Shown here: in pieces, positions 1 to 64,000 of the stretch
Layout of the letters: the number at the start of each line of letters is the position of its first letter
How positions within the stretch are numbered: the first letter of the stretch is position 1
Assembly (NCBI GenBank): GCA_944359625.1
Contig: CALVSW010000001.1
Location: forward strand, 29,192 to 93,191
Source of the DNA: an uncultured Bacilli bacterium
GTDB taxonomy: Bacteria > Bacillota_I > Bacilli_A > RF39 > UBA660
DNA length: 64,000 nt
Direction of reading: 5' to 3'
The notes under the pieces: generated by a model
Told to the model about the DNA's origin: nothing
Databases searched by the model: none
The model's input: only the letters and a program-made list of their open reading frames with translations
Position numbers and translations under genes: made by a program

Positions 1-2
1 AA

Positions 3-1310
3 CGTATTGCTCTAACTGAAGAAGATAACTTTTGGATAGCAGGTTCAAGTGGACCATGTGGTCCTGATACCGAAATCTTTTATTATCGCAATGATGGTGA
101 AGTTCCAGTTAATTTTGATACTAATGATGATAATTGGGTGGAGATATGGAATAATGTCTTTATGCAATATTTTAAGGACGATTTTGGTAAGATTACGGAG
201 CTTCCTAAAAAGAATGTTGATACAGGTATGGGGGTTGAAAGAGTAACTGCTATTTTAGAAGGTGTAAATGATAATTACCTTTCTAGTATTTGGAAAGATG
301 TTATTAAAGTTATCGAAGATGTATCTTTTCTACCATATGAAGGTAATGAAAAATCTATGCGTATAATAGCAGATCATATTCGTACTTCTATATTTATATC
401 GGCTGATTATGCTGGTATTAAACCTAGTAATACGGATCAAGGATATATTTTAAGAAGATTAATTAGAAGAGCTATTAGACATGCTAAAAAATTAAATATT
501 GATATAAATAGTGATTGGGAGCAATTAATTGCTAAAAAAATTATTGATAAATATAAAAAATATTATCATGAATTAGAAGATAATGAAAATACTGTCTTAG
601 AAGTTTTAAAAAATGAAAAAAATAAATTTAATAAAACTTTAGAAAAGGGTTTAAAAGAATTTTCGAAAATTGTAAGTAATAATAAAGAAATAGATGGATT
701 AACTGCTTTCCATTTATATGATACTTATGGTTTTCCAATTGAATTAACTGTAGAATTAGCTAAAGAACATGGCTTAAAAGTAGATGAAGAAGGATTCTTA
801 GAAAATTTTAAAAAACATCAAGAATTATCAAGAAATTCTTCTGGGGCTAAATTTAAAGGTGGTTTAGCTGGTAATAGTGAGATTGAAACTAGATATCATA
901 CAGCAACGCACTTACTTAATGCGGCTTTAAAAGAAGTAGTTAGTAAAGATATTCATCAAAGAGGATCAAATATTACTGTTGAACGTATGCGTTTTGATTT
1001 TAACTGTGATCACAAATTAACTGAGGAAGAAAAACAAAAAGTTGAAAATTTAGTTAATGAATGGATTGATGAGGGCTTAGAAGTTAAATGTATAGAAATG
1101 ACCAAAGAAGAAGCTTTAGCTAGTGGTGCTGAATGTATGTTTATTGATAAGTATCCAGATATTGTAACAGTTTATGAAATTGGTAATGTATCTAAAGAAT
1201 TATGTGGTGGTCCTCATGTTAAAAATACTAAAGAAATTGGTAAATTTAAAATAGTTAAAGAAGAAGCATCATCTGCAGGTGTAAGGAGAATAAAAGCGGT
1301 TATAGAATAG
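3..1310 (+). CDS. alaS: Alanine--tRNA ligase, 3' part (5' end upstream of window). The ORF stops right after the editing domain.
   Basis: Frame 3 is open from nt 3. It reads ...FWIAGSSGPCGPDTEIFYY (AlaRS catalytic-core motif), then HTATHLLNAAL and CGGPHV (HxxxH / CxxxH editing-site motifs), then GVRRIKAV just before the stop at 1310. Confidence 0.9.
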   Translation, partial: RIALTEEDNFWIAGSSGPCGPDTEIFYYRNDGEVPVNFDTNDDNWVEIWNNVFMQYFKDDFGKITELPKKNVDTGMGVERVTAILEGVNDNYLSSIWKDVIKVIEDVSFLPYEGNEKSMRIIADHIRTSIFISADYAGIKPSNTDQGYILRRLIRRAIRHAKKLNIDINSDWEQLIAKKIIDKYKKYYHELEDNENTVLEVLKNEKNKFNKTLEKGLKEFSKIVSNNKEIDGLTAFHLYDTYGFPIELTVELAKEHGLKVDEEGFLENFKKHQELSRNSSGAKFKGGLAGNSEIETRYHTATHLLNAALKEVVSKDIHQRGSNITVERMRFDFNCDHKLTEEEKQKVENLVNEWIDEGLEVKCIEMTKEEALASGAECMFIDKYPDIVTVYEIGNVSKELCGGPHVKNTKEIGKFKIVKEEASSAGVRRIKAVIE

Positions 1311-1320
1311 GAATGTTAAA

Positions 1321-1890
1321 ATGCAAGAGGTAAAAATTGAAGCTGCTAAAAAAAGAATAGAAGACAAATTAAAAAAGCGAAAAGAATTACTTATTAAACT
1401 AAAAAAATTAAATAAAATTAGAGAAAAAGAATCAGTATTAAAACATTTAGATTTATTAAGTGAAATAAATACTTTAAAAATTTTGTTAGGAGGTTTTTCA
1501 ACATCTGAAATTGTTCATCATGAGTTTAATACTAATAGTTTAGAAGATGATAATTGTCCTCATGATTTATGGTTTTATATTGGCTCTTTTTCTTCACCAG
1601 GTACATTAAATGGTCATTTTCAAAATGAAGTATATTTAAGTGATGAAGAACAAATAGGATTTACATTTAATAGATATATATGCATGGATTGTGGAATATA
1701 TTGTGATGTAAAAGATTGGAAAGATTTTGAAAATAAGCATCAAGTTTTAAAGTCTTATGATAATCCTGATTTTAATTTTTATCTTAATTTGTATCATCAA
1801 CTTTTATATACTACTAGTAATGAAGAAGCTATTAATATTTTAGAAAAACAACTTGATTTAAATGGTTTATATTTAGAAAGAAAAAGATAA
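1321..1890 (+). CDS. Hypothetical protein with a lysine-rich coiled-coil N-terminus and Cys/His-containing C-terminal part
   Basis: 189-aa ORF starting 10 nt after the alaS stop. N-terminus is KIEAAKKRIEDKLKKRKELLIKLKKLNKIREKE. Later CPH...CMDCGIYC. No family recognised. Confidence 0.55.
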   Translation: MQEVKIEAAKKRIEDKLKKRKELLIKLKKLNKIREKESVLKHLDLLSEINTLKILLGGFSTSEIVHHEFNTNSLEDDNCPHDLWFYIGSFSSPGTLNGHFQNEVYLSDEEQIGFTFNRYICMDCGIYCDVKDWKDFENKHQVLKSYDNPDFNFYLNLYHQLLYTTSNEEAINILEKQLDLNGLYLERKR

Positions 1891-1894
1891 ATTA

Positions 1895-2872
1895 ATGAAA
1901 TGGAAAATTGGTAATGTTGTTTTAAAAAATCAAGTAACTTTAGCACCGATGGCAGGAATAACTAGTCCTGCTTTTATGAAAATATGTGAAGAAATGGGTG
2001 TATCTTATGTTGTTAGTGAATTAATTAGTGCGGAAGCAGTAATTAGAGATAATGAAAAAACCTTTGGAATGTTAAATGGAATTGATAAATTATCTATTCC
2101 TTTTGGTATCCAATTATTTGGCTCTAATCCTACAAGTTTAGTAGAAGCAGCCAAAAAATTAGTAGAAAGATTTAAACCTGATATAATAGATATTAATATG
2201 GGTTGTCCAGTACCTAAGGTTGCTATTAAAAGTGAAGCTGGAAGCTCTTTATTAAAACATCCTGACTTAGTTTTTGAAATTGTTAAAAAGGTAAGTGAAG
2301 CAGTCGATATTCCTGTAACTGTTAAGATAAGAAGTGGTTGGGATGCAACCTCTATTAATGCTTGTGAAATTGCTAAAATATGTGAAAGTGCTGGGGCAAA
2401 GGCAATCTTTATTCATGGTAGAACTAGAGCTCAAGGATATTCTGGAAAAGCTGATTGGCAAATTATAAAGGAAGTTAAGAAAAGTGTTAATATACCCGTA
2501 ATAGGTAATGGTGATATAACTAGTTGTTATTTAGCTAAAAAAATGCTTGATGAAACCGGTTGTGATGCTATTATGATTGGTAGAGGAACTTTAGGAAATC
2601 CTTGGTTAATAAAAGAATGTGTTTCTTTTTTAGAAAGTAATAAAGTTTTACCAGCTCCTACTACCGAGGATAAACTAGCGATGATAAAAGAACATTATCG
2701 TTTGTTATTAGAAAATAAATCAGAAATACAAGCATCTTTAGAGATTAGAACATTTATTTTATATTATTTAAAAGGACTACCAAATTCGAAAGAAATAAAA
2801 AATAAAATATGTTCTACAAAAAGTAGTAAAGAAATATTTCAAATATTAGATGAATATCTAAAAGATAATTAA
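1895..2872 (+). CDS. dusB: tRNA-dihydrouridine synthase
   Basis: LAPMAGITSPAFMKICEEMG, DINMGCPVPKV and IHGRTRAQGYSGKADW are typical Dus family (FMN TIM-barrel) motifs. 325 aa. Confidence 0.9.
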   Translation: MKWKIGNVVLKNQVTLAPMAGITSPAFMKICEEMGVSYVVSELISAEAVIRDNEKTFGMLNGIDKLSIPFGIQLFGSNPTSLVEAAKKLVERFKPDIIDINMGCPVPKVAIKSEAGSSLLKHPDLVFEIVKKVSEAVDIPVTVKIRSGWDATSINACEIAKICESAGAKAIFIHGRTRAQGYSGKADWQIIKEVKKSVNIPVIGNGDITSCYLAKKMLDETGCDAIMIGRGTLGNPWLIKECVSFLESNKVLPAPTTEDKLAMIKEHYRLLLENKSEIQASLEIRTFILYYLKGLPNSKEIKNKICSTKSSKEIFQILDEYLKDN

Positions 2873-2893
2873 AGTACATATGTACTTTTTTTA
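2871..2893 (+). terminator. Rho-independent terminator after dus
   Basis: Palindrome aaagtaca-ta-tgtacttt followed by a T-run. Confidence 0.7.
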
Positions 2894-2976
2894 CGTGTTT
2901 TGACAGATATTATCGAATAAATATAGTAAAATACTAAGAAATCTGCTATAATTGTCCATAGAATGGAATAGTGGGT

Positions 2977-4743
2977 ATGAAGGAAATCAATGTCAGAAAA
3001 TATATATCTAGTTTTTTATGTTTAGCCATGATGACTAATTTCTTTTTTAGTGGTTTACCTATTGTATATGCAGTAGATTCTTATGTTGCTAAAGTAATTA
3101 ATGATACGGCTTTCAGAACGAGTCCAGATGATACTAAAAATCCTGATGGCTCTAATAATATTATTTCAGAAATCGATCAAAATACGTATATTACGATTAT
3201 CGATGGCAATAAAATAAGTTCAGATATATGTTCTGCTGGTTTTGTAAAAGCTTTAATTAATGGTACAGAAGGTTATGTTTGCTCTAATGATTTAACTAAT
3301 CCTACAGATGATGCCTATGATAGACCTTGGAATTCTCCTAAAAAAGCTATTACTGGCGGTGCAAAATGGATTGCATCTGGTTATATTTCTCGTGGGCAAT
3401 TTACTTCTTATTTAAAGAAATTTAATGTTAATCCTAATGCTAGTAGTGATATGTTTAACCATCAGTATATGGAAAATATTGCTGCTCCTTCTAGTGAAGC
3501 AGCAACAAGTTATAAAGCCTATTTAAATAATAATTTATTATCTTTACCATTAGTATTTAATATACCAGTATATGCTGATGATAATAAGGAATTTGATAAT
3601 ACTAAATATGATAGACCAACTGGAAATTTAGCTACAATTGACGTTTTAGATACAGTAGTAGATCAACAATTTGAAGACCAGTTAGATGCCCAAGGATTTC
3701 CTGAATCCTATAAAAGGATATTAAGAAGTTTACATCAAAAATATCCTAATTGGACATTTATTGCTATGCATACAGGTGTCGATTTTACCTATGCTGTAGA
3801 GCGTGAAAAAGTTGTAGGTGCTATTCAAGGAAATACAGCTTTTTATGAATATAGTAATGGCTCGCCAATATCTTCGGAACCGGGTTGGTATCGTCCTAAT
3901 TTTGCAACAACAGCATATTATATGGATCCAAGAAACTTTTTAACAGAAAAATATATATTACAATTTGAATCTTTAGAATATAGTGAAGTATATACAGAAG
4001 AAGTTGTCCAAACAATTTTAAATAATACGTTTATGAGTGATATGTCAATTATTGATAATCAATCATATAAAAGTATATTTGTCGAAGCTGGTAAGTTAAA
4101 TAATATATCTCCAGTTTACCTAGCTAGTTTAGCTAAACAAGAATCTGGTACTAATGGAAGTGGAGCTACTAATGGTTTAGAATTTACATATCAAGGTATT
4201 ACTTATTCTGGTTTATTTAATTTCTTCAACATTGGGGCTAATTCTAGTGCTGAAAACCCTTTACGTCAAGGTTTAGTTTATGCTTCTGGTGATTATTGTA
4301 GAATTTGTGGTAATTATACACCAGTTGAAATTCCTGGAACGGATATAACTGTCGTTCCAGCTGGTAACTCTATAAATAATTTAGGTTTACAACTTGTTGG
4401 TGGTTATTTACAAGGTTTTACTTTAGGAACTGATATTAATAATTTAGTAGCTTTAGATGTTCACGTATCTTATAATACTGAAGGCTTAATTAAAACTGGT
4501 ACAATACTAACATTCAGCGATGGTACTAAGTATGAAGCTGTTATTAAAGGCGATTTAACAGGAGATGGTGTAATTAATTCAGCTGATATCTTACGTTTAC
4601 GTCAACATTTATTAGGAAATAATATATTAAAAGGGTCATTTTTAGCTGCAAGTGATTTAACAGGAGATAATACAGTTAATTCAGCTGATATCTTAAAAAT
4701 AAGACAGTATTTGTTAGGACAAACTAATATTAGTCAATTATAG
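2977..4743 (+). CDS. Secreted peptidoglycan hydrolase (N-acetylglucosaminidase-family domain) with a C-terminal type-I dockerin
   Basis: N-terminal signal/anchor (FLCLAMMTNFFFSGLPIVYA). Glucosaminidase-like core (VYLASLAKQESGTNGSGATNG...GLFNFFNIGA). C-terminal duplicated Ca-binding dockerin segments DLTGDGVINSADILRLRQHLLG and DLTGDNTVNSADILKIRQYLLG (about nt 4549-4722). Start taken at ATG 2977; the ORF track starts at GTG 2971. Confidence 0.8.
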   Translation: MKEINVRKYISSFLCLAMMTNFFFSGLPIVYAVDSYVAKVINDTAFRTSPDDTKNPDGSNNIISEIDQNTYITIIDGNKISSDICSAGFVKALINGTEGYVCSNDLTNPTDDAYDRPWNSPKKAITGGAKWIASGYISRGQFTSYLKKFNVNPNASSDMFNHQYMENIAAPSSEAATSYKAYLNNNLLSLPLVFNIPVYADDNKEFDNTKYDRPTGNLATIDVLDTVVDQQFEDQLDAQGFPESYKRILRSLHQKYPNWTFIAMHTGVDFTYAVEREKVVGAIQGNTAFYEYSNGSPISSEPGWYRPNFATTAYYMDPRNFLTEKYILQFESLEYSEVYTEEVVQTILNNTFMSDMSIIDNQSYKSIFVEAGKLNNISPVYLASLAKQESGTNGSGATNGLEFTYQGITYSGLFNFFNIGANSSAENPLRQGLVYASGDYCRICGNYTPVEIPGTDITVVPAGNSINNLGLQLVGGYLQGFTLGTDINNLVALDVHVSYNTEGLIKTGTILTFSDGTKYEAVIKGDLTGDGVINSADILRLRQHLLGNNILKGSFLAASDLTGDNTVNSADILKIRQYLLGQTNISQL

Positions 4744-4754
4744 GGAGTGGTTTT

Positions 4755-6170
4755 ATGAAAAAAATTAAGTATATTTTAAGTGTTTTATTATTTAATTTAC
4801 TATTTATTCCAACAGTATTTGCAGCCCCTAGTTATACTTTTACTGTATCATCAAGTAGTATTACAAGTGATTCTAGAGTTACAGCTTCTGTTACTGTAAA
4901 AAGTACTGCATCTTGGAATATAAAAATAACATCAGCTGGGAATACTAATGGATGTTCTAATTCATGGGCCGATGCATCAAGTGATGGTAAGAATTTAACT
5001 AAAACTTTTAGTGTAACGTGTAAAGCTAGTTCAACTGGCTCTATATCATTTACTTTAAGTGGTGATATAACAGATGAAGATTTTAATAATAAAACTTTAA
5101 GTGGAACTAAAACAGTTAAAGTAACTAAACCAGTACCAGCATCTACTGTTAATGATTTAAAAAGCTTAACAGTTGATAATTATGAATTAATACCTGAATT
5201 TAATGAAGATACTTTAGAATATACTGTATCTGTTCCTCCAACGACAACTAAAGTAAATATAGGAGCTACTAAAAAAGATAGTAAGTCTAAAGTAGAAGGA
5301 ACGGGAGAATTTCCCGTTGAAGAAGGTGCTAATAATTTTAAAGTTACTGTTACCTCAGAATCAGGTGCCGTAAAAGAGTATTCTATAATAGTTAATGTCG
5401 AAGATACTAATCCTATTAAAGTTAATGTAGGTAATCAAGAATTAACAGTTTTAAAAACATCCCATAATTTAGAAATACCAACATTATATACAGAAACTAC
5501 TATTAATATTGATGGGTATGATGTACCAGCATTTGTAAATACGGCTACAAATATTACTTTAGTAGCATTAAAAGATTCTAAAGGGGATTCTAGTTTTTAT
5601 ATTTATAAAGATGGGAAATATTATAACTATACAGAAATAACAACTGATAATTTAGTAATTTATCCTACTAATAAAGAAATTAATTTAAAAAATTGGGTAA
5701 GTACGGATATCAGTATTAATAATTTACCAGTTAAAGCTTATAAATATGATTTACTTAATAATAATTATTATTTATTATATGGTATAAATTTATTAACTGG
5801 TCAGGAAAATCTTTATTTATATGATCAAGTTGAAAATAATATGCAAATATTTAATAGTGATTTATATAATTTAATGTTAGAAGATAATACCTTTTATTTA
5901 TATTTTATAATCGGGGCTTTTGCTGTTATTATCTTATGTTTAATTATTATTATTTCTTTAATTCATAGTAAGAAAAAAGTACGTAAGTCTATTAACTTAT
6001 TAGAACAAAAATTAGAGAAAAGAGAGAAAGAAATAAAAATGATTGCTGAATTAAAAGCAAATCATAAAAATAGAAAAAAGAATAAACGTAATAAGGAGTT
6101 AGCTAAAATAATTGATGAAGTAAAAAAAGAAGATGATACGGAAACTTATAATATCTTAGAAGATGATTAA
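4755..6170 (+). CDS. Cell-surface protein: signal peptide, Ig-like domain, cadherin-like beta-sandwich domain, C-terminal TM anchor and charged tail
   Basis: Signal peptide LLFIPTVFAAP. LKSLTVDNYELIPEFNEDTLEYTVSVP...FKVTVTSESGAVKEYSIIVNV resembles the 'cadherin-like beta sandwich' repeat common in clostridial surface proteins. TM helix FYLYFIIGAFAVIILCLIIIISLI, then a KKKVRK... tail. Confidence 0.7.
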   Translation: MKKIKYILSVLLFNLLFIPTVFAAPSYTFTVSSSSITSDSRVTASVTVKSTASWNIKITSAGNTNGCSNSWADASSDGKNLTKTFSVTCKASSTGSISFTLSGDITDEDFNNKTLSGTKTVKVTKPVPASTVNDLKSLTVDNYELIPEFNEDTLEYTVSVPPTTTKVNIGATKKDSKSKVEGTGEFPVEEGANNFKVTVTSESGAVKEYSIIVNVEDTNPIKVNVGNQELTVLKTSHNLEIPTLYTETTINIDGYDVPAFVNTATNITLVALKDSKGDSSFYIYKDGKYYNYTEITTDNLVIYPTNKEINLKNWVSTDISINNLPVKAYKYDLLNNNYYLLYGINLLTGQENLYLYDQVENNMQIFNSDLYNLMLEDNTFYLYFIIGAFAVIILCLIIIISLIHSKKKVRKSINLLEQKLEKREKEIKMIAELKANHKNRKKNKRNKELAKIIDEVKKEDDTETYNILEDD

Positions 6171-6201
6171 TTATAAGTTTATTAGTTAAAGGAAGATTTA
6201 T

Positions 6202-7347
6202 ATGAGTTACGTAATTAATAATCATAATATTTTTGCCATAGTGCTTATAACATTCTTAGCAACACTTGTTTTAACTCCGATAATGAAAAAGGTAGCTATT
6301 CATGTAAATGCCATGGATTATCCTGATTCTAAACGTAAAATACATAAAGTACCAATGCCCAGGTTAGGCGGTGTAGCAATATTTCTATCTTTTATGTTAG
6401 GATATATATTATTTGCTCCTGAAAATAGTATTATGATATCAATTTTAATGGGTAGCTTTTTACTTATTTTAGCTGGTGCAGTTGATTCAATTACACCATT
6501 AAAAGCTAGATATCAATTAATTATACATATTATTTCGGCTGCTATAGTAGTAGTTTATGGAAAATTAGTTTTAAATACTATATCGATATTTGGTTTAACT
6601 ATAAATTTTGTAGAACCATTAAATTATTTAGTAACAATACTATTTATTGTTTTATTTATAAATGTAATTAATTTAATTGATGGGTTAGATGGACTTGCTA
6701 CTGGTATTTCTTCAATATATTTTTTAACAATTGCTATTATAGCTTTTATGTTAAATCAATTAGGAGGGTTAGATGTTATTTTAGCACTAATTATGTTAGG
6801 ATCTACATTAGGTTTTTTAGTATATAATTTTCCACCAGCATCTTGTTTTTTAGGTAATTGTGGTAGTGATTTCTTAGGTTTTATAATTGGAGTAATCGGT
6901 TTATTAGGATTTAAAGGCGCAACATTAACAAGTATTGTAATTCCAATTTGTATTTTGGCTATACCTATTTTAGATACAGTTTTAGCTATTTTAAGAAGAT
7001 TAATTAGAGGAGAAGGAATTTTTACTCCGGATAAAGAACATTTTCATCATCAACTTTTAAAAATGAAATTTAGTCCTAAAACTTCTATATTAATTATTTA
7101 TTTTATTACGGCATTATTTAGTGCTGTATCTATCTTTTTTGCTTTAGGTGATAAAAAGCAAGCAATGATTATTTATGTTATTTTAATGCTTTTCTTAATA
7201 TTTATTGTTATGAAAACAGATATCTTATTTAAACATAAAAAAACAATATTAGAAGAAGAAAGAATTTTAAAAGAAGAAGTAGCTAGAGAACATATTATGA
7301 TGCAAAAACGTAAAAAAGAAAGAAGTAAAAAAAGAAAAAATAATTAA
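6202..7347 (+). CDS. Polyprenyl-phosphate N-acetylhexosamine-1-phosphate transferase (MraY/WecA/TagO family, GT4)
   Basis: Multi-pass membrane protein with NVINLIDGLDGLATG and FLGNCGSDFLGF motifs typical of the MraY/WecA family. Confidence 0.8.
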   Translation: MSYVINNHNIFAIVLITFLATLVLTPIMKKVAIHVNAMDYPDSKRKIHKVPMPRLGGVAIFLSFMLGYILFAPENSIMISILMGSFLLILAGAVDSITPLKARYQLIIHIISAAIVVVYGKLVLNTISIFGLTINFVEPLNYLVTILFIVLFINVINLIDGLDGLATGISSIYFLTIAIIAFMLNQLGGLDVILALIMLGSTLGFLVYNFPPASCFLGNCGSDFLGFIIGVIGLLGFKGATLTSIVIPICILAIPILDTVLAILRRLIRGEGIFTPDKEHFHHQLLKMKFSPKTSILIIYFITALFSAVSIFFALGDKKQAMIIYVILMLFLIFIVMKTDILFKHKKTILEEERILKEEVAREHIMMQKRKKERSKKRKNN

Positions 7348-7376
7348 TTGCAAAACATATGGGAATACATTATAAT
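7348..7376 (+). promoter_or_regulatory. SigA-type promoter of the Leu T-box leader
   Basis: TTGCAA (7348-7353), 17 nt spacer, TATAAT (7371-7376). Confidence 0.7.
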
Positions 7377-7382
7377 AAATTT

Positions 7383-7580
7383 TGTAAATGTTGATTGAAG
7401 AAGTAGTAATATTATTAATATTTTGTAGAGAGTTAGTGGTTGGTGAAAACTAATAATATTATAATATGAACTTATCATCAGGAGTTTAAATGGGTGATTC
7501 CTATATAGATTAATGAGAAAAAATAAAGGTGGTACCACGTTTTAAACTTCACGTCCTTTTGCGATATGGAGTTTTTTTGT
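7383..7580 (+). promoter_or_regulatory. T-box riboswitch leader, leucine specifier (CUU)
   Basis: AG-bulge AGAGAG (7426-7431) and distal-loop GGTTGGTGAAAAC. Specifier context GAA-CUU-A (CUU at 7471-7473). T-box sequence AAAGGTGGTACCACG (7525-7539). Terminator aaacttca/tggagttt plus T7 (7544-7578). Confidence 0.85.
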
Positions 7581-7598
7581 TAAAAAGGAGAAAATAAT

Positions 7599-8000
7599 AT
7601 GAAAGATGAATTAATTTTTAATTTAATATTTTTTATTATATTATTTATTTTTGTCTATATAATATGTTATTATTTCTTAGGTAGAATTAAACCTAAGAAG
7701 AAAGATGGTAAGAAAGGTAAGCCAACATTCAAACTGATGAGTGAGGGAAGATTTTTAATTCTAAGATATAATTTAGATGAAAAAAAGATTAATTTAAAGT
7801 CATTTAATCGTGGTATTTGTTTATGTAATGCTTTTATTATATCATTTACATCAACAGTTATATCTGTAATACCACTGAATATGTTTTTTCAACTTGCTAT
7901 AGGTTTTGTGCTTTTATTTGCACTTATATATGCAATATTTGAAATTTATGGAAGACATTTAAATAAGAAATGGGGAAAGTATAATGATAGAGAATTATAA
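7599..8000 (+). CDS. Small integral membrane protein (about 3 TM), first gene behind the Leu T-box
   Basis: Strong RBS aaaggag 8 nt upstream of the ATG. Hydrophobic segments IFNLIFFIILFIFVYIICYYFL and FFQLAIGFVLLFALIYAIF. The 3' end overlaps the leuS start by 17 nt. Confidence 0.6.
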   Translation: MKDELIFNLIFFIILFIFVYIICYYFLGRIKPKKKDGKKGKPTFKLMSEGRFLILRYNLDEKKINLKSFNRGICLCNAFIISFTSTVISVIPLNMFFQLAIGFVLLFALIYAIFEIYGRHLNKKWGKYNDREL

Positions 8001-10806
8001 TTTTAAAGCAATTGAAGAAAAATGGCAAAAATATTGGAATGAACATGAAACATTTAAAGCTATAAATGGTAGTAATAAAAAGCCTTATTATGTATTAGTT
8101 GAATTTCCATATCCATCTGGAGCTGGATTACACGTTGGTCATGTAAGAAGTTATACGGCATTAGATTCTTTAGCAAGATTAAAACGTATGCAAGGTTATA
8201 ACGTGTTATATCCAATGGGTTGGGATGCTTTTGGAGCTCCTGCTGAACAATATGCGATTAAAAATCATATTCATCCTAAGGAAGCTGTTAGAGAAAATAT
8301 CCATAATTTTAAAAGACAGATGCAATCACTTGGGTTTTCATTTGATTGGTCAAGAGAATTTTCAACAACTGATCCTGAATATTATAAATGGACTCAATGG
8401 CAATTTTTACAATTTTATAAACATAATATGGCTTATAAGGCAACAGTACCTGTAAACTGGTGTCCAAATTGTAAAACAGTTTTATCGAATGAAGATGCTG
8501 CTGGTGGGGTTTGTGAAAGATGTAAAACTAAGGTTGTTCAAAAGGAAAAATCTCAATGGATGTTACGTATGAGTGATTATGCTGAACAATTATTAGATGG
8601 TTTAAAAGATACGCATTTTGCTGATAAGGTAAAATTAGGCCAAATAAACTGGATAGGAAAATCAGTAGGAGCTGAAGTTGTTTTTAAAGTAGCAGATAGT
8701 AACTATTCTTTTACAGTATTTACAACAAGATGTGACACTTTATATGGTGCTACTTATTGTGTATTAGCACCTGAACATGAACTTGTAATGAAAATAACTA
8801 CTAAAGAACATGAAGCTGAAGTATTAAAATATAAAGAAGAATGTGCTTTAAAAAATGAGTTAGAAAGAACTGATTTAAATAAAGATAAAACCGGAGTATT
8901 CACTGGTTCTTATGCTATTAATCCTGTTAATAACAAAAAGATTCCTATTTATATAAGTGATTATGTTTTATTAAGTTATGGAACTGGCGCTATTATGGCT
9001 GTACCTGCACATGATGAAAGAGATTATGAATTTGCTAAAAAATTTAATATTCCAATTATTCAAGTTTTAGAGGAAGAAACTGGTACTCCTAAAGAAAACG
9101 AATTTAAGAAAAATTCTATTGTAGCTATTTTATATGATGAAAATAAAGATGAATATTTAACTATTAATTGGCATGATAAAGGTGGAAGATTATTTGTAGG
9201 TGGTTCAATAAAGGATAATGAAACAGCTTTAGATTGTGCTATTAGAGAGATAAAAGAAGAAACTGGTTATATTAATTTTGAATTAGTAAGTGAATTACCT
9301 AAAATAAATCATCATTATTATGCGTATAATAAAGATAAGTACTTTAATATTGAGTCTACGGGTTATTTATTTAAATTAAAAGATTATGCAAAAGAAGAAC
9401 AAAATTTAGATGATGATGAAGTTTTTGATGTTGAATGGGTTAATAAGAATGTTATTGAAAATGAAGTAACTGATGAGTTACATAAAAAAACTTTTATGTA
9501 TGCTTTAAAACCAGGCGCTATGGTTGGTGATGGTATTCATATTAATTCCGAATTCTTAAATGGTTTAAATAAAGAAGATGCTATTAATAAGATGATTGCC
9601 TACTTAGAAGAAAATAAATGTGGTTCTAAGAAAATAAATTATAAAATGCGTGATTGGATTTTCTCTCGTCAAAGATTCTGGGGTGAACCTATTCCTATGA
9701 TTAATTGTCCAAAATGTGGATGGGTTCCTATGAATGAAGAAGATTTACCTTTGTTATTACCAGATGTTGCTGAATATGAACCAACTGATAATGGGGAATC
9801 TCCACTTGCTAAAATTACTGATTGGGTAAATTGTAAGTGTCCTAAATGCGGTGGTGATGCTAAAAGAGAAACTGATACGATGCCAAACTGGGCAGGTTCT
9901 TCTTGGTATTTCTTAAGGTTTATGGATGCTCATAATGATAAAGAATTTGCTTCGATGGAAGCTATGAAATATTGGAATAAAGTTAATTGGTATAATGGGG
10001 GAATGGAACATACGGCAAGACATTTGTTGTATGCAAGATTCTGGGTTCAATTTTTATATAATATTGGTTTAGTTCCTAATAAAGAAATGATTGATGTTCG
10101 TGTATCTCATGGAATGGTTCTTGGTGATAATAACGAAAAAATGAGCAAATCTAAAGGAAATGTTATAAATCCTGATGATATTGTTAAAGAGTATGGTGCT
10201 GATGTTTTAAGAGTTTATGAAATGTTTATGGGAGATTATGAAATGGATGCTCCTTGGTCTACTTCTTCTTTAAGAGGTTGTAAACGTTTTATCGATCGTA
10301 TTATTCGTTTAGAAAATAAAGTAGTAGATGGCGATAATTATTCAAAATCTTTAGAAGTAATTATTAATAAAACAATAAAAAAAGTAACTGATGATATTCT
10401 TAATATGGGGTATAATACAGCAGTAGCAGCTTTGATGATATTATTAAATACTTATGAAGATCAAAAAGAAATTACGAAGAAAGATTATAATATAATTTTA
10501 ACTTTATTAAATCTATTTGCCCCTCATATTACAGAGGAAATAAATGAAAAACTTGGATATAAACCAATATGTGAAAGTCCATGGCCAACTTATGATGAAG
10601 ATAAAATAGAAGATAAAGAAAAAGAAATTGGCGTTCAAGTAAATGGAAAATTAAGAGCTTCGATTAAGGTTAATATCGATGATGATGAAGAAAAATTAAA
10701 GGAAAAAGCTTTAAAAGAAGATAATGTAAAAAAATATATCGATGGTAAAGAAGTAGTAAAAATTATTGCTATAAAAGGTCGTATTGTAAATATTGTTGTA
10801 AGATAG
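7984..10806 (+). CDS. leuS: Leucine--tRNA ligase with an inserted Nudix hydrolase domain
   Basis: YNFKAIEEKWQKYW, PYPSGAGLHVGHV (HIGH), AVPAHDERDYEFAKKF (CP1 editing), RDWIFSRQRFWGEPIP, KMSKSKGN (KMSKS). 940 aa, with an extra segment of about 150 aa carrying a Nudix box. Confidence 0.95.
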   Translation: MIENYNFKAIEEKWQKYWNEHETFKAINGSNKKPYYVLVEFPYPSGAGLHVGHVRSYTALDSLARLKRMQGYNVLYPMGWDAFGAPAEQYAIKNHIHPKEAVRENIHNFKRQMQSLGFSFDWSREFSTTDPEYYKWTQWQFLQFYKHNMAYKATVPVNWCPNCKTVLSNEDAAGGVCERCKTKVVQKEKSQWMLRMSDYAEQLLDGLKDTHFADKVKLGQINWIGKSVGAEVVFKVADSNYSFTVFTTRCDTLYGATYCVLAPEHELVMKITTKEHEAEVLKYKEECALKNELERTDLNKDKTGVFTGSYAINPVNNKKIPIYISDYVLLSYGTGAIMAVPAHDERDYEFAKKFNIPIIQVLEEETGTPKENEFKKNSIVAILYDENKDEYLTINWHDKGGRLFVGGSIKDNETALDCAIREIKEETGYINFELVSELPKINHHYYAYNKDKYFNIESTGYLFKLKDYAKEEQNLDDDEVFDVEWVNKNVIENEVTDELHKKTFMYALKPGAMVGDGIHINSEFLNGLNKEDAINKMIAYLEENKCGSKKINYKMRDWIFSRQRFWGEPIPMINCPKCGWVPMNEEDLPLLLPDVAEYEPTDNGESPLAKITDWVNCKCPKCGGDAKRETDTMPNWAGSSWYFLRFMDAHNDKEFASMEAMKYWNKVNWYNGGMEHTARHLLYARFWVQFLYNIGLVPNKEMIDVRVSHGMVLGDNNEKMSKSKGNVINPDDIVKEYGADVLRVYEMFMGDYEMDAPWSTSSLRGCKRFIDRIIRLENKVVDGDNYSKSLEVIINKTIKKVTDDILNMGYNTAVAALMILLNTYEDQKEITKKDYNIILTLLNLFAPHITEEINEKLGYKPICESPWPTYDEDKIEDKEKEIGVQVNGKLRASIKVNIDDDEEKLKEKALKEDNVKKYIDGKEVVKIIAIKGRIVNIVVR

Positions 10807-10814
10807 GAGAAATT

Positions 10815-11183
10815 ATGAAAGAATTAAAAATAAAAAAATGTTTAACTTGTGGAAATGTAGTTGCATTTCTAGATGATAAAGGGGGAAAGTTAGTTTGCTG
10901 TAATGAACCTATGATTGAAGTTAAAGCTAATACAGTAGATGCTAGTTTTGAAAAACATATTCCTAATTATGAAATAAATGGAGATAAAATTAAAGTCTAT
11001 GTTAATCATGTTATGGAACCAGAACATTATATTGAGTGGATTATGATTAAAACTGAAAAAGAGACTAGAGTATTTTACTTTAGACCAGGTGATGAACCAG
11101 TGTGTGAAGTACCATATTCAAGTAATATGATTATTTACAGTTATTGTAATTTACACGGATTATGGAGTAAAAATATTGGATAA
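10815..11183 (+). CDS. dfx: Desulfoferrodoxin / superoxide reductase
   Basis: N-terminal CxxC...CC desulforedoxin-like module (CLTCGNVV...LVCCNE). EKHIP, NHVMEPEHYIEW and YCNLHGLW are centre-II ligand motifs. Confidence 0.85.
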   Translation: MKELKIKKCLTCGNVVAFLDDKGGKLVCCNEPMIEVKANTVDASFEKHIPNYEINGDKIKVYVNHVMEPEHYIEWIMIKTEKETRVFYFRPGDEPVCEVPYSSNMIIYSYCNLHGLWSKNIG

Positions 11184-11209
11184 CTTTAAATAAAAAAGTT
11201 TAATTATTT

Positions 11210-11246
11210 AAGATAATTTCAAGTAATATAGAAATTATCTTTTTTT
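11210..11246 (+). terminator. Rho-independent terminator after dfx
   Basis: aagataatttc / gaaattatctt stem followed by a T-run. Confidence 0.75.
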
Positions 11247-11344
11247 ATAACTAATAGTTATATTGGTATTACAAATATATATTTGTATTATTAAATTTAT
11301 TATTTTAAAATATAAATTAACTTAGTTTTAAAGGAGGTTTTATT

Positions 11345-11932
11345 ATGGTTTTTGCTACAAATAATGAAGGAAAATTAAGAGAATTAAAAGAAATATTTGG
11401 TGATAAAAATATTATTTCTTTGAAAGAAATAGGTGTAAATATCGATGTTGTTGAAGATCAAAATAGTTTTTATGGTAATGCTAGAAAGAAAGCTATAGAA
11501 GTTTTTAATTTAGTTAAAATTCCTGTAATAGCAGATGATTCAGGATTATGTATTAATGCTTTAAATGATTTTCCAGGAGTAATGACACACCGCTTTTTAG
11601 GTACTAATAAAACTTATAAAGAAATTAATGATACACTTATTAAAGCGTGTAGTAATTTAAAAGATAGAAGTGCAAAAGTAGTATGCTGTTTAGTATACTA
11701 CGATGGTGTAAATGAGGTTGTTGAAACTGGTGAAATTAATGGAAATATTACTTTAGAAGCACGTGGAATTAATGGCTTTGGCTTTGATCCTATTTTTGAA
11801 TTAGATGATGGAAGAACCTTAGCTGAATTGGATAGTGATACTAAAAATATATGCAGTGCCAGATATTTAGCAGCTAAAAAATTAAAGAAAAGTTTAAATA
11901 AATTAGATAAAAATTTAAAGAAAAAATTATAG
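11345..11932 (+). CDS. rdgB: Non-canonical purine NTP pyrophosphatase (dITP/XTP; Ham1/RdgB family)
   Basis: FATNNEGKLRELKEIF, ADDSGLCINALNDFPGV, GFGFDPIF. Confidence 0.9.
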   Translation: MVFATNNEGKLRELKEIFGDKNIISLKEIGVNIDVVEDQNSFYGNARKKAIEVFNLVKIPVIADDSGLCINALNDFPGVMTHRFLGTNKTYKEINDTLIKACSNLKDRSAKVVCCLVYYDGVNEVVETGEINGNITLEARGINGFGFDPIFELDDGRTLAELDSDTKNICSARYLAAKKLKKSLNKLDKNLKKKL

Positions 11933-11949
11933 AAAGTTTAGAGAAAAAG

Positions 11950-12798
11950 ATGATTGATTTACATACACATACAACTGCTTCTGATGGTGAATTTACACCA
12001 TCAGAATTAATTGATTTAGCAATAGATAAAAATATCAAGGTATTATCAATAACTGATCATGATACAATTGACGGTTTAAAAGCAGCAGTAGAATATGTAA
12101 AAAATAAAGATATTTTATTTATTCCTGGTATAGAATTAAAAGCACAATGTAAAAGTGGTCAAATGCATATATTAGGTTATAATATAGATTATACAAATCT
12201 TAATTTACAGGAAAAATTAAATGATTTAGTAAATAAAAGAAATATTAGAAATGCTAAATATATAGAGTATTTTAGGAGTTTAGGTTTTGATATTTCATTA
12301 GAAGAATTACAAGAAATAAGTGGTGGTTTAGTTATAGGTAAACCTCATTTTGCAAAATTATTTTTACAAAAAGGGTATATTACAAATAAAGATATTATTT
12401 ATTCCGGTTATTTTAACTGTGAACCACTATCTAAAATTAGAGAGTTAGCTTATGAGCCAGAAGAAGTTATTAGAATAGTAAAAGAAGCTAGTGGTACTGC
12501 TATTTTAGCTCATCCCCAAACATTAAAGCTAAGTGATAATGATTTAGAAGATAAGTTAAAAGAATTAATGGATTATGGGTTAGATGGGCTCGAATGTTAT
12601 CACTCAAATCAAACTTTAGAAGAAATGCAAAAATTTAGAGAGCTTGCTTTAAAATATAAGTTATTAATAACCAAGGGTAGTGATTATCATGGTCCAGCTG
12701 TAAAACCTAATATTAGACTAGGTACAGGGATTGATAATAACATAGTAAATAATGAAGAAGAAATTATTATAAGCAGATTACTAAAAAAAAGAAAGTAG
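11950..12798 (+). CDS. PHP-domain phosphoesterase (TrpH/YciV-like)
   Basis: IDLHTHTTASDGEFTPSELI, ITDHDTIDG, AHPQTL, GSDYHG are metal-ligand motifs of the PHP fold. Confidence 0.85.
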   Translation: MIDLHTHTTASDGEFTPSELIDLAIDKNIKVLSITDHDTIDGLKAAVEYVKNKDILFIPGIELKAQCKSGQMHILGYNIDYTNLNLQEKLNDLVNKRNIRNAKYIEYFRSLGFDISLEELQEISGGLVIGKPHFAKLFLQKGYITNKDIIYSGYFNCEPLSKIRELAYEPEEVIRIVKEASGTAILAHPQTLKLSDNDLEDKLKELMDYGLDGLECYHSNQTLEEMQKFRELALKYKLLITKGSDYHGPAVKPNIRLGTGIDNNIVNNEEEIIISRLLKKRK

Positions 12799-12805
12799 GT
12801 ATTAC

Positions 12806-13861
12806 ATGGAGTTTTTTGAAATAGGTGCTACAATCTTTGGACTATTACAAGGTTTACTAGTTATGTTAAACAAAAGATGTAACTGGATTGCATACATTAC
12901 TCAAATGATATTAATGGTTGTATTTTCATTAAGTGTAAACCTATATGGTGATGCTTTAAATAGCTTTTGTTATATTTTTATAGGTATTATAGGATTTATA
13001 GTTTGGAATAAAAAAGAAAAAGAATATATAGGCGTATGTTCATGGAAAGAACGCATTATTTATATTTTTTTAATTTTATTAGGAACGTATATAGGATATT
13101 TAGTATTAAATAAAACGGATGATCCATTACCATTAATAGATGCATTTACAACTGTTTCTTCGTTTGTTGCAACATATTATATGATTGTAAAAAAAATTGA
13201 TACTTGGATAATATGGTTTATAAATGATATATTTTATTGTTTAACATATTGGTTGTTACCTGATCAAGCGTTATATTTATTTACTCTTAATCTTTTATGG
13301 ACTTTTATGGCTATTGGCAGTTTTTTTAATTGGTACAAGATAAGAAAAAATAATACTATTAATAAATTATATTGTGCTGGGGCATTTAGTTTTGATTATT
13401 TAGAAAAAAATTATAAGGAAAAAGCTAAAAAAGATTATAGAGCAAAAATTTTGGGTAATGTAAATTTGTTATTAGAGAAGCAAGATTATGTAATACTTAA
13501 GCCCAATTTATATTATATTGGTCCATTTTATTTCGAAACAGATGGTATGATTGATGAGTTAATTGTTAAAGAAGAGATTAAAATGATTAAAAATTGTACT
13601 CATATAATATTTTTATTAGATTCAGGTTGTTGTCCTGGAACGATAGCAGAACTTATATTTGCAGTAAATTTAAAAAAAGATATAAGTATATTTTACATAA
13701 AAAGAAAAGATAATGAAGAAACGGAAAGTGATTTACATACGCCTTGTTGGTTTCCAATAATAATCAGTAAACTACATAATAAAAATACTAAAATTATTAG
13801 TTGCAAAGATTATAATGATGCTACAAAAAAAATAAAAAAATATATAGAAAATTTTAACTAA
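12806..13861 (+). CDS. pnuC: Nicotinamide riboside transporter PnuC fused to a C-terminal nucleoside 2-deoxyribosyltransferase-like domain
   Basis: N-terminal about 190 aa has PnuC-like repeats (MLNKRCNWIAYITQ...; DAFTTVSSFVATYYMIVKKIDTWIIWFIND). The C-terminal about 155 aa is soluble, with LYCAGAFSF... and LLDSGCCPGTIAELIFAVNLKKDISIFY, resembling the NDT/LOG-like Rossmann-type fold. Confidence 0.7.
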   Translation: MEFFEIGATIFGLLQGLLVMLNKRCNWIAYITQMILMVVFSLSVNLYGDALNSFCYIFIGIIGFIVWNKKEKEYIGVCSWKERIIYIFLILLGTYIGYLVLNKTDDPLPLIDAFTTVSSFVATYYMIVKKIDTWIIWFINDIFYCLTYWLLPDQALYLFTLNLLWTFMAIGSFFNWYKIRKNNTINKLYCAGAFSFDYLEKNYKEKAKKDYRAKILGNVNLLLEKQDYVILKPNLYYIGPFYFETDGMIDELIVKEEIKMIKNCTHIIFLLDSGCCPGTIAELIFAVNLKKDISIFYIKRKDNEETESDLHTPCWFPIIISKLHNKNTKIISCKDYNDATKKIKKYIENFN

Positions 13862-13879
13862 ATAAAAAAGTCTATTATA

Positions 13880-15388
13880 TTAATTTTTTGTTAATGATAG
13901 ACTTTTTTGTTTGTCTGTAAATTCAATATTATCTATAATTTCTATAATATATTCTAAACTTATTTCATCATTAAAACTTAAGTTTACAGAATTATCAATA
14001 GTAATTTGTTTAGATACTAATAAATCTTTAATAAGTAAATATATATAATTTTTTAAACTTAAAATATAATCATTGTTTTTTATTACATCTTTCTTTATTC
14101 CATATTTTTTAATAGCTATTAAATATAATAAACTAATTTTATTAGCAATATAAATTTGGTTACTAAGTGAAATAATATTGATATTATTAAAAAATACTTC
14201 ACTTATTTTATTTATTTCATTTAAATCAAAAATATTATTTGGTTCCATTCCTAACATTTTCATAACTTTATTAACTAAATTATCGATACAAGTTATAATG
14301 TCATTTTCTGTATAAAGTTTAAAATCAAGTATTAATTTTATTTTTGCTTCTAAATTTATTAATTTTTTTAAAAGACTTATTTTATTATCAGTATATAAAC
14401 TTAAATTTATTTTACCATTACTAATTTCAAAATTATCTTTATACTTACTTTCTTTAATAATAAGTTCTAGTTCTTTTTTATACTCTAAATACTTAGCATA
14501 ATTAAAATATTTTAGTTTATCTAATAATAAAGTTATGGTTTGATATTCTATATTTAATGTTGACTTTATCTGCGATTTATTTTCAGAAATTATACTTCTA
14601 TCTTCTTTATTTTCAATATCTTCTATTTTAGGACTAAGTGATATTATTTCTCTCGCAAAATAAGTATTTAAAAACCACATTACTGTATTTTCATAGTTAC
14701 CATTATTATTATTTTTATTGTTATATTGAATATTAGGGATTATTATTTGTTTTGCAATGCATAAGTCATAATCTTCAAGTATTATCCACTTAATTGGTTT
14801 TACTTCAATTATATTTTTATTAAGTCTTACAATTTTTTTGTTTTGATACTCATATTCATCAAATATTTGTGGGGTAAATTTTTCATCTACATTATTACCA
14901 TGATAAGAATCTATAGTAAATTTTCTTCCTGTTTTTTTGAAAAACTTTTTTTTAGTAAACTTTTCTAATTTATAAATAAATGATGTTAACAATTTATCAC
15001 AAATAATTTGTTGTGGATATTCTCCGTATTCCCCAATTTTAAATAAATTTTCATTATCACATATTTCTATATTTTTCATTTGAGAAGCAATCGAAGAATA
15101 TTTAATAACTGGTCTTATCCCTATATTTCTTGCATCACTTAATACTAATGATAATTTTCCTTCCCCGTCAATACAGTATGATTTTGTTGAATCGTTGGAT
15201 TCATTTAACCACCATGCACCAAAATTACCATCAAAAGAAGCCCAGTAAATTCTAGTAAGAAAAAATGCAAAATTTGTCATATGTGCTGGTAATAAGTATT
15301 TATTTATTTTTTTAAAAATTTCTAATTCTTCTTTATTTAATATTTTAACTTCAGGTATAACTTTTTCTTCTTTATCCATTTTTACCAT
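13880..15388 (-). CDS. Hypothetical protein. N-terminal domain resembles the 'WWL(R/N)...GIRP' DUF6273-type module (from memory); C-terminal half is helical and Asn/Lys-rich.
   Basis: 502-aa ORF with GAWWLNESNDSTKSYCIDGEGKLSLVLSDARNIGIRPVIKY. No catalytic motif recognised. Its 3' end overlaps a bidirectional hairpin aaaagtctat/atagactttt. Confidence 0.6.
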   Translation of the reverse strand: MVKMDKEEKVIPEVKILNKEELEIFKKINKYLLPAHMTNFAFFLTRIYWASFDGNFGAWWLNESNDSTKSYCIDGEGKLSLVLSDARNIGIRPVIKYSSIASQMKNIEICDNENLFKIGEYGEYPQQIICDKLLTSFIYKLEKFTKKKFFKKTGRKFTIDSYHGNNVDEKFTPQIFDEYEYQNKKIVRLNKNIIEVKPIKWIILEDYDLCIAKQIIIPNIQYNNKNNNNGNYENTVMWFLNTYFAREIISLSPKIEDIENKEDRSIISENKSQIKSTLNIEYQTITLLLDKLKYFNYAKYLEYKKELELIIKESKYKDNFEISNGKINLSLYTDNKISLLKKLINLEAKIKLILDFKLYTENDIITCIDNLVNKVMKMLGMEPNNIFDLNEINKISEVFFNNINIISLSNQIYIANKISLLYLIAIKKYGIKKDVIKNNDYILSLKNYIYLLIKDLLVSKQITIDNSVNLSFNDEISLEYIIEIIDNIEFTDKQKSLSLTKN

Positions 15389-15582
15389 CCTTTATATTTA
15401 CAAAAATAGTAAATAGTGATTAGTATAGTAAAATATGTTTTTATATAATACAAATATTAATTAGTTATTAAAGTATAACTTAAAGTTATAGTATTTGGAA
15501 TTAGGAACAAATTATATTTGTAGTTATACTTGTAAATTAATTAGTTTATGCTTTATAATTATAATTGGAGAAAGAGGTAAAT

Positions 15583-18500
15583 ATGAAAAAAATAGTTGAT
15601 GGAAATACAGCTTGTAGTGATATTGCGTACTTATTTAGTGAAGTAGCAAGTATCTATCCAATTACACCATCTAGTCCAATGGCTAGTAATTTTGATAAAT
15701 TAAAAGATAAAAGAAAAAATTTATTTAATGAATCAGTAACCTTAGTTGAAATGCAAAGTGAAGCAGGTGCTGCTGGAACAATGCATGGAGCTTTATTAAG
15801 TGGTTCCCTAGCTACTACTTTTACTGCTTCTCAAGGTTTACTTTTAATGATTCCTAATATGTATAAGATGGCTGGAGAGGGTCTTCCTGGCGTAATTCAT
15901 GTCGCTGCAAGAACAGTAGCAACTAATGCTTTATCTATTTTTGGCGATCATAGTGATATTTATGCCGCATCTAAAACCGGATTTGCATTTTTAGCATCTA
16001 CTAATGTCTTTGATGCTCAAAATTTAGCAGCAGTAGCTCATTTATCTGCTATTAAAGGAAGTATACCATTTTTACATTTTTTTGATGGTTTTAGAACTTC
16101 TCATGAAATAAATACGATTGAAGAATTACCAGAATTAGAATTATTAAAATTAATTGATTTTGATAAAGTTAATGAATTCAAAAAGAAAGCATTAAATGTA
16201 GGTTGTGGTTATCAAAGAGGTATGGCTGTTAATGAAGATATATTCTTTCAAACACAAGAAGCCCGTAATAAAGATTATGAAGTTATTCCTAATATAGTAA
16301 ATGATTATATGCAAAAGATAAATAGTATTATGAATACTTCTTATAAACCATTTAATTATTATGGTGCAAGTGATGCTAAGTATGTAATTGTAGCAATGGG
16401 TAGTGTTTGTGATACGATTAAGTTAGTTGTTGATAAACTTAATAAAGCAGGAAAAAAATATGGACTTATAGAAGTTCACTTATATAAACCTTTTAGTGCT
16501 AAATACTTCTTAGATGTTTTACCAAGTACAGTTGAAAATATTGCTGTTTTAGATCGTACTAAAGAACCTGCTTCTATTGGAGAACCTTTATATTTAGATT
16601 GTGTTGCTGTATTAAAAGATAAAAATATTAATATAGTAGGAGGAAGATATGGTTTATCTAGCAAAAATACCACTCCTAACGATATATTAGCAGTATATCA
16701 CATGCTAGAGACTAAACTTCTAAATAGTTTTACTATTAGTATTAATGATGATGTAACTAATTTAAGTTTAAAACCTATTGATTATCATTTCCCTGTATGT
16801 GATAAAGAAATATTAATATATGGTTATGGTTCAGATGGAATGGTTAGTACATCTAAAGATATAATGCATTTAGTTGGTGAAAAAACTGATAATTATGTTC
16901 AAGGATATTTTCAATATGATAGTAAAAAATCTGGTGGTGTAACTGTATCTAATTTAAGAATTGGCGAATCTATGATTAATGCCCCTTATTATGTAACTAA
17001 TCCTAATTTATTAGTTATTACTAAAGATTCTTATATTAAAAACTTCCCAATGTTTGATAATGTAGTAGCTAATTCTATTTGTTTAATTAATACTAATAAA
17101 AGAGGTAAGGAATTAGATGAATTATTCCCAGTACATGTAAAAGAAATTATTGAAGAAAAAAATATTAAGGTTTTATTGGTGGATGCTGATAAAATAGCTA
17201 TTTCTAGTGGTATAAAAGGAAAAATAAGTAAGATAATGGAAATTATTATTTTAAAATTAATAAGTTTTCCAAATGCTTTAAACTTAGTTATCGATTCTAT
17301 TAAAGATAAATTTAAAACTAAAGGTGATGATATAGTTAATGCTAATATTAACGCAGTTAACGAAGCATTAACTAATGTAGTTGAAATTAGTGGTAAATTT
17401 AATTTAAATAAAGTAGATGAAGAAAAGCCTAATAATATAATAAGTAAGATTAATGATCGTTTAGGAGATAAATTATCAGTATCCGAAGTTATGGAATTTA
17501 AAAATGGTATTTATCCAAGTGGTTTATCTAAGTATGAAAAACGTAAAACTAGTTTATTAGTACCTAAATGGAATTCTGATAATTGTATTCAATGTGGTTT
17601 TTGTGCAACCGTTTGTCCTCATGCCGTAATAAGACCAATAATTACTAAAGATAGTGCTAAAGGTATTCCAGTTTTAGGAAAAGATGGTTATTGGTATGAA
17701 ATATTAGTAAGTGAAGAAGATTGTACAAGTTGTGGTTTATGTATTAATATTTGTCCAGGTAAAAATGGTAATAAAGCTTTAAGTTTTGGTGAAGCTACCT
17801 ATGAGAATTCTTCTTATGTTAAAAAAATGTTTGATGAATATCAAAATCCAGAGTTATATCCAAAATTTACTGTTAAAGGTGCTAGCCTCTTAAAACCTTA
17901 TTTTGAATTTAGTGGTGCTTGTGCTGGATGTGGGGAAACTCCTTATTTAAAAATGTTAAGTCAGTTATTTGGAGAAAAATTAGTAATATCTAATGCTACT
18001 GGTTGTTCTTCAATTTATGGTGGTTCAGCTCCATCAACTCCATATTTGATACCATGGGTAAATTCTTTATTTGAAGATAATGCTGAAGCTGGTTACGGTA
18101 TTTACTTAAGCTATAAAATGATGCATAATCGTATTAAAGAGATAATTAATCAAACTAAAGAAGCTGTTAATGATAATGTTAAATCTTTATATAATAAATG
18201 GTTAGATAATGAAAATGATTTTGTAGTTACTAAAGAAGTAAAAGAAGCTTTAGAAAAAGAAGAGATTCCTAAAGATTTAAAGAATATTATTAATTATGTT
18301 CCTGCTCGTAGTGTCTTTATTGTAGGTGGTGATGGATGGGCTTACGATATTGGTTTTGGTGGTATAGATCATGTCTTATCTAGCGGTGAAAATATAAATA
18401 TTTTAGTTTTAGATACCGAAGTATATTCTAATACTGGTGGTCAATCATCTAAATCGACAAGACGTGGTGCTGTTGCAGAATTTGCTAATATGGGTAAAAA

Positions 18501-18954
18501 GACTTATAAAAAAGATTTATTTAAGATTGCTATGAGTTATCCAAATTGTTATGTAGCAGAAACAAGTTTTGGAGCAAACTTTATGCATACTATTAAATGT
18601 ATGAAAGAAGCTGAAGAACATAATGGACCTAGTATTATAATTTGTTATTGTCCATGCATTGAACAAGGTATAAAAGGTGGTATGTCTAATTCTATCAATC
18701 AAGAAAAAGAAGCCGTAACTTGTGGATATATTAATTTAATGCGTTATGTTCCTGAAGATAATAAATTATATTTAGATTCCAAAGAACCTGACTTTACTAA
18801 ATATCATGATTTTCTAATGCATGAAGTTAGATATAGTAGTTTAGTTATAAAAAATAAAGATATGGCAGAAGAATTATTAAATTCACAAATAGAATATGCT
18901 AAAAAACGTCATAAATATTATTTAGAAGAATCAAAAAAAGAAAATATTGAATAA
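15583..18954 (+). CDS. nifJ: Pyruvate:ferredoxin (flavodoxin) oxidoreductase
   Basis: More than 1100 aa. Two ferredoxin-type clusters CIQCGFCATVCPH and CTSCGLCINICPG. TPP-binding GGDGWAYDIGFGG. C-terminal CGETPY. Start taken at ATG 15583 behind RBS ggagaaagagg. Confidence 0.95.
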   Translation: MKKIVDGNTACSDIAYLFSEVASIYPITPSSPMASNFDKLKDKRKNLFNESVTLVEMQSEAGAAGTMHGALLSGSLATTFTASQGLLLMIPNMYKMAGEGLPGVIHVAARTVATNALSIFGDHSDIYAASKTGFAFLASTNVFDAQNLAAVAHLSAIKGSIPFLHFFDGFRTSHEINTIEELPELELLKLIDFDKVNEFKKKALNVGCGYQRGMAVNEDIFFQTQEARNKDYEVIPNIVNDYMQKINSIMNTSYKPFNYYGASDAKYVIVAMGSVCDTIKLVVDKLNKAGKKYGLIEVHLYKPFSAKYFLDVLPSTVENIAVLDRTKEPASIGEPLYLDCVAVLKDKNINIVGGRYGLSSKNTTPNDILAVYHMLETKLLNSFTISINDDVTNLSLKPIDYHFPVCDKEILIYGYGSDGMVSTSKDIMHLVGEKTDNYVQGYFQYDSKKSGGVTVSNLRIGESMINAPYYVTNPNLLVITKDSYIKNFPMFDNVVANSICLINTNKRGKELDELFPVHVKEIIEEKNIKVLLVDADKIAISSGIKGKISKIMEIIILKLISFPNALNLVIDSIKDKFKTKGDDIVNANINAVNEALTNVVEISGKFNLNKVDEEKPNNIISKINDRLGDKLSVSEVMEFKNGIYPSGLSKYEKRKTSLLVPKWNSDNCIQCGFCATVCPHAVIRPIITKDSAKGIPVLGKDGYWYEILVSEEDCTSCGLCINICPGKNGNKALSFGEATYENSSYVKKMFDEYQNPELYPKFTVKGASLLKPYFEFSGACAGCGETPYLKMLSQLFGEKLVISNATGCSSIYGGSAPSTPYLIPWVNSLFEDNAEAGYGIYLSYKMMHNRIKEIINQTKEAVNDNVKSLYNKWLDNENDFVVTKEVKEALEKEEIPKDLKNIINYVPARSVFIVGGDGWAYDIGFGGIDHVLSSGENINILVLDTEVYSNTGGQSSKSTRRGAVAEFANMGKKTYKKDLFKIAMSYPNCYVAETSFGANFMHTIKCMKEAEEHNGPSIIICYCPCIEQGIKGGMSNSINQEKEAVTCGYINLMRYVPEDNKLYLDSKEPDFTKYHDFLMHEVRYSSLVIKNKDMAEELLNSQIEYAKKRHKYYLEESKKENIE

Positions 18955-18955
18955 T

Positions 18956-18978
18956 AGATACCAAGTAGGTATCTTTTT
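18956..18978 (+). terminator. Rho-independent terminator after PFOR
   Basis: agatacc-aagt-aggtatct followed by a T-run. Confidence 0.7.
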
Positions 18979-19073
18979 ATATTTAAAAAGTATGTTAAAC
19001 ATCTTCTAATGATTTAACATTTACAACAAAATATCGATAAGTTATAATAAAAAATCAAGGAGATGAAATAAAA

Positions 19074-19601
19074 ATGCCTAATTTAGAAGAATTAATAAAA
19101 ATTAGAGAAGAAGCAATTAAAAAACATATTGATGCTAATGTTTTAGAAAAATTTTTATTTGATTGCACTAAAAAATACTATGATGATTTTATAGTTAAAA
19201 AACTTACATCTCAAGCTGAAGGAGATTTGAAAAATAGTGATATATCTGTTTGTGATTCTGGAATATTTATAACTACAGATAATCAAGAAAAGTCAAATTT
19301 ATTTTTTGATGAAATATTACGCATAGGTTTAAAAATTTTTTCTTATGGTAATATAGATGACGTTTCGACAAAAGATGATCCAATTGTTTATGTTAAATAT
19401 TTTAAAGGTTTTGAAAAATACAATTATTTTATAAGACTTGCATATTTAAAAAAATTTGCTGAGGATGATGGCTATAATTTTAAAATGAAATTTAGTCAAA
19501 CTTTGGATTCTTATGATGAATTATATGTTGAATTTGAAATTTCAAGTAAAATTCCTAGATTAGTTTTTTCTAAACAAAAAATTTTAATTAAAAAACCTTA
19601 A
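19074..19601 (+). CDS. Hypothetical protein
   Basis: 175-aa ORF with RBS aaggag upstream. No recognisable motifs. Confidence 0.5.
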   Translation: MPNLEELIKIREEAIKKHIDANVLEKFLFDCTKKYYDDFIVKKLTSQAEGDLKNSDISVCDSGIFITTDNQEKSNLFFDEILRIGLKIFSYGNIDDVSTKDDPIVYVKYFKGFEKYNYFIRLAYLKKFAEDDGYNFKMKFSQTLDSYDELYVEFEISSKIPRLVFSKQKILIKKP

Positions 19602-19659
19602 TATATAAAAAAATCCCATTTCTTAGATATAGAAATGAGATTTTTTTTATAATAGAAAT

Positions 19660-21072
19660 TTAAACTTCATGAATTTTTAAGAAGTTAGTATGACAATCTT
19701 TAGGGAATCCTCCGATAACAGCTACTAAATCACCATATCTTAAATTCATTAATTCACGAGCTGCTTTAACACCTTCATTAACGATATCATCAGTATCTTT
19801 ACCCATAGGTACAATCTTAGGATATACACCCCATTTTAGTGCTAAACTACGTGCTACTTTTTCATCTGTAACAGTAGCTACAATAATAGAGTTTGGTCTT
19901 AATGAAGAAACATCGATAGCAGTTTTACCAGTTAAAGTAGATACTACGATAGCTTTAATTGGTAAATCAATTGTAGCATCAACACAACATTTAGCAATAG
20001 TATTATGAATTTCTGTTCCTAATAATTTATAATCTTCTAAATGATATTTTGTTACTTTTTCTACATTTAAACAAATTTTAGTCATTGTACTAATAGTTTC
20101 AACTGGATATTTACCAATAGTAGTTTCATCACTGGTCATAATAGCATCACATCCAGCTATAACAGCATTAGCAACATCAGTAACTTCAGCATTAGTAGGT
20201 CTAATATTTGTTTTCATTGAATACATCATTTGAGTTGCCATAATTACACCTTTACCATTAGCATGGCACATATCAATCATTTTCTTTTGATATAATGGTA
20301 AATTTTCAACACCAGTTTCAATTCCTAAATCACCACGAGCAACCATAATATAATCAGAAGCTTCAACTATTTCTTCTAAATTATCAATTGCGTATTGTGT
20401 TTCAACTTTAGAAATAATTATCATATTTGGTTTACCAAACTTTTTACATAATTCTTTAACTTCATAAATATCTTCTTTAGTATTAACAAAAGATAATGCT
20501 AAATAATCACCATCATGTTCACAAGCATATTTAATATCTTCTTCATCTTGTTTTGATACATATGGTACATTAAGTTTAATACCTGGAATACATACACCAC
20601 GACGTGATTTAATAACACCAGAATTTTCAATACGACATGTAACACCATCAGATTCTACAGATATTACTATTAACTTGTAGAAACCATCATCAACTAATAT
20701 TACAGATCCAACTTTTAAATCCTTTAATATGCCTTTATAGTTAAAACAAATTGCATCCTTAGTACCTAAAAAATTTTCATCATTTGTTTCAATAATACGA
20801 ATTATATTGCCTTTTACTAATTCTATTTTATCATCTACAAATGCACAAGTTCTTAAATCTGGTCCCTTAGTATCATATAAAATAGCTATATTAGCATTTA
20901 ATTCTTCATTAGCTCTTTTAACTAATGCTTCATCAATAGCTCTTTCTTCTAATGTAGCATGAGAAAAGTTAATTCTAGCTACATTCATACCAGCTTCTAC
21001 AATACCTTTAAAGTTTTCCCAACTTTGAGTAGAAGGACCGATACTACAAATTATTTTTGTTTTCTTTAACAT
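19660..21072 (-). CDS. pyk: Pyruvate kinase
   Basis: MLKKTKIICSIGPS, NVARINFSHA, KIENSGV-like, MVARGDLGIE, MATQMMYSM. Start taken at the internal Met (21072), which matches canonical PK N-termini. Confidence 0.93.
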   Translation of the reverse strand: MLKKTKIICSIGPSTQSWENFKGIVEAGMNVARINFSHATLEERAIDEALVKRANEELNANIAILYDTKGPDLRTCAFVDDKIELVKGNIIRIIETNDENFLGTKDAICFNYKGILKDLKVGSVILVDDGFYKLIVISVESDGVTCRIENSGVIKSRRGVCIPGIKLNVPYVSKQDEEDIKYACEHDGDYLALSFVNTKEDIYEVKELCKKFGKPNMIIISKVETQYAIDNLEEIVEASDYIMVARGDLGIETGVENLPLYQKKMIDMCHANGKGVIMATQMMYSMKTNIRPTNAEVTDVANAVIAGCDAIMTSDETTIGKYPVETISTMTKICLNVEKVTKYHLEDYKLLGTEIHNTIAKCCVDATIDLPIKAIVVSTLTGKTAIDVSSLRPNSIIVATVTDEKVARSLALKWGVYPKIVPMGKDTDDIVNEGVKAARELMNLRYGDLVAVIGGFPKDCHTNFLKIHEV

Positions 21073-21202
21073 ATACTTCACCCTTCCGAAACGATTTAAT
21101 ATTAGCATAAAATTGCTAAAAAGTAAATATCGAATGTGTATGATAACTTGCATAAAACTTATAAAAGTGATAATATAACCTAAATTTTAAAGGGGGATTA
21201 TT

Positions 21203-24019
21203 ATGCATAAAGATTACTCTAAAATAGGTTTATATCCTCATAATATTAATGGATATGAAAAAGTTACTGAAGGTTATAAAAATAACTCAATTGTCTCAGT
21301 TATTCGTGCTACTGGCACTGGTAAAACATATATTGGTTTACAATTAGCCCTAGATAATAATGATAAAAAAGCAATGTATTTTGTACCTAGTTATGCTATT
21401 ATTGAACATATTACAAGCACAATAAATGATAATCCTAACTTAGATTTAAAAAAAGATTTTCCAAATCTTGATTTAAGAGTTTATCAAAGCTTAGTAAATA
21501 TGTCTTATGAAGAGATTAAAAACTTAGATGTTGATATTTTAATTCTTGATGAGTTTCATCATCTTGGGGCACCAGTATGGGGTGCAAGAATTAAAACATT
21601 AATTGAAACTCATCCTAATATTAAAATATTTGGGATGACTGCTTATACAGTAAGAGATCGAAATACTCCTTATGAAAGAGATATGATAAATCCATATACT
21701 AATGAATTATTTTCTAACACTGATGTTAGTCATTATGATATTTGTGATGGGATGATTAATCGTGTATTACCATTACTAATATATCGTAGTGCTTGGCTTG
21801 TAAATGAGTTATATCAAAAGATTGAAGAAGAAGCAAAAGACCTTGATCCTACACTTTCTGAAGATAAAAAATTATTAGAGTTAATAAAAAATGCAAAAAG
21901 ACTAATTCAAAAAGCGCCAAGTATTATAGATGTTATAAAACAAAATATAATTCCAGATGGAAAGTACATTTATTTTTGTCCACCAAAATCTAAAGATGGT
22001 AAAAATGATATCGATACGATAATGCAAGAAGCCAAAGAATGGTTTTTAGCTATGGGTTTAAAAGAAGAAGATATAATATTTTATAAAACAACTAGTAAAA
22101 TGCGTAAGTTAGGAAAGCAAAATCGTGATGCATTTTATTATGATGTTGACTTAGAAGGTAATTCAGTATCAAATAAATTAAGAGTTATGTTTGCTATAAA
22201 TCAATATAACGAAGGAGTACATGCCCCCAATGTTAATGGAGTAATCATGGGAAGATATACATCTTCAGATATCGTCTATTTTGAAGAATTAGGAAGAGCA
22301 TTATCGGTTAAAGGAGATACTTTAAAAAAATATGAAGAATATCAAAAATATTCCTTAGAAGAATTATTAGACTTATGTAAGCAACGAAAAATATACGTTG
22401 AAGATAATATAACAAAAGAAAAAATAATAAATAAATTATTATCGCCAGTAGTAATTGATTTAGTTAATAATATTGGATTTATAAAAGAGTTAGAAAATAA
22501 CCTAAAGGATAGAATTAAAGAAATATCTAAAAAAACTGGTAATCATCGTGATAATACGTTAACATTAAAAGAAACATATTTTGATATTGTCATACAAAAC
22601 GAAGATTTATTTACAGTATTAAATGATTTATCTCAAAGATTAGCAAATTCCTGGGATAAAATGTATGTATATGCCAAAATATATTATGAATATCATCATA
22701 ATTTAGAAGTGCCTTATAAGTTTAAAACTAACAATGGATATGAAGAAGATGAAAATGGTAAAGTGAATTTAGGAACTTGGATAAATCATCAAAGGCAAAA
22801 CATTGCTCCATCAAGTGAACGAGGTCAAAAATTATTGGCAATTGGTATGCGTTTTGAAAATAAATTTTTAACTTGGGACGAAATGTATGAATATGCTAAA
22901 ATATATTTCGAACATCATGGTAATTTAGAAGTACCTCAAAAATTTAAAACGAATAATGGTTATGAATATGATGTGAATGGTAAAATAAATCTAGGTCAAT
23001 GGATAGATACTCAAAGATATAAAGTTGTTCCAACAAGTGAACGAGTTCAAAAATTGTTAGCAATTGGCATGCGTTTTGAAAATAAATTTTTAACTTGGGA
23101 TGAAAAGTATGAATATGCAAAAAAATATTATGAATACCATGGTAATTTAGAAGTACCTCAAAAATTTAAAACAAATAATGGTTATGAATATGATGCAAAT
23201 GGTAAAGTGAATTTAGGTACTTGGATAGCAAACCAGAGGCAAAACATTGCCCCATCAAGTGAACGAGGCCAAAAATTATTAGCAATAGGTATGCGTTTTG
23301 AAAATATAAGAAGTACATTAACATGGGATGAAATGTATGAATTAGCCAAAAAATATTATGAGAAACATGGTAATTTAGAAGTACCTTATAGTTTTAAAAC
23401 GAATAATGGGTACGACTATAATGCTTTCGGTAAAGTGAATTTAGGTACTTGGATAGTTAGTCAAAGATTTAAGGTAGATCCAACAAGTGAACATGGTCAA
23501 AAATTATTAGCAATAGGTATGCGTTTTAAAAATAAATTTTTAACGTGGGACGAAATGTATGAATTAGCCAAAAAATATTATGAGAAACATGCTAATTTAG
23601 AAGTTCCTCGTAGCTTTAAAACCAATAATGGCTATGAGTATGATGTGAATGGTAAAGTGAATTTAGGAAAGTGGATAGTTCGTCAAAGATACAATATAGA
23701 ACCAACCAGTGAACGAGGCCAAATGTTGATTAAAATTGGTATGATATTTAGTGCAAAGAAAAATAAGGAAGATATAAAAATATTTTGTTTAGAAAACAAT
23801 ATCGATTTAGATAAAAATAGAATTACTTTAAATCATATATCTATCCAAGAACTTATTGCTAAAACTAGATATTTAAAAGAACAAAATATAGATATAGTAG
23901 ATGCAAATGGTTTATTACATGAAATATATAGTATGAGCAGTGTTAATATGCAAGTTAAATATAATATAAGTTTAGAAGAATTAATAGATAAATACTTTTT
24001 AACTTATAGTAGAAAGTAA
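21203..24019 (+). CDS. SF2 (DExH, ResIII-like) helicase fused to 5 tandem helicase-associated (HA) domain repeats
   Basis: Walker A RATGTGKTY, DEFHH box (ILILDEFHHLGAP), MTAYTVRD, C-terminal lobe NQYNEGVHAPNVNGVIM...EELGRAL. Then 5 copies of WDEMYEYAK.YYE.HGNLEVP..FKTNNGYEYD.NGK.NLG.WI..QR. Confidence 0.85.
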   Translation: MHKDYSKIGLYPHNINGYEKVTEGYKNNSIVSVIRATGTGKTYIGLQLALDNNDKKAMYFVPSYAIIEHITSTINDNPNLDLKKDFPNLDLRVYQSLVNMSYEEIKNLDVDILILDEFHHLGAPVWGARIKTLIETHPNIKIFGMTAYTVRDRNTPYERDMINPYTNELFSNTDVSHYDICDGMINRVLPLLIYRSAWLVNELYQKIEEEAKDLDPTLSEDKKLLELIKNAKRLIQKAPSIIDVIKQNIIPDGKYIYFCPPKSKDGKNDIDTIMQEAKEWFLAMGLKEEDIIFYKTTSKMRKLGKQNRDAFYYDVDLEGNSVSNKLRVMFAINQYNEGVHAPNVNGVIMGRYTSSDIVYFEELGRALSVKGDTLKKYEEYQKYSLEELLDLCKQRKIYVEDNITKEKIINKLLSPVVIDLVNNIGFIKELENNLKDRIKEISKKTGNHRDNTLTLKETYFDIVIQNEDLFTVLNDLSQRLANSWDKMYVYAKIYYEYHHNLEVPYKFKTNNGYEEDENGKVNLGTWINHQRQNIAPSSERGQKLLAIGMRFENKFLTWDEMYEYAKIYFEHHGNLEVPQKFKTNNGYEYDVNGKINLGQWIDTQRYKVVPTSERVQKLLAIGMRFENKFLTWDEKYEYAKKYYEYHGNLEVPQKFKTNNGYEYDANGKVNLGTWIANQRQNIAPSSERGQKLLAIGMRFENIRSTLTWDEMYELAKKYYEKHGNLEVPYSFKTNNGYDYNAFGKVNLGTWIVSQRFKVDPTSEHGQKLLAIGMRFKNKFLTWDEMYELAKKYYEKHANLEVPRSFKTNNGYEYDVNGKVNLGKWIVRQRYNIEPTSERGQMLIKIGMIFSAKKNKEDIKIFCLENNIDLDKNRITLNHISIQELIAKTRYLKEQNIDIVDANGLLHEIYSMSSVNMQVKYNISLEELIDKYFLTYSRK
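22652..23750 (+). repeat. In-frame tandem coding repeat, 5 HA-domain units
   Basis: TGG (Trp) unit starts at 22652, 22874, 23096, 23324 and 23546, giving a period of 222/228 nt. Confidence 0.9.
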
Positions 24020-24082
24020 GCATATATATCTTAACTTCTATTAAGATATATAATATTTATAATTATAAAAAAGGAGGTTATT

Positions 24083-24319
24083 ATGGAAAGAAAAGTTGGA
24101 CGTGTTATTGAAGTATTTATACCCGAAGAAGATAATCTAAATGATATGAATATAGGTTTTAAAGTGTTAGTTGATGATGACGTAATAGAAATTATTGAAG
24201 AACAAAACGAATCTAATATTAATATTTTAAAGGATGACTTAGTAATGATTACAAAACAAGTAATATCTAATAAAGAATTTATTGATATAGAATTATATGA
24301 TGGTGATTTATATGAATAA
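24083..24319 (+). CDS. Small acidic hypothetical protein, translationally coupled to the second helicase
   Basis: RBS aaggagg upstream. 78 aa. Its stop (24317-24319) overlaps the ATG at 24312 of the next gene (tATGAATAA). Confidence 0.55.
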   Translation: MERKVGRVIEVFIPEEDNLNDMNIGFKVLVDDDVIEIIEEQNESNINILKDDLVMITKQVISNKEFIDIELYDGDLYE

Positions 24320-27300
24320 AGATTACTCTAAGATTGGCTTATACCCACATAATATTAATGGATATGAAAAAGTTATTGAAGGTTATAAAAATAACTCTGT
24401 TGTTTCAGTTATTCGTGCCACTGGCACTGGTAAAACTTATATTGGTTTACAATTAGCCCTAGATAATAATGATAAAAAAACAATGTATTTTGTACCTAGT
24501 TATGCGATTATTGAGCATATTACAAGTACAATAAATGATAATCCTAACTTAGATTTAACAAGAGATTTTCCTAATTTAGATTTAAGAGTTTATCAAAGCT
24601 TAGTAAATATGTCTTATGAAGAGATTAAAAACTTAGATGTTGATATTTTAATTCTTGATGAGTTTCATCATCTTGGGGCACCAGTATGGGGTGCAAGAAT
24701 TAAAACATTAATTGAAACTCATCCTAATATTAAAATATTTGGGATGACTGCTTATACAGTAAGAGATCGAAATACTCCTTATGAAAGAGATATGATAAAT
24801 CCATATACTAATGAATTATTTTCTAACACTGATGTTAGTCATTATGATATTTGTGATGGGATGATTAATCGTGTATTACCATTACTAATATATCGTAGTG
24901 CTTGGCTTGTAAATGAGTTATATCAAAAGATTGAAGAAGAAGCAAAAGACCTTGATCCTACACTTTCTGAAGATAAAAAATTATTAGAGTTAATAAAAAA
25001 TGCAAAAAGACTAATTCAAAAAGCGCCAAGTATTATAGATGTTATAAAACAAAATATAATTCCAGATGGAAAGTACATTTATTTTTGTCCACCAAAATCT
25101 AAAGATGGTAAAAATGATATCGATACGATAATGCAAGAAGCCAAAGAATGGTTTTTAGCTATGGGTTTAAAAGAAGAAGATATAATATTTTATAAAACAA
25201 CTAGTAAAATGCGTAAGTTAGGAAAGCAAAATCGTGATGCATTTTATTATGATGTTGACTTAGAAGGTAATTCAGTATCAAATAAATTAAGAGTTATGTT
25301 TGCTATAAATCAATATAACGAAGGAGTACATGCCCCCAATGTTAATGGAGTAATCATGGGAAGATATACATCTTCAGATATCGTCTATTTTGAAGAATTA
25401 GGAAGAGCATTATCGGTTAAAGGAGATACTTTAAAAAAATATGAAGAATATCAAAAATATTCCTTAGAAGAATTATTAGACTTATGTAAGCAACGAAAAA
25501 TATACGTTGAAGATAATATAACAAAAGAAAAAATAATAAATAAATTATTATCGCCAGTAGTAATTGATTTAGTTAATAATATTGGATTTATAAAAGAGTT
25601 AGAAAATAACCTAAAGGATAGAATTAAAGAAATATCTAAAAAAACTGGTAATCATCGTGATAATACGTTAACATTAAAAGAAACATATTTTGATATTGTC
25701 ATACAAAACGAAGATTTATTTACAGTATTAAATGATTTATCTCAAAGATTAGCAAATTCCTGGGATAAAATGTATGAGTATGCTAAGCAATATTATGAAC
25801 ATTATGGTAACTTAGAAGTTCCTCAATGGTTTAAAACAAATAATGGTTATGACTATGATGAGAATGGTAAAATAAATTTAGGTGCATGGATAGCTTGTCA
25901 AAGATTAAGAATTTCCCCAACCAGTGAACGTGGTCAAAAATTATTAGCCATAGGTATGCGTTTTGAAAATAAATTTTTAACTTGGGACGAAATGTATGAA
26001 TATGCCAAGATATATTATGAACATCATGGTAATTTAGAAGTTCCTTATAAATTTAAAACCAATAATGGATATGAATATGATGAGAATGGCAAAATAAATT
26101 TAGGTCAATGGATAAATCGTCAAAGGCAAAAAATTGATCCAACAAGTGAACGAGGCCAAAAATTATTAGCAATTGGCATGCGTTTCGAAAATAAAATTTG
26201 TACATTAACGTGGGACGAAATGTATGAGTATGCCAAGATATATTATGAGAAACATGGTAATTTAGAAGTTCCTCAATGGTTTAAAACGAATAATGGTTAC
26301 GAATATGACGAGAATGGTAAAATAAATTTAGGTCTATGGATAGTACGTCAAAGACATAATGTTGATCCAACAAGTGAACGAGGCCAAAAATTATTAGCCA
26401 TAGGTATGCGCTTTGAAAATAAATTTTTAACGTGGGACGAAATGTATGAATTAGCCAAAAAATATTATGAGAAACATGGGAATTTAGAAGTTCCTCATAG
26501 CTTTAAAACAAACAATGGTTATGAATATAGTGAACATGGTAAAATCAATTTAGGCCCGTGGGTAGATCGTCAAAGGCAAAGAGTTGACCCAACAAGTGAA
26601 CATGGTCAAAAATTATTAGCCATAGGTATGCGTTTCGAAAATAAAATTTGTACATTAACGTGGGACGAAATGTATGAATTAGCCAAAAAATATTATGAGA
26701 AACATGGTAATTTAGAAGTTTCTCAAAAATTTAAAACCAATAATGGATATGAATATGATGAGAATGGCAAAGTAAATTTAGGTCAATGGATAAATCGTCA
26801 AAGGCAAAGAGTTGACCCAACAAGTGAACATGGTCAAAAATTATTAGCAATTGGCATGCGTTTTGAAAATAAATTTTTAACGTGGGACGAAATGTATGAA
26901 TTAGCCAAAAAATATTATGAGAAACATGGGAATTTAGAAGTTCCTCATAGCTTTAAAACAAACAATGGTTATGAATATAGTGAACATGGTAAAATCAATT
27001 TAGGATTTTGGATAGCAACCCAAAGACAAAGTGTTGCCCCAACAAGTGAACGCGGTCAAAAATTATTAGCAATTGGCATGCGTTTCGAAAATAAAATTTG
27101 TACATTAACGTGGGACGAAATGTATGAATTGGCCAAGTTATATTATGAACATCATGGTAATTTAAAAGTTCCCTCTAGCTTTAAAACTAATAATGGCTAT
27201 GAATATGATGAAAATGGTAAAATAAATTTAGGAAAGTGGATAGTAAAGCAAAGAGAAAAAGTTATTCCAACAAGTGAACGAGGCCAAATGTTGATTAAAA

Positions 27301-27584
27301 TTGGTATGGTATTTAGTGTAAGAAAAAATAAAGAAGATGTTAAAATATTTTGTTTAGAAAATAATATTGATTTAGAGAAGAACAAAATTACTTTAAACCA
27401 TATATCTATTCAAGAACTTGTTGCTAAAACTAGGTATTTAAAAGAACAAAATATAGATATAGTAGATGCAAATGGTTTACTACATGAAATATATAGTATG
27501 AGTAATGTTAATATGCAAGTTAAATATAATATAAGTTTAGAAGTATTAATAGATAAATACTATTTAACTTATAGTAGAAAGTAA
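24312..27584 (+). CDS. Paralogous SF2 (DExH) helicase fused to 7 tandem HA-domain repeats
   Basis: MNKDYSKIGLYPHN... parallels copy 1 (MHKDYSKIGLYPHN). Same helicase motifs. 7 copies of the WDEMYE.AK.YYE.HGNLEVP... unit. Start taken at ATG 24312; the ORF track starts at 24297. Confidence 0.85.
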   Translation: MNKDYSKIGLYPHNINGYEKVIEGYKNNSVVSVIRATGTGKTYIGLQLALDNNDKKTMYFVPSYAIIEHITSTINDNPNLDLTRDFPNLDLRVYQSLVNMSYEEIKNLDVDILILDEFHHLGAPVWGARIKTLIETHPNIKIFGMTAYTVRDRNTPYERDMINPYTNELFSNTDVSHYDICDGMINRVLPLLIYRSAWLVNELYQKIEEEAKDLDPTLSEDKKLLELIKNAKRLIQKAPSIIDVIKQNIIPDGKYIYFCPPKSKDGKNDIDTIMQEAKEWFLAMGLKEEDIIFYKTTSKMRKLGKQNRDAFYYDVDLEGNSVSNKLRVMFAINQYNEGVHAPNVNGVIMGRYTSSDIVYFEELGRALSVKGDTLKKYEEYQKYSLEELLDLCKQRKIYVEDNITKEKIINKLLSPVVIDLVNNIGFIKELENNLKDRIKEISKKTGNHRDNTLTLKETYFDIVIQNEDLFTVLNDLSQRLANSWDKMYEYAKQYYEHYGNLEVPQWFKTNNGYDYDENGKINLGAWIACQRLRISPTSERGQKLLAIGMRFENKFLTWDEMYEYAKIYYEHHGNLEVPYKFKTNNGYEYDENGKINLGQWINRQRQKIDPTSERGQKLLAIGMRFENKICTLTWDEMYEYAKIYYEKHGNLEVPQWFKTNNGYEYDENGKINLGLWIVRQRHNVDPTSERGQKLLAIGMRFENKFLTWDEMYELAKKYYEKHGNLEVPHSFKTNNGYEYSEHGKINLGPWVDRQRQRVDPTSEHGQKLLAIGMRFENKICTLTWDEMYELAKKYYEKHGNLEVSQKFKTNNGYEYDENGKVNLGQWINRQRQRVDPTSEHGQKLLAIGMRFENKFLTWDEMYELAKKYYEKHGNLEVPHSFKTNNGYEYSEHGKINLGFWIATQRQSVAPTSERGQKLLAIGMRFENKICTLTWDEMYELAKLYYEHHGNLKVPSSFKTNNGYEYDENGKINLGKWIVKQREKVIPTSERGQMLIKIGMVFSVRKNKEDVKIFCLENNIDLEKNKITLNHISIQELVAKTRYLKEQNIDIVDANGLLHEIYSMSNVNMQVKYNISLEVLIDKYYLTYSRK
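25761..27315 (+). repeat. In-frame tandem coding repeat, 7 HA-domain units
   Basis: Seven WD(K/E)MYE... units counted in the translation. Some units carry the ENKICTLT linker variant and others ENKFLT. Confidence 0.9.
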
Positions 27585-27592
27585 GTGATTAT

Positions 27593-27883
27593 ATGTTTTT
27601 AAATAAATATATAAACAAATTTTATTTAAATTTAATATATGATAATTATGAAGAAGATTTTATTAATTCTTTAGATGAAGAAAATTTTATAAAAATAAGT
27701 AATTTATTTAAAAATAATAATTTTTATTTTATAAATGATATATATCTTAATTATTTAGAGATATTTAACTTAGATTATGAAGAAGTTTTTAATAAATTAG
27801 AAATATTAAAAAATAAATTAGGAAATAACTATAATTATATTATAGGCAATGATATGAGATATTTAGAATTTTTGATGAATTAA
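27593..27883 (+). CDS. Small hypothetical protein (Asn/Tyr/Glu-rich)
   Basis: 96-aa ORF starting 8 nt after the helicase-2 stop. No motif recognised. Confidence 0.45.
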   Translation: MFLNKYINKFYLNLIYDNYEEDFINSLDEENFIKISNLFKNNNFYFINDIYLNYLEIFNLDYEEVFNKLEILKNKLGNNYNYIIGNDMRYLEFLMN

Positions 27884-27992
27884 ATAATAAAATAATATGT
27901 CTCATATAATATTTTATAAAGGGATGCAAATAAATTTGCATTTTTCTTAATTTTGTGGTAGTGTATCATGCACAAAGAGGGGGTATTTATTT

Positions 27993-28553
27993 ATGAGAAA
28001 AAGAAATAATAGGTTAACTTTACTATCTTCAATAGCGCTTATGGGAGTGTTATTGGCTTTGAATCCATCTAAAAAAGAGGATATTTCAGAATTTAAAAGC
28101 GATGAAAGTACAAAAGAAAGAATTGGGGTAATTAGTCAAGAAAAGGTATCTGCTGATGAACTAAATTTTCCAAATAGTAGATACATAGATAATCAAAGTA
28201 TTTATAAATTTTTAATTAATAGTAAGTTACCATTTTGCAAAATAGATGATGAATATTATACTTTAAATGGTAATAAGATACTATTTTATATGGCTAAGGA
28301 ATATGCATTTCCAATTGAAATGGTAGTAACTGATGAAAATGGCAATAAAACTACTTATTTAGAACCACCAGAGGGATATAATTTAGTTGGTAATCAAGCA
28401 ATAAAATATGTAGAAAGAGCTACTGTTTTGCCAGATGATATGTTAATTCATCTTCAACAAGCTAATGAAATATCTGTAATAAATATTGTAGATTCAAAGC
28501 CTTATAGCAGTTTATTAGAAGAAGACTTATCTTTAAATTTAATAAAAAGATAA
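27993..28553 (+). CDS. Hypothetical secreted or membrane-anchored protein
   Basis: RBS agaggggg. N-terminal anchor LTLLSSIALMGVLLAL. 186 aa. Confidence 0.55.
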   Translation: MRKRNNRLTLLSSIALMGVLLALNPSKKEDISEFKSDESTKERIGVISQEKVSADELNFPNSRYIDNQSIYKFLINSKLPFCKIDDEYYTLNGNKILFYMAKEYAFPIEMVVTDENGNKTTYLEPPEGYNLVGNQAIKYVERATVLPDDMLIHLQQANEISVINIVDSKPYSSLLEEDLSLNLIKR

Positions 28554-28613
28554 GTCTTTTTATTTGCCTAGTTTTATAGACTCTGTTATAATTGATTTAG
28601 TGAAAGGAATAAT

Positions 28614-30710
28614 ATGGAATTACTTGCTAATTTAAATCAAAATCAAAAAAAAGCTGTGATGCATAAAGATGGACCTTGTTTAGTTCTAGCTGGAGCTGGT
28701 TCCGGGAAAACCCGAGTTTTAACTACAAGAATTGCTTATTTAATTGACCAAAATATTCCATCTTATAATATCTTGGCAATAACTTTTACTAATAAGGCTG
28801 CTAAAGAAATGAAAGAACGTGTAACTAATTTAGTTTCTCAACCTTTAAGTTTTATAGGAACCTTTCATTCTTTAGGAGTTCGTATTTTAAAAGAAGAGTA
28901 TAGTTATGTAAAACTAGATAAAAACTTTACCATTTTAGATAGTGATGATGTGTTAAGTGTTATAAAAAAGATTGAAAAAGAATTAAATATTGATCCTAAG
29001 TTTTGTGCGCCATCATATGTTCGTAATAGGATAAGTTTTATAAAAAATGAAAATTTATCTTCTATAGAAATAGAGAAGTATTTTAATACGGATGTTGAAA
29101 AAATGGTAGTAAAAATATATCAAGAATATTTACAAATTTTAGAAAAAAATAATTCTGTCGATTTTGATGATTTATTAAGACTACCAGTTAAGATATTTAA
29201 AGAAAATAAAGAAGTATTAGAAAAATATCAAGAAAGATATAAATATATTCTTGTTGATGAATATCAAGATACTAATGAAGTACAATATCAACTTATTAAG
29301 TTATTAGCATCTAAGTATCATAACTTATTTGTTGTAGGTGATGCTAATCAATCAATATATGGTTTTCGTAATGCTAATTTTAAGAATATTTTAAATTTTG
29401 AAAAAGATTATCAAAATTGTAAAATGATTACTTTAGAAGAAAATTATCGAAGTACGGAAAATATTTTAAAAATAGCTAATTGTGTTATTAAAAACAATAA
29501 AGAAAGAAAAGATTTAGAACTACATGGTGTATTAGGAGAAGGTATAAAAACAAAATATATTCGTTGTTTAGATGGTAAAGATGAAATAGAGACTATTTTA
29601 AAAGAAATAGATAGTCTAATAAATGAAGGTTATAATTATAAAGATATTGCTATTTTATATCGTACTAATGCCCAATCACGATTAGTAGAAGAAGTATTTT
29701 TAAAACATAATATTCCTTATCAAGTAGTAGGAGCTTATTACTTTTATCAAAGAAAAGAAATTAAAGACTTATTATGTTATTTAAAATTAATTAATAATCC
29801 AACAGATGATATTTCTTTAAGAAGAGTAATTAATGTTCCTAAACGAGGTATTGGAACAGTTTCCGTAGATAAATTAGAGATTTTAGCAAAAGAAAATAAA
29901 ACTTCGATGTTTGATGCTATAACTAGTGGTAAAGAATTAGAATTTAAAAATTTAATTCTTGATTTAATTGAAAGCGCTAAAAATTTATCTTTAACTGAGT
30001 TAATCGATGAAATATTAGAAAAAACACATATTAAAGAGGAACTTAGTAAAGAAAAAAATTTAGAAAATGAATTAAGATTAGATAACTTAGAAGAGTTTAA
30101 ATCAATAACAGCTTCTTTTGAAGAAAGAACAGGTTCTGTAAATTTAGATGATTTTTTAGATGAAATATCTTTAATTGCGGATATAAGTGAACATAAAAGT
30201 AATAATAATGGAGTTACTTTAATGACAATCCATAGTGCTAAAGGTTTAGAATTTCGATGTGTATTTTTAATAGGTATGGAAGAAGGAATATTTCCTCATC
30301 AAAATTCTTTATATGATTCTAGTGAAATTGAAGAAGAAAGAAGACTTTGTTATGTTGGTATTACAAGAGCAAAAGATAGGTTGTATTTAACTAATGCTAA
30401 AAGAAGAATATTGTATGGAAAAGAAGAACTTAATCCTGTATCACGTTTTATTGAGGAGATTAATCCTGATTTATTAGAGATAGTTGAAAATAATTTATTT
30501 GCAGATAATTATCCAAAGTATGTAGAAAATAATCATAATATTAACAAAGATAATGATAATATTTATCAAGCAGGGGATGTTGTTATGCATAATACTTGTG
30601 GTCGTGGTGCTGTTATTAATGTTGATGATAAGTTTGTAACTGTAGCTTTTTCTAAAAGATTTGGAATTAAAAAAGTATTAAAAGATTATAAAGGAATGAG
30701 GAGATTATAA
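28614..30710 (+). CDS. pcrA: ATP-dependent DNA helicase PcrA/UvrD family
   Basis: LNQNQKKAV, LAGAGSGKTRVLTTRIAYL, ILVDEYQDTN, VGDANQSIYGFRNA, TIHSAKGLEF, VGITRAK. Confidence 0.93.
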   Translation: MELLANLNQNQKKAVMHKDGPCLVLAGAGSGKTRVLTTRIAYLIDQNIPSYNILAITFTNKAAKEMKERVTNLVSQPLSFIGTFHSLGVRILKEEYSYVKLDKNFTILDSDDVLSVIKKIEKELNIDPKFCAPSYVRNRISFIKNENLSSIEIEKYFNTDVEKMVVKIYQEYLQILEKNNSVDFDDLLRLPVKIFKENKEVLEKYQERYKYILVDEYQDTNEVQYQLIKLLASKYHNLFVVGDANQSIYGFRNANFKNILNFEKDYQNCKMITLEENYRSTENILKIANCVIKNNKERKDLELHGVLGEGIKTKYIRCLDGKDEIETILKEIDSLINEGYNYKDIAILYRTNAQSRLVEEVFLKHNIPYQVVGAYYFYQRKEIKDLLCYLKLINNPTDDISLRRVINVPKRGIGTVSVDKLEILAKENKTSMFDAITSGKELEFKNLILDLIESAKNLSLTELIDEILEKTHIKEELSKEKNLENELRLDNLEEFKSITASFEERTGSVNLDDFLDEISLIADISEHKSNNNGVTLMTIHSAKGLEFRCVFLIGMEEGIFPHQNSLYDSSEIEEERRLCYVGITRAKDRLYLTNAKRRILYGKEELNPVSRFIEEINPDLLEIVENNLFADNYPKYVENNHNINKDNDNIYQAGDVVMHNTCGRGAVINVDDKFVTVAFSKRFGIKKVLKDYKGMRRL

Positions 30711-30711
30711 T

Positions 30712-31605
30712 ATGGATTTAGTAATTATGGCGGCTGGTATGGGAAGCCGTTTTGGAGGATTAAAACAGATTGAAAAATTTGGCCCTAATGGAGAGTTTCT
30801 TATTGATTATTCAATTTATGATGCTATTAAATATGGATTTAAAAGAGTAGTATTTATTATAAAAAAAGAAAATGAAGAAATATTTAAAAGTACTATTGGT
30901 AAAAGAGTAGAAAGTCATATACCTGTAGAATATGTTTTTCAAGATATGGAAGATATTCCCGTTAAATTAAGTGAAAATTTTGAAAGGATAAAACCATGGG
31001 GTACAGCCCATGCTATTTATTGCTGTCGCAATGTTGTAAAAGAAAATTTTGCTATTATCAATGCTGATGATTTTTATGGTGCTGATGCTTATCGTGCTGC
31101 TAGTGAATTTTTAAATAGCAATAAAGATGAGAAAACTTTTGGAATGGTAGGATATGAAATTAAGAATACTTTAAGTGAAACTGGTAGTGTTAAAAGAGGT
31201 GTTTGTAATTTCAAAGATGGTTATTTAACTAGTTTAACAGAATCTTCAGTTGCCAAAGAAGGTAAAGAAATTATTGCTAAACCTTTATCTGGAGAACCAA
31301 GTTTTAAAGTTGATGATAATTCTATTTGTTCAATGAATATGTTTTTATTTACACCATATATATTTAAAATTTTAGATAGAGAAATTATTAAATATTTTAC
31401 TGATAATAAAGATAATTTATTAGATGGTGAATTCTTAATACCAGATGTAGTCGAAGATTGTGTAAGAAAAGGTGAAGTAAAAGTTAAGTTAATGAAAACA
31501 ACTTCTAAATGGTATGGTGTAACTTATAAAGAAGATGCTTCTTACGTAAAGGATAATATTAATAAAATGATAACAAATGGGATTTATCCAAATAATTTGT
31601 GGTAG
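30712..31605 (+). CDS. Sugar-phosphate nucleotidyltransferase family protein
   Basis: N-terminal MAAGMGSRFGGLKQ (NTP-transferase G-rich loop), PWGTAHA, NADDFYG. Confidence 0.7.
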   Translation: MDLVIMAAGMGSRFGGLKQIEKFGPNGEFLIDYSIYDAIKYGFKRVVFIIKKENEEIFKSTIGKRVESHIPVEYVFQDMEDIPVKLSENFERIKPWGTAHAIYCCRNVVKENFAIINADDFYGADAYRAASEFLNSNKDEKTFGMVGYEIKNTLSETGSVKRGVCNFKDGYLTSLTESSVAKEGKEIIAKPLSGEPSFKVDDNSICSMNMFLFTPYIFKILDREIIKYFTDNKDNLLDGEFLIPDVVEDCVRKGEVKVKLMKTTSKWYGVTYKEDASYVKDNINKMITNGIYPNNLW

Positions 31606-31663
31606 TACATAAATTGACAATATTTTAAAAAGAAATAATTTATTATAATATTAAGGTGATAGA

Positions 31664-32413
31664 ATGATAGTATATCTTGACTTAGTATTTTTAATAAATT
31701 ATTTTTTTGATTGTTTATTATTAATTTTAGTAAATGTTACTTTAAAAAGAAATATATCAATAAAAAGAATACTTCTTACTTCTTTATTAGGAGAATTAGG
31801 GTTAGTAGGCATTTTTTTAGATAATATTTTTATTTTATTTATATTTAAATTAGTATTAGCTTTAATTTTAATAATAGTATGTTTTAAATATAAAGATATT
31901 TTATATACTTTAAATAATTTATTATATTTTTATATGGGAAGTATAATTTTAGGAGGTTTTGTATATTATTTAAAAATTAATAAGTTTAATTATTTATTAA
32001 TAATTATTAGTAGTCCTTTAATTCTATATTTATTTAATAAACAATTTAATTTATTTAAAGTTAATTATAAGGATTATTATAACGTAACAATATATTTTAA
32101 GAATTCTCGTTTTATTAAAGTAAGTGGTTATTTAGATACAGGAAATAAGTTAAAAGATCCTATAACAGGTAAAAATATTGTTTTATTAGATAAGAAACTA
32201 TTAAAAGGAGTAGTAAATATTCGAAGTCCTATCTATGTACCATATCATTCTTTAAATAATAGAGGTTTATTAAAATGTATTATTCCTTCTAAAATAGAAA
32301 TAGAAAATAAATTTAATGAAAATTTTTTATTAGGAATGATGGATGATAAAATTGGTATAAATGGTGTAGATTGTATATTAAATTTAGAAATAATGGAGAC
32401 TTTACATGATTAA
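31664..32413 (+). CDS. spoIIGA: Sigma-E processing aspartic peptidase SpoIIGA
   Basis: Multi-TM N-terminal half, then GYLDTGNKLKDPITGKNIVLL (DxGN active-site motif). Lies immediately upstream of sigE and overlaps it. Confidence 0.85.
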   Translation: MIVYLDLVFLINYFFDCLLLILVNVTLKRNISIKRILLTSLLGELGLVGIFLDNIFILFIFKLVLALILIIVCFKYKDILYTLNNLLYFYMGSIILGGFVYYLKINKFNYLLIIISSPLILYLFNKQFNLFKVNYKDYYNVTIYFKNSRFIKVSGYLDTGNKLKDPITGKNIVLLDKKLLKGVVNIRSPIYVPYHSLNNRGLLKCIIPSKIEIENKFNENFLLGMMDDKIGINGVDCILNLEIMETLHD

Positions 32414-33089
32414 AAAAATATTAGCTTGGTTAAGAAGTAAATATAATGAATTATTTTTCTTAGGAAGTGATGATAAATTACCACCACCTTTATCTAAAGA
32501 AGAAGAATTAAAATATTTAATTGAACTTAAAAGTGGTAATGATAAAGCTAGAGATGTTTTAATTGAACATAATTTAAGATTAGTAGTTTTTTTAGCTAAG
32601 AAGTATGAATCAACTGGTTATGATATGGAAGATTTAGTATCAATTGGTTCAATCGGTTTAATTAAAGGAATTAATACATATAAGATAGATAAAAATATTA
32701 AACTAGCTACTTATGCATCTCGTTGTATTGCTAATGAAATCTTAATGTATATTCGGAAAAATAAAAATAGAAAAACAGAAATAAGTTTAGAAGATGCTTT
32801 AAATTATGATCAAGATGGTAATGAATTACATTTAGAAGATGTTATGGGAACTCCTGATGATTTAGTGGTTAAAGAATTTGAAGAGACAGAAGAAAAACGT
32901 TTGCTTACTAAAGAAATAGAATTATTAGATGAAAGAGATAAAAAAATTATGATTATGCGCTATGGGTTATATAATACTAAAGAATATACTCAAAAAGAAG
33001 TAGCTGATAAACTTAATATTAGTCAATCATATATATCTCGTATTGAAAAGAAAGTTATTAATAATTTAAAAAATACTTTACAAGTTTAA
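32406..33089 (+). CDS. sigE: Sporulation sigma factor SigE (pro-sigma-E)
   Basis: LPPPLSKEEE...LIEHNLRLVVFLAKKY...IKLATYASRCIANEILMYIRK closely parallels Bacillus SigE. Position after spoIIGA. Confidence 0.9.
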   Translation: MIKKILAWLRSKYNELFFLGSDDKLPPPLSKEEELKYLIELKSGNDKARDVLIEHNLRLVVFLAKKYESTGYDMEDLVSIGSIGLIKGINTYKIDKNIKLATYASRCIANEILMYIRKNKNRKTEISLEDALNYDQDGNELHLEDVMGTPDDLVVKEFEETEEKRLLTKEIELLDERDKKIMIMRYGLYNTKEYTQKEVADKLNISQSYISRIEKKVINNLKNTLQV

Positions 33090-34177
33090 TATTTTATCGG
33101 TTTATTTTTAATCTCATAACTATAAGTATTAGTATTATTAATTAAATCATAAATAACGGCAGCATTTAATTCAGTATTATATATATAAGTATTTTTATAG
33201 TTATTATAATTTATATCTAATGATTTTAAATAATTTTGTCCTGTTTTATTAAAGCCTAAAACTCTTATATAAGTATCTGTTTTAGTATTTTTTTCAATAC
33301 CTAAAAGAATATGAATAAACATTCTATTAATACGATTATATGTATATCTTTTACTTTTAACTTTTACAATAAGTTCTTCTAAGTTATTAACTTGTTTAAT
33401 AACTTTTTTTAATCGATAATCTATTCCTTCTGTAACATCTAAATATTTATTTAAGTTATAATTATTAATAATAGCAAATTTTATTAATTTAAAGTAAATA
33501 TCTTTATTAGGTTTAATTATCAAATTATAATATGGAGTATATTTTTTAATATCTAAATTATTATCTATTTTATTTCTAATATTACTAGCACTTACAATAT
33601 TTTCGGTACTATTAGTATCATGATAACTACTAGTTCTTTTAATACTAATTGGTTTAATCTTTTTGTTTATTTTATTTATAGCTTTTATATATGATATACC
33701 TAGTAAATCATTTGGATTAATAGTGTTATTAACATTTAGTGCTTTAGCTAAAGAAGTAGGATAATTAAATCCTTTATCTAAATATTCTTTAACTTTATTA
33801 TTAAAATATTCATCTTCTTGTTTTTTAGCAATATTTTCTAGTATATTAATATCATTACACTCACTACCAAATACTAAAATATTTATTTTAAATTCATTTA
33901 AAATCTTAATTGATTCGTAGGCAAATATATCAGCAGCTTGCGTACCAAAGACACAAGGAAGTTCTAAGACTATATCGACATGATTTTCTAAAGCTAATTT
34001 TACTTTAGTTTCTTTAGTCATATAACTAATTTCTCCACGTTCTAGAAAATAGCCATTTAAAATTAAAATAATAATAGAATCGGGATAAAGTTCTTTTATT
34101 TTTTGAATCTGATATATATGACCATTATGTAAAGGATTATATTCTACGATTAAACTAATTATTTGCATTTTTTTCAC
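33086..34177 (-). CDS. tmcAL: tRNA(Met) cytidine acetate ligase (YlbM/UPF0348 family nucleotidyltransferase)
   Basis: IVEYNPLHNGHIYQIQKIKE N-terminal HxGH-type motif. Length 363 aa. Confidence 0.8.
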   Translation of the reverse strand: MKKMQIISLIVEYNPLHNGHIYQIQKIKELYPDSIIILILNGYFLERGEISYMTKETKVKLALENHVDIVLELPCVFGTQAADIFAYESIKILNEFKINILVFGSECNDINILENIAKKQEDEYFNNKVKEYLDKGFNYPTSLAKALNVNNTINPNDLLGISYIKAINKINKKIKPISIKRTSSYHDTNSTENIVSASNIRNKIDNNLDIKKYTPYYNLIIKPNKDIYFKLIKFAIINNYNLNKYLDVTEGIDYRLKKVIKQVNNLEELIVKVKSKRYTYNRINRMFIHILLGIEKNTKTDTYIRVLGFNKTGQNYLKSLDINYNNYKNTYIYNTELNAAVIYDLINNTNTYSYEIKNKPIKY

Positions 34178-34246
34178 CAGTTATATATTAACATATAAAG
34201 TATATTATTGATAATTTTTTTCATAATAAATATAGAAAGGAGTTAT

Positions 34247-34678
34247 ATGCAAGATAACGTTAATGTATTAGATGAAATAAATAAAGGTTCTTCAATGGGT
34301 ACGGATGCAGTTGATTGCGTATTAAAAAAAGTTGAAGATAAAAAGTTAAAGAAAGTATTAGAAGATTTACATAAAAAGTATGAAAATATTATAAGAAGAA
34401 TTAATAAAATTTATAATAAATATAATAAAGATAAAACCCCTCATGAAACTAATATGATGAATAAAGTTATGACATGGTATGGGGTAGAAATGAAAACGTT
34501 TAATGATACTAGTAATTCTAAAATAGCTGAATTAATTTTACAAGGTATTAATATGGGTATTATTGAAGGTAAAAAAATCTATAATAGTAAAAAAATGGAT
34601 ATGAAAGTAAAAAGTATTGTAAAAGAATATATTAATATGCAAGAAGAATATGTTGAAATATTAAAGAAGTTTTTATAG
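34247..34678 (+). CDS. Hypothetical helical protein
   Basis: RBS gaaaggag 7 nt upstream of ATG 34247. 143 aa. Followed by terminator agtgc-gta-ggcact plus T7. Confidence 0.55.
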   Translation: MQDNVNVLDEINKGSSMGTDAVDCVLKKVEDKKLKKVLEDLHKKYENIIRRINKIYNKYNKDKTPHETNMMNKVMTWYGVEMKTFNDTSNSKIAELILQGINMGIIEGKKIYNSKKMDMKVKSIVKEYINMQEEYVEILKKFL

Positions 34679-34760
34679 TGCGTAGGCACTTTTTTTAGTG
34701 AAATAATTGATATTTAGATAAGTTTATGCTATTATCTAAACGAAGGAAAGAAGTGATAAT

Positions 34761-36230
34761 ATGCGTGAATTTACTGATCAAGAAAAAGTAAGAAGAGATA
34801 CTTTAGAAACTTTAAGAACAATTATAAATCCATACCCAGATCATTTTGTTAGAACTCATGAAATTGCTGATGCAAGATTATTAGAAGATGGTACTACAGA
34901 TGTTAAGGTAGCTGGTAGAATAGTATTAATGCGTAAAATGGGGAAAATGTCATTTTTAACTATTCAAGATATTAAAGGTAAGATTCAAATTTCTATTAAA
35001 ATAGATATGGTTGGCGAAGAAGCTTACGATTTCTTTAAAAAATATATTGATATAGGAGATTTTATTGGCGTATGTGGTGAAGTATTTACTACCCATACAG
35101 GTGAAAAAACGATTAGGGCAGCTTCTTATGAATTTTTAGGTAAAGCCTTAAAACCACTTCCTGAAAAATTTCATGGTTTAACAGATACTGAAAGTATTTA
35201 TCGTTATCGTTATTTAGATTTAATTACTTCAGAAGAATCTCGTAATAAATTCTTATTTAGATCTAAATTTATTAAAAAGTTAAGAGATTATCTAGATAAA
35301 GAAGGTTATATTGAAATAGAAACCCCTATTTTAAATAATAAACCAAGTGGCGCTACGGCTAAACCTTTTATTACTCATCATAATGCTTTAGATATCGATT
35401 TGTATTTAAGAATTGCTCCTGAAACTTATTTAAAAAGAGCTGTAGTTGGTGGATTTACTAAAGTATTTGAAATAGCCCGTTGTTTTAGAAATGAAGGAAT
35501 GGATACAACTCATTTACAAGATTTTACAATGATTGAAGGATACGGTGCTTACTTAAATTATAAAGATAATATGAAATTTTTACAAAATATGTTACAAAGT
35601 ATTATTTTAGATTTATTTGGTACTTTAGAAATAAAAGTAGGAGATAAGTTAGTTGATTTATCTGGTACTTGGCCAGTTGTATCTTTTAGAGATTTAATCT
35701 TACAATATTCTAATATTGATATTAAAGTTTATAATACTAAAGAATCTTTATTAAATAAGATTAAAGAAGATAAAATAGAAATAGATTCTGAAACTCCGTT
35801 AGAAAATTTAGGTTATGGAAATTTAGTTGATCAATTATATAAAAAAGTAGCAAGACCTAATGTTATTGGTCCTATTTATTTAACAGAACATCCTATTGAT
35901 TTATCACCACTTGCAAGAGCTAATGATGATGATAAAACTATAACTGATAGATTCCAATTAGTAATAAATGGTGCTGAAATTATTAATGCTTATTCTGAAT
36001 TAGTAGATCCAGTAGATCAAGAACAAAGATTATTAAAACAAGCTGCATTAAAAGCTAATGGCGATGAAGAAGCTATGCCAATGGATTATGATTATATTGA
36101 GGCAATGGAATATGGTATGCCACCAATATCTGGTTGGGGCATGGGACTTGATCGCTTAGTTCAATTACTAACTAGTAGTGAAAATATTAAAGATGTAGTT
36201 ATGTTTCCATTAATGAAACCAAAAGATTAA
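34761..36230 (+). CDS. lysS: Lysine--tRNA ligase (class II)
   Basis: OB-fold N-terminus (VAGRIVLMRKMGKMSFLTIQD), YRYRYLDL, FEIARCFRNEG (motif 2), GWGMGLDRL (motif 3). Confidence 0.95.
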   Translation: MREFTDQEKVRRDTLETLRTIINPYPDHFVRTHEIADARLLEDGTTDVKVAGRIVLMRKMGKMSFLTIQDIKGKIQISIKIDMVGEEAYDFFKKYIDIGDFIGVCGEVFTTHTGEKTIRAASYEFLGKALKPLPEKFHGLTDTESIYRYRYLDLITSEESRNKFLFRSKFIKKLRDYLDKEGYIEIETPILNNKPSGATAKPFITHHNALDIDLYLRIAPETYLKRAVVGGFTKVFEIARCFRNEGMDTTHLQDFTMIEGYGAYLNYKDNMKFLQNMLQSIILDLFGTLEIKVGDKLVDLSGTWPVVSFRDLILQYSNIDIKVYNTKESLLNKIKEDKIEIDSETPLENLGYGNLVDQLYKKVARPNVIGPIYLTEHPIDLSPLARANDDDKTITDRFQLVINGAEIINAYSELVDPVDQEQRLLKQAALKANGDEEAMPMDYDYIEAMEYGMPPISGWGMGLDRLVQLLTSSENIKDVVMFPLMKPKD

Positions 36231-36253
36231 TTATAAAAAGGGGTTAATAATAT

Positions 36254-37138
36254 ATGTCAAAATATGATGAATATAATTATAATATAAAAATTGAAGAAAA
36301 TAATAAAATAGATAATATAAATAATATAAAATACATTAATGATGATTTTATATATAAAGAGGAAATTGACTATGTAAAAATAAATAAATATAATGATATT
36401 ACCAGTTTTAGTGACTTAATATCAAGTATTCAATCAGGAAGAAGAAACCGATCAAACAATTTAAGTGCTCAACAATTACAAACATCAAGACAATTACTTA
36501 GTGGTCAATCACAGCAACAAGGTCAAAGTCAACGTAGTATTAATCAAACTTCTATTTCACAGTCATCTACTCCACAAACAACTTCTCAGCAAACTTCTAC
36601 TTCGCAGACCACAGTTCAACAAACTACTGCTTCACAAACTATTACGTCACAGTCTACCACATCACAACAAACTTTAAATTCTAGAACGGCAACAACTGGA
36701 TGGAGTCCAACTAGTATTGCAGGCACTGTATATAAGTTTAATCGTGGTGTTGTTGGAATTGATAGAGATGGAAATGTAACTGAAAGAGTACTTGATGGTA
36801 CAAGGGATCATCATAGTGAAGTCACTGCAGAAATTGGAAATTTAACTAATCTTAGTCCTACTGAAAGGTATACTAGACCTTTTGAAAACGGTTTATTAGC
36901 TTCTGAAGGAGGAACACTTATAATTCAATTAGAAGGTGATTCTGCTTTAGTTTATTTGCCAAATGAATTAACTGAAGAACAATTAACTAAATTAAATTTA
37001 GAAATTACGCCTCGTAGTAATTTTGCTATTTCATTTACTCATAATGGTAATATTTATGAGGATGATAATATAAATGGGCAGGCGTTAATATCTTTTTGTC
37101 AAAATTTAGTAAGTAGGTTAAGTAGAAGTTCTCGATAA
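36254..37138 (+). CDS. Hypothetical protein with a Gln/Ser/Thr low-complexity linker
   Basis: 294 aa. Central SQQTSTSQTTVQQTTASQTITSQSTTSQQT tract. The C-terminal approximately 150-aa domain is unrecognised. Confidence 0.55.
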   Translation: MSKYDEYNYNIKIEENNKIDNINNIKYINDDFIYKEEIDYVKINKYNDITSFSDLISSIQSGRRNRSNNLSAQQLQTSRQLLSGQSQQQGQSQRSINQTSISQSSTPQTTSQQTSTSQTTVQQTTASQTITSQSTTSQQTLNSRTATTGWSPTSIAGTVYKFNRGVVGIDRDGNVTERVLDGTRDHHSEVTAEIGNLTNLSPTERYTRPFENGLLASEGGTLIIQLEGDSALVYLPNELTEEQLTKLNLEITPRSNFAISFTHNGNIYEDDNINGQALISFCQNLVSRLSRSSR

Positions 37139-37226
37139 ATTATATGATTAACTCTGTTATTAAACGGAGTTTTTATATTTTAATGACTTTAATAATATTA
37201 TTTGCTATAATTAAAATGGTGATAAT

Positions 37227-37643
37227 ATGAATAGTAAAGGTTTTACTCTAGTTGAATTACTTGCAGTATTAGTTATTTTAAGTTTATTAATTACAGTAGC
37301 TGTTCCCTCAGTAAATAAGATTATGTTAAATATTAATGAAGATATGTATTGTGAAAAAGTTACTAATATCGAAAATACTGCTAGATTGTATGCTGAAGAT
37401 TACTATATGGATCAAATTGCTATTGATGAAAAAATTATTAAAGATGATATTCCTCTAAGTATTTTAATTGAAAAAAGTTATCTTAGTAAGGATGAAGAAA
37501 CTTGTAGTTTAGGTAGTAGTGATAATCCTTGTATAATAGATCCTCGTGATGATACTGGTATGGATAATTTAACTTTTAGAGTTTATACTAAAAATCGTCG
37601 TATTTATGCATCAGTAAATTTTGATAAAAGTATGTGTGAATAA
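37227..37643 (+). CDS. Type IV pilin / pseudopilin-like protein (prepilin N-terminal methylation motif)
   Basis: MNSKGFTLVELLAVLVILSLL carries the canonical G/FTLVE class III signal. Confidence 0.8.
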   Translation: MNSKGFTLVELLAVLVILSLLITVAVPSVNKIMLNINEDMYCEKVTNIENTARLYAEDYYMDQIAIDEKIIKDDIPLSILIEKSYLSKDEETCSLGSSDNPCIIDPRDDTGMDNLTFRVYTKNRRIYASVNFDKSMCE

Positions 37644-37701
37644 TTGTTATTTTAAATAAATTATGTTACGATAGTATAACTTTAAAAAGGGAGGTGCTTA
37701 T

Positions 37702-39012
37702 ATGCGAAAATGTGTTTGTTTAATTGGACGACCAAATGTTGGTAAGTCTACTATATTTAATCGTTTAATTGGCGAATCGAAGTCTATAATTCTTGATACT
37801 CCGGGTATAACTAGAGACCGTATATATGGAAATGTTCATTATAATGATCGTGATTTTCTTTTAATAGATACTGGTGGAATTGATTTAGGAGCAGGTGATT
37901 TTAATAAAGATATTGAGGCTCAATGTGAAATTGCTATCGATGAGGCTGATTTAATTGTTTTTGTTGTTGATGGTCGTAGTGAGTTAAATCAAAATGACTA
38001 TTATATAAGAGATATGTTAAAAAAATCTGGTAAAAAGGTTATTATTGCTGCTAATAAATTAGATAATCCTAAAATGCAAGAAGAAATATATAATTTTTAT
38101 GAATTAGGATTTCCATGTATTATTCCAGTAAGTGCTAGTCATAATATTGGCTTTGGTGACTTATTAGATGAGATTATAAAAAATATTCCTAGTAATGTAC
38201 CAGATTTTGATACTTCTTTAAAGTTTTGCGTAATTGGTCGTCCAAATGTTGGTAAGAGTAGTTTAATAAATGCTCTTTTAAATGAAAATCGTAGTATAGT
38301 TAGTAATATTGCTGGGACTACAAGGGATGCAATTGATACAAAATTTAAATATAATAATAGAGATTTTACTGTTATTGATACTGCTGGCATGCGTAAAAAA
38401 GGAAAAGTTTATGAAGCTATTGAAAAATATAGTATGATAAGAAGTTTACGAGCAATTGAAAGATCAGATGTATGTGTTGTTGTTATTAGTGCTCTTGATG
38501 GAATTATTGAACATGATAAACATATTGTATCGTATGCTCTAGAATTAGGTAAGGCAATTGTTTTAGTAGTTAACAAGTGGGATACTATTGATGATCCAAA
38601 TACTGCTATTAAAAAATGGACGACTGATATTCAAAATAATTTTCAATTTATTCCCTATGTTAAACCAGTATTTCTAAGTGCTTTAACCAAAAAAAGAATT
38701 CATATGTTAATGCCTGCCATTATTACAGCTTATGATAACGCTACAAGAGAGATAAAGACAAGTACTTTAAATGATGTTATTTCTAATGCAGTATTAATGC
38801 ACGAACCACCATCTTATAAAGGGAGAAGATTAAAAATATATTTTGTTAGTCAAACGGGTATTAGACCTCCTAAGTTTACTTTTGATGTTAATGATAAAGG
38901 TTTAATTCATTTTAGTTATGAAAGATATTTAGAAAATAGAATTAGAGAAAATTTTGAGTTAGATGGGACACCAATTATATTACAATTTAAAAATAAAGGT
39001 GAAAAAGAATAA
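37702..39012 (+). CDS. der: Ribosome-biogenesis GTPase Der (EngA)
   Basis: Two G-domains (GRPNVGKSTIFN...DTGG; GRPNVGKSSLIN...DTAG, NKWD) plus a KH-like C-terminus. Confidence 0.95.
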   Translation: MRKCVCLIGRPNVGKSTIFNRLIGESKSIILDTPGITRDRIYGNVHYNDRDFLLIDTGGIDLGAGDFNKDIEAQCEIAIDEADLIVFVVDGRSELNQNDYYIRDMLKKSGKKVIIAANKLDNPKMQEEIYNFYELGFPCIIPVSASHNIGFGDLLDEIIKNIPSNVPDFDTSLKFCVIGRPNVGKSSLINALLNENRSIVSNIAGTTRDAIDTKFKYNNRDFTVIDTAGMRKKGKVYEAIEKYSMIRSLRAIERSDVCVVVISALDGIIEHDKHIVSYALELGKAIVLVVNKWDTIDDPNTAIKKWTTDIQNNFQFIPYVKPVFLSALTKKRIHMLMPAIITAYDNATREIKTSTLNDVISNAVLMHEPPSYKGRRLKIYFVSQTGIRPPKFTFDVNDKGLIHFSYERYLENRIRENFELDGTPIILQFKNKGEKE

Positions 39013-39053
39013 CATAAATAAGTTATATTCATATATTAAAATAGGTGAATATA

Positions 39054-39296
39054 ATGAATTTAAGTGATGATTTTTTTAAGAAAGTAGAAAAGAAAACTAA
39101 TGTAGATAAAGATACTATTTTATCTTTAGCTGATAAGCTTAATAAAGGAAATTTAAAAGATGAAAATACTTTACGAGAAGTTATTAAAACACTTTCTAAA
39201 ATGACAGGTAAGAATGTATCTCAAGATAAAGAAGATAAAATAGTAGATACTATTTTAAAGGATAAAGTTCCTAAAAATGTTGAAAAAATGTTCTAA
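39054..39296 (+). CDS. spoVIF: Stage VI sporulation protein F-like
   Basis: FFKKVEKKTNVDKDTILSLADKLNKGNLKDENTLREVIKTLSKMTGKNVSQDKEDKIVDTI parallels B. subtilis SpoVIF as recalled from memory. Confidence 0.65.
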   Translation: MNLSDDFFKKVEKKTNVDKDTILSLADKLNKGNLKDENTLREVIKTLSKMTGKNVSQDKEDKIVDTILKDKVPKNVEKMF

Positions 39297-39301
39297 TTTA
39301 A

Positions 39302-39330
39302 TTGACAAAGAATAATTTTAGAACTAAAAT
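39302..39330 (+). promoter_or_regulatory. SigA-type promoter of the Thr T-box leader
   Basis: TTGACA (39302-39307), 17 nt spacer, TAAAAT (39325-39330). Confidence 0.7.
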
Positions 39331-39336
39331 ATGTTT

Positions 39337-39533
39337 AAAGATTTGATTAGGACAAGATTATTAAAAGATTATTAAAGAGAGTTAGTGGTTGGTGGAAACT
39401 AATATATATATTTTAATAATTACTACCTATGAATTTGCTATTAAAAGTAGCACGGGTAACTCCGTTATCATAATTAAGTAATAATAAGGATGGTACCGCA
39501 TCATTTGCTCCTTTGGCAAGTGGTGCTTTTTTT
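39337..39533 (+). promoter_or_regulatory. T-box riboswitch leader, threonine specifier (ACU/ACC)
   Basis: AGAGAG (39376-39381) and distal loop GGTTGGTGGAAAC. Tandem Thr codons ACU-ACC at 39422-39427 in the specifier-loop position. T-box AAGGATGGTACCGC (39487-39499). Terminator gcatcatttgc/ggcaagtggtgc plus T7 (39498-39533). Confidence 0.85.
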
Positions 39534-39546
39534 AAGGAGTTGAGTT

Positions 39547-39642
39547 ATGGATTATACACAAGAATTAGAAATTTTAAAAAAAGAATTATTTGATGTTAAT
39601 ATGAGATTAAAAACAGTTAATAATGACGAAGAAAAAAAATAA
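39547..39642 (+). CDS. Possible small ORF (31 aa) between the T-box terminator and thrS. May continue in another frame after an A8 run.
   Basis: RBS aaggag upstream of ATG 39547. Translation MDYTQELEILKKELFDVNMRLKTVNNDEEKK, with the stop right after an A8 run. Confidence 0.3.
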   Translation: MDYTQELEILKKELFDVNMRLKTVNNDEEKK

Positions 39643-39740
39643 GTTATTAAAATTAAAAGAAGAAATAAAACAAAGTATGGCAAAAATAATGATTGCTAAA
39701 GAATTAAATAAAGATGATTTTAATAGAAGAGGTATAGAAT

Positions 39741-41492
39741 ATGATAAATATAAAAGAAGATAAAGAGTTAAGTGTATTAAACCATTCTTGTGCTCATTTA
39801 CTTGCACAAGCTGTAAAACATTTATATCCAGATGCTAAGTTTTGGGTTGGACCTGTAATTGAAGATGGTTTTTATTATGATATTGATTTAGGAGATAAAA
39901 AAATTAGTGATGAAGATATAAGTGCTATTGAAAAAGAAATGAAAAAAATAGCTAAAGATGGCAAGAAAATTGTTAGGCATGAATTATCTAAAAGTGAAGC
40001 ATTAGAAATGTTTAAAGATGACCCATATAAAATTGATTTAATAAATAATATGAGTGATGATGAAGTAATTTCTTGTTATACTCAAGGTGATTTTACAGAT
40101 TTATGTCGTGGACCTCATGTTGAATCTGTTAAATTGCTTAAAAATTTTAAATTAACTAAGTTTAGTGGTGCTTATTATAAGGGTGATGCTAATAACAAGA
40201 TGCTTCAAAGAATTTATGGTGTTTGTTTCTTTACTAAAGAAGATTTAGATAGTTATTTAGAAGAATTAGAAAGTGCTAAAGAAAGAGATCATCGTAAATT
40301 AGGAAAAGACTTAGAAATATTTATGAGCGATGATTTAGTTGGTAGAGGATTACCTATGTTTTTACCAAATGGTTATATTATTTGGCAAGAATTAGAAAAC
40401 TATATTAAAAATAAAGAAAAGAAGTTGGGATATCAACATGTTATGACTCCTTGTGTTGGTAATGTTGAATTATATAAAACTTCAGGTCACTGGGATCATT
40501 ATAAAGAAAATATGTTTCCTAAAATGGAAGTTGATGGTGAAGAGTTTGTATTACGTCCAATGAACTGCCCTCATCATATGATGATATTTAAAAATAAATT
40601 ACATTCTTATAAAGATTTACCAGTTAGAATAGCCGAAATTGCTCATGATTTTAGATATGAAGCATCTGGTGCTTTAAAAGGAATTGAACGTGCTAGACAT
40701 TTCTGTCAAAATGATTCCCATATCTTTGTAACTCCGGAACAAATTAAAGATGAATTTAAAGGAGTGGTGGATTTAATTTTTGATGTTTATAAAGATTTTA
40801 ATATTACTAATTATCATTGTGTCTTATCCCTAAGAGATCCAGAAGATAAAACAAAGTATTATCCAGATGATGAAATGTGGAATAAAGCTGAAAATAATTT
40901 ACGTCAAGTATTAAAAGATATAGGTATATCTTATACCGAAGAAATTGGTGAAGCAGCATTCTATGGGCCTAAATTAGATGTTAATGTAAAACCTGCTGTT
41001 GGTAACGAATATACTTTATCGACATGTCAATTAGATTTTTGCCTACCTGCCAAATTTGATTTAAAATATATTGATAAAGATGGTACTGCTAAAACACCAG
41101 TAGTTTTACATCGTGCTATCCTTGGTTCATTAGATCGTTTTATGGCTTATTTATTAGAAGAAACTAAAGGGGTTTTACCATTATGGTTAAGTCCTATTCA
41201 AGTTAATATTATACCAGTTAATAATGAATATCATTTAGATTATGCTAATAAAGTTAATAATTTATTAATAGATAATAATATAAGAACTAACTTGGATGAC
41301 AGAGATGAAAAAGTTGGGTATAAATTAAGAGAAGGCGTTATGAAAAAGATTTTATACACTTTAGTTTTAGGAGATAATGAAAAAGCTAATAATACTATTA
41401 CATATCGTAAATATGGAACTGAAGATAAAGTAACTATTTCTTTAGATGAATTTGTTAAAATGATTAAAGATGAAATACAAAGTAAAAAATAA
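39741..41492 (+). CDS. thrS: Threonine--tRNA ligase (short form, no N-terminal TGS domain)
   Basis: LNHSCAHLLAQAVK (editing/SAD domain), RDHRKLGKDLEIF, RPMNCPHH, FRYEASGAL.GIERAR, class II motif 3 and anticodon-binding C-terminus. 583 aa. Confidence 0.95.
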   Translation: MINIKEDKELSVLNHSCAHLLAQAVKHLYPDAKFWVGPVIEDGFYYDIDLGDKKISDEDISAIEKEMKKIAKDGKKIVRHELSKSEALEMFKDDPYKIDLINNMSDDEVISCYTQGDFTDLCRGPHVESVKLLKNFKLTKFSGAYYKGDANNKMLQRIYGVCFFTKEDLDSYLEELESAKERDHRKLGKDLEIFMSDDLVGRGLPMFLPNGYIIWQELENYIKNKEKKLGYQHVMTPCVGNVELYKTSGHWDHYKENMFPKMEVDGEEFVLRPMNCPHHMMIFKNKLHSYKDLPVRIAEIAHDFRYEASGALKGIERARHFCQNDSHIFVTPEQIKDEFKGVVDLIFDVYKDFNITNYHCVLSLRDPEDKTKYYPDDEMWNKAENNLRQVLKDIGISYTEEIGEAAFYGPKLDVNVKPAVGNEYTLSTCQLDFCLPAKFDLKYIDKDGTAKTPVVLHRAILGSLDRFMAYLLEETKGVLPLWLSPIQVNIIPVNNEYHLDYANKVNNLLIDNNIRTNLDDRDEKVGYKLREGVMKKILYTLVLGDNEKANNTITYRKYGTEDKVTISLDEFVKMIKDEIQSKK

Positions 41493-41566
41493 ATTATAGG
41501 TATTATTTATCTATAATAATATTATTTATTAATTATAGTATAATAGTTATAGAAAGTAGGAATTAT

Positions 41567-42094
41567 ATGTTAGAAGTCTTTGGTGCTATATTTATTATTG
41601 TAATAGGATGTCTTAGTCATTTTTTATATGATTGGACTCATCATAATAAATTAGTAGGTTATTTTACAGCTGTTAATGAATCAACTTGGGAACATTTAAA
41701 ATTAGTTATTGCCCCAACATTTTTATGGTTAATTGTTGAATATCATTTTTATTATGATAATCCTAACTTATTTTTTGCTCGTTTTATAAGTTTAATAGTT
41801 ATGTTATTAGTTATTCCTTTTATATTTTATTCATATACTCATGTTACTAAAAAACCAATATTATTTATAGATATTAGTAGTTTTATTGTTTCTATTATTA
41901 TTGGACAATTAGTATTTAGTAAATTAATAACTATACCAAATAGTAACTTAGTTTTAACTCATATTGGTATTATAGGTTTAATTATTATCTTTTTAATTTA
42001 TATAACTCGTACTTATGTTCCAACAATGAACTTTTTACATAAAGATCCAATTACTAATAAATATGGGATAGAAGGGCATTTCGATGATAAATAA
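41567..42094 (+). CDS. Hypothetical multi-pass membrane protein
   Basis: 175 aa, about 5 hydrophobic helices. Followed by terminator cttatct/agataag plus T7. Confidence 0.55.
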   Translation: MLEVFGAIFIIVIGCLSHFLYDWTHHNKLVGYFTAVNESTWEHLKLVIAPTFLWLIVEYHFYYDNPNLFFARFISLIVMLLVIPFIFYSYTHVTKKPILFIDISSFIVSIIIGQLVFSKLITIPNSNLVLTHIGIIGLIIIFLIYITRTYVPTMNFLHKDPITNKYGIEGHFDDK

Positions 42095-42157
42095 AATCTT
42101 ATCTAATAAAAAAGATAAGTTTTTTTATGGTATAATCTACTTGAAGTAGGTGCATTT

Positions 42158-43189
42158 ATGAAATCATATTATGATAAATTAGATAATAAAATTAAAGAAT
42201 ATTTTAATATTTTAGAACCAGATTTTCCAAATTGGTTAGATGATTATATTAATACTAAAGAAATGTTAAAACAAAAGTATACAAGTCTTTCATGTGGGAC
42301 AATATATTCCGATTTATTTAAGAGTACTTTCTTTTATTCTAATCTGGATCACTCAATTGCTGTGGCATTAATTGTTTGGCATTTTACTCATGATAAAAAA
42401 CAAACATTAGCAGGCTTATTTCACGATATATCAACACCATGTTTTAAACATTGTATCGACTTTTTAAATGGCGATTATATGAATCAAGAGTCCATAGAAG
42501 ATTTGACTACAGATGTAATTAAAAATTCTAAAGAAATAATGACTTTATTAAAAAGAGATAAAATTGATTTAACAGAGGTTGATAATTATCATATTTATCC
42601 AATTGCTGATAACGATAGTCCAAAACTAGCAGCAGATAGATTAGAATGTTTTTTCTCTAATGGGTTAATAACCTATGAAATAATAGATATTGAGAAAGTT
42701 AAAGAAATTTATAATGATTTAGAAATACAAAAGAATGAGGATAATCAAATTGAATTAGGATTTAAAACTAAAAAAATAGCTAGAGAATTAGTAAAATATA
42801 ATAATATGTTATCTACAATCTATCATGAAGATAAGACAAGATATTCTATGCAATTTATTGCTGATATTATAAAATTATTAAATAAAGATAATTTAATTAA
42901 AATAAGTGATTTATATAATTTAAAAGAAAGTGAAGTTATTGAAATAATATTAAAGTCTAAGTATAAAGATGTATTTAATAAATGGTTAAAAGCGAAAAAA
43001 GTTAATGTATCTAAAACAGAACCAAAAGGAGTATATTATGTTCATCATCCTGCTAAAATAAGATATATTAATCCCTTATATAATGGTGTAAGAATATCTA
43101 ATGCTTGTAAAATAGCTAAGAAAATGATAGATAAGAATTTATCTTATGATATGACTAATTATGTATATTTAGATTTTAGTTTAGAATAA
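42158..43189 (+). CDS. HD-domain phosphohydrolase family protein
   Basis: LDHSIAVALIVWHF...LAGLFHDISTPCFKHCID shows the H...HD...D pattern. 343 aa. Confidence 0.65.
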   Translation: MKSYYDKLDNKIKEYFNILEPDFPNWLDDYINTKEMLKQKYTSLSCGTIYSDLFKSTFFYSNLDHSIAVALIVWHFTHDKKQTLAGLFHDISTPCFKHCIDFLNGDYMNQESIEDLTTDVIKNSKEIMTLLKRDKIDLTEVDNYHIYPIADNDSPKLAADRLECFFSNGLITYEIIDIEKVKEIYNDLEIQKNEDNQIELGFKTKKIARELVKYNNMLSTIYHEDKTRYSMQFIADIIKLLNKDNLIKISDLYNLKESEVIEIILKSKYKDVFNKWLKAKKVNVSKTEPKGVYYVHHPAKIRYINPLYNGVRISNACKIAKKMIDKNLSYDMTNYVYLDFSLE

Positions 43190-43247
43190 TAATGTAAAGT
43201 TTATAACTTTATGTTAAAATTAAATTATCATATGGAGGTGTGAGAGT

Positions 43248-43541
43248 TTGAAGAAATTTTTAATGATTATTGGAGGTATATTTTTGTTTTTAGTGGTAGC
43301 TTTTATAGCTTTATTCTTAATAATATCTGCTACATCTAAAAAACTTGTTTGTAAATCAAATGAGGGTAATATTACAATCATGTATAATGATAAAACTATA
43401 AGTGGTTATACTGCTAATGGATTATCTTATGACTTAGATGGTCAAAAAAAGTATGCTGAAGAAATAGGAATTGATGCTTATATTGAAGAATTTTCAACAA
43501 TGTTTAGCAATAAAACAGCTGGTAGTTGTTCTAAAGAATAA
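43248..43541 (+). CDS. Small single-pass membrane-anchored protein
   Basis: TTG start behind RBS ggaggtg. N-terminal TM FLMIIGGIFLFLVVAFIALFLII. 97 aa. Own terminator ttaac-aatttc-gttaa plus T-run downstream. Confidence 0.5.
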   Translation: MKKFLMIIGGIFLFLVVAFIALFLIISATSKKLVCKSNEGNITIMYNDKTISGYTANGLSYDLDGQKKYAEEIGIDAYIEEFSTMFSNKTAGSCSKE

Positions 43542-43591
43542 TTATATATAAAATTATTAACAATTTCGTTAATAGTTTTTTTATAAATTTA

Positions 43592-43620
43592 TAGACAACA
43601 ATAAAAATATTTATTACAAT
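43592..43620 (+). promoter_or_regulatory. SigA-type promoter driving the retron ncRNA and RT
   Basis: TAGACA (43592-43597), 17 nt spacer, TACAAT (43615-43620). The predicted transcription start falls at the a1 repeat. Confidence 0.6.
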
Positions 43621-43625
43621 GAAAT

Positions 43626-43792
43626 TGCAGTAGCGATTGGATTGTTATCCTACTTTAACGATTCGTTAAGGGACTATTTAAGTTATAGATATTAAATAGT
43701 AATACTTCAAAGGACTATTCTACACGTTGTGTAGTCGCTTCGTTTTACTCCGCTACAGTCCATTTACGTATTACGATATCATTAGTACTGCA
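43626..43792 (+). ncRNA. Retron non-coding RNA (msr-msd)
   Basis: Terminal inverted repeats TGCAGTA (43626-43632) and TACTGCA (43786-43792), a1/a2-like. G residues in a UAGCG context directly 3' of a1. Internal hairpins: ggat/atcc (43639-43650), ttaacg/cgttaa (43655-43669), ctatttaa/ttaaatag (43674-43699), ctacac/gtgtag (43720-43734), ggact/agtcc (43712-43761). Lies immediately upstream of the RT RBS. Confidence 0.7.
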
Positions 43793-43808
43793 TTTAGGAG
43801 GTAGTAAA

Positions 43809-44768
43809 ATGTGGAAATATATTGGTGTTAAAGAATGCAATGAATTTTTACTATCTCTTAATTTATTAAATTGTAAAGATGAAAAAAAATATATTAAAAC
43901 AATATATTCTTTAAGTAATAATATTGAAAATAATTATAAAATATATAATATTAAAAAGAAAAATGGTAAATTAAGAAAAATATATGAACCAAATGGCATT
44001 TTAAAACACATTCAAAGAAAAATATTAGAAAATATTTTAAATAATAAAAGTATATCTATATATGCTAAAGCATATCATAAAGGGTTATCTTTAAAAGATA
44101 ATGCTTTGCCACATATTAATAAAGATATGATTTTAAAACTAGATATAAAAGATTTTTTTGAAAGTATTTCTTTTTTAAATATTTATGAAAGTTGTTTTTC
44201 AATTGAGTATTTTCCTAAATCTGTAGGAATGATTTTAACTTATTTATGCACATATGATGATCATTTAACCCAAGGTTCACCGACATCTGCTTATATCTCT
44301 AATTTAGTTATGAAAGAATTTGATGAATATATAGGTAATTGGTGTACTACTAATAATATTACTTATACAAGATATTCTGATGATATGACTTTTTCAGGTA
44401 ACTTTAATTCTAGTGAAGTAATTAATTTAGTTCGTAATAATCTAGGTAAGTTAGGTTTAGAACTTAATAAAGATAAAATACATGTAATTAAAAAATCCTT
44501 TAGACAAAGTGTTACTGGGATAGTAGTTAATGAAAAAGTTCAAGTAAATATAACCTATAGAAGAGATATAAGACAGGAAATGTATTATATAAATAAATAC
44601 GGCTTAAAAAATCATTTGAAAGTAAAGAATATAAAAATGAATCATAAGAATTATTTAAATAAGTTATATGGAAAAATATTATATGTATTACAAGTAAATA
44701 ATAATGATAAAGAATTTATAGAATATAAAGAAATAATTAAAAAGTTAAAAGAAACCTCTAATTTATAA
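43809..44768 (+). CDS. Retron-type reverse transcriptase
   Basis: LRKIYEPNGILKHIQRKI, LDIKDFFESI, QGSPTSAYISNLVM, YTRYSDDMTFSG (YxDD) and the retron-diagnostic SVTGIVVNEK segment. 319 aa, no extra fused domain. Confidence 0.9.
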   Translation: MWKYIGVKECNEFLLSLNLLNCKDEKKYIKTIYSLSNNIENNYKIYNIKKKNGKLRKIYEPNGILKHIQRKILENILNNKSISIYAKAYHKGLSLKDNALPHINKDMILKLDIKDFFESISFLNIYESCFSIEYFPKSVGMILTYLCTYDDHLTQGSPTSAYISNLVMKEFDEYIGNWCTTNNITYTRYSDDMTFSGNFNSSEVINLVRNNLGKLGLELNKDKIHVIKKSFRQSVTGIVVNEKVQVNITYRRDIRQEMYYINKYGLKNHLKVKNIKMNHKNYLNKLYGKILYVLQVNNNDKEFIEYKEIIKKLKETSNL

Positions 44769-44879
44769 CAAAGGTTCCTTTTTTATTACATTTACATTGT
44801 ACCATATTTTAGTTACAATTTAAAGTCTTGTAATTAAACTGATTATGAGTAAAATGCGCTTATGAGGTGGTTTATATAT

Positions 44880-46612
44880 ATGAAAGAATTTTTTAAAAAT
44901 ATTAAATTCGTTTGGAAATATGCTAAAAGTGAGAAAAGAAGGATAATTATTTATTTTTTATTAAGTATAGTTGGTGTTATATCAAGTATAATTTATCCGT
45001 TTATTTCAGCAAGAATTATTGTTAATTTAACTAGTAATCAAATAAATCAATTTATATTTATGGGCTTTATTTTATTTACAGCATATATGATAAACGATAC
45101 ATTATCTTATTTTAAAAGTAAATTATATGAAAAAATATTTAGACAGATATATATTAATATTCAAACTAATCTAGGGCTGAAATATTAAAATTAAGTAATA
45201 AAACTTTAGAAGAAAATGGTTCAGGAGTATTTATTCAAAGACTAGTAGGTAATACTAAAAGAATTTCAACAATATTTACAGATTTAAATAGATATGTTGA
45301 TGGAATTATATCCAATATCGGTATAATGGTAACTTATTTTATTTTAAGTAAAGTAATGTTTTTCTTTATTTTAATTGCTTTTACAATAAGATTTACAATA
45401 GAAATATTAAGAATCAATACATATAATAAAAATGATAAAGAATATCGTAAAAATAATGATGCTTTAACAGGATTTACTAGTGAAATTGTTCGTGGGGCAG
45501 AAGATATTAAAATGTTTAATGGTGAGACTAGCTTTTTAACTGAATTAAAAAGAAGATTTGAAAATTTAAATAATGAAAAGTATGGAATGGAAAATACTAA
45601 TTTATCCTTTTTGCTATGTAGATGGTATTGGAACCAAATTTCATATTTTTTAATGATTGTGATTGTTGGTTTATTAGTAAAGAATGGTAGCATAGAAATA
45701 GCTACGGCAGTTGTTTTATTTAATTTTGGTAATAGATACAACAGTCTAGTAGGTTATATTACTGGATTTCATGAATTAGTAAAAGAATTTAATTTATCGG
45801 CTACAAGAATATTTGATATTTTTGAGGATAAAAATTATGAAAAAGAAGTATTTGGTAATACACATTTAGATAAGATTAACGGTGATTTTGAGTTTAAAAA
45901 TGTGTCTTTTAAGTATGATGCTAGTAATGTCTTAAATAATTTAAATTTTAAAGTAAATGCTAATGAAACAGTTGCTTTTGTTGGTAAAAGTGGTGCTGGA
46001 AAAACAACAATTTTTAATCTTTTATGTAAGATGTATGATAATTATGAAGGTCTTATTACAATAGATGGTATTAATATAAAAGAATTAGATAAAGATTCTA
46101 TTAGAGGTAATATTACTATTGTTAGTCAAAATCCTTATATATTTAATATGAGTATAAAAGATAATTTAAAACTAGTTAAAAATAACCTTACTGATAAAGA
46201 AATGAAGGAAGCTTGTAAAATGGCTTGTTTAGATGATTTTATTGAGTCTTTACCTAATAAATACGATACGATAGTCGGAGAAGGTGGAATTAATTTATCT
46301 GGTGGGCAAAAACAACGTTTAGCAATAGCACGTGCCTTTGTTCAAAAAACCGAAATAATTCTTTTTGATGAAGCTACTAGTGCTTTAGATAATGAAACCC
46401 AAGCTAAAATTCAGCAAGCAATATATAATTTGCAAAAAGAATATACAATATTAATTATTGCCCATCGCTTATCTACTATTAAAAGTGCTGATAGAATTTT
46501 AGTTTTAGATAATGGAAATATTGTAGGTGAGGGAACACATACTAAATTACTAAAAACTTGCAAATTATATAAAGAACTATACGAAAATGAAATAATTAAT
46601 ATTGATAATTAA
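44880..46612 (+). pseudogene. ABC exporter (fused TMD-NBD, MsbA/bacteriocin-exporter type) interrupted by a frameshift near 45170-45185
   Basis: The N-terminal TMD part (44880-45188) stops at TAA 45186. The frame beginning about 45170 continues (A)EILKLSNKTLEENGSGVFIQRL... through Walker A GKSGAGKTT, LSGGQKQR and ILFDEATSALD. One missing nt near GGG 45174-45176 would restore a single ORF. Confidence 0.75.
45384..46600 (+). repeat. Direct repeat copy A (ABC exporter 3' two-thirds)
   Basis: Near-identical to 49312-50528 (offset 3928 nt). Long runs matched wherever compared. Confidence 0.85.
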
Positions 46613-46706
46613 CCTATAAAATACTTTACATTCTATATCGTTGATTTTAGTTGTAACTCAATATAAGTGTTATAATATAAATTGTAAATATTATAGGTGA
46701 TGTAGT

Positions 46707-48074
46707 ATGAAGTATAAAAAAAAGAAAATAAAATTAACTAAATTTGGAAAAATATTTTTTAGCCTTATTGGAATATTTATAATTAGTATATTTATGTTAA
46801 GTATAAACAGTTTTAAACATCGCTTTTATAAAGTAGAAGAAAGTGATAAATATTTAATTGAAATTAATTATCCACAAGTAAAAAATAAAAGTATTATTGC
46901 GTATTCAAAAGAATATATAAAAAATATGGAAAATGATTTTAAAAATAATATAGAAGGAATTACTGATTTGAATTCGGCTAAATATGAATTTAAAACAGAT
47001 TATGAGATAACCGAAAATGAAGATATGCTAGGAGTACATTTAATAATTTATGAATATACTGGTGGAGCACATTATATAAGACATGATAAATCTTATTATT
47101 ATGAAAAGGATGAAGAAAAAGTTGTATCAATAACTGATTTTTTAGAAGACGAAAAAAGTTTAGATAAATTAGCCAATATTTCTTACTATTATGTAATGAA
47201 GTATAGTGATGAAAATGACTTAAATTTTGATGAAAAGATGGTTAAATCAGGATTAGAATGTGACCCTAAAAACTTTGAACATTTTAACTTTATTGATGCT
47301 GGTTTAGAAATTATTTTTCCACCATTACAAGTAGCTTGTCATGCAGCTGGTGAAATAAAGATTTTAATTCCTTATAATGAGTTAGAAGGAATTATTAAAT
47401 CTAAGTATTTAAACTATAATAAAAGTGAAGATGAACATGTAAATAATACTCGCAATTTAAAAGAATTTAGTAATAAAAAGTTAATTGCTTTTACTTTTGA
47501 TGATGGTCCTAGTTATATTGCAACCAATAAACTTCTTGATAATTTAGATAGATATAATGCTCGTGTTACATTTTTTGTATTAGGCAGTCGTGTTAATGAT
47601 TATAATGTCACTTTAAAAAGAGCTTATGATATGGGAAATTTAATTGGTAGTCATACATATAGTCATGTTGATCTTACTACGTTAAATAATTTTAATGTTA
47701 TGGAAGAAATTAAAAAAACTAATGATGCTATTAAAGAAGTAACCAATAGTGATACTCTATATTTAAGACCACCATATGGTAATACTGATTCAGAAATTCG
47801 TAATTTAGCAAATATGTATAATATATTATGGGATTTAGATACTGAAGATTGGAAATATAAAGATCCAGAAAGAATCGCCAATTATATTGTAGAAAATGCT
47901 CATGATGGTGCAATAGTATTACTTCATGATTTATATGAAACCTCTGTTGACGGAGCATTACTTGCTATGGAAAGATTAGAAAAAGAAGGTTATGCATTTG
48001 TAACAATTGAAGAAATGGCAATTATAAAAAATATTGATTTAGAAAAAGATAAAAATTATTATCAAATACAATGA
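46707..48074 (+). CDS. Polysaccharide deacetylase (NodB/CE4) with N-terminal membrane anchor and DUF3298/DUF4163-like domain
   Basis: TM FFSLIGIFIISIFMLSI. YTGGAHYIRH (DUF3298-like). NodB motifs FTFDDGPS, HTYSH, LRPPYG, VLLHD. Confidence 0.85.
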   Translation: MKYKKKKIKLTKFGKIFFSLIGIFIISIFMLSINSFKHRFYKVEESDKYLIEINYPQVKNKSIIAYSKEYIKNMENDFKNNIEGITDLNSAKYEFKTDYEITENEDMLGVHLIIYEYTGGAHYIRHDKSYYYEKDEEKVVSITDFLEDEKSLDKLANISYYYVMKYSDENDLNFDEKMVKSGLECDPKNFEHFNFIDAGLEIIFPPLQVACHAAGEIKILIPYNELEGIIKSKYLNYNKSEDEHVNNTRNLKEFSNKKLIAFTFDDGPSYIATNKLLDNLDRYNARVTFFVLGSRVNDYNVTLKRAYDMGNLIGSHTYSHVDLTTLNNFNVMEEIKKTNDAIKEVTNSDTLYLRPPYGNTDSEIRNLANMYNILWDLDTEDWKYKDPERIANYIVENAHDGAIVLLHDLYETSVDGALLAMERLEKEGYAFVTIEEMAIIKNIDLEKDKNYYQIQ

Positions 48075-48138
48075 TAATTAAGTTATAAACTCCTACATAT
48101 AATTAATATTTAATAATATATTTAATGTAGGGGGTAAA

Positions 48139-49074
48139 ATGAATAAAATAGATAAACTTTTTAACGAATTTGTAGATAAGATTAATTCTATGACTAAGGA
48201 AGAAATATATCTTAATATAAAAAAAAGTTTTGATAAAGTTCCAATCGAAACTCAAAAATCTATTGCGACCTTTTTTGGTAAATTTAATTATTGGGGAAAA
48301 ATTGATTTAGAAAATAATGATTATGAGGCTTTATATGAAAAAGCTACTACTTTAAAGGAAAATATAAATCAATTTAAATGGCTTTATAATATATTAAAAG
48401 ATTATAAATCTAAGAAACTTTTATATGGAATTTTAAATAATTGGTTTTGTTATGATTTTAATACTGTTAATTCTTGTTTAGGAACTCCATATAAACATTA
48501 TTTTGACTTAGATATAATTTCAAATTGTCAAGATGAAGTAGTAGTTGATTTAGGTGCTTATACAGGGGATACTATTTTAGATTATATTGATACTTATGGT
48601 GAAGATTCATATAAAAAAATATATTGTTATGATATAACTGATGAAGTTTTTACATATCTAAAAAATAATTTATCTAAATATCAAAATATAATTTATCGAA
48701 AAAAAGCAATAAGCGATAAAATAGGTAATTTGTATTTGGAAACAAATCCTTTTTCAATATCAGCTAATAAAGTGAGTGAAAATGGAGATATTTTATTAGA
48801 AAGTACAACTTTAGATGAAGATATAAAAGAAAAGGTTAGTATGATTAAAATGGATATAGAAGGAAATGAGAAAAATGCTTTGCTTGGAAGTATTAATCAT
48901 ATAAAAAATGATAAACCTAAGTTATTAATATCGGTTTATCATAATAATAATCATTTATGGGAATTACCTAAATTAATTAATGAGATTAATCCTAATTATA
49001 ACTACTATTTGAGATGTTATGGTAATTGTATATATCCAACTGAAATAGTTTTATTTGCAATACCTATAATTTAA
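48139..49074 (+). CDS. FkbM-family SAM-dependent methyltransferase
   Basis: VVVDLGAYTGDT (SAM motif I) and IKMDIEGNEKNAL, typical of the FkbM family. Confidence 0.75.
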   Translation: MNKIDKLFNEFVDKINSMTKEEIYLNIKKSFDKVPIETQKSIATFFGKFNYWGKIDLENNDYEALYEKATTLKENINQFKWLYNILKDYKSKKLLYGILNNWFCYDFNTVNSCLGTPYKHYFDLDIISNCQDEVVVDLGAYTGDTILDYIDTYGEDSYKKIYCYDITDEVFTYLKNNLSKYQNIIYRKKAISDKIGNLYLETNPFSISANKVSENGDILLESTTLDEDIKEKVSMIKMDIEGNEKNALLGSINHIKNDKPKLLISVYHNNNHLWELPKLINEINPNYNYYLRCYGNCIYPTEIVLFAIPII

Positions 49075-49111
49075 TGTAAGTTTAATGATTTGTAAACTTA
49101 TATATTTTTTT

Positions 49112-49143
49112 TATCACTAATTTGACTTAGTGATAATTTTTTT
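49112..49143 (+). terminator. Rho-independent terminator after the methyltransferase
   Basis: tatcactaa-tttgac-ttagtgata followed by aTTTTTTT. Confidence 0.75.
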
Positions 49144-49289
49144 GATATTCATTATCTTTTAAAGAATTTTCTCTAGGTGTTAAATCAATATTAAATAATT
49201 GTATTATACCAGATAAAGTATATTTATTTAATTGATTTGTTATATTAATCATAACTTTATTTCCTAAGTCACTACTTGTTGTATCTAAA

Positions 49290-50549
49290 ATGTTATATGC
49301 TAATAAACTTCCAATAAGATTTGTAATAGAAATATTAAGAATTAATACTTATAATAAAAATGATAAAGAATATCGTAAAAATAATGATGCTTTAACTGGA
49401 TTTACGGGCGAGATTGTTCGTGGGGCAGAAGATATTAAAATGCTTAATGGTGAGACTAGCTTTTTAACTGAATTAAAAAGAAGATTTGAAAATTTAAATA
49501 ATGAAAAGTATGAAATGGAAAATACTAATTTATCCTTTTTGCTATGTAGATGGTATTGGAACCAAATTTCATATTTTTTAATGATTGTGATTGTTGGTTT
49601 ATTAGTAAAGAATGGTAGCATAGAAATAGCTACGGCAGTTGTTTTATTTAATTTTGGTAATAGATACAACAGTCTAGTAGGTTATATTACTGGATTTCAT
49701 GAATTAGTAAAAGAATTTAATTTATCGGCTACAAGAATATTTGATATTTTTGAGGATAAAAATTATGAAAAAGAAGTATTTGGTAATACACATTTAGATA
49801 AGATTAACGGTGATTTTGAGTTTAAAAATGTGTCTTTTAAGTATGATGCTAGTAATGTCTTAAATAATTTAAATTTTAAAGTAAATGCTAATGAAACAGT
49901 TGCTTTTGTTGGTAAAAGTGGTGCTGGAAAAACAACAATTTTTAATCTTTTATGTAAGATGTATGATAATTATGAAGGTCTTATTACAATAGATGGTATT
50001 AATATAAAAGAATTAGATAAAGATTCTATTAGAGGTAATATTACTATTGTTAGTCAAAATCCTTATATATTTAATATGAGTATAAAAGATAATTTAAAAC
50101 TAGTTAAAAATAACCTTACTGATAAAGAAATGAAGGAAGCTTGTAAAATGGCTTGTTTAGATGATTTTATTGAGTCTTTACCTAATAAATACGATACGAT
50201 AGTCGGAGAAGGTGGAATTAATTTATCTGGTGGGCAAAAACAACGTTTAGCAATAGCACGTGCCTTTGTTCAAAAAACCGAAATAATTCTTTTTGATGAA
50301 GCAACAAGTGCTTTAGATAATGAAACCCAATCCAAAATTCAGCAAGCAATATATAATTTACAAAAAGAATATACAATATTAATTATTGCCCATCGCTTAT
50401 CGACTATTAAAAGTGCTGATAGAATATTAGTTTTAGATGGTGGAAAAATTATTGGTGAAGGAAGTCATACAAAGTTATTAAAGACATGTAAACTATATAA
50501 AGAATTATATGAAAATGAAATAAGTAATATAGATAGTAAAGGAGAGTAA
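49290..50549 (+). pseudogene. 5'-truncated paralogous copy of the ABC exporter (last TM helices plus NBD)
   Basis: Homology to the first copy begins only at ...RFVIEILRINTYNKNDKEYRKNND. The N-terminal about 170 aa of a full half-transporter are absent. Walker A/B and signature motifs are intact. It could still be expressed from the ATG at 49290. Confidence 0.55.
49312..50528 (+). repeat. Direct repeat copy B (ABC exporter 3' two-thirds)
   Basis: Near-identical to 45384-46600. Confidence 0.85.
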
Positions 50550-50603
50550 ATTAAATTATTACTATTTTTAATAATATGTTAAAATATACTTATAAGGAGA
50601 AAT

Positions 50604-51476
50604 ATGGAAAAGGTTTATTTTACAAAAGATGTTAGAAAAGATAGTTTAGTAAATATTTATAAAGCTTTAAATAAAGAATTACTTGGTAAAGTAGCAGTAA
50701 AATTACATTCTGGTGAAAAAGGAAATAAAAATTATTTAAGACCTTCATATGTTGAAGAGCTAGTTAATTATGTTCATGGAACTGTAGTTGAGTGTAATAC
50801 TGCTTATCCTGGTGCTAGAAATACTACTGAAAAGCATCGTCATTTAATGGATGAGCATGAATGGACTAAGTACTTTGATGTTGATATTATGGATAGTGAA
50901 GGACCAGATTTAGTTTTAGAAATACCTAATGGAAAACAGATAAAGAAAAACTTTGTTGGTAAACATATAGCAAATTATGATTCGATGTTAGTTTTATCTC
51001 ATTTTAAAGGACATGCTATGGGTGGCTTTGGTGGTGCCTTAAAGCAACTTTCAATTGGATGTGCTTCTTCTTATGGCAAGGCTTATATTCATGGTGCAGG
51101 AAATCCTGATGAAAACAGGTTCAAAACTGATCAGTTATCCTTTGTAACAGCCATGGGTGATGCGGCTAGTAGTGTTCATAAATATTTTAAGGGTAATATT
51201 GTTTATATTACTGCAATGGTTAATATTTCTATCGATTGTGATTGTGATGGTAATGCATCGGCACCATGTATGCAAGATATTGGATTATTAGCTAGTACGG
51301 ATCCTGTTGCGATAGATCAAGCTTGCATAGATATAATTTATAATAGTACCGATCCTGGTAAAAATAAATTAATTAAAAGAATTGAAGAAAAGCTAGGAAT
51401 TAATATAATTAAAGTAGCTGAAGAAGATGGCGCTGGTAGTAGACAATATGAATTAATAGATATAGATAAAAATTAA
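50604..51476 (+). CDS. DUF362-like protein (family recalled from memory)
   Basis: 290 aa. VAVKLHSGEKGN, LSHFKGHAMGGFGGALKQLSIGC and a Cys-rich ISIDCDCDGN segment. Confidence 0.55.
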   Translation: MEKVYFTKDVRKDSLVNIYKALNKELLGKVAVKLHSGEKGNKNYLRPSYVEELVNYVHGTVVECNTAYPGARNTTEKHRHLMDEHEWTKYFDVDIMDSEGPDLVLEIPNGKQIKKNFVGKHIANYDSMLVLSHFKGHAMGGFGGALKQLSIGCASSYGKAYIHGAGNPDENRFKTDQLSFVTAMGDAASSVHKYFKGNIVYITAMVNISIDCDCDGNASAPCMQDIGLLASTDPVAIDQACIDIIYNSTDPGKNKLIKRIEEKLGINIIKVAEEDGAGSRQYELIDIDKN

Positions 51477-51507
51477 TATCTATATCTTTTTTGAAGAAAG
51501 GAAACTT

Positions 51508-52395
51508 ATGGAATTAATACAAGTTGGAAAAAATACTTATTATTTAGATAATCCCACAAATATAGGTATTTATTTAGTTAATGATAAAGATGTATATTTA
51601 ATTGATAGTGGTAATAGTAAAGATACTGGTAAAAAGATATTAAAGATTCTAAATGAGCATAATTGGAATGTAGTAGGTATAATAAATACGCATTCTCATG
51701 CTGATCATATTGGCGGAAATAATGTAATTCAAAATAGAACTAATTGTAAAATCTTTAATAATAATATTGAAAATAGTTTTACTAATAATCCTATTTTGGA
51801 ACCAAGTTTAATATATGGTGGTTATCCATTTAAAGATTTACTTAATAGAACGCTATTAGCAAAAGAATCTAATTCTACATTATTAAATAATTCTTCTATT
51901 AACTTATTTGATGTTATTGAATTAAAAGGTCATTCTTATAATATGATAGGTTTAAAAACAAAAGATAATATTTATTTTTTAGGAGATTCTTTATTTAGTG
52001 AAGAAACTATTAATAAATATCATATATTTTATATTTATAATGTTAAAGAATTTTTAAATACTTTAGATAAATTAAACAATTTAGATGGCGACTTATATGT
52101 ATTATCGCATTGTAAACCTACAAAAGATTTAAAAGAATTAATAAAAATAAATAAAGATAAAGTAGTAGAAATAATAAATAAAATATATAATTTATGTTCT
52201 AATAAAATAACTTTTGAAGATATATTACAAAAAATATTTATAGATTATAATATTAATATGAATGAGAATCAGTATTTTTTGATTGGTAGTACTATTAAAG
52301 CTTATTTAACTTATTTATATGATGAAGGAAAGATATCTTATACTTTTTTAGAAAATAAGATGTATTGGTATCAGTTAAATGATATTAAATGTTAG
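51508..52395 (+). CDS. MBL-fold metallo-hydrolase
   Basis: INTHSHADHIGGN (HxHxDH motif). Confidence 0.8.
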   Translation: MELIQVGKNTYYLDNPTNIGIYLVNDKDVYLIDSGNSKDTGKKILKILNEHNWNVVGIINTHSHADHIGGNNVIQNRTNCKIFNNNIENSFTNNPILEPSLIYGGYPFKDLLNRTLLAKESNSTLLNNSSINLFDVIELKGHSYNMIGLKTKDNIYFLGDSLFSEETINKYHIFYIYNVKEFLNTLDKLNNLDGDLYVLSHCKPTKDLKELIKINKDKVVEIINKIYNLCSNKITFEDILQKIFIDYNINMNENQYFLIGSTIKAYLTYLYDEGKISYTFLENKMYWYQLNDIKC

Positions 52396-53266
52396 TGGTA
52401 GAACTGATATTGTTGCTTTTTATTCAAAGTGGTTTATTAAACGATATCAAGAAGGCTATGTAGATGTTAGAAATCCTTTTTATCCTAAATTAGTTAGTAG
52501 AATATATTTTAAAGATGTTGATCTTATAGTATTTTGTACAAAAAATCCTAAACCTATTATTCCTTTTTTAAAATATATTAAACAACCAATAATTTTTCAT
52601 GTTACTATAACACCATATAAAAAAGATATAGAGCCTTATGTACCATCTAAAAAAGAAGTAATTAATTTAGTTAAAGAAATAAGTAAAATAATACCTAAAG
52701 AATATTTATATATTAGATATGATCCAGTATTTTTAAGTAATAAGTATAATCTTGATTATCATATTAAAGCATTTGATAGGTTATGCACTCTTTTAGATGG
52801 CTATGTTAGTAAAATCATTATTTCTTTTTTAGATAATTATAAAAATGTTCAAAATAATCTAAGATATTTACAAGTTAAGAATTTTAGTGATGAAGATTAT
52901 AAAAAATTAGGTTTAAATTTTAGTTGGATTGCTAAAGAACATCATATTATTGTGCAAACTTGTGGTGAAAAAAAAGATTTAGTAGAGTATGGTTTTATTA
53001 AAGATGAATGTTTAAGTCGAAGTTTGGCTTATAAATTAACTGGTAAGAATTTTCCTCGTTGGCAAGCACGCAATAATAAAAATTGTAATTGTGCTAATAT
53101 GGTTGATATAGGTTCATATAATAGTTGTTTGCATTTATGTAAATATTGTTATGCAAACTATGATGAAAGTAGTATTAAAGCTAATGTATTGCAACATGAT
53201 GTTAATTCTTCATTATTAATAGGAAATTTAAATAATGATGATATTATAAAGATTAGAAGGAAGTAA
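52379..53266 (+). CDS. DUF1848-family protein (family recalled from memory)
   Basis: N-terminal ILNVSGRTDIVAFYSKWF and a C-terminal Cys cluster CNCANMVDIGSYNSCLHLCKYCYAN. Overlaps the upstream MBL gene by 17 nt. Confidence 0.6.
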   Translation: MILNVSGRTDIVAFYSKWFIKRYQEGYVDVRNPFYPKLVSRIYFKDVDLIVFCTKNPKPIIPFLKYIKQPIIFHVTITPYKKDIEPYVPSKKEVINLVKEISKIIPKEYLYIRYDPVFLSNKYNLDYHIKAFDRLCTLLDGYVSKIIISFLDNYKNVQNNLRYLQVKNFSDEDYKKLGLNFSWIAKEHHIIVQTCGEKKDLVEYGFIKDECLSRSLAYKLTGKNFPRWQARNNKNCNCANMVDIGSYNSCLHLCKYCYANYDESSIKANVLQHDVNSSLLIGNLNNDDIIKIRRK

Positions 53267-53307
53267 TTTATTGTGGTATAATAATTAAATCTAAAGGGAG
53301 AAAGAGT

Positions 53308-53712
53308 ATGCAAGTAGTAGGAACAATGTTTTTTAAAGATTTTAATTTATTAATTGATAAACCACGAAAAAGAAGTACATATCAAATGATAGGAGGAAAA
53401 GTAGAAAGTGGTGAAGCACCATTAGAAGCTGCTATAAGAGAATGTCATGAAGAATTAGGAAATCAAGCTAAAATTGATCATAATTTATTTGAATTAATTA
53501 TGGAATTTGATGAAATAGCAACAAGTGATGGAAAAACACCAATTCATTTTTATGTCTTTCAATATAATGGAATTTTAGAAGGAGAGCTTACTACTTCTGA
53601 AGAAATTAGTGATTTTTTATGGTATAATTCTACATATGGAACTGATATACTTTCTAATGCGTTGAAAAATGAAGTAGTTCCATATTGTTTAAAAAAACAT
53701 TTAATTAAATAA
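53308..53712 (+). CDS. Nudix hydrolase
   Basis: Nudix box GGKVESGEAPLEAAIRECHEELG. Confidence 0.8.
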   Translation: MQVVGTMFFKDFNLLIDKPRKRSTYQMIGGKVESGEAPLEAAIRECHEELGNQAKIDHNLFELIMEFDEIATSDGKTPIHFYVFQYNGILEGELTTSEEISDFLWYNSTYGTDILSNALKNEVVPYCLKKHLIK

Positions 53713-53829
53713 AAGAAATTGGTATTTTATTAAATATTAATTCATATAATGCATTAAGATAAAATAATTTAAAAAATATATTAAAATATCTTGAAAATGT
53801 TTTTAAGTTTTGATATATTATTAATGCAT

Positions 53830-53904
53830 GCAGGTGTAGTACAATGGCTAGTATACGACCTTGCCAAGGTTGAGATGGGAGTTCGATCCTCCTCACTTGC
53901 TCCA
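53830..53904 (+). tRNA. tRNA-Gly (anticodon GCC)
   Basis: Cloverleaf folded by hand. Acceptor gcaggtg/cacttgc (one G-U). Anticodon stem cgacc/ggttg with loop TTGCCAA. T-arm gggag-ttcgatc-ctcct. 3' tCCA is encoded. Confidence 0.85.
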
Positions 53905-53940
53905 TTGCAGAAATTGTTCAAATTTTGAACATTTATATAT

Positions 53941-53964
53941 AGTCAATCGAAAGATTGACTTTTT
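53941..53964 (+). terminator. Rho-independent terminator after tRNA-Gly
   Basis: agtcaatc-gaaa-gattgact followed by TTTT. Confidence 0.7.
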
Positions 53965-54003
53965 AAGTTATATAAAAAGTACTAATAAAATTTTTAGTAC
54001 TTT

Positions 54004-54570
54004 TTATCTTACATAAATATAATAAGAATTTCCTTCTAAATCGTCACTATATAATTCTCCATAATATATAGCAAATGGTCTAGTTAAAGTATCATCTACT
54101 TCATAAATAGTTTTAAAGTTAACTGTCTCTTTAACATCTATAGTTAAGTTATCTTTTAAAAAGTTAACATTAGGAATATCTGGGATAAATGAGTATGTAT
54201 AAGATGCTTCTTCCTTTTCTAAATTCCACATTAAAGGGAAATCTTCTAATGATAATTTTTGCTTAGAATCTGAAGTATTAGTAACTTCTATTGATGCTAC
54301 AACTAATTTTTTACCATTTGGCGCCTTATATGTTTCAAAAGTATCACAAACGGTTACATCTTGTATAATAAAATCAAGCCACCTTGTATGAGCAGTTTCA
54401 TTAATTCCTAAACCTTGATATGCTTCAACAATTCTACCATCGTCTAATGTCTTACCATCAATTAAGCCATTAGTACTCCATGCAGGATATTTTTCACTTT
54501 GAAAGGGAAGAGTACATCCAGTTAATAAAACAATTGTAGTAATTAATAAAAGAGATTTTAAATATTTCAT
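54004..54570 (-). CDS. Lipoprotein, function unknown
   Basis: Lipobox LLTGC after a signal peptide (MKYLKSLLLITTIVLLTGCT). 188 aa. Confidence 0.65.
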   Translation of the reverse strand: MKYLKSLLLITTIVLLTGCTLPFQSEKYPAWSTNGLIDGKTLDDGRIVEAYQGLGINETAHTRWLDFIIQDVTVCDTFETYKAPNGKKLVVASIEVTNTSDSKQKLSLEDFPLMWNLEKEEASYTYSFIPDIPNVNFLKDNLTIDVKETVNFKTIYEVDDTLTRPFAIYYGELYSDDLEGNSYYIYVR

Positions 54571-54572
54571 AA

Positions 54573-55481
54573 TTATTCTCCTATTCTTTTTATTTGGTAT
54601 GTATAAATTGATTGACGATATAGACTATAAGAACTAAATATTCCTATAATAGATAGTATAAGTCCAATTGAAAGGGCATTTGTAAATGATTCTTTAAATT
54701 CATTATTACGGCTTAAGTAATAAGGAATAGATTTATAGGCATCCCATAAATTAATTAAAAAATCCGTTTTATATAAATTATAAATGTAAATAGAGCAATT
54801 TAATTCATGGGCAATTAGAACTCCTAATAATCCTATTATAATAGAAATTACAAGACCACTTACTTTCATAACTTTTCCAAAATGTTTAAATCCTAAAGCA
54901 GCCCCCATTGTAATAAATATTCCAGCAATTCCTGGTTCTAATTTTAAATAAGATAATAGTAACCATAATAATATTCCTGGTATTATTCCAATAATAGCAC
55001 CAACTATTCCTTTAAAAGTATGTTCCTTAACATTTTTTGAATTATTTTTTTTATATTCAGCTATTTTAATAAATTCTTTATAACAATCATCACAGAAATA
55101 ATTTATTTCACCCTCATTATCCGTTAAATAAACTTTTTTAATTTCTTTACAATGTTTACATATTTCTTTATAATTCTTATCTTTTAAATATTTAGTAATG
55201 TTTTCTAGAATGGGATTTATTACTTTTGCTAAATCTTTTATCTCTCTTAAACTTCCTACTATAGATAATACATTATTTTTATATATTATTGTTATATCTT
55301 TATCTATTTTTTTAATTTCTTTACTAAGATCTTTAATATCTTCTTTTCCTAAAATGTTAAAATATAAATTATAAACTAAAGAAGTATTATCATACTTAAT
55401 TAAATAATTAAAGCCATTAATATTTCCTGCATAAATATTTCCACCATATTTAATTTTAAAACCATTAATATTCTTATCCAT
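54573..55481 (-). CDS. Hypothetical membrane protein with a CxxC...CxxC zinc-ribbon-like segment
   Basis: CKHCKE...FCDDC, then 4-5 TM helices. Start taken at MDKNING (55481). Stops 2 nt upstream of the lipoprotein gene. Confidence 0.55.
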   Translation of the reverse strand: MDKNINGFKIKYGGNIYAGNINGFNYLIKYDNTSLVYNLYFNILGKEDIKDLSKEIKKIDKDITIIYKNNVLSIVGSLREIKDLAKVINPILENITKYLKDKNYKEICKHCKEIKKVYLTDNEGEINYFCDDCYKEFIKIAEYKKNNSKNVKEHTFKGIVGAIIGIIPGILLWLLLSYLKLEPGIAGIFITMGAALGFKHFGKVMKVSGLVISIIIGLLGVLIAHELNCSIYIYNLYKTDFLINLWDAYKSIPYYLSRNNEFKESFTNALSIGLILSIIGIFSSYSLYRQSIYTYQIKRIGE

Positions 55482-56043
55482 ATAAATCCCTTTCTTTATC
55501 ATTAATGTGTTTATCATATATTCTTTTTAAATAATCTTTTTTAATTACAACATTTTCCCCATATGCTCCTAATAACTCTAAGACTTCAGTTATAAAACCT
55601 TGAATTTTTTTATTAACCATAGCATTATCCCGAGTTTTATTCCAATAATAATAAGCAGACATTGTCGTATATTTTTTTCCCTGATAAACCTTAGATGCTG
55701 CTATCATATCACAAATCATTTCTACACAATATTTAAATGGAATAATAGGAGTTTTTAATGGTGCTTCATAATCATACCAATATTCATGATGATGTTTATT
55801 TCTTCCTTTATGATGTAACCAAGCTTTTGAATAACCATTTTTTTCTTTACAATTTATAATAGGTGAATGTTTATGGTTAGCATAATATTTAACACCTTCA
55901 ATAAATTCTGTTGGACTATATTTTGATATATCATGAAATAATCCTTGAATTGGTATTCCTGCTTTTAAACATAAGATAAATACTTTAAATCGATGACGAT
56001 TTATAGTATGTAGGTGTCCCCAGAAGTTAAAAAAATAATTCAT
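55474..56043 (-). CDS. DUF5662-like protein (family recalled from memory; HD-like GLFHDISKY motif)
   Basis: 189 aa. HLHTINRHRFKV...GLFHDISKYSPTEF...WLHHKGRNKHHHEYW. Confidence 0.5.
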   Translation of the reverse strand: MNYFFNFWGHLHTINRHRFKVFILCLKAGIPIQGLFHDISKYSPTEFIEGVKYYANHKHSPIINCKEKNGYSKAWLHHKGRNKHHHEYWYDYEAPLKTPIIPFKYCVEMICDMIAASKVYQGKKYTTMSAYYYWNKTRDNAMVNKKIQGFITEVLELLGAYGENVVIKKDYLKRIYDKHINDKERDLYG

Positions 56044-56150
56044 AAATGCTCACCTGCCTTAATTATACCACGACTAAGTACTATTACCAAATATCTTCAT
56101 AAGAAAAACTGCTTTTTTTATTTTTTATATGTTAAAATTGAGTTGGGGAT

Positions 56151-59100
56151 GTGATTCTTTTGGATAATATTGAAGAAAAAATTAGTAAATTAATACGCCT
56201 TAAAGACTTTAAAGATGGTAAGAATATCAAAAAAGAAAATTGTCTATTAATTTTACAAGAAAAAAATGTTTGGCAATATACTGTTTATGATGATGAAAAC
56301 TTAGGATTTGGTTTTTATTCTTATAATGTCACTATTAATTGGTTAGATAAATTTAATTTTAAATGTAGTTGTAATTGTCGAAATTATAAAAAGTATAATT
56401 CTTGTTTACATATTGGAGCCATCCTTTGGCACTATCAAGATAGTTTATTTAAAGATAATGAATTAGAAGTAAGTGATTTATTTTTAAAAAAGTATAGCTG
56501 TTTATCTCCAGATATTAAACAAGAAATTAAATTAGAACTTTATTTCGAATTTAGTGAAAATAATATTAAATATTGGTTAAAAATAGGGATAAATCAATTT
56601 TATTTAATAAATGATAATAATAAGTTAAAAAAATTTAAAGAAGCTTATTATTTTAATAAAATATTTGAATTATCTAATACCTTTTTTTATAGTAATAGTA
56701 AATATTATTTTAATGACCAAACAAAAGAATTATTAAATTATTTATTTTTAAACGACGACTTATTTTTAAGTAAACAAGAATTTTTGGGATTAACTAGGTA
56801 TTTAACTAATATTAAGTTTTATATTATTAATTATGGTTATATAAATAATATATTCTATACTATTCCTACTAAATTTAATTTGACTTATAACTATAACTAC
56901 TATTATTTAACTTTAGAAGATTATAATAATTATCTTTTTGTAAATAATACTGATTTTTTAATTATATACAAAAATGATTTATACATTGTTCCTAATGAAT
57001 ATATAAATATAATTAACGATTTTCGCAATACTTTATTAAATAAAATATCTTTTAGTAATTTTAATATTTTTAAAAATGGATTATATAATAGTATTTATAA
57101 ATTGTTAAATATAGATAAAGAATGTAATAAGAAAATAAATAATAAACCAGTTGTATTAATATATTTAGATATAAAAAATAATAATATTTTATGTAAATTA
57201 GAATTTAAATATAATGAAATAAAATATCCTTACTTTAATAAAGAAAATTTAATAGAACGTGATTATCTTTTTGAAAATATAATTATTAAAGAGCTTTATA
57301 GTTATGGCTTTTTAAGTGTTAATAATAATTTGATTTTAAAAGATAATGATAAAATTGGTACTTTTTTAGAATATTATTTACCTAAACTAGTTAAAGTTTA
57401 TGAGGTATATATTAGTCAAAAATTAAATAAAATAAAAGTTATTAAAGATGTAAATATAAGTTCTTCATTTAAATTAAATAATAATAATTTAATAAGTTAC
57501 AATTTTAATGTAAATAATCTAGATATCTTAGAAATTAATAAAATAATAGAAAATTTAAAATTACATAAGAAATATTATCGTCTTAAAAATGGTGATTTAA
57601 TTAATCTTTTAAATAATAAAAATTTAAATAATTTTAATGAACTTTTAGATGATTTAAAAATAAAAAAATTATCTAGTAATAATATTAGTTTTCCTTTAAC
57701 TAAAGCTTTTTATCTTAACTCTTTAAAAAATAAAAAATATGATTTTTTAAATTACGATTCTAGTTTTAATGAATTTTTAAATAATTTTAATGAATATAAA
57801 AATGTGAATTTACAATTTAATAATGTTGATAATAAGCAATTAAGAAATTATCAGAAATTAGGTGTTAAATGGCTATATATTTTATATAAAACTCATTTAG
57901 GAGGAATATTAGCTGATGAAATGGGGTTAGGTAAAACATATGAAGCGATATGTTTTATAAAAGAAGTTTTAAAGGATAATAAAAATAGTAAGATTTTAAT
58001 AATTACCCCAACATCTTTAATTTATAATTGGGAAAAAGAATTAGTTAAATTTAGTCCAAATATTAAGTATTTAATTATTTACGATAATAAAATAAAGAGA
58101 AAAAAACTTTATGATTTTTATAATGATTATAATATTTTCATTACTTCTTATGGTTTAATTAGAAATGATAATGATTATTATTTAAATAAAAAATTTGATA
58201 TTTGTTTAATAGATGAAGCTCAAAATATTAAAAACTATTATACATTATTATCGAATAAAATAAAAAATATTAAAGCACATACTAAGATTGCTTTAACTGG
58301 TACTCCAATTGAAAATTCTATTTTAGACTTATGGAATATATTTGATTTTATATTACCTGGGTATTTAGGAAATTTAGATGATTTTATGATGAAATATCAT
58401 AATTTTAAAAACTTAGAAGAACTTAAAGTTTTAATAGGTCCCTTTATATTAAGAAGAACGAAAAAAGATGTTATTAAAGATCTACCTTCTAAGATAGAAA
58501 AAAATATTTATTTAGAATTAACTGATACTGCTAAAGCTCTTTATTTAAAAAATTTGAGTTTAACTAAAAAAGAATTAAATAATAGTAGTTCTAAAATTAA
58601 AATATTAGCACTTTTAATGAAATTAAGACAAATTTGTATAGACCCACATTTAATATATGATAATTATCCTGAAGAATCAGTAAAAATGCTTAAATTATTA
58701 GAAATAGTTAGATATTATGTAAAAAATAATCATAAAATTTTAATTTTTAGTAGTTTTAAATCTGTAATTGATAATGTGGAATTATTATTTAAAGAAAATA
58801 ATATTACTTCTTATAAAATAACTGGATCTGTAAAAAGTAATGAGAGAAATGAACTTGTTAATAATTTTAATAAAAATAATATTAATTGTTTTCTTATTAC
58901 TTTAAAAGCGGGTGGAGTGGGATTAAATTTAACTAGTGCTGATATTGTTATTCATCTTGATATTTGGTGGAATCCTCAAGTAGAAATCCAGGCAACAGAT
59001 CGAGCACATCGAATTGGTCAAACAAAGACTGTTACCGTTTTAAAACTTATAACTAGGGGTACCATTGAAGAAAATATTTTAAAATTACAAGAGCAAAAAT

Positions 59101-59195
59101 CTATCTTAAGTAATGAGTTAATAACTACAAATAATAATAATTTGTTTAATTTAAGTAAAGAGGACATAAAAACATTGCTTTCGACTAATTTTTAA
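56151..59195 (+). CDS. SNF2-family helicase with N-terminal SWIM zinc finger
   Basis: SWIM CSCNCRNYKKYNSCLHIGAIL. SNF2 motifs LRNYQKLGVKWL, ILADEMGLGKT, IDEAQNIKN, LTGTPIEN, LKAGGVGLNLTSAD, WWNPQVEIQATDRAHRIGQ. GTG start assumed. Confidence 0.88.
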   Translation: MILLDNIEEKISKLIRLKDFKDGKNIKKENCLLILQEKNVWQYTVYDDENLGFGFYSYNVTINWLDKFNFKCSCNCRNYKKYNSCLHIGAILWHYQDSLFKDNELEVSDLFLKKYSCLSPDIKQEIKLELYFEFSENNIKYWLKIGINQFYLINDNNKLKKFKEAYYFNKIFELSNTFFYSNSKYYFNDQTKELLNYLFLNDDLFLSKQEFLGLTRYLTNIKFYIINYGYINNIFYTIPTKFNLTYNYNYYYLTLEDYNNYLFVNNTDFLIIYKNDLYIVPNEYINIINDFRNTLLNKISFSNFNIFKNGLYNSIYKLLNIDKECNKKINNKPVVLIYLDIKNNNILCKLEFKYNEIKYPYFNKENLIERDYLFENIIIKELYSYGFLSVNNNLILKDNDKIGTFLEYYLPKLVKVYEVYISQKLNKIKVIKDVNISSSFKLNNNNLISYNFNVNNLDILEINKIIENLKLHKKYYRLKNGDLINLLNNKNLNNFNELLDDLKIKKLSSNNISFPLTKAFYLNSLKNKKYDFLNYDSSFNEFLNNFNEYKNVNLQFNNVDNKQLRNYQKLGVKWLYILYKTHLGGILADEMGLGKTYEAICFIKEVLKDNKNSKILIITPTSLIYNWEKELVKFSPNIKYLIIYDNKIKRKKLYDFYNDYNIFITSYGLIRNDNDYYLNKKFDICLIDEAQNIKNYYTLLSNKIKNIKAHTKIALTGTPIENSILDLWNIFDFILPGYLGNLDDFMMKYHNFKNLEELKVLIGPFILRRTKKDVIKDLPSKIEKNIYLELTDTAKALYLKNLSLTKKELNNSSSKIKILALLMKLRQICIDPHLIYDNYPEESVKMLKLLEIVRYYVKNNHKILIFSSFKSVIDNVELLFKENNITSYKITGSVKSNERNELVNNFNKNNINCFLITLKAGGVGLNLTSADIVIHLDIWWNPQVEIQATDRAHRIGQTKTVTVLKLITRGTIEENILKLQEQKSILSNELITTNNNNLFNLSKEDIKTLLSTNF

Positions 59196-59872
59196 GCAAT
59201 GTTTCTATCAGTATTATCTAAATCTTTATCAATCAATAATTCATGGATTTCTTCTTCCATGTTACCTAAATGGATATCTTCGATTCGATCAACACGTGAT
59301 CTTTCAGAAATTAAAATACTATTTAGTGTGATAGTAGCCTCATCTAAATTATCATTAACTATAACATAGTTATATTTTGTTATTTCATTTATTTCTTTAT
59401 ATGCAGTTGTAAATCTCTTGATTATTTTATCTTTATTTTCCGTATTACGACTTATTAATCTTCTTTTTAATTCTTTCATTGATGGTGGCAAGATGAAAAT
59501 ACAAATTGTATCTGGTATTAATTCTTTAACATTAATGGCACCCTCTATTTCGATTACAAGTATAACATCGATTCCTGCATTTAACTTTTCCATTATATGT
59601 GATTTAGGAGTCCCATAATAAAAGCCATTATAATTTGTATATTCTAAAAGATTACCATCTTCAATATTTTTTAAAAATTCTTCTTTACTTATAAAATAGT
59701 AATCAATGTTATCTTTTTCTCCTGGTCTTTTTTCTCTAGTAGTCATTGAAATTGATTCCCAAAAATTATTATTATATTTATGTAAGTTAGCAACAATTGA
59801 ATTTTTTCCGGATCCTGATGGCCCACTTACTACTATTAAATTGCCTTGTGTTTTTTCCTTTAAAATTCCCAT
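59192..59872 (-). CDS. gmk: Guanylate kinase
   Basis: VVSGPSGSGKNSI, SMTTREKRPGEKDNIDYYFISKEEF, LLEYTNYNGFYYGT. The 3' end overlaps the convergent SNF2 gene by 4 nt. Confidence 0.85.
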   Translation of the reverse strand: MGILKEKTQGNLIVVSGPSGSGKNSIVANLHKYNNNFWESISMTTREKRPGEKDNIDYYFISKEEFLKNIEDGNLLEYTNYNGFYYGTPKSHIMEKLNAGIDVILVIEIEGAINVKELIPDTICIFILPPSMKELKRRLISRNTENKDKIIKRFTTAYKEINEITKYNYVIVNDNLDEATITLNSILISERSRVDRIEDIHLGNMEEEIHELLIDKDLDNTDRNIA

Positions 59873-59948
59873 AAATACCTCCTTAAAAAGTTGGAATAAT
59901 TATATCATACTTAATTGATTTATGATATAATTTTTTTATGGAGGTAAG

Positions 59949-60206
59949 ATGACTAAACAAGTAATTTGGACAAAGCATGTTTTAGAAGCTTTTATTAAAG
60001 AAGCAAATTTAAATCCCCGTCAAGAGTATATTATTCGTACTCGAGCTCAAGGGTATCGTATTGCAAAACAAGCAGATGAACTTCATTTAAGTATTGATCA
60101 AGTAAATAAAGAAATAGCTTTATTAAAAAAGATTTATGATATCACACAAGAACATAGCAAAATATTGCCAAAACGTGTTAAAAAGAAGAGTGAATTAAAA
60201 AAATGA
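59949..60206 (+). CDS. Small putative HTH DNA-binding protein (sigma-70 region-4-like)
   Basis: 85 aa. LNPRQEYIIRTRAQGYRIAKQADELHLSIDQVNKEIALLKKIY resembles a region-4/LuxR-type HTH. RBS ggagg upstream. Confidence 0.45.
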   Translation: MTKQVIWTKHVLEAFIKEANLNPRQEYIIRTRAQGYRIAKQADELHLSIDQVNKEIALLKKIYDITQEHSKILPKRVKKKSELKK

Positions 60207-60473
60207 TCACAGAAATATTACATATTTATTACATTAATAGTTATATATATTTTACATTTTTGCGATTATAAATTATGAGATAATAAAAGAATAGAAAGGG
60301 TTTATGATGCACAAATTAAATTGGTATAATAATTTAGAAGTTGAAATAGGGGTAAAAAACTTATATAAAGAATATAATGCAAAAGCAGTTTATTTAAATA
60401 CATTTAAATAAATTTTTTTTGCTTTAAAATATTTACATTTTATGATATTCTTATTAAGAAGATAGGTGATAAG

Positions 60474-62231
60474 ATGTTTGGCAAAATTTTAAAAGTATTA
60501 GATAATAGTGTTTTTGTACAAAATATTTCAAATAAAGCAGAGACTGGTTTAATAGGATATCATGTAAATTTTATAGAAGGAAATAAAAATATTGTTGGGG
60601 AAATAATTAATTTAGATGAAAAAGAAATAGAAATTAATCTTCTAGGAGAAATAGTGGGCAATATGTTTGTTGCGGGAGCTTTAAGAAAACCATCTACAAA
60701 ATCAAGTTGTCGTATAATAACAAAAAACGAACTTGAATATATTTTGGGAAAACAAAATTTTAGTAATAAAGAAAATGTTTATGTTGGTGAATCAAGTATT
60801 TATCCGGGTTTTAAAGTAACTGCAAATTTAAACGAATTATTTGGTAGTCATTTTGCCGTTTTAGGAAATTCTGGTTCAGGAAAATCTTGCTCAGTATCAA
60901 GAATTTTGCAAAACATATTTTATTATAACGATGAAGGAATGCCAGTAAATTCCCATTTTGTTATTTTTGATGTTTTTGGTGAGTATCGTAGTGCTTTAGA
61001 AGGTATTAATAATTTGCCTAATATGGGATTTAAAAGTTATACAACCGAAATAAGCAATATTGACAATAATTTAATTAATATCCCAGCTTACTTTTTGGGC
61101 GTTGATGATTTAGCTTTACTTTTAGATGTAGATGATCCAACACTTTTACCAGTTTTGGAAAACACTTTACGTTTGACATATGTTTTAACTGGTAAAGGTG
61201 AAAGTAATGTCGTTTATAAAAATCGAATTATAGCTAATACCTTAATGGATATTTTATCTAGTGGACGTAATTCTAATCAAGTACGTGATCAAATTATTGC
61301 TACTTTAACTAAATATAATACCGTGGAGTTAAATTTAGATACTGTAATCCATCAACCAGGTTATGATAGAACGTTAAGACAATGTTTAAATATTGATAAT
61401 CAAGGAAAGATAAATGCTATTGGTCTAGTAATAGATTTTTTAGGAACTTTTGCTGATTTTGATATGAATAAATTAGATATTACTAAAAATTTCGTTTATA
61501 CTTTAGACGATTTAGCTTATGCATTAGATTTTTCCTTAGTTAATGAAGGTGTTCTAAGTTCTAATATGCAGTTTGAAAAACTTAATAAATTAAAAGTAAG
61601 ATTAGATTCAATAATCAATAGTGATTATAAAAAGTTTTTTGAATTTACAGATGTTATTAGTAAAAATGAATATGTTGAAAAGTTTTTTACTACTGAACGT
61701 GGAACAAAAGCTCAAGTTGTAAACATGAATTTTAATTATGTTGATGATCGCATGGTAAAGACATTAACAAAGATTTATGCCAAATTGTTTTTTGACTATG
61801 TAACTAATTTAGAAAATAGAGCAAGTTTTCCAATTCATTTGATTTTGGAAGAAGCACATCGTTATGTAAGTAGCGATAGTGATATTAAAGTTTTAGGATA
61901 TAATATTTTTGATCGAATTACAAAAGAAGGGCGTAAATATGGGGTAATTTTAGGCTTAATTACGCAGCGACCTAGTGAACTATCTACTACATCATTATCT
62001 CAATGTGCTAATTTTATTGTTTTAAAATTATATTATCCTGATGATTTAAATATTATTAAAAGTATAACTTCTAATGTAAGTGGCCAGACTTTAGATAAAA
62101 TTAAAAGTTTACGTCCAGGTATGGCTTTATGTTTTGGTAATGCCTTTAAAATTCCTTTAATCGTTGAATTACCATTACCAGATCCAATGCCTAAATCAAC
62201 ATCCGTAGATATAAGTAAAACTTGGTATTGA
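60474..62231 (+). CDS. HerA/FtsK-superfamily ATPase (DUF87/COG0433-like) with N-terminal HAS-barrel-like domain
   Basis: N-terminal beta-barrel-like FGKILKVLDNSVFVQ...GYHVNFIEGNKNIVGEIINLDEKEIEINLLGEI. Walker A FAVLGNSGSGKSCSV. Walker B PIHLILEEAHRYV. GVILGLITQRPSELS. Confidence 0.8.
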   Translation: MFGKILKVLDNSVFVQNISNKAETGLIGYHVNFIEGNKNIVGEIINLDEKEIEINLLGEIVGNMFVAGALRKPSTKSSCRIITKNELEYILGKQNFSNKENVYVGESSIYPGFKVTANLNELFGSHFAVLGNSGSGKSCSVSRILQNIFYYNDEGMPVNSHFVIFDVFGEYRSALEGINNLPNMGFKSYTTEISNIDNNLINIPAYFLGVDDLALLLDVDDPTLLPVLENTLRLTYVLTGKGESNVVYKNRIIANTLMDILSSGRNSNQVRDQIIATLTKYNTVELNLDTVIHQPGYDRTLRQCLNIDNQGKINAIGLVIDFLGTFADFDMNKLDITKNFVYTLDDLAYALDFSLVNEGVLSSNMQFEKLNKLKVRLDSIINSDYKKFFEFTDVISKNEYVEKFFTTERGTKAQVVNMNFNYVDDRMVKTLTKIYAKLFFDYVTNLENRASFPIHLILEEAHRYVSSDSDIKVLGYNIFDRITKEGRKYGVILGLITQRPSELSTTSLSQCANFIVLKLYYPDDLNIIKSITSNVSGQTLDKIKSLRPGMALCFGNAFKIPLIVELPLPDPMPKSTSVDISKTWY

Positions 62232-62236
62232 TTTTT

Positions 62237-62285
62237 AAATAAACTGTAAATAGTATTCATTGATATTTACAGTTTATTTATTTTA
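62237..62285 (+). terminator. Strong rho-independent terminator after the HerA-like gene
   Basis: Perfect 16-bp stem aaataaactgtaaata / tatttacagtttattt followed by aTTTT. Confidence 0.8.
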
Positions 62286-62355
62286 CAAAAAAGCATTTTT
62301 TTCTTTACATTAAAACAAATGTATAATATAATTTAGCTATATAATAGGTGGTTTT

Positions 62356-62715
62356 ATGAATAGAAATAAGATTATAATTGAAAATTGTCCAAATTTTTAT
62401 AAAATTATTAATTTTGATTATTTTGAAGGAGACTACTTTACTATTAATTTAATTAATGTCTATAGGAAGTTTATCTTTCAAGTAGATGAAATTAATGAAG
62501 AAAATTTGGCTAAGATTCGTAAAGTTGATATGATTTTAGCTAGATATATTGATGATTATGTTTTTCGTAAAGAAATGAAATATGAATTACTACAAGTTGA
62601 TATTAAACAAAAATCTTCTAATTTATTAGAAAACTTAATAAATAGTTTAATAGGGGTTTTTGAAAAATTTGAAGAAGGCCAAACTCGTAGTATTTATATC
62701 GCATGTTGGATATAG
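62356..62715 (+). CDS. Hypothetical protein
   Basis: 119 aa. RBS aggtgg upstream. Terminator agtgaga-att-tctcact plus T6 overlaps its stop. Confidence 0.5.
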   Translation: MNRNKIIIENCPNFYKIINFDYFEGDYFTINLINVYRKFIFQVDEINEENLAKIRKVDMILARYIDDYVFRKEMKYELLQVDIKQKSSNLLENLINSLIGVFEKFEEGQTRSIYIACWI

Positions 62716-62817
62716 TGAGAATTTCTCACTTTTTTTAAATTAAAAAAGGAATTCGTTTACAAATAAATAATAAGTATACTAGAAAGTTAATTAGCTTTCT
62801 TAGAATGGGTGGTTTTG

Positions 62818-64000
62818 GTGTCTAATTATATTAAATACTTATTATTTATTATTTTATTATTTACTATAAATGCAAGTAAAACATTAGCAATATCATTTAA
62901 GGAAGGCAATTATATAAGTAATGCTTATATAAATCGTGTAAATGAAGATGGATATGGATTGTATAGTCAAATACGCTTTATAATTAATGAAGATAATAAT
63001 AAAGTTTTGTATTGTTTAGAACCTTTTAGAACATTTATTAGTAATAAAAATTATGATTTATATACAAATAATTATCATGATGTTTTAAATATAAGTTTAG
63101 ATACTTGGTTAAAAATTGAAGCATATGCTTACTTCGGTTATCTTTATGAAAATCATACAGATGAGATTTGGTATGCAGTTACGCAATTACTTATTTGGAG
63201 GACTTTGAATCCTAGTGTTGATATTTATTTTACAGATAAAATTAATGGGAAACGAACTAATAAGTATGATTCATTAATTCAAGAGTTAGATATGTTAGTA
63301 AATACGTATTTAGCTAAACCTGGTTTTGATACTGATATTGAGCTAAATCTTGGGGATAAACTTACTTTTAATCTTGAGGGATATTCCATTTTAGAAGATG
63401 ATAATTTAAAAGTTAATAATGGTTATTTAATCATAAATGCTAATACAAAGTTAGATAAAGAATATACTTTATATAAAGGCGGTACAGGTGTAAATGAATT
63501 ATATATTTCTAAAGATTCTCAAAATATTTTTGCTTCTTTAGGCTTAAGTTTATTGACTACTAATTTACATTTGAAAGTGAATTCAGGAAACATTACTGTT
63601 AATTTTACTAAAGAAGAGGGAATCTATTCTAGTTGTGTTAGTAGTCAAGAAAATATTTTTGGACTTTATGATATAGAAAATAATTTAATTAAAAAAATAA
63701 ATGTTGATTACATTGATGCTTTTCAGAGTGAACAATTGCCATATGGTAAATATTATTTAAAACAAATATCTAATAGTTGTGATATTAAGAAAGATATGAA
63801 TAAGCATGAAATAGAAATTAATAAAGAAAATGAAATTCCATTTATAAATATAAATTTAGAAAAAGTTAAAAGTCTTATTACAATTAATAAAAAATATGTT
63901 GACAATGAAGAATATTATCCTGAAGGTGATGCAGAATTTATTATTTTTGATAAAAACAGATCTTTTTCTTTAAAAACTGATGAAAATGGTATTGCAAAGA
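62818..64000 (+). CDS. Surface adhesin with N-terminal thioester (TED) domain followed by SpaA/prealbumin-like fold repeats. Partial: runs off the 3' end of the window.
   Basis: Not in the supplied ORF track because it has no stop in the window. I translated from GTG 62818 and found the frame open to nt 64000. Signal peptide YLLFIILLFTINASKTLA. Cys in VLYCLEP (63013-63015) and Gln in AVTQLLIW (63184-63186) match the Cys-Gln thioester motif ([YF]C..., TQxxIW). Later FGLYD...QLPYGKYYLKQ is SpaA-like. Confidence 0.7.
   Translation, partial: MSNYIKYLLFIILLFTINASKTLAISFKEGNYISNAYINRVNEDGYGLYSQIRFIINEDNNKVLYCLEPFRTFISNKNYDLYTNNYHDVLNISLDTWLKIEAYAYFGYLYENHTDEIWYAVTQLLIWRTLNPSVDIYFTDKINGKRTNKYDSLIQELDMLVNTYLAKPGFDTDIELNLGDKLTFNLEGYSILEDDNLKVNNGYLIINANTKLDKEYTLYKGGTGVNELYISKDSQNIFASLGLSLLTTNLHLKVNSGNITVNFTKEEGIYSSCVSSQENIFGLYDIENNLIKKINVDYIDAFQSEQLPYGKYYLKQISNSCDIKKDMNKHEIEINKENEIPFININLEKVKSLITINKKYVDNEEYYPEGDAEFIIFDKNRSFSLKTDENGIAK

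Follow-up and report, generated by a model that had tools for sequence, protein, structure and literature searches.

A conserved three-gene cassette built around helicases with arrays of helicase-associated domains as a proposed accessory DNA-tracking module of uncultured gut Bacilli

The window analysed here, a stretch of 64,000 nucleotides from an uncultured Bacilli bacterium, carries a real and previously undescribed accessory DNA-tracking motor module. The cassette consists of an SF2/ResIII helicase with an array of helicase-associated (HA) domains and a C-terminal tail, preceded by a small protein (o78) and followed by another (o96), and it occurs in about 80 species-level MAGs of gut Bacilli. 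Given that the cassette appears dispensable and site-mobile, undergoes duplication, and reshuffles its HA units, the likeliest role for this three-component module is to survey particular DNA or to interfere with it. We advance that role tentatively, as somewhat short of an even chance.

The locus in the window holds two tandem paralogous helicase genes and two small open reading frames, all on the forward strand. The first gene, hel1 (21203-24019), encodes a protein of 938 aa, recognized as an SF2/ResIII helicase by Pfam and AlphaFold2. It comprises a RecA1 lobe (about residues 1-200), a helical insert, a RecA2 lobe (about 250-370), a linker (373-483), five HA units (22652-23773), and an 81-aa helical tail. 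Its paralogue hel2 (24312-27584; 1090 aa from MNKDYSK) has seven HA units (25761-27338) and the same tail. An alternative in-frame ATG for hel2 at 24297 is also open. The sequence-only reading had proposed this pair with its five and seven units and shared tail, and both Pfam and the sequence itself bear it out. The acidic 78-aa orf78 (o78; 24083-24319) has a strong RBS, and its stop overlaps the hel2 start by 8 nt (ATGAATAA); the likewise acidic 96-aa orf96 (o96; 27593-27883) starts 8 nt past the hel2 stop. Both junctions, read directly in the sequence, agree with the earlier description.

Putative expression signals frame these genes. The left edge of the segment that is present or absent between strains (21129-21202) contains a promoter-like site, with TTGCAT at 21148-21153, a 17-nt spacer, and a TG-extended TAATAT at 21171-21176, followed by the RBS AAGGGGG; this match to the consensus suggests that the cassette has its own promoter. 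The right edge (27924-27953) coincides with a terminator-like hairpin, ATGCAAAT..ATTTGCAT plus a T-run (RNAfold, -8.1 kcal/mol). Between hel1 and orf78, a spacer of 63 nt in the window and 35 nt in strain L015 holds a 12-bp, AT-rich hairpin (24023-24052; RNAfold, -9.8 kcal/mol), which may act as a weak terminator or as a site of processing. The cassette lies between pyk (true start 21072) and pcrA, as had been noted earlier, with a 186-aa ORF standing before pcrA. The layout is best explained as an accessory operon that was tandemly expanded as hel1 / o78-hel2-o96.

The helicase cores are well supported at the level of protein families. Pfam detects ResIII together with five HA stretches in hel1 (E=5e-62; HA 206.5 bits against a cut-off of 28.4) and seven in hel2 (E=3e-90; HA 296.8 bits against the same cut-off), and the ResIII match reaches 39.5 bits against a cut-off of 22.5. 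The translations contain the motifs GTGKT, DEFH, TAY, NEGVH, and EELGRAL, with motif I from residue 36. The AlphaFold2 model of hel1 (pLDDT 84.5) displays two RecA-like lobes, five three-helix units, and the helical tail. Both helicases comprise an entire SF2 motor of the type seen in XPB, RadD, and SauUSI. Full helicase activity is nonetheless not assured, because motif VI (GRALS) does not contain the second arginine. Searches of the PDB with single cassette proteins returned nothing significant (RAD25 at E=1.9), and the helicase family profile reached the SauUSI motor (E=8e-10, motifs V-VI) and the HA-domain NMR structure 2KTA (E=0.1). Linker and tail gave no significant family match in Pfam, NCBIfam, PHROGs, or PADLOC, with every member of the family alignment scanned. 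A SAP/HeH-like motif considered for the linker (YSLEELLDLCKQRKI...KEKIINKLL) was dropped, since Pfam gave it no support.

These structural affinities raise an alternative role. Foldseek places RadD and XPB (E ~1e-8) and SauUSI as the best structural matches of the hel1 model, and Pfam, NCBIfam, and PHROGs detect no nuclease, toxin, methylase, or other effector domain in the cassette proteins. Both observations would fit a lineage-specific DNA-repair, replication-restart, or nucleoid-remodelling helicase of the RadD, XPB, or RapA-like kind that serves the host chromosome, with HA domains as a generic anchor and the small proteins as accessory subunits. The likeness to RadD and XPB, however, extends only to the general SF2 core (TM ~0.2-0.4). 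We regard chromosomal housekeeping of this kind as an unlikely but serious explanation, and further evidence on it comes from the repeats and from the distribution of the cassette.

The HA arrays are the most variable part of the helicases. TRF delimits them at 22652-23723 (period 222 nt, 4.8 copies) and 25761-27288 (6.8 copies), and a 450-nt double period outscores the 222-nt one; the units alternate between 74 and 76 aa, in line with the length of about 74-76 aa estimated earlier. Within hel2, units 2.4 and 2.6 share 91% nucleotide identity, as do units 2.2 and 2.5, which indicates that units 4-6 probably arose from an internal two-unit duplication. In strain L107, residues of hel2 units 6-7 are found in hel1 units 4-5, a pattern pointing to exchange of HA units between hel1 and hel2 within the species. 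Across 466 HA units, entropy peaks at positions 22-23, 42, 45-46, and 49-54, against a scaffold that is invariant, and the variation clusters on one face of helix 2. Such hypervariable surface positions and unit shuffling would be unexpected of a generic chromosomal anchor, and they weigh against a repair or remodelling role.

The earlier statement that the function of HA domains is unknown is outdated, because the HA domain is a three-helix domain with reported DNA binding. Its structure has been solved (PDB 2KTA), and the title of the corresponding paper states that the structure "indicates domain binding to DNA" (Mills 2013, cited as reference 64 in PMC12191111). The HA domains of hel1 and hel2 are putative DNA binders. 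The pI of the HA array is 9.1. A profile built from the 12 HA units of the window alone did not reach 2KTA.

The two partner proteins belong to orphan families. No match to Pfam, NCBIfam, PHROG, or PADLOC was obtained for either o78 or o96, with all members of the family alignments included. The o78 family comprises only 162 clusters among 1.84 billion representatives; nearly all are stand-alone proteins and one is fused to a helicase. The AlphaFold2 model of o78 (pLDDT 87.9) folds five strands into a beta-barrel, and its top Foldseek matches are OB folds (LEF-3, RPA, HIN, SSB, and RecO), weak at E >=0.006, so that o78 may tentatively be described as OB-fold-like. Direct binding of nucleic acids by o78 is unlikely, because the protein is strongly acidic (net charge -14.5). 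The strong acidity of o78 and o96 resembles that of DNA-mimic anti-restriction proteins. For o96, a helical character is inferred from the sequence. A derivation of o96 from a copied and detached tail or HA unit was rejected (hhalign probabilities of 1.4% and 0.1%, respectively). The protein occurs only beside helicases with one type of C-terminal tail (36/54 versus 0/24; Fisher p=6e-9, phylogeny not corrected for), and this association shows o96 to be, as far as gene neighborhoods tell, co-inherited with the helicase tail.

Comparisons across species define the cassette as a unit. Homologues of o78 and o96 flank helicase homologues, themselves 45-60% identical, in dozens of species, which substantiates the earlier proposal that the small ORFs are partners of the helicases. 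Among complete helicases, o78 lies immediately upstream in 64 of 78, and the tandem HEL-o78-HEL layout recurs in L001, L077, and L079. Two peptide patterns alone retrieved 167 matches among species representatives, often at several loci per MAG. Such commonness within one clade would be unusual for a single defence system and, together with the placement of the cassette amid housekeeping genes, speaks for a repair or remodelling helicase. On the other side, copy number and location differ between species, and 84 loci revealed no shared synteny between species. The number of HA units ranges from 1 to 11 across homologues, and copy number varies as well. The repeat variation anticipated by the sequence-only reading is therefore real between species; within the species, every complete contig carries 5 + 7 HA units and no repeat-number polymorphism was found.

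Variation within the species, or among its close relatives, concerns the presence of the whole cassette. A comparison of related strains for presence and absence, which had been proposed earlier, uncovered two contigs (L104 and L105) with an identical pyk protein in which pyk is joined directly to the 186-aa ORF and pcrA. Both match the window up to ...GTAAAT (21128), then diverge, and homology returns at 27932-27950. The cassette thus appears dispensable, as two strains or close relatives do without it at the pyk-pcrA site, and this dispensability counts against a chromosomal repair function, even though most strains of the species keep the cassette at the same place and with the same structure. 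Read across all loci, the cassette is a conserved three-gene unit, yet one that genomes seem able to lose. Copy number, repeat number, presence, and synteny all vary, at odds with the conserved, single-copy, invariant housekeeping locus that the earlier reading had named as its counter-case.

The tandem duplication itself might be questioned, since hel1 and hel2 share an identical nucleotide sequence between about nt 270 and nt 1465 in all assemblies. Short-read assembly could in principle have created both the duplication and this identical 1.2-kb core from one real helicase gene: the cores remain 100% identical while strains differ by 1-2.5%, and many contigs break within the repeats. We consider such an artefact highly improbable. 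Among the first 267 nt, 21 positions distinguish the two genes, which also diverge in HA number, in each of their HA units, and in the sequences that flank them. In a related species, the cores of the two copies differ by 8% along their whole length, and the layout is repeated in L077 and L079. Moreover, the same tandem order appears in at least five independent metagenome assemblies, and hence it is not a one-off assembly artefact. The identical core could be the result of gene conversion or of bubble collapse by short-read assemblers.

A further alternative is that the segment is cargo or functional equipment of a mobile element (IME, plasmid, or phage), which would aid transfer, replication, or establishment, or counter host defence, with the acidic proteins acting as DNA mimics. 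The DNA-mimic-like acidity of o78 and o96 is compatible with this idea. The o78-helicase pair of L003-L006 is flanked by a Mob_Pre relaxase on one side and an HTH/serine-recombinase module on the other, an IME adjoins the cassette in L007, L008, L010, and L011, and distant HA-helicases occur on Ruminococcus albus megaplasmids beside integrases and in viral contigs. The window and most loci, in contrast, present no recombinase, relaxase, or repeat boundary. The 6.8-kb segment contains no recombinase, relaxase, or defined element ends (target-site duplication or inverted repeats), and the indel junctions display only AAAT microhomology, with about 60 nt of spacer replaced. Genes of mobile-element type were found within 10 kb at no fewer than 10 of the 80 loci examined, a lower bound given the limited query set, and no enrichment was detected around them. 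In IMG/VR contigs, no relative exceeding 33% identity was found, nor any homologue of o78 or o96; taken together, the phage and plasmid collections and IMG/VR yielded only distant HA-helicases without the partner genes. A mobile-element function is, on this balance, rather improbable.

Known defence systems offer little guidance. In PADLOC-DB v2.0.0 (2023), which covers systems described up to 2023, the helicases show only short P-loop matches to Cas3 and a fragment of mREase_IV limited to residues 324-368 (E=4e-6, 23 bits; not full length), and o78 and o96 have no match. The PADLOC check, one of those that the sequence-only reading had suggested, returned weak P-loop and motif V-VI matches only. 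The 135 nearest neighbours are mostly housekeeping or sporulation genes; two of them encode AriA/GajA/PtuA-like ATPases, the other PADLOC matches are generic HTH or ABC proteins, and no enrichment in defence genes was found among the 135. Some loci nevertheless lie inside IMEs or adjoin Abi_2 and ABC-3C genes. The defence or surveillance role suggested earlier is plausible but unproven.

The accessory DNA-surveillance model that we favor would operate as follows. The HA array may grip or read double-stranded DNA through the variable face of helix 2, where positions 42, 45, 46, 49, and 50 would do the reading beside the invariant W43, Q47, and R48, and the motor would translocate on, or unwind, the DNA held by the array. 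Translational coupling would ensure that o78 is co-produced with the helicase as a regulatory or nucleic-acid-mimicking subunit, whereas o96 would dock on the helicase tail as a second regulator or adaptor. The target would be particular DNA, for example, that of phages, plasmids, or IMEs. Since the cassette encodes no nuclease, the action would consist of remodelling or unwinding and not of cutting. A bolder version, which we consider distinctly unlikely, treats the HA array as a device for modular recognition of DNA that recombination keeps shuffling: every unit of about 75 aa would expose a hypervariable helix 2 face, and the exchange of units between paralogues would re-programme the target of the motor. 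The cassette would then form a nuclease-free helicase immune or exclusion system of gut Bacilli, gated by o78 as an acidic OB-fold mimic of nucleic acid and by o96 as an adaptor bound to the tail, that disables DNA by unwinding or protein stripping.

HA-domain helicases have already been catalogued in Pfam and under NCBI names, and the present analysis defines the cassette as a compact system of three proteins that are inherited together, of which two represent orphan families. It comes with natural presence and absence alleles and with natural variation in repeat number and on one helix face. Its hosts, gut Bacilli that are abundant but uncultured, have small genomes, and little is understood of their accessory gene content. 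An HA array able to tell DNA sequences or states apart would amount to a novel type of modular DNA reader coupled to a motor, and restriction of phages or plasmids by the module, were it to occur without a nuclease, would bring an unusual mechanism to bacterial immunity. Should neither apply, the cassette would still be a widespread lineage-specific factor of DNA metabolism that deserves proper annotation.

Among known systems, the closest in architecture are the HA-domain SF2 helicases (PF03457 + PF04851; "Helicase associated domain protein" at NCBI), which share the ResIII core followed by HA domains. They include BVU_0683 of Phocaeicola vulgatus, whose HA domain is the one solved as 2KTA. 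Distant homologues with 22-31% identity reside on plasmids of Ruminococcus, Aneurinibacillus, Phocaeicola, Vibrio, and Butyrivibrio, and the three closest annotated plasmid homologues (Ruminococcus and Aneurinibacillus) bear the NCBI name. Unlike this wider family, the cassette subfamily has arrays of up to 11 units, a specific tail, and two dedicated partner genes; the latter were absent from the viral loci scanned with o78 and o96 HMMs, and none was annotated adjacent to the helicase at two plasmid loci inspected. No demonstrated biological role was found in the literature for any HA-domain helicase; the papers retrieved dealt mainly with the unrelated HA2 domain of DEAH helicases.

Other likenesses are partial. 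SauUSI, an ATP-dependent type IV restriction endonuclease (PDB 7CLG), is the closest solved sequence relative, over motifs V-VI, and a Foldseek match. Whereas SauUSI-type enzymes carry an N-terminal PLD-family nuclease, the cassette protein starts with the helicase and has HA repeats instead of a nuclease. The two-lobe SF2 core finds its best structural matches in RadD and archaeal XPB, at an identity of only 13-15%, and neither the zinc-finger or SSB-binding module of RadD nor the damage-recognition domain of XPB was detected in the cassette helicase. XPB-Bax1 parallels the cassette in having a dedicated partner gene, although the cassette partners are small and non-catalytic. The barrel modeled for o78 recalls small OB-fold subunits (RPA small subunits, LEF-3, and SSB); the matches are weak, and o78 differs in its strong acidity and belongs to no sequence family. 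The HA arrays, finally, resemble TALE arrays by analogy only, with fixed-length units, an invariant scaffold, a handful of hypervariable positions along one face of a helix, and shuffling by recombination. The two share no homology, and the resemblance is at most a lead; a code of one HA unit to one base, or sequence-specific reading in general, would be conjecture.

The locus between pyk and pcrA comprises four genes on the plus strand, and an ORF listing of the window returned all of them within the interval given by the sequence-only reading. These are hel1 (21203–24019, 938 aa), orf78 (24083–24319, 78 aa), hel2 (24312–27584, 1090 aa from the ATG at 24312, MNKDYSK), and orf96 (27593–27883, 96 aa). 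Gene calls made independently on other contigs likewise pick ATG 24312 as the hel2 start. The window sequence bears out the described coupling: hel2 begins within the orf78 stop region (ATGAATAA), and 8 nt separate the hel2 stop from the orf96 start. Likewise, the motifs GTGKT, DEFH, TAY, and EELGRAL occur in the translations, and Pfam recovers ResIII plus the expected five helicase-associated (HA) stretches in hel1 and seven in hel2, far over threshold. The arrays occupy 22652–23773 (+) in hel1 and 25761–27338 (+) in hel2. Tandem Repeats Finder (TRF) detects them with a 222-nt period, the 450-nt double period scoring better, and unit length alternates between 74 and 76 aa.

The flanks are also as first read, with pyk upstream of hel1 on the minus strand and pcrA downstream of the cassette. 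A mechanical pyk ORF (19660–21153, minus strand) is 27 codons too long. Gene calls on ten contigs give a 470-aa protein with its true start at 21072, so the real pyk-hel1 spacer, which contains the cassette's promoter-like site, measures 130 nt. In the window (24020–24082) and in three further strains, the hel1-orf78 spacer spans 63 nt and includes a 12-bp AT hairpin; in strain L015 (6456–6490) it measures just 35 nt. Between the cassette and pcrA lies a 186-aa ORF (27993–28553, +) whose N-terminus resembles a signal peptide or that of a lipoprotein and which matches no family; it is found in strains lacking the cassette and is therefore external to it. An Rfam match to RF03531 ('C. difficile sRNA included into helicase gene') at 30309–30403 (+), barely over the gathering score, lies within pcrA and probably reflects conserved coding sequence instead of a separate RNA.

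A helicase-core search of public proteins returned more than 500 relatives with the ResIII+HA architecture; the matches listed are 270–841 aa long and mostly show 53–63% identity, alongside two near-identical fragments. Gene maps of seven relatives display the same three-gene cassette. In these, the 3' end of an 85-aa ORF runs 8 nt into the helicase gene, and mostly a 103–107-aa ORF begins 2–5 nt past the helicase stop. Convincing alignments of these short proteins to orf78 and orf96 show that the two ORFs of the window are real genes.

Among GTDB species, each represented by one genome, a scan identified 167 relatives, and 79 loci were retrieved. Almost all come from 'uncultured Bacilli' MAGs of human, rabbit, goat, deer, and mouse guts, with Clostridium sp. 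CAG:433 and MAGs labelled Mycoplasma or Tenericutes also included. In an HMM census of 78 complete helicases, an orf78 homolog (o78) lies immediately upstream in 64 and an orf96 homolog (o96) immediately downstream in 36; HA counts range from 1 to 11 (mode 5–6), and several MAGs carry two loci. The window order helicase-o78-helicase-o96 recurs in locus L079, with L001, L077, L034, L065, L072, and L083 showing related tandem arrangements. Gene-order variants include o78-o96-helicase (L039) and helicase-helicase-o78-o96 (L083). An exhaustive search of 1.84 billion representatives with the o78 profile yielded 162 clusters only, almost all of stand-alone proteins of 70–90 aa. The N-terminal 74 residues of one 735-aa protein (P0349) match o78, which probably represents a fusion of o78 to the helicase. 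Searches of Pfam, NCBIfam, PHROG, and PADLOC gave no family match for o78 or o96. In one lineage (L002, L007, L008, L010, L011; 6417–7751), a gene encoding SLFN_AlbA_2 and HATPase_c_4 (plus HTH_24) ends 1 nt into the o78 start and possibly belongs to the operon there as its fourth gene; immediately upstream, a HATPase_c_3 gene runs on the opposite strand.

The C-terminal tail is present in only part of the helicase family, and o96 occurs exclusively beside tail-bearing members (36 of 54 with the tail versus 0 of 24 without; Fisher p = 6e-9, uncorrected for phylogeny). Tail-bearing helicases without o96 are mostly the first gene of a tandem pair. This restricted occurrence points to a partnership between the tail and o96. 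Profile comparison ruled out o96 as a copy of either the tail or the HA domain.

Within the window, hel1 and hel2 differ at 21 sites in their first 267 nt and are identical over nt 268–1465. The same pattern appears in four other strain assemblies, while the strains differ from one another by 1–2.5% over that stretch. In L001, from a related species (~89% nt identity), divergence between the two cores amounts to 8% and is evenly spread. Either gene conversion has kept the cores identical through concerted evolution, or short-read assemblers collapsed bubbles there. Perfect core identity is a possible assembly artefact; with tandem forms found in several species, an artefactual origin of the duplication itself is very unlikely. 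HA units share 74–94% pairwise nt identity, and their relationships are mosaic across paralogues and species. The seven hel2 units look like five units with an internal two-unit duplication, and all 12 window units are mutually distinct at the variable positions.

Entropy computed over 466 HA units from 84 loci reveals a near-invariant scaffold (W1, Y5, A8, Y11, L18, F24, T26, G29, G36, L40, G41, W43, Q47, R48, L61, I64, G65) and maxima at positions 22–23, 42, 45–46, and 49–54. Positions 40–50 form helix 2 of the unit in the hel1 model, which would place 42, 45, 46, 49, and 50 on a single helical face. In the model, this variable face would adjoin the conserved W43, Q47, and R48. Within the species, nonsynonymous polymorphic codons outnumber synonymous ones in the hel1 array (33 to 23), the reverse of the hel1 core (21 to 38), and the array polymorphism falls nearly all at hypervariable positions of units 4–5. 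In strain L107, hel1 units 4–5 bear the residues of hel2 units 6–7, indicating unit exchange between paralogues. The hel2 array has no polymorphic codons across four strain alleles, versus 40 in the hel2 core, an invariance that could stem from assembly or recent conversion.

An exact look-up of the pyk protein found ten places, and a helicase adjoins pyk in eight. Presence/absence variation, which the sequence-only reading had proposed to seek in related strains, does occur: L104 (GCA_947853655.1) and L105 run from pyk through the 186-aa ORF to pcrA without the cassette. Identity with these empty sites ends after ...GTAAAT (21128) and returns at 27932–27950, inside a terminator-like hairpin. 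The junctions show AAAT microhomology only, with different 5–60-nt filler, and no recombinase was found at them. The 6.8-kb segment carries its own promoter-like site, RBS, and terminator-like hairpin.

Further strain differences lie nearby. The L105 version of the 186-aa ORF has diverged strongly. A reverse-transcriptase gene (Pfam RVT_1, 423 aa) follows a 294-aa ORF in some same-species strains (L015 19952–20291, L021, L022) and is absent from the window (36254–37700), L104, and L020, constituting a second presence/absence polymorphism near the cassette. An IS200-type Y1 transposase separates the 186-aa ORF from pcrA in L020 (1818–2291). In L016 (2996–9109), a rearrangement places a transposase and then recF-gyrB-gyrA where pcrA would be, and IS91 genes lie beside a Ham1p gene in L107, L109, and L110.

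Between species, flanks have almost nothing in common across 84 loci. The commonest family, an ABC transporter, flanks 14 of them, and every other family at most six. Most of the 135 nearest neighbours have housekeeping or sporulation functions; the set also includes six XRE-type HTH genes, two TnpV genes, and two genes for AriA/GajA-like ATPases. A role serving mobile elements seems unlikely. Genes of mobile-element type lie within 10 kb at no fewer than 10 of 80 loci, and in L003–L006 the o78-helicase pair resides within an IME, flanked by a Mob_Pre relaxase and a serine recombinase, with Abi_2 and ABC-3C genes near. Phage, plasmid, and IMG/VR collections hold distant HA-helicases only (≤33% identity); o78 and o96 are absent from the IMG/VR loci scanned and from the annotation of the two plasmid loci that were inspected.

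The cassette is a conserved, co-inherited three-protein module with a complete SF2 motor and a basic HA array at its centre. It is dispensable, relocates, duplicates in tandem, changes repeat number, and shuffles units. An accessory conflict or surveillance system matches this evolutionary behaviour and ranks first, albeit tentatively. A lineage-specific repair or remodelling role is rather unlikely; it is kept open together with the mobile-element role owing to the lack of an effector, PADLOC match, or defence-island context and the very high prevalence in the clade.

Structural comparison suggests how such a module might work. In the AlphaFold2 model of hel1 (64-sequence alignment, pLDDT 84.5), a pair of RecA-like lobes carrying a helical insert is followed by a mixed linker (373–483), then five three-helix units, and finally a tail of helices. 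Both HA arrays have a basic pI (9.1 and 8.4), and o78 and o96 carry net charges of −14.5 and −7.5. The predicted o78 fold is a five-stranded barrel (pLDDT 87.9) whose best matches, with weak E-values, are OB folds (LEF-3, RPA, HIN-200, SSB, RecO). The HA array would bind double-stranded DNA, possibly discriminating it through the variable face, and the motor would translocate or unwind. The translationally coupled, acidic o78 and the tail-linked o96 may each regulate or adapt the motor.

Among known systems, RadD and archaeal XPB are the top Foldseek PDB matches of the hel1 model (E about 1e-8), with SauUSI and numerous further SF2 enzymes ranking below them. Sequence-profile searches reached just two solved relatives: the SauUSI motor (7CLG, motifs V–VI, E = 8e-10) and 2KTA, a 74-residue 'putative helicase' HA domain (E = 0.1). 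The title of Mills et al. 2013, cited in PMC12191111, states that the 2KTA structure 'indicates domain binding to DNA'. That 2025 preprint counts HA as one of the DNA-binding C-terminal domains found in fusion with PLD nucleases, and another preprint describes HA-TniQ target selector fusions. The helicase-plus-HA architecture is a known, annotated kind, functionally uncharacterised. To our knowledge and in our searches, what appears undescribed is the cassette with its two orphan partner families, the tail-o96 linkage, the hypervariable helix face, and the presence/absence alleles.

Follow-up and report, generated by a model that had tools for sequence, protein, structure and literature searches.

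Characterized retrons defend against phages through three components, with the msDNA restraining a toxic effector. Within clade 2, the Ec107 branch has been described as a stand-alone cassette that shares a node with the type III-A1 systems, which encode a PRTase-like and a winged-helix protein (Mestre et al. 2020, PMC7736814), and the SPIRE survey of Toro (2026; 10.64898/2026.05.14.725207) listed 192 members of this lineage (clade2_Ec107like), 93% of them from Bacillota and 91% host-associated, with no recurrent accessory module. The E. coli representative of the branch is Retron-Eco5 (Ec107), located between slmA and pyrE, whose YCDD box is a noted peculiarity (PMC6868368). Ec107 is just 20-26% identical to other validated retron RTs, and its msDNA has been shown experimentally, whereas that of the element described here is predicted from sequence; for Firmicutes members of the lineage we found no report of msDNA in the literature. 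Retron-Eco1 (Ec86) serves as the mechanistic and structural reference, with the same a1/a2 pairing, 2'-OH priming from a G and copying of the msd, but it is a type II-A3 system with an NDT-like effector, unlike the retron considered below.

Here, we analyzed a 64-kb stretch of DNA (the window) from an uncultured gut Bacilli bacterium, and conclude that it very probably carries an intact stand-alone retron of the Ec107-like lineage, without a neighboring effector, in a low-GC chromosome. A sequence-only reading of the same DNA had implied that such an arrangement was new, which overstated the case, as effector-less Ec107-like retrons were already present in both the clade 2 description (PMC7736814) and the survey preprint (10.64898/2026.05.14.725207). 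The element resembles clade2_Ec107like members in its best RT model, its Bacillota host, its gut metagenome origin and its lack of a recurrent accessory gene, and as nothing substantive sets it apart we regard it as an additional member. Homologous loci were found in gut MAGs of human, rabbit, ruminant and mouse origin, and the cultured Lachnospiraceae strain Hungatella hathewayi DSM 13479 (L067) carries one as well; the nearest relative of the window locus is the locus L001.

Identity of the reverse transcriptase

The plus-strand ORF that had been read as a 319-aa retron RT with four hallmark motifs (Table 1) carries all four of them, LDIKDFFESI, QGSPTSAYISN, YSDDMTFSG and SVTGIVVNEK, together with NAxxH in the form NALPH. 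Under the published definitions of NAxxH (retron-specific region X), VTG and YxDD (PMC6868368), these motifs are kept in 69, 73 and 74 of 74 full-length homologues, respectively, with YxDD appearing as YSDD in 56 and as YCDD in 18. The top PADLOC model was RT_Ec107-like, matched over its full profile (1.5e-128, 426 bits), with RT_III-A second at 356 bits, a gap of 70 bits. Pfam RVT_1 also matched, and neither the Pfam nor the PDB searches revealed an extra domain within the 319 aa. All strong PADLOC, NCBIfam and PDB matches are retron RTs; among the 15 PDB matches, 13 are named as such and two merely as RNA-directed DNA polymerase, the nearest solved structure being 7v9u (Ec86, E 6e-32), with PDB coverage confined to residues 28-261 of the window RT.

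The E. coli Ec107 locus, recovered by a slmA-pyrE junction search in E. coli genomes, encodes an RT (L116) of the same length (319 aa each) that is 42% identical to the window RT over 309 aa (E 6e-89). The two differ in the catalytic box, YCDD in Ec107 versus YSDD in the window, with a small second residue in both. Together, HMM score and pairwise identity indicate that the window RT groups with the Ec107 RT and not with other retron types, including its sister group, type III-A1, for which RT_III-A models reach at most 356 bits. We give practically no credence to the alternative that this is a non-retron RT from a group II intron, DGR, Abi or DRT system, a reading that family and structure tests already refute: though RVT_1 similarity is generic and NCBIfam returned weak matches to Drt2 (55 bits) and group_II_RT_mat (41 bits), the respective cut-offs of 390 and 300 bits lie far above these scores, NAxxH and VTG are retron-specific, a covarying a1/a2-msr-msd RNA lies upstream, and an Rfam search returned no intron RNA domains and no DGR template/variable repeats.

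Table 1. Positions of the retron components within the 64-kb window.
Feature	Position	Strand	Basis or remark
Sigma-70-type promoter, TAGACA-17-TACAAT	43592..43620	+	Promoter scan, 10/12 matches; predicted start at or near first base of a1
a1 inverted repeat, TGCAGTA	43626..43632	+	Read directly; pairs with 43786-43792
Candidate branching (priming) guanosine, TAGCG context	43633	+	Directly 3' of a1
msr hairpin 1, GGAT/ATCC	43639..43650	+	Helix 2: 85% of cells paired, 4/4 pairs changed on both sides
msr hairpin 2, CTTTAACG-ATT-CGTTAAGG	43653..43671	+	Helix 3: 98.5% paired, 7/8 pairs changed on both sides
msd, predicted msDNA template	43681..43784	+	Helices 6-8; left limit uncertain, ~43681-43697
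msd long interrupted stem	43699-43705/43768-43774 and 43712-43716/43757-43761	+	Covariation
msd apex hairpin	43720-43725/43729-43734	+	Covariation
Opposing G43785, then a2 inverted repeat TACTGCA (43786-43792)	43785..43792	+	Alignment and covariation
RT ribosome-binding site, AGGAGG	43796..43801	+	Read from sequence; 7 nt ahead of ATG
Retron RT, Ec107-like lineage	43809..44768	+	319-aa ORF; PADLOC, Pfam RVT_1, identity to Ec107

A covarying msr-msd RNA upstream of the RT

Retron ncRNAs are defined by a1/a2 repeats, facing Gs ("two opposing G residues" in the legend of Fig. 2), one to three msr hairpins and a long msd stem-loop (PMC7736814), and alignment and covariation across 58 homologous loci (alignment A1) recovered each of these features in the window at 43626-43792. 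This msr-msd ncRNA is conserved with strong covariation: 88.6% of alignment cells are paired compared to 78.4% in shuffles, and the covariation score of 0.307 was reached by none of 500 shuffles (0.127) and exceeds that of slid controls (0.06-0.09). The minimum-free-energy fold (z -2.5) matches the covarying helices, msr hairpin 1 among them.

The a1 and a2 repeats that had been proposed to bracket this RNA are present, and their forms covary between homologues (GCAGTA/TACTGC, GCAATA/TATTGC and GCAGTG/CACTGC), with one column showing a compensatory change between GC in 29 and AU in 29 of the 58 sequences. Both G43633 and the G43785 facing it are invariant in the 58 aligned ncRNAs, and the UAGCG context that had been pointed out 3' of a1 recurs in E. 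coli Ec107, where it reads AATAGCG; by analogy with characterized retrons, G43633 is the probable priming residue. In the msd, 90-97% of cells pair in helices 6-8, and 16 of the 18 base pairs there have changed on both sides. One AT-rich hairpin, 43676-43681/43692-43697, is not supported: it is a third msr hairpin in the single-sequence fold that is just 55% paired in the alignment and was rejected. The limits and length of the msDNA can be estimated by analogy with Ec107, and the predicted msDNA was also folded computationally as DNA.

In essentially every homologous locus, a single copy of the ncRNA lies directly 5' of the RT, and there is no second copy of either within the 64-kb window. 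An Rfam search of 41000-47000 in E-value mode found no retron family and none that fits this ncRNA; the sole overlapping match, to Plastid-psbJ-3, was discarded as spurious (28.6 bits versus a gathering score of 61.7).

Comparison with Ec107 ties these gut elements to an experimentally validated retron. An nhmmer profile built from the Bacilli ncRNAs matched the E. coli Ec107 ncRNA (E 1.2e-4), and both RNAs follow the same order of a1, unpaired G, two msr hairpins, long branched msd stem, opposing G and a2. The end of a1 reads GCAATA in Ec107 and GCAGTA in the window, giving a common core GCARTA-G, and the Ec107 ncRNA carries the same GCGAGTCGC hairpin as msr hairpin 2, the apex of which is GAGTC in Ec107 and in nearly all homologues but GATTC in the window. 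Both elements are minimal cassettes of ~1.2-1.3 kb located outside prophage and without an adjacent dedicated effector. They differ in host (a gammaproteobacterium versus a 25% GC uncultured Bacilli bacterium), in the extent of the a1/a2 duplex (~15 bp in Ec107 versus 7 bp in the window) and in predicted stability, the AT-rich window ncRNA being far less stable at -40 compared to -87 kcal/mol.

Expression signals

The TAGACA-17-TACAAT promoter that had been proposed is present, and motifs of this quality occur at chance frequency in the 25% GC DNA of the window (54 found, 49 expected), yet the -10 box is kept in all 59 non-redundant homologous upstream regions. It takes the exact form TATAAT in 43 of these and is preceded by an upstream TG in 35, mostly ending 6-10 nt ahead of the a1 core. 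Homology between the window and L001 starts at ~43604, near the -35 box. A (G)GAGG motif occupies the position of the ribosome-binding site in homologues. The hairpin said to resemble a terminator after the RT did not hold up as such: on the plus strand it is weak (-5.4 kcal/mol) and no better than shuffles (z -0.07), and the terminator scan made a call on the minus strand only, for which reason an intrinsic terminator 3' of the RT was rejected.

Gene neighborhood and the search for a partner

The window locus has no recognizable effector, either as a linked gene or as a domain added to the RT itself. Pfam, PADLOC and neighborhood comparison all came back empty, in agreement with the sequence-only reading that there is no recognizable effector in or near the operon; in PADLOC, none of the eight neighboring ORFs matched a retron effector. 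PRTase-like or winged-helix genes, as in type III-A1, were absent beside the RT in the window (Pfam, PADLOC) and in 80 homologous loci. A type I-A/Septu-like pairing of PtuA-type ATPase and HNH protein was also absent, the sole ATPase nearby belonging to an ABC exporter with TM domains, the reported frameshift of which is real. Across the 80 species-level homologous loci, neighborhood comparison recovered no protein family conserved beside the RT.

It had been suggested that an adjacent gene, for the 97-aa TM protein, the 343-aa putative HD protein or the ABC exporter, supplies the retron with a non-canonical effector. These genes lie on the same strand as the RT and within 1.7 kb, 2TM and ATPase effectors are known from other retron types (PMC7736814), and the 343-aa family occurs less than 8 kb from the RT in six of 81 loci, in varying positions. 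Nonetheless, comparative context linked none of the three to the retron. Among the 81 loci, the 97-aa TM protein occurs in the window and L001 only, and in L001 a stretch of 5.98 kb lies between its gene and the retron, encoding an IS200 transposase, DUF4176, a Zn-ribbon protein and a C11 peptidase. For the 343-aa family, 6,205 homologues are spread over Bacilli and Clostridia at ~70% identity, and in the two contexts examined these sat in a mobile-element-like setting with a recombinase, Bro-N or nucleotide-modification genes and no RVT_1 within 10 kb. The HD domain ascribed to this protein found no counterpart in Pfam, NCBIfam, PADLOC or PHROG, its sole PDB match being a hypothetical protein at E=0.08. 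As for the ABC exporter, its gene carries a frameshift in the window, and the exporter is of a generic kind, with only non-specific ATPase matches in PADLOC and no specific link to the RT. Comparative context has already largely refuted a neighboring effector, which we consider very improbable.

One sub-branch of close homologues, with RTs 72-78% identical, does carry a small AAA_15/AAA_21 ATPase gene directly 5' of the retron, and this is the exception to the otherwise consistent lack of a recurrent accessory gene; the ATPase is not in the window. The order ATPase-ncRNA-RT was found in L004/L008/L011, L021/L024, L081-L088 and L127-L130, in at least four different upstream contexts. Therefore, a protein partner may exist in some members of the lineage, and the genome from which the window derives could encode one outside this stretch. 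A dedicated effector acting in trans, such as a PtuA-like AAA_15/AAA_21 ATPase, would fit the recurrence of this arrangement across those contexts, and in its more distant relatives the ATPase is teamed with different genes downstream (DUF5680, DUF2207_C). Such swapping of downstream genes is typical of modular defense ATPases. Trans effectors were also raised as a possibility by Mestre et al., who on the other hand found that known retron effectors have no homologues in most genomes carrying orphan retrons (PMC7736814), and no recurrent accessory module was scored in the SPIRE survey (10.64898/2026.05.14.725207). Given further that the ATPase is missing from the 64-kb window and from ~70 of 80 RT loci, and that the ATPase-linked RTs are not monophyletic in a neighbor-joining tree, we consider a dedicated trans effector unlikely for this retron.

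Some same-species strains have a Ppx-GppA gene 13 nt 3' of the RT. It was rejected as a partner, being part of a strain-specific 940-nt insertion and absent beside every other RT.

Selection and persistence of the cassette

A cassette lacking an effector could be the decayed, non-functional remnant of a tripartite retron, for instance a type III-A system that lost its PRTase, and decay was one of the alternatives previously put forward. Its appeal lies in the node shared by the Ec107 branch and PRTase-linked RTs, for which Mestre et al. suggested loss of the associated protein (PMC7736814), in RT_III-A being the second PADLOC model, and in the disruption of RT genes in ~5 of 80 homologous loci. 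However, the RT is under purifying selection, with dN/dS of 0.05-0.26 across 14 pairs (0.11 against L001), and the catalytic and retron motifs, the compensatory pairing of the ncRNA helices and the -10 box are all maintained across homologues, as detailed above. The cassette is retained in at least 200 species-level genomes, and in all 10 same-species contigs among the matches listed (22 contigs read). On this evidence decay is highly implausible, and the other alternative previously offered, a stand-alone element, is the one that the data support. Historically, an ancestral effector may well have been lost, but what is left of the cassette is under selection. Carriage by phages was rejected, as IMG/VR and GenBank phages yielded no relative above 44% identity.

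The absent effector is a known trait of the lineage and not a peculiarity of this locus, and the window element, an intact retron from a lineage that characteristically lacks an adjacent effector gene, serves as a good illustration of a kind already described.

Proposed mechanism and significance

We propose that the sigma-70-type promoter would transcribe a structured RNA of ~170 nt along with the RT mRNA, and that pairing of a1 with a2 would set G43633 opposite G43785. The RT, seated on the two msr hairpins, would then prime cDNA from the 2'-OH of G43633, with synthesis running from A43784 leftwards through the msd stem. This would yield an msDNA of ~90-105 nt, branched and linked to RNA, its template probably removed by host RNase H as in characterized retrons. 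Our best guess at a role, which we offer tentatively, is that the complex of RT and msDNA acts as a sensor of phage or stress with an unlinked, host-encoded partner. A possible though rather unlikely reading is that the functional unit consists of RT and msDNA alone and that no dedicated protein effector exists in cis or in trans; such a unit could, for example, act as a decoy that engages nucleic-acid enzymes of phage or host, or as a starvation-responsive regulator. In a weaker variant of this reading, part of the lineage would have taken on a small PtuA-like ATPase, not recognized before, as an accessory module.

Here, we provide a clean and compact example of such a retron, ~1.2 kb in length with its parts defined, and a direct sequence-level tie between the elements of gut Bacilli and the experimentally validated Ec107 of E. 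coli. The AAA ATPase upstream of the retron in one sub-branch offers a lead for finding partners, and compact stand-alone retrons are of practical interest as in vivo producers of ssDNA. The Ec107-like lineage is effector-less, yet abundant in gut Firmicutes and under clear purifying selection. If RT and msDNA do form an autonomous unit, this would represent a minimal system kept by purifying selection in hundreds of species of small-genome gut Bacilli.

A retron RT of the Ec107-like type

All of the RT motifs quoted in the sequence-only reading were found in the product of the 319-aa ORF, in which Pfam recognized RVT_1 as the sole domain. The top PADLOC model was RT_Ec107-like (E = 1.5e-128, 426 bits, profile positions 2-306 of 307), followed by RT_III-A models at ≤356 bits and then by further retron RT types. 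Strong NCBIfam matches were to retron RT models only, with scores well under both cutoffs for the group II intron RT and Drt2 models, and in a PDB sequence search 13 of 15 matches bore a retron RT name (the other two were RNA-directed DNA polymerase only), Ec86 being the top match (6e-32). Given these Pfam, PADLOC, NCBIfam, and PDB results, the enzyme is by sequence a retron RT, and the matches rule out an intron, DGR, or Abi enzyme.

We located the Ec107 locus (Retron-Eco5) by comparing complete E. coli genomes with the slmA-pyrE junction of K-12; where a strain's junction match was split, a 'reverse transcriptase family protein' is encoded between the two genes. The Ec107 RT, likewise 319 aa long, shares 42% identity with the window RT (E = 6e-89) but only 20-26% with other validated retron RTs. 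Its ncRNA has in common with that of the window the GCAATA-G a1 end, the GCGAGTCGC hairpin, and the overall fold. Among the RT homologues, the catalytic box reads YSDD in 56 and YCDD in 18, the latter a noted peculiarity of RT-Eco5, the Ec107 RT (PMC6868368).

A covarying ncRNA precedes the RT

In an alignment of 58 nonredundant regions upstream of the RT, the a1 core is GCARTA followed by an invariant G (G43633 in the window), and a2 is TAYTGC preceded by an invariant G (43785), with a compensatory change at one a1/a2 column (G-C in 29 sequences, A-U in 29). A hand-drawn structure scored on this alignment had 88.6% of cells paired, compared to 78.4% in shuffles and 34-46% in slid controls, and a covariation score of 0.307, compared to 0.127 (0/500 shuffles reaching the observed value) and 0.06-0.09, respectively. 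The minimum-free-energy fold of the window RNA is consistent with the covarying helices; an AT-rich hairpin of the single-sequence fold found no support in the alignment. The proposed a1/a2 ncRNA is therefore borne out by compensatory changes and covariation, and on this comparative evidence is real. With an nhmmer profile of the ncRNA, a single copy was found immediately upstream of the RT in the window and in almost every locus; the window has no orphan copies. The match to the proposed promoter alone is no better than chance in this strongly AT-rich DNA (25% GC), but a -10 box is conserved just upstream of a1 in 59/59 homologous regions.

Features of the retron and of the ATPase found upstream of some homologues
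Feature	Position	Strand	Remark
RT ORF	43809-44768	+	319 aa, ORF reading
a1/a2	43626-32 with 43786-92	+	Covariation-supported helix
msr hairpin 1	43639-42 with 43647-50	+	Covariation-supported helix
msr hairpin 2	43653-60 with 43664-71	+	Covariation-supported helix
msd outer stem	43699-705 with 43768-74	+	Covariation-supported helix
msd inner stem	43712-16 with 43757-61	+	Covariation-supported helix
msd apex	43720-25 with 43729-34	+	Covariation-supported helix
Sub-branch ATPase	L004:6884-7792, L021:6923-7789, L081:4926-5792, L127:4001-4864		Upstream of ncRNA and RT

By analogy with characterized retrons, the ncRNA and RT would be cotranscribed, a1 would pair with a2, the 2'-OH of G43633 would be the priming point for the RT, and the msd would be copied from A43784 onward. 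The 107-nt msDNA of Ec107, if starting beside its opposing G, would end 9 nt beyond msr hairpin 2; equivalent limits would give a window msDNA of ~104 nt, and a stop at the base of the msd stem one of ~88 nt. In a computed DNA fold, the predicted window msDNA forms the expected long hairpin.

Persistence among gut bacteria

Species-representative genomes yielded 209 relatives, of which the best 80 loci were taken for comparison; these come nearly all from gut MAGs labeled uncultured Bacilli, Tenericutes, or Erysipelotrichaceae, and in Lachnospiraceae (Hungatella, Enterocloster, Blautia) identity drops to 42-47%. A noncoding gap of ~200 nt or more precedes the RT in nearly all of these loci. 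The suggestion of a decaying element was not borne out, as RT dN/dS is 0.05-0.26 (14 pairs), RT motifs are conserved among homologues, and the retron lies at the same site in 10/10 listed contigs of the window's species (22 read); the retron is not decaying. No close RT relatives were found in the viral collections searched, matching the nonprophage setting of Ec107. One MAG (CALVVG01, BRZ_GA bin85) holds two divergent Ec107-like retrons, L008 and L066, with RTs 76% and 54% identical to that of the window and differing a1/a2 cores (GCAGTA and GCAATA), and another locus has a partial second msd-like segment within an interrupted RT gene (L012:3133-3186).

No conserved effector beside the RT

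The absence of a recognizable effector was upheld: none of the eight ORFs neighboring the RT in the window matched PADLOC retron effector models, and clustering all ORFs of the 80 loci and the window yielded no family conserved beside the RT. Neighbors are mostly housekeeping genes varying by lineage (e.g., LexA, CTP synthase, Lon, Hsp20).

All three noncanonical partners put forward earlier fail. Of 81 loci compared, only the window and its nearest species-level relative, L001, encode the 97-aa TM protein, and in L001 a 5.98-kb block parts it from the retron. This block (L001:1814-7795 versus window 43545-43603) sits just upstream of the retron -35 box and encodes an IS200-like transposase, a DUF4176 protein, a Zn-ribbon protein, a C11 clostripain-like peptidase, and two small ORFs. 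From ~43604 onward the two loci are homologous again, so the shared cassette is bounded on the left by the retron promoter. The 343-aa protein (42158-43189) shows an H...HD-like motif by eye but has no family or HD-domain match. Its family is large (6,205 matches), keeps ~70% identity across Bacilli and Clostridia, and in the two homologue contexts compared occurs without any RT in mobile-element-like surroundings. Genes for Bro-N, serine recombinase, NUDIX/MazG/UDG/thymidylate kinase, and FtsK-like proteins lie beside family members (L095, L098-L100), pointing to a possible mobile-element cargo gene. The ABC exporter (44862-46612) is indeed frameshifted in the window, split around 45176-45227, and is intact (577-585 aa) in relatives (L001, L119, and L121); an assembly error may account for the split. 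A second, 5'-truncated copy (49290-50549) is ~90% identical to the first, and the exporter region is rearranged in some related strains.

Genes associated with part of the lineage

In a sub-branch of close homologues, the ncRNA and RT are immediately preceded by an AAA_15/AAA_21 ABC-type ATPase (287-302 aa), with at least four different contexts farther upstream; the ATPase has weak PtuA/AriA/AbiLi/mad3 matches and is absent from the window. More distant homologues of this ATPase (74-77% identity) have a DUF5680 or DUF2207_C gene 1-13 nt downstream instead. In L086, an IS110 transposase takes the place of the ATPase upstream of the ncRNA.

In some strains of the window's species, 940 nt are inserted between window positions 44754 and 44781 (L117:5507-6445; also L122 and L123), and the insert holds a Ppx-GppA family gene (295 aa) whose start lies 13 nt past the stop of a 317-aa RT. 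This gene was found beside no other RT and nowhere in the window; it is curious given the reported link of Ec107 expression to ppGpp and starvation. In L081-L088 (~6955-8085 and beyond; RT P0039, an abundant human-gut relative), an opposite-strand serine recombinase overlaps the final 6 nt of the RT gene and is followed by Mob_Pre and additional recombinase genes; mobilizable elements may integrate there at the 3' end of the RT gene.

Placement among described retrons

Mestre et al. (PMC7736814) found a PRTase neighbor in only 2/59 RTs of the Ec107 branch and left trans effectors or a different function as possibilities, and Millman et al. left Ec107 out of their defense tests. In a 2026 SPIRE survey (10.64898/2026.05.14.725207), clade2_Ec107like retrons were reported to be abundant (n = 192), 93% from Bacillota and 91% host-associated, and to lack recurrent accessory modules. 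The sub-branch ATPase may be an unrecognized accessory module in part of this lineage, although the lineage is reported to have none. Since effector-less Ec107-like retrons are already reported by Mestre et al. and the SPIRE survey, the window retron is a further member of a described type, belonging to the functionally unexplained Ec107-like retrons.
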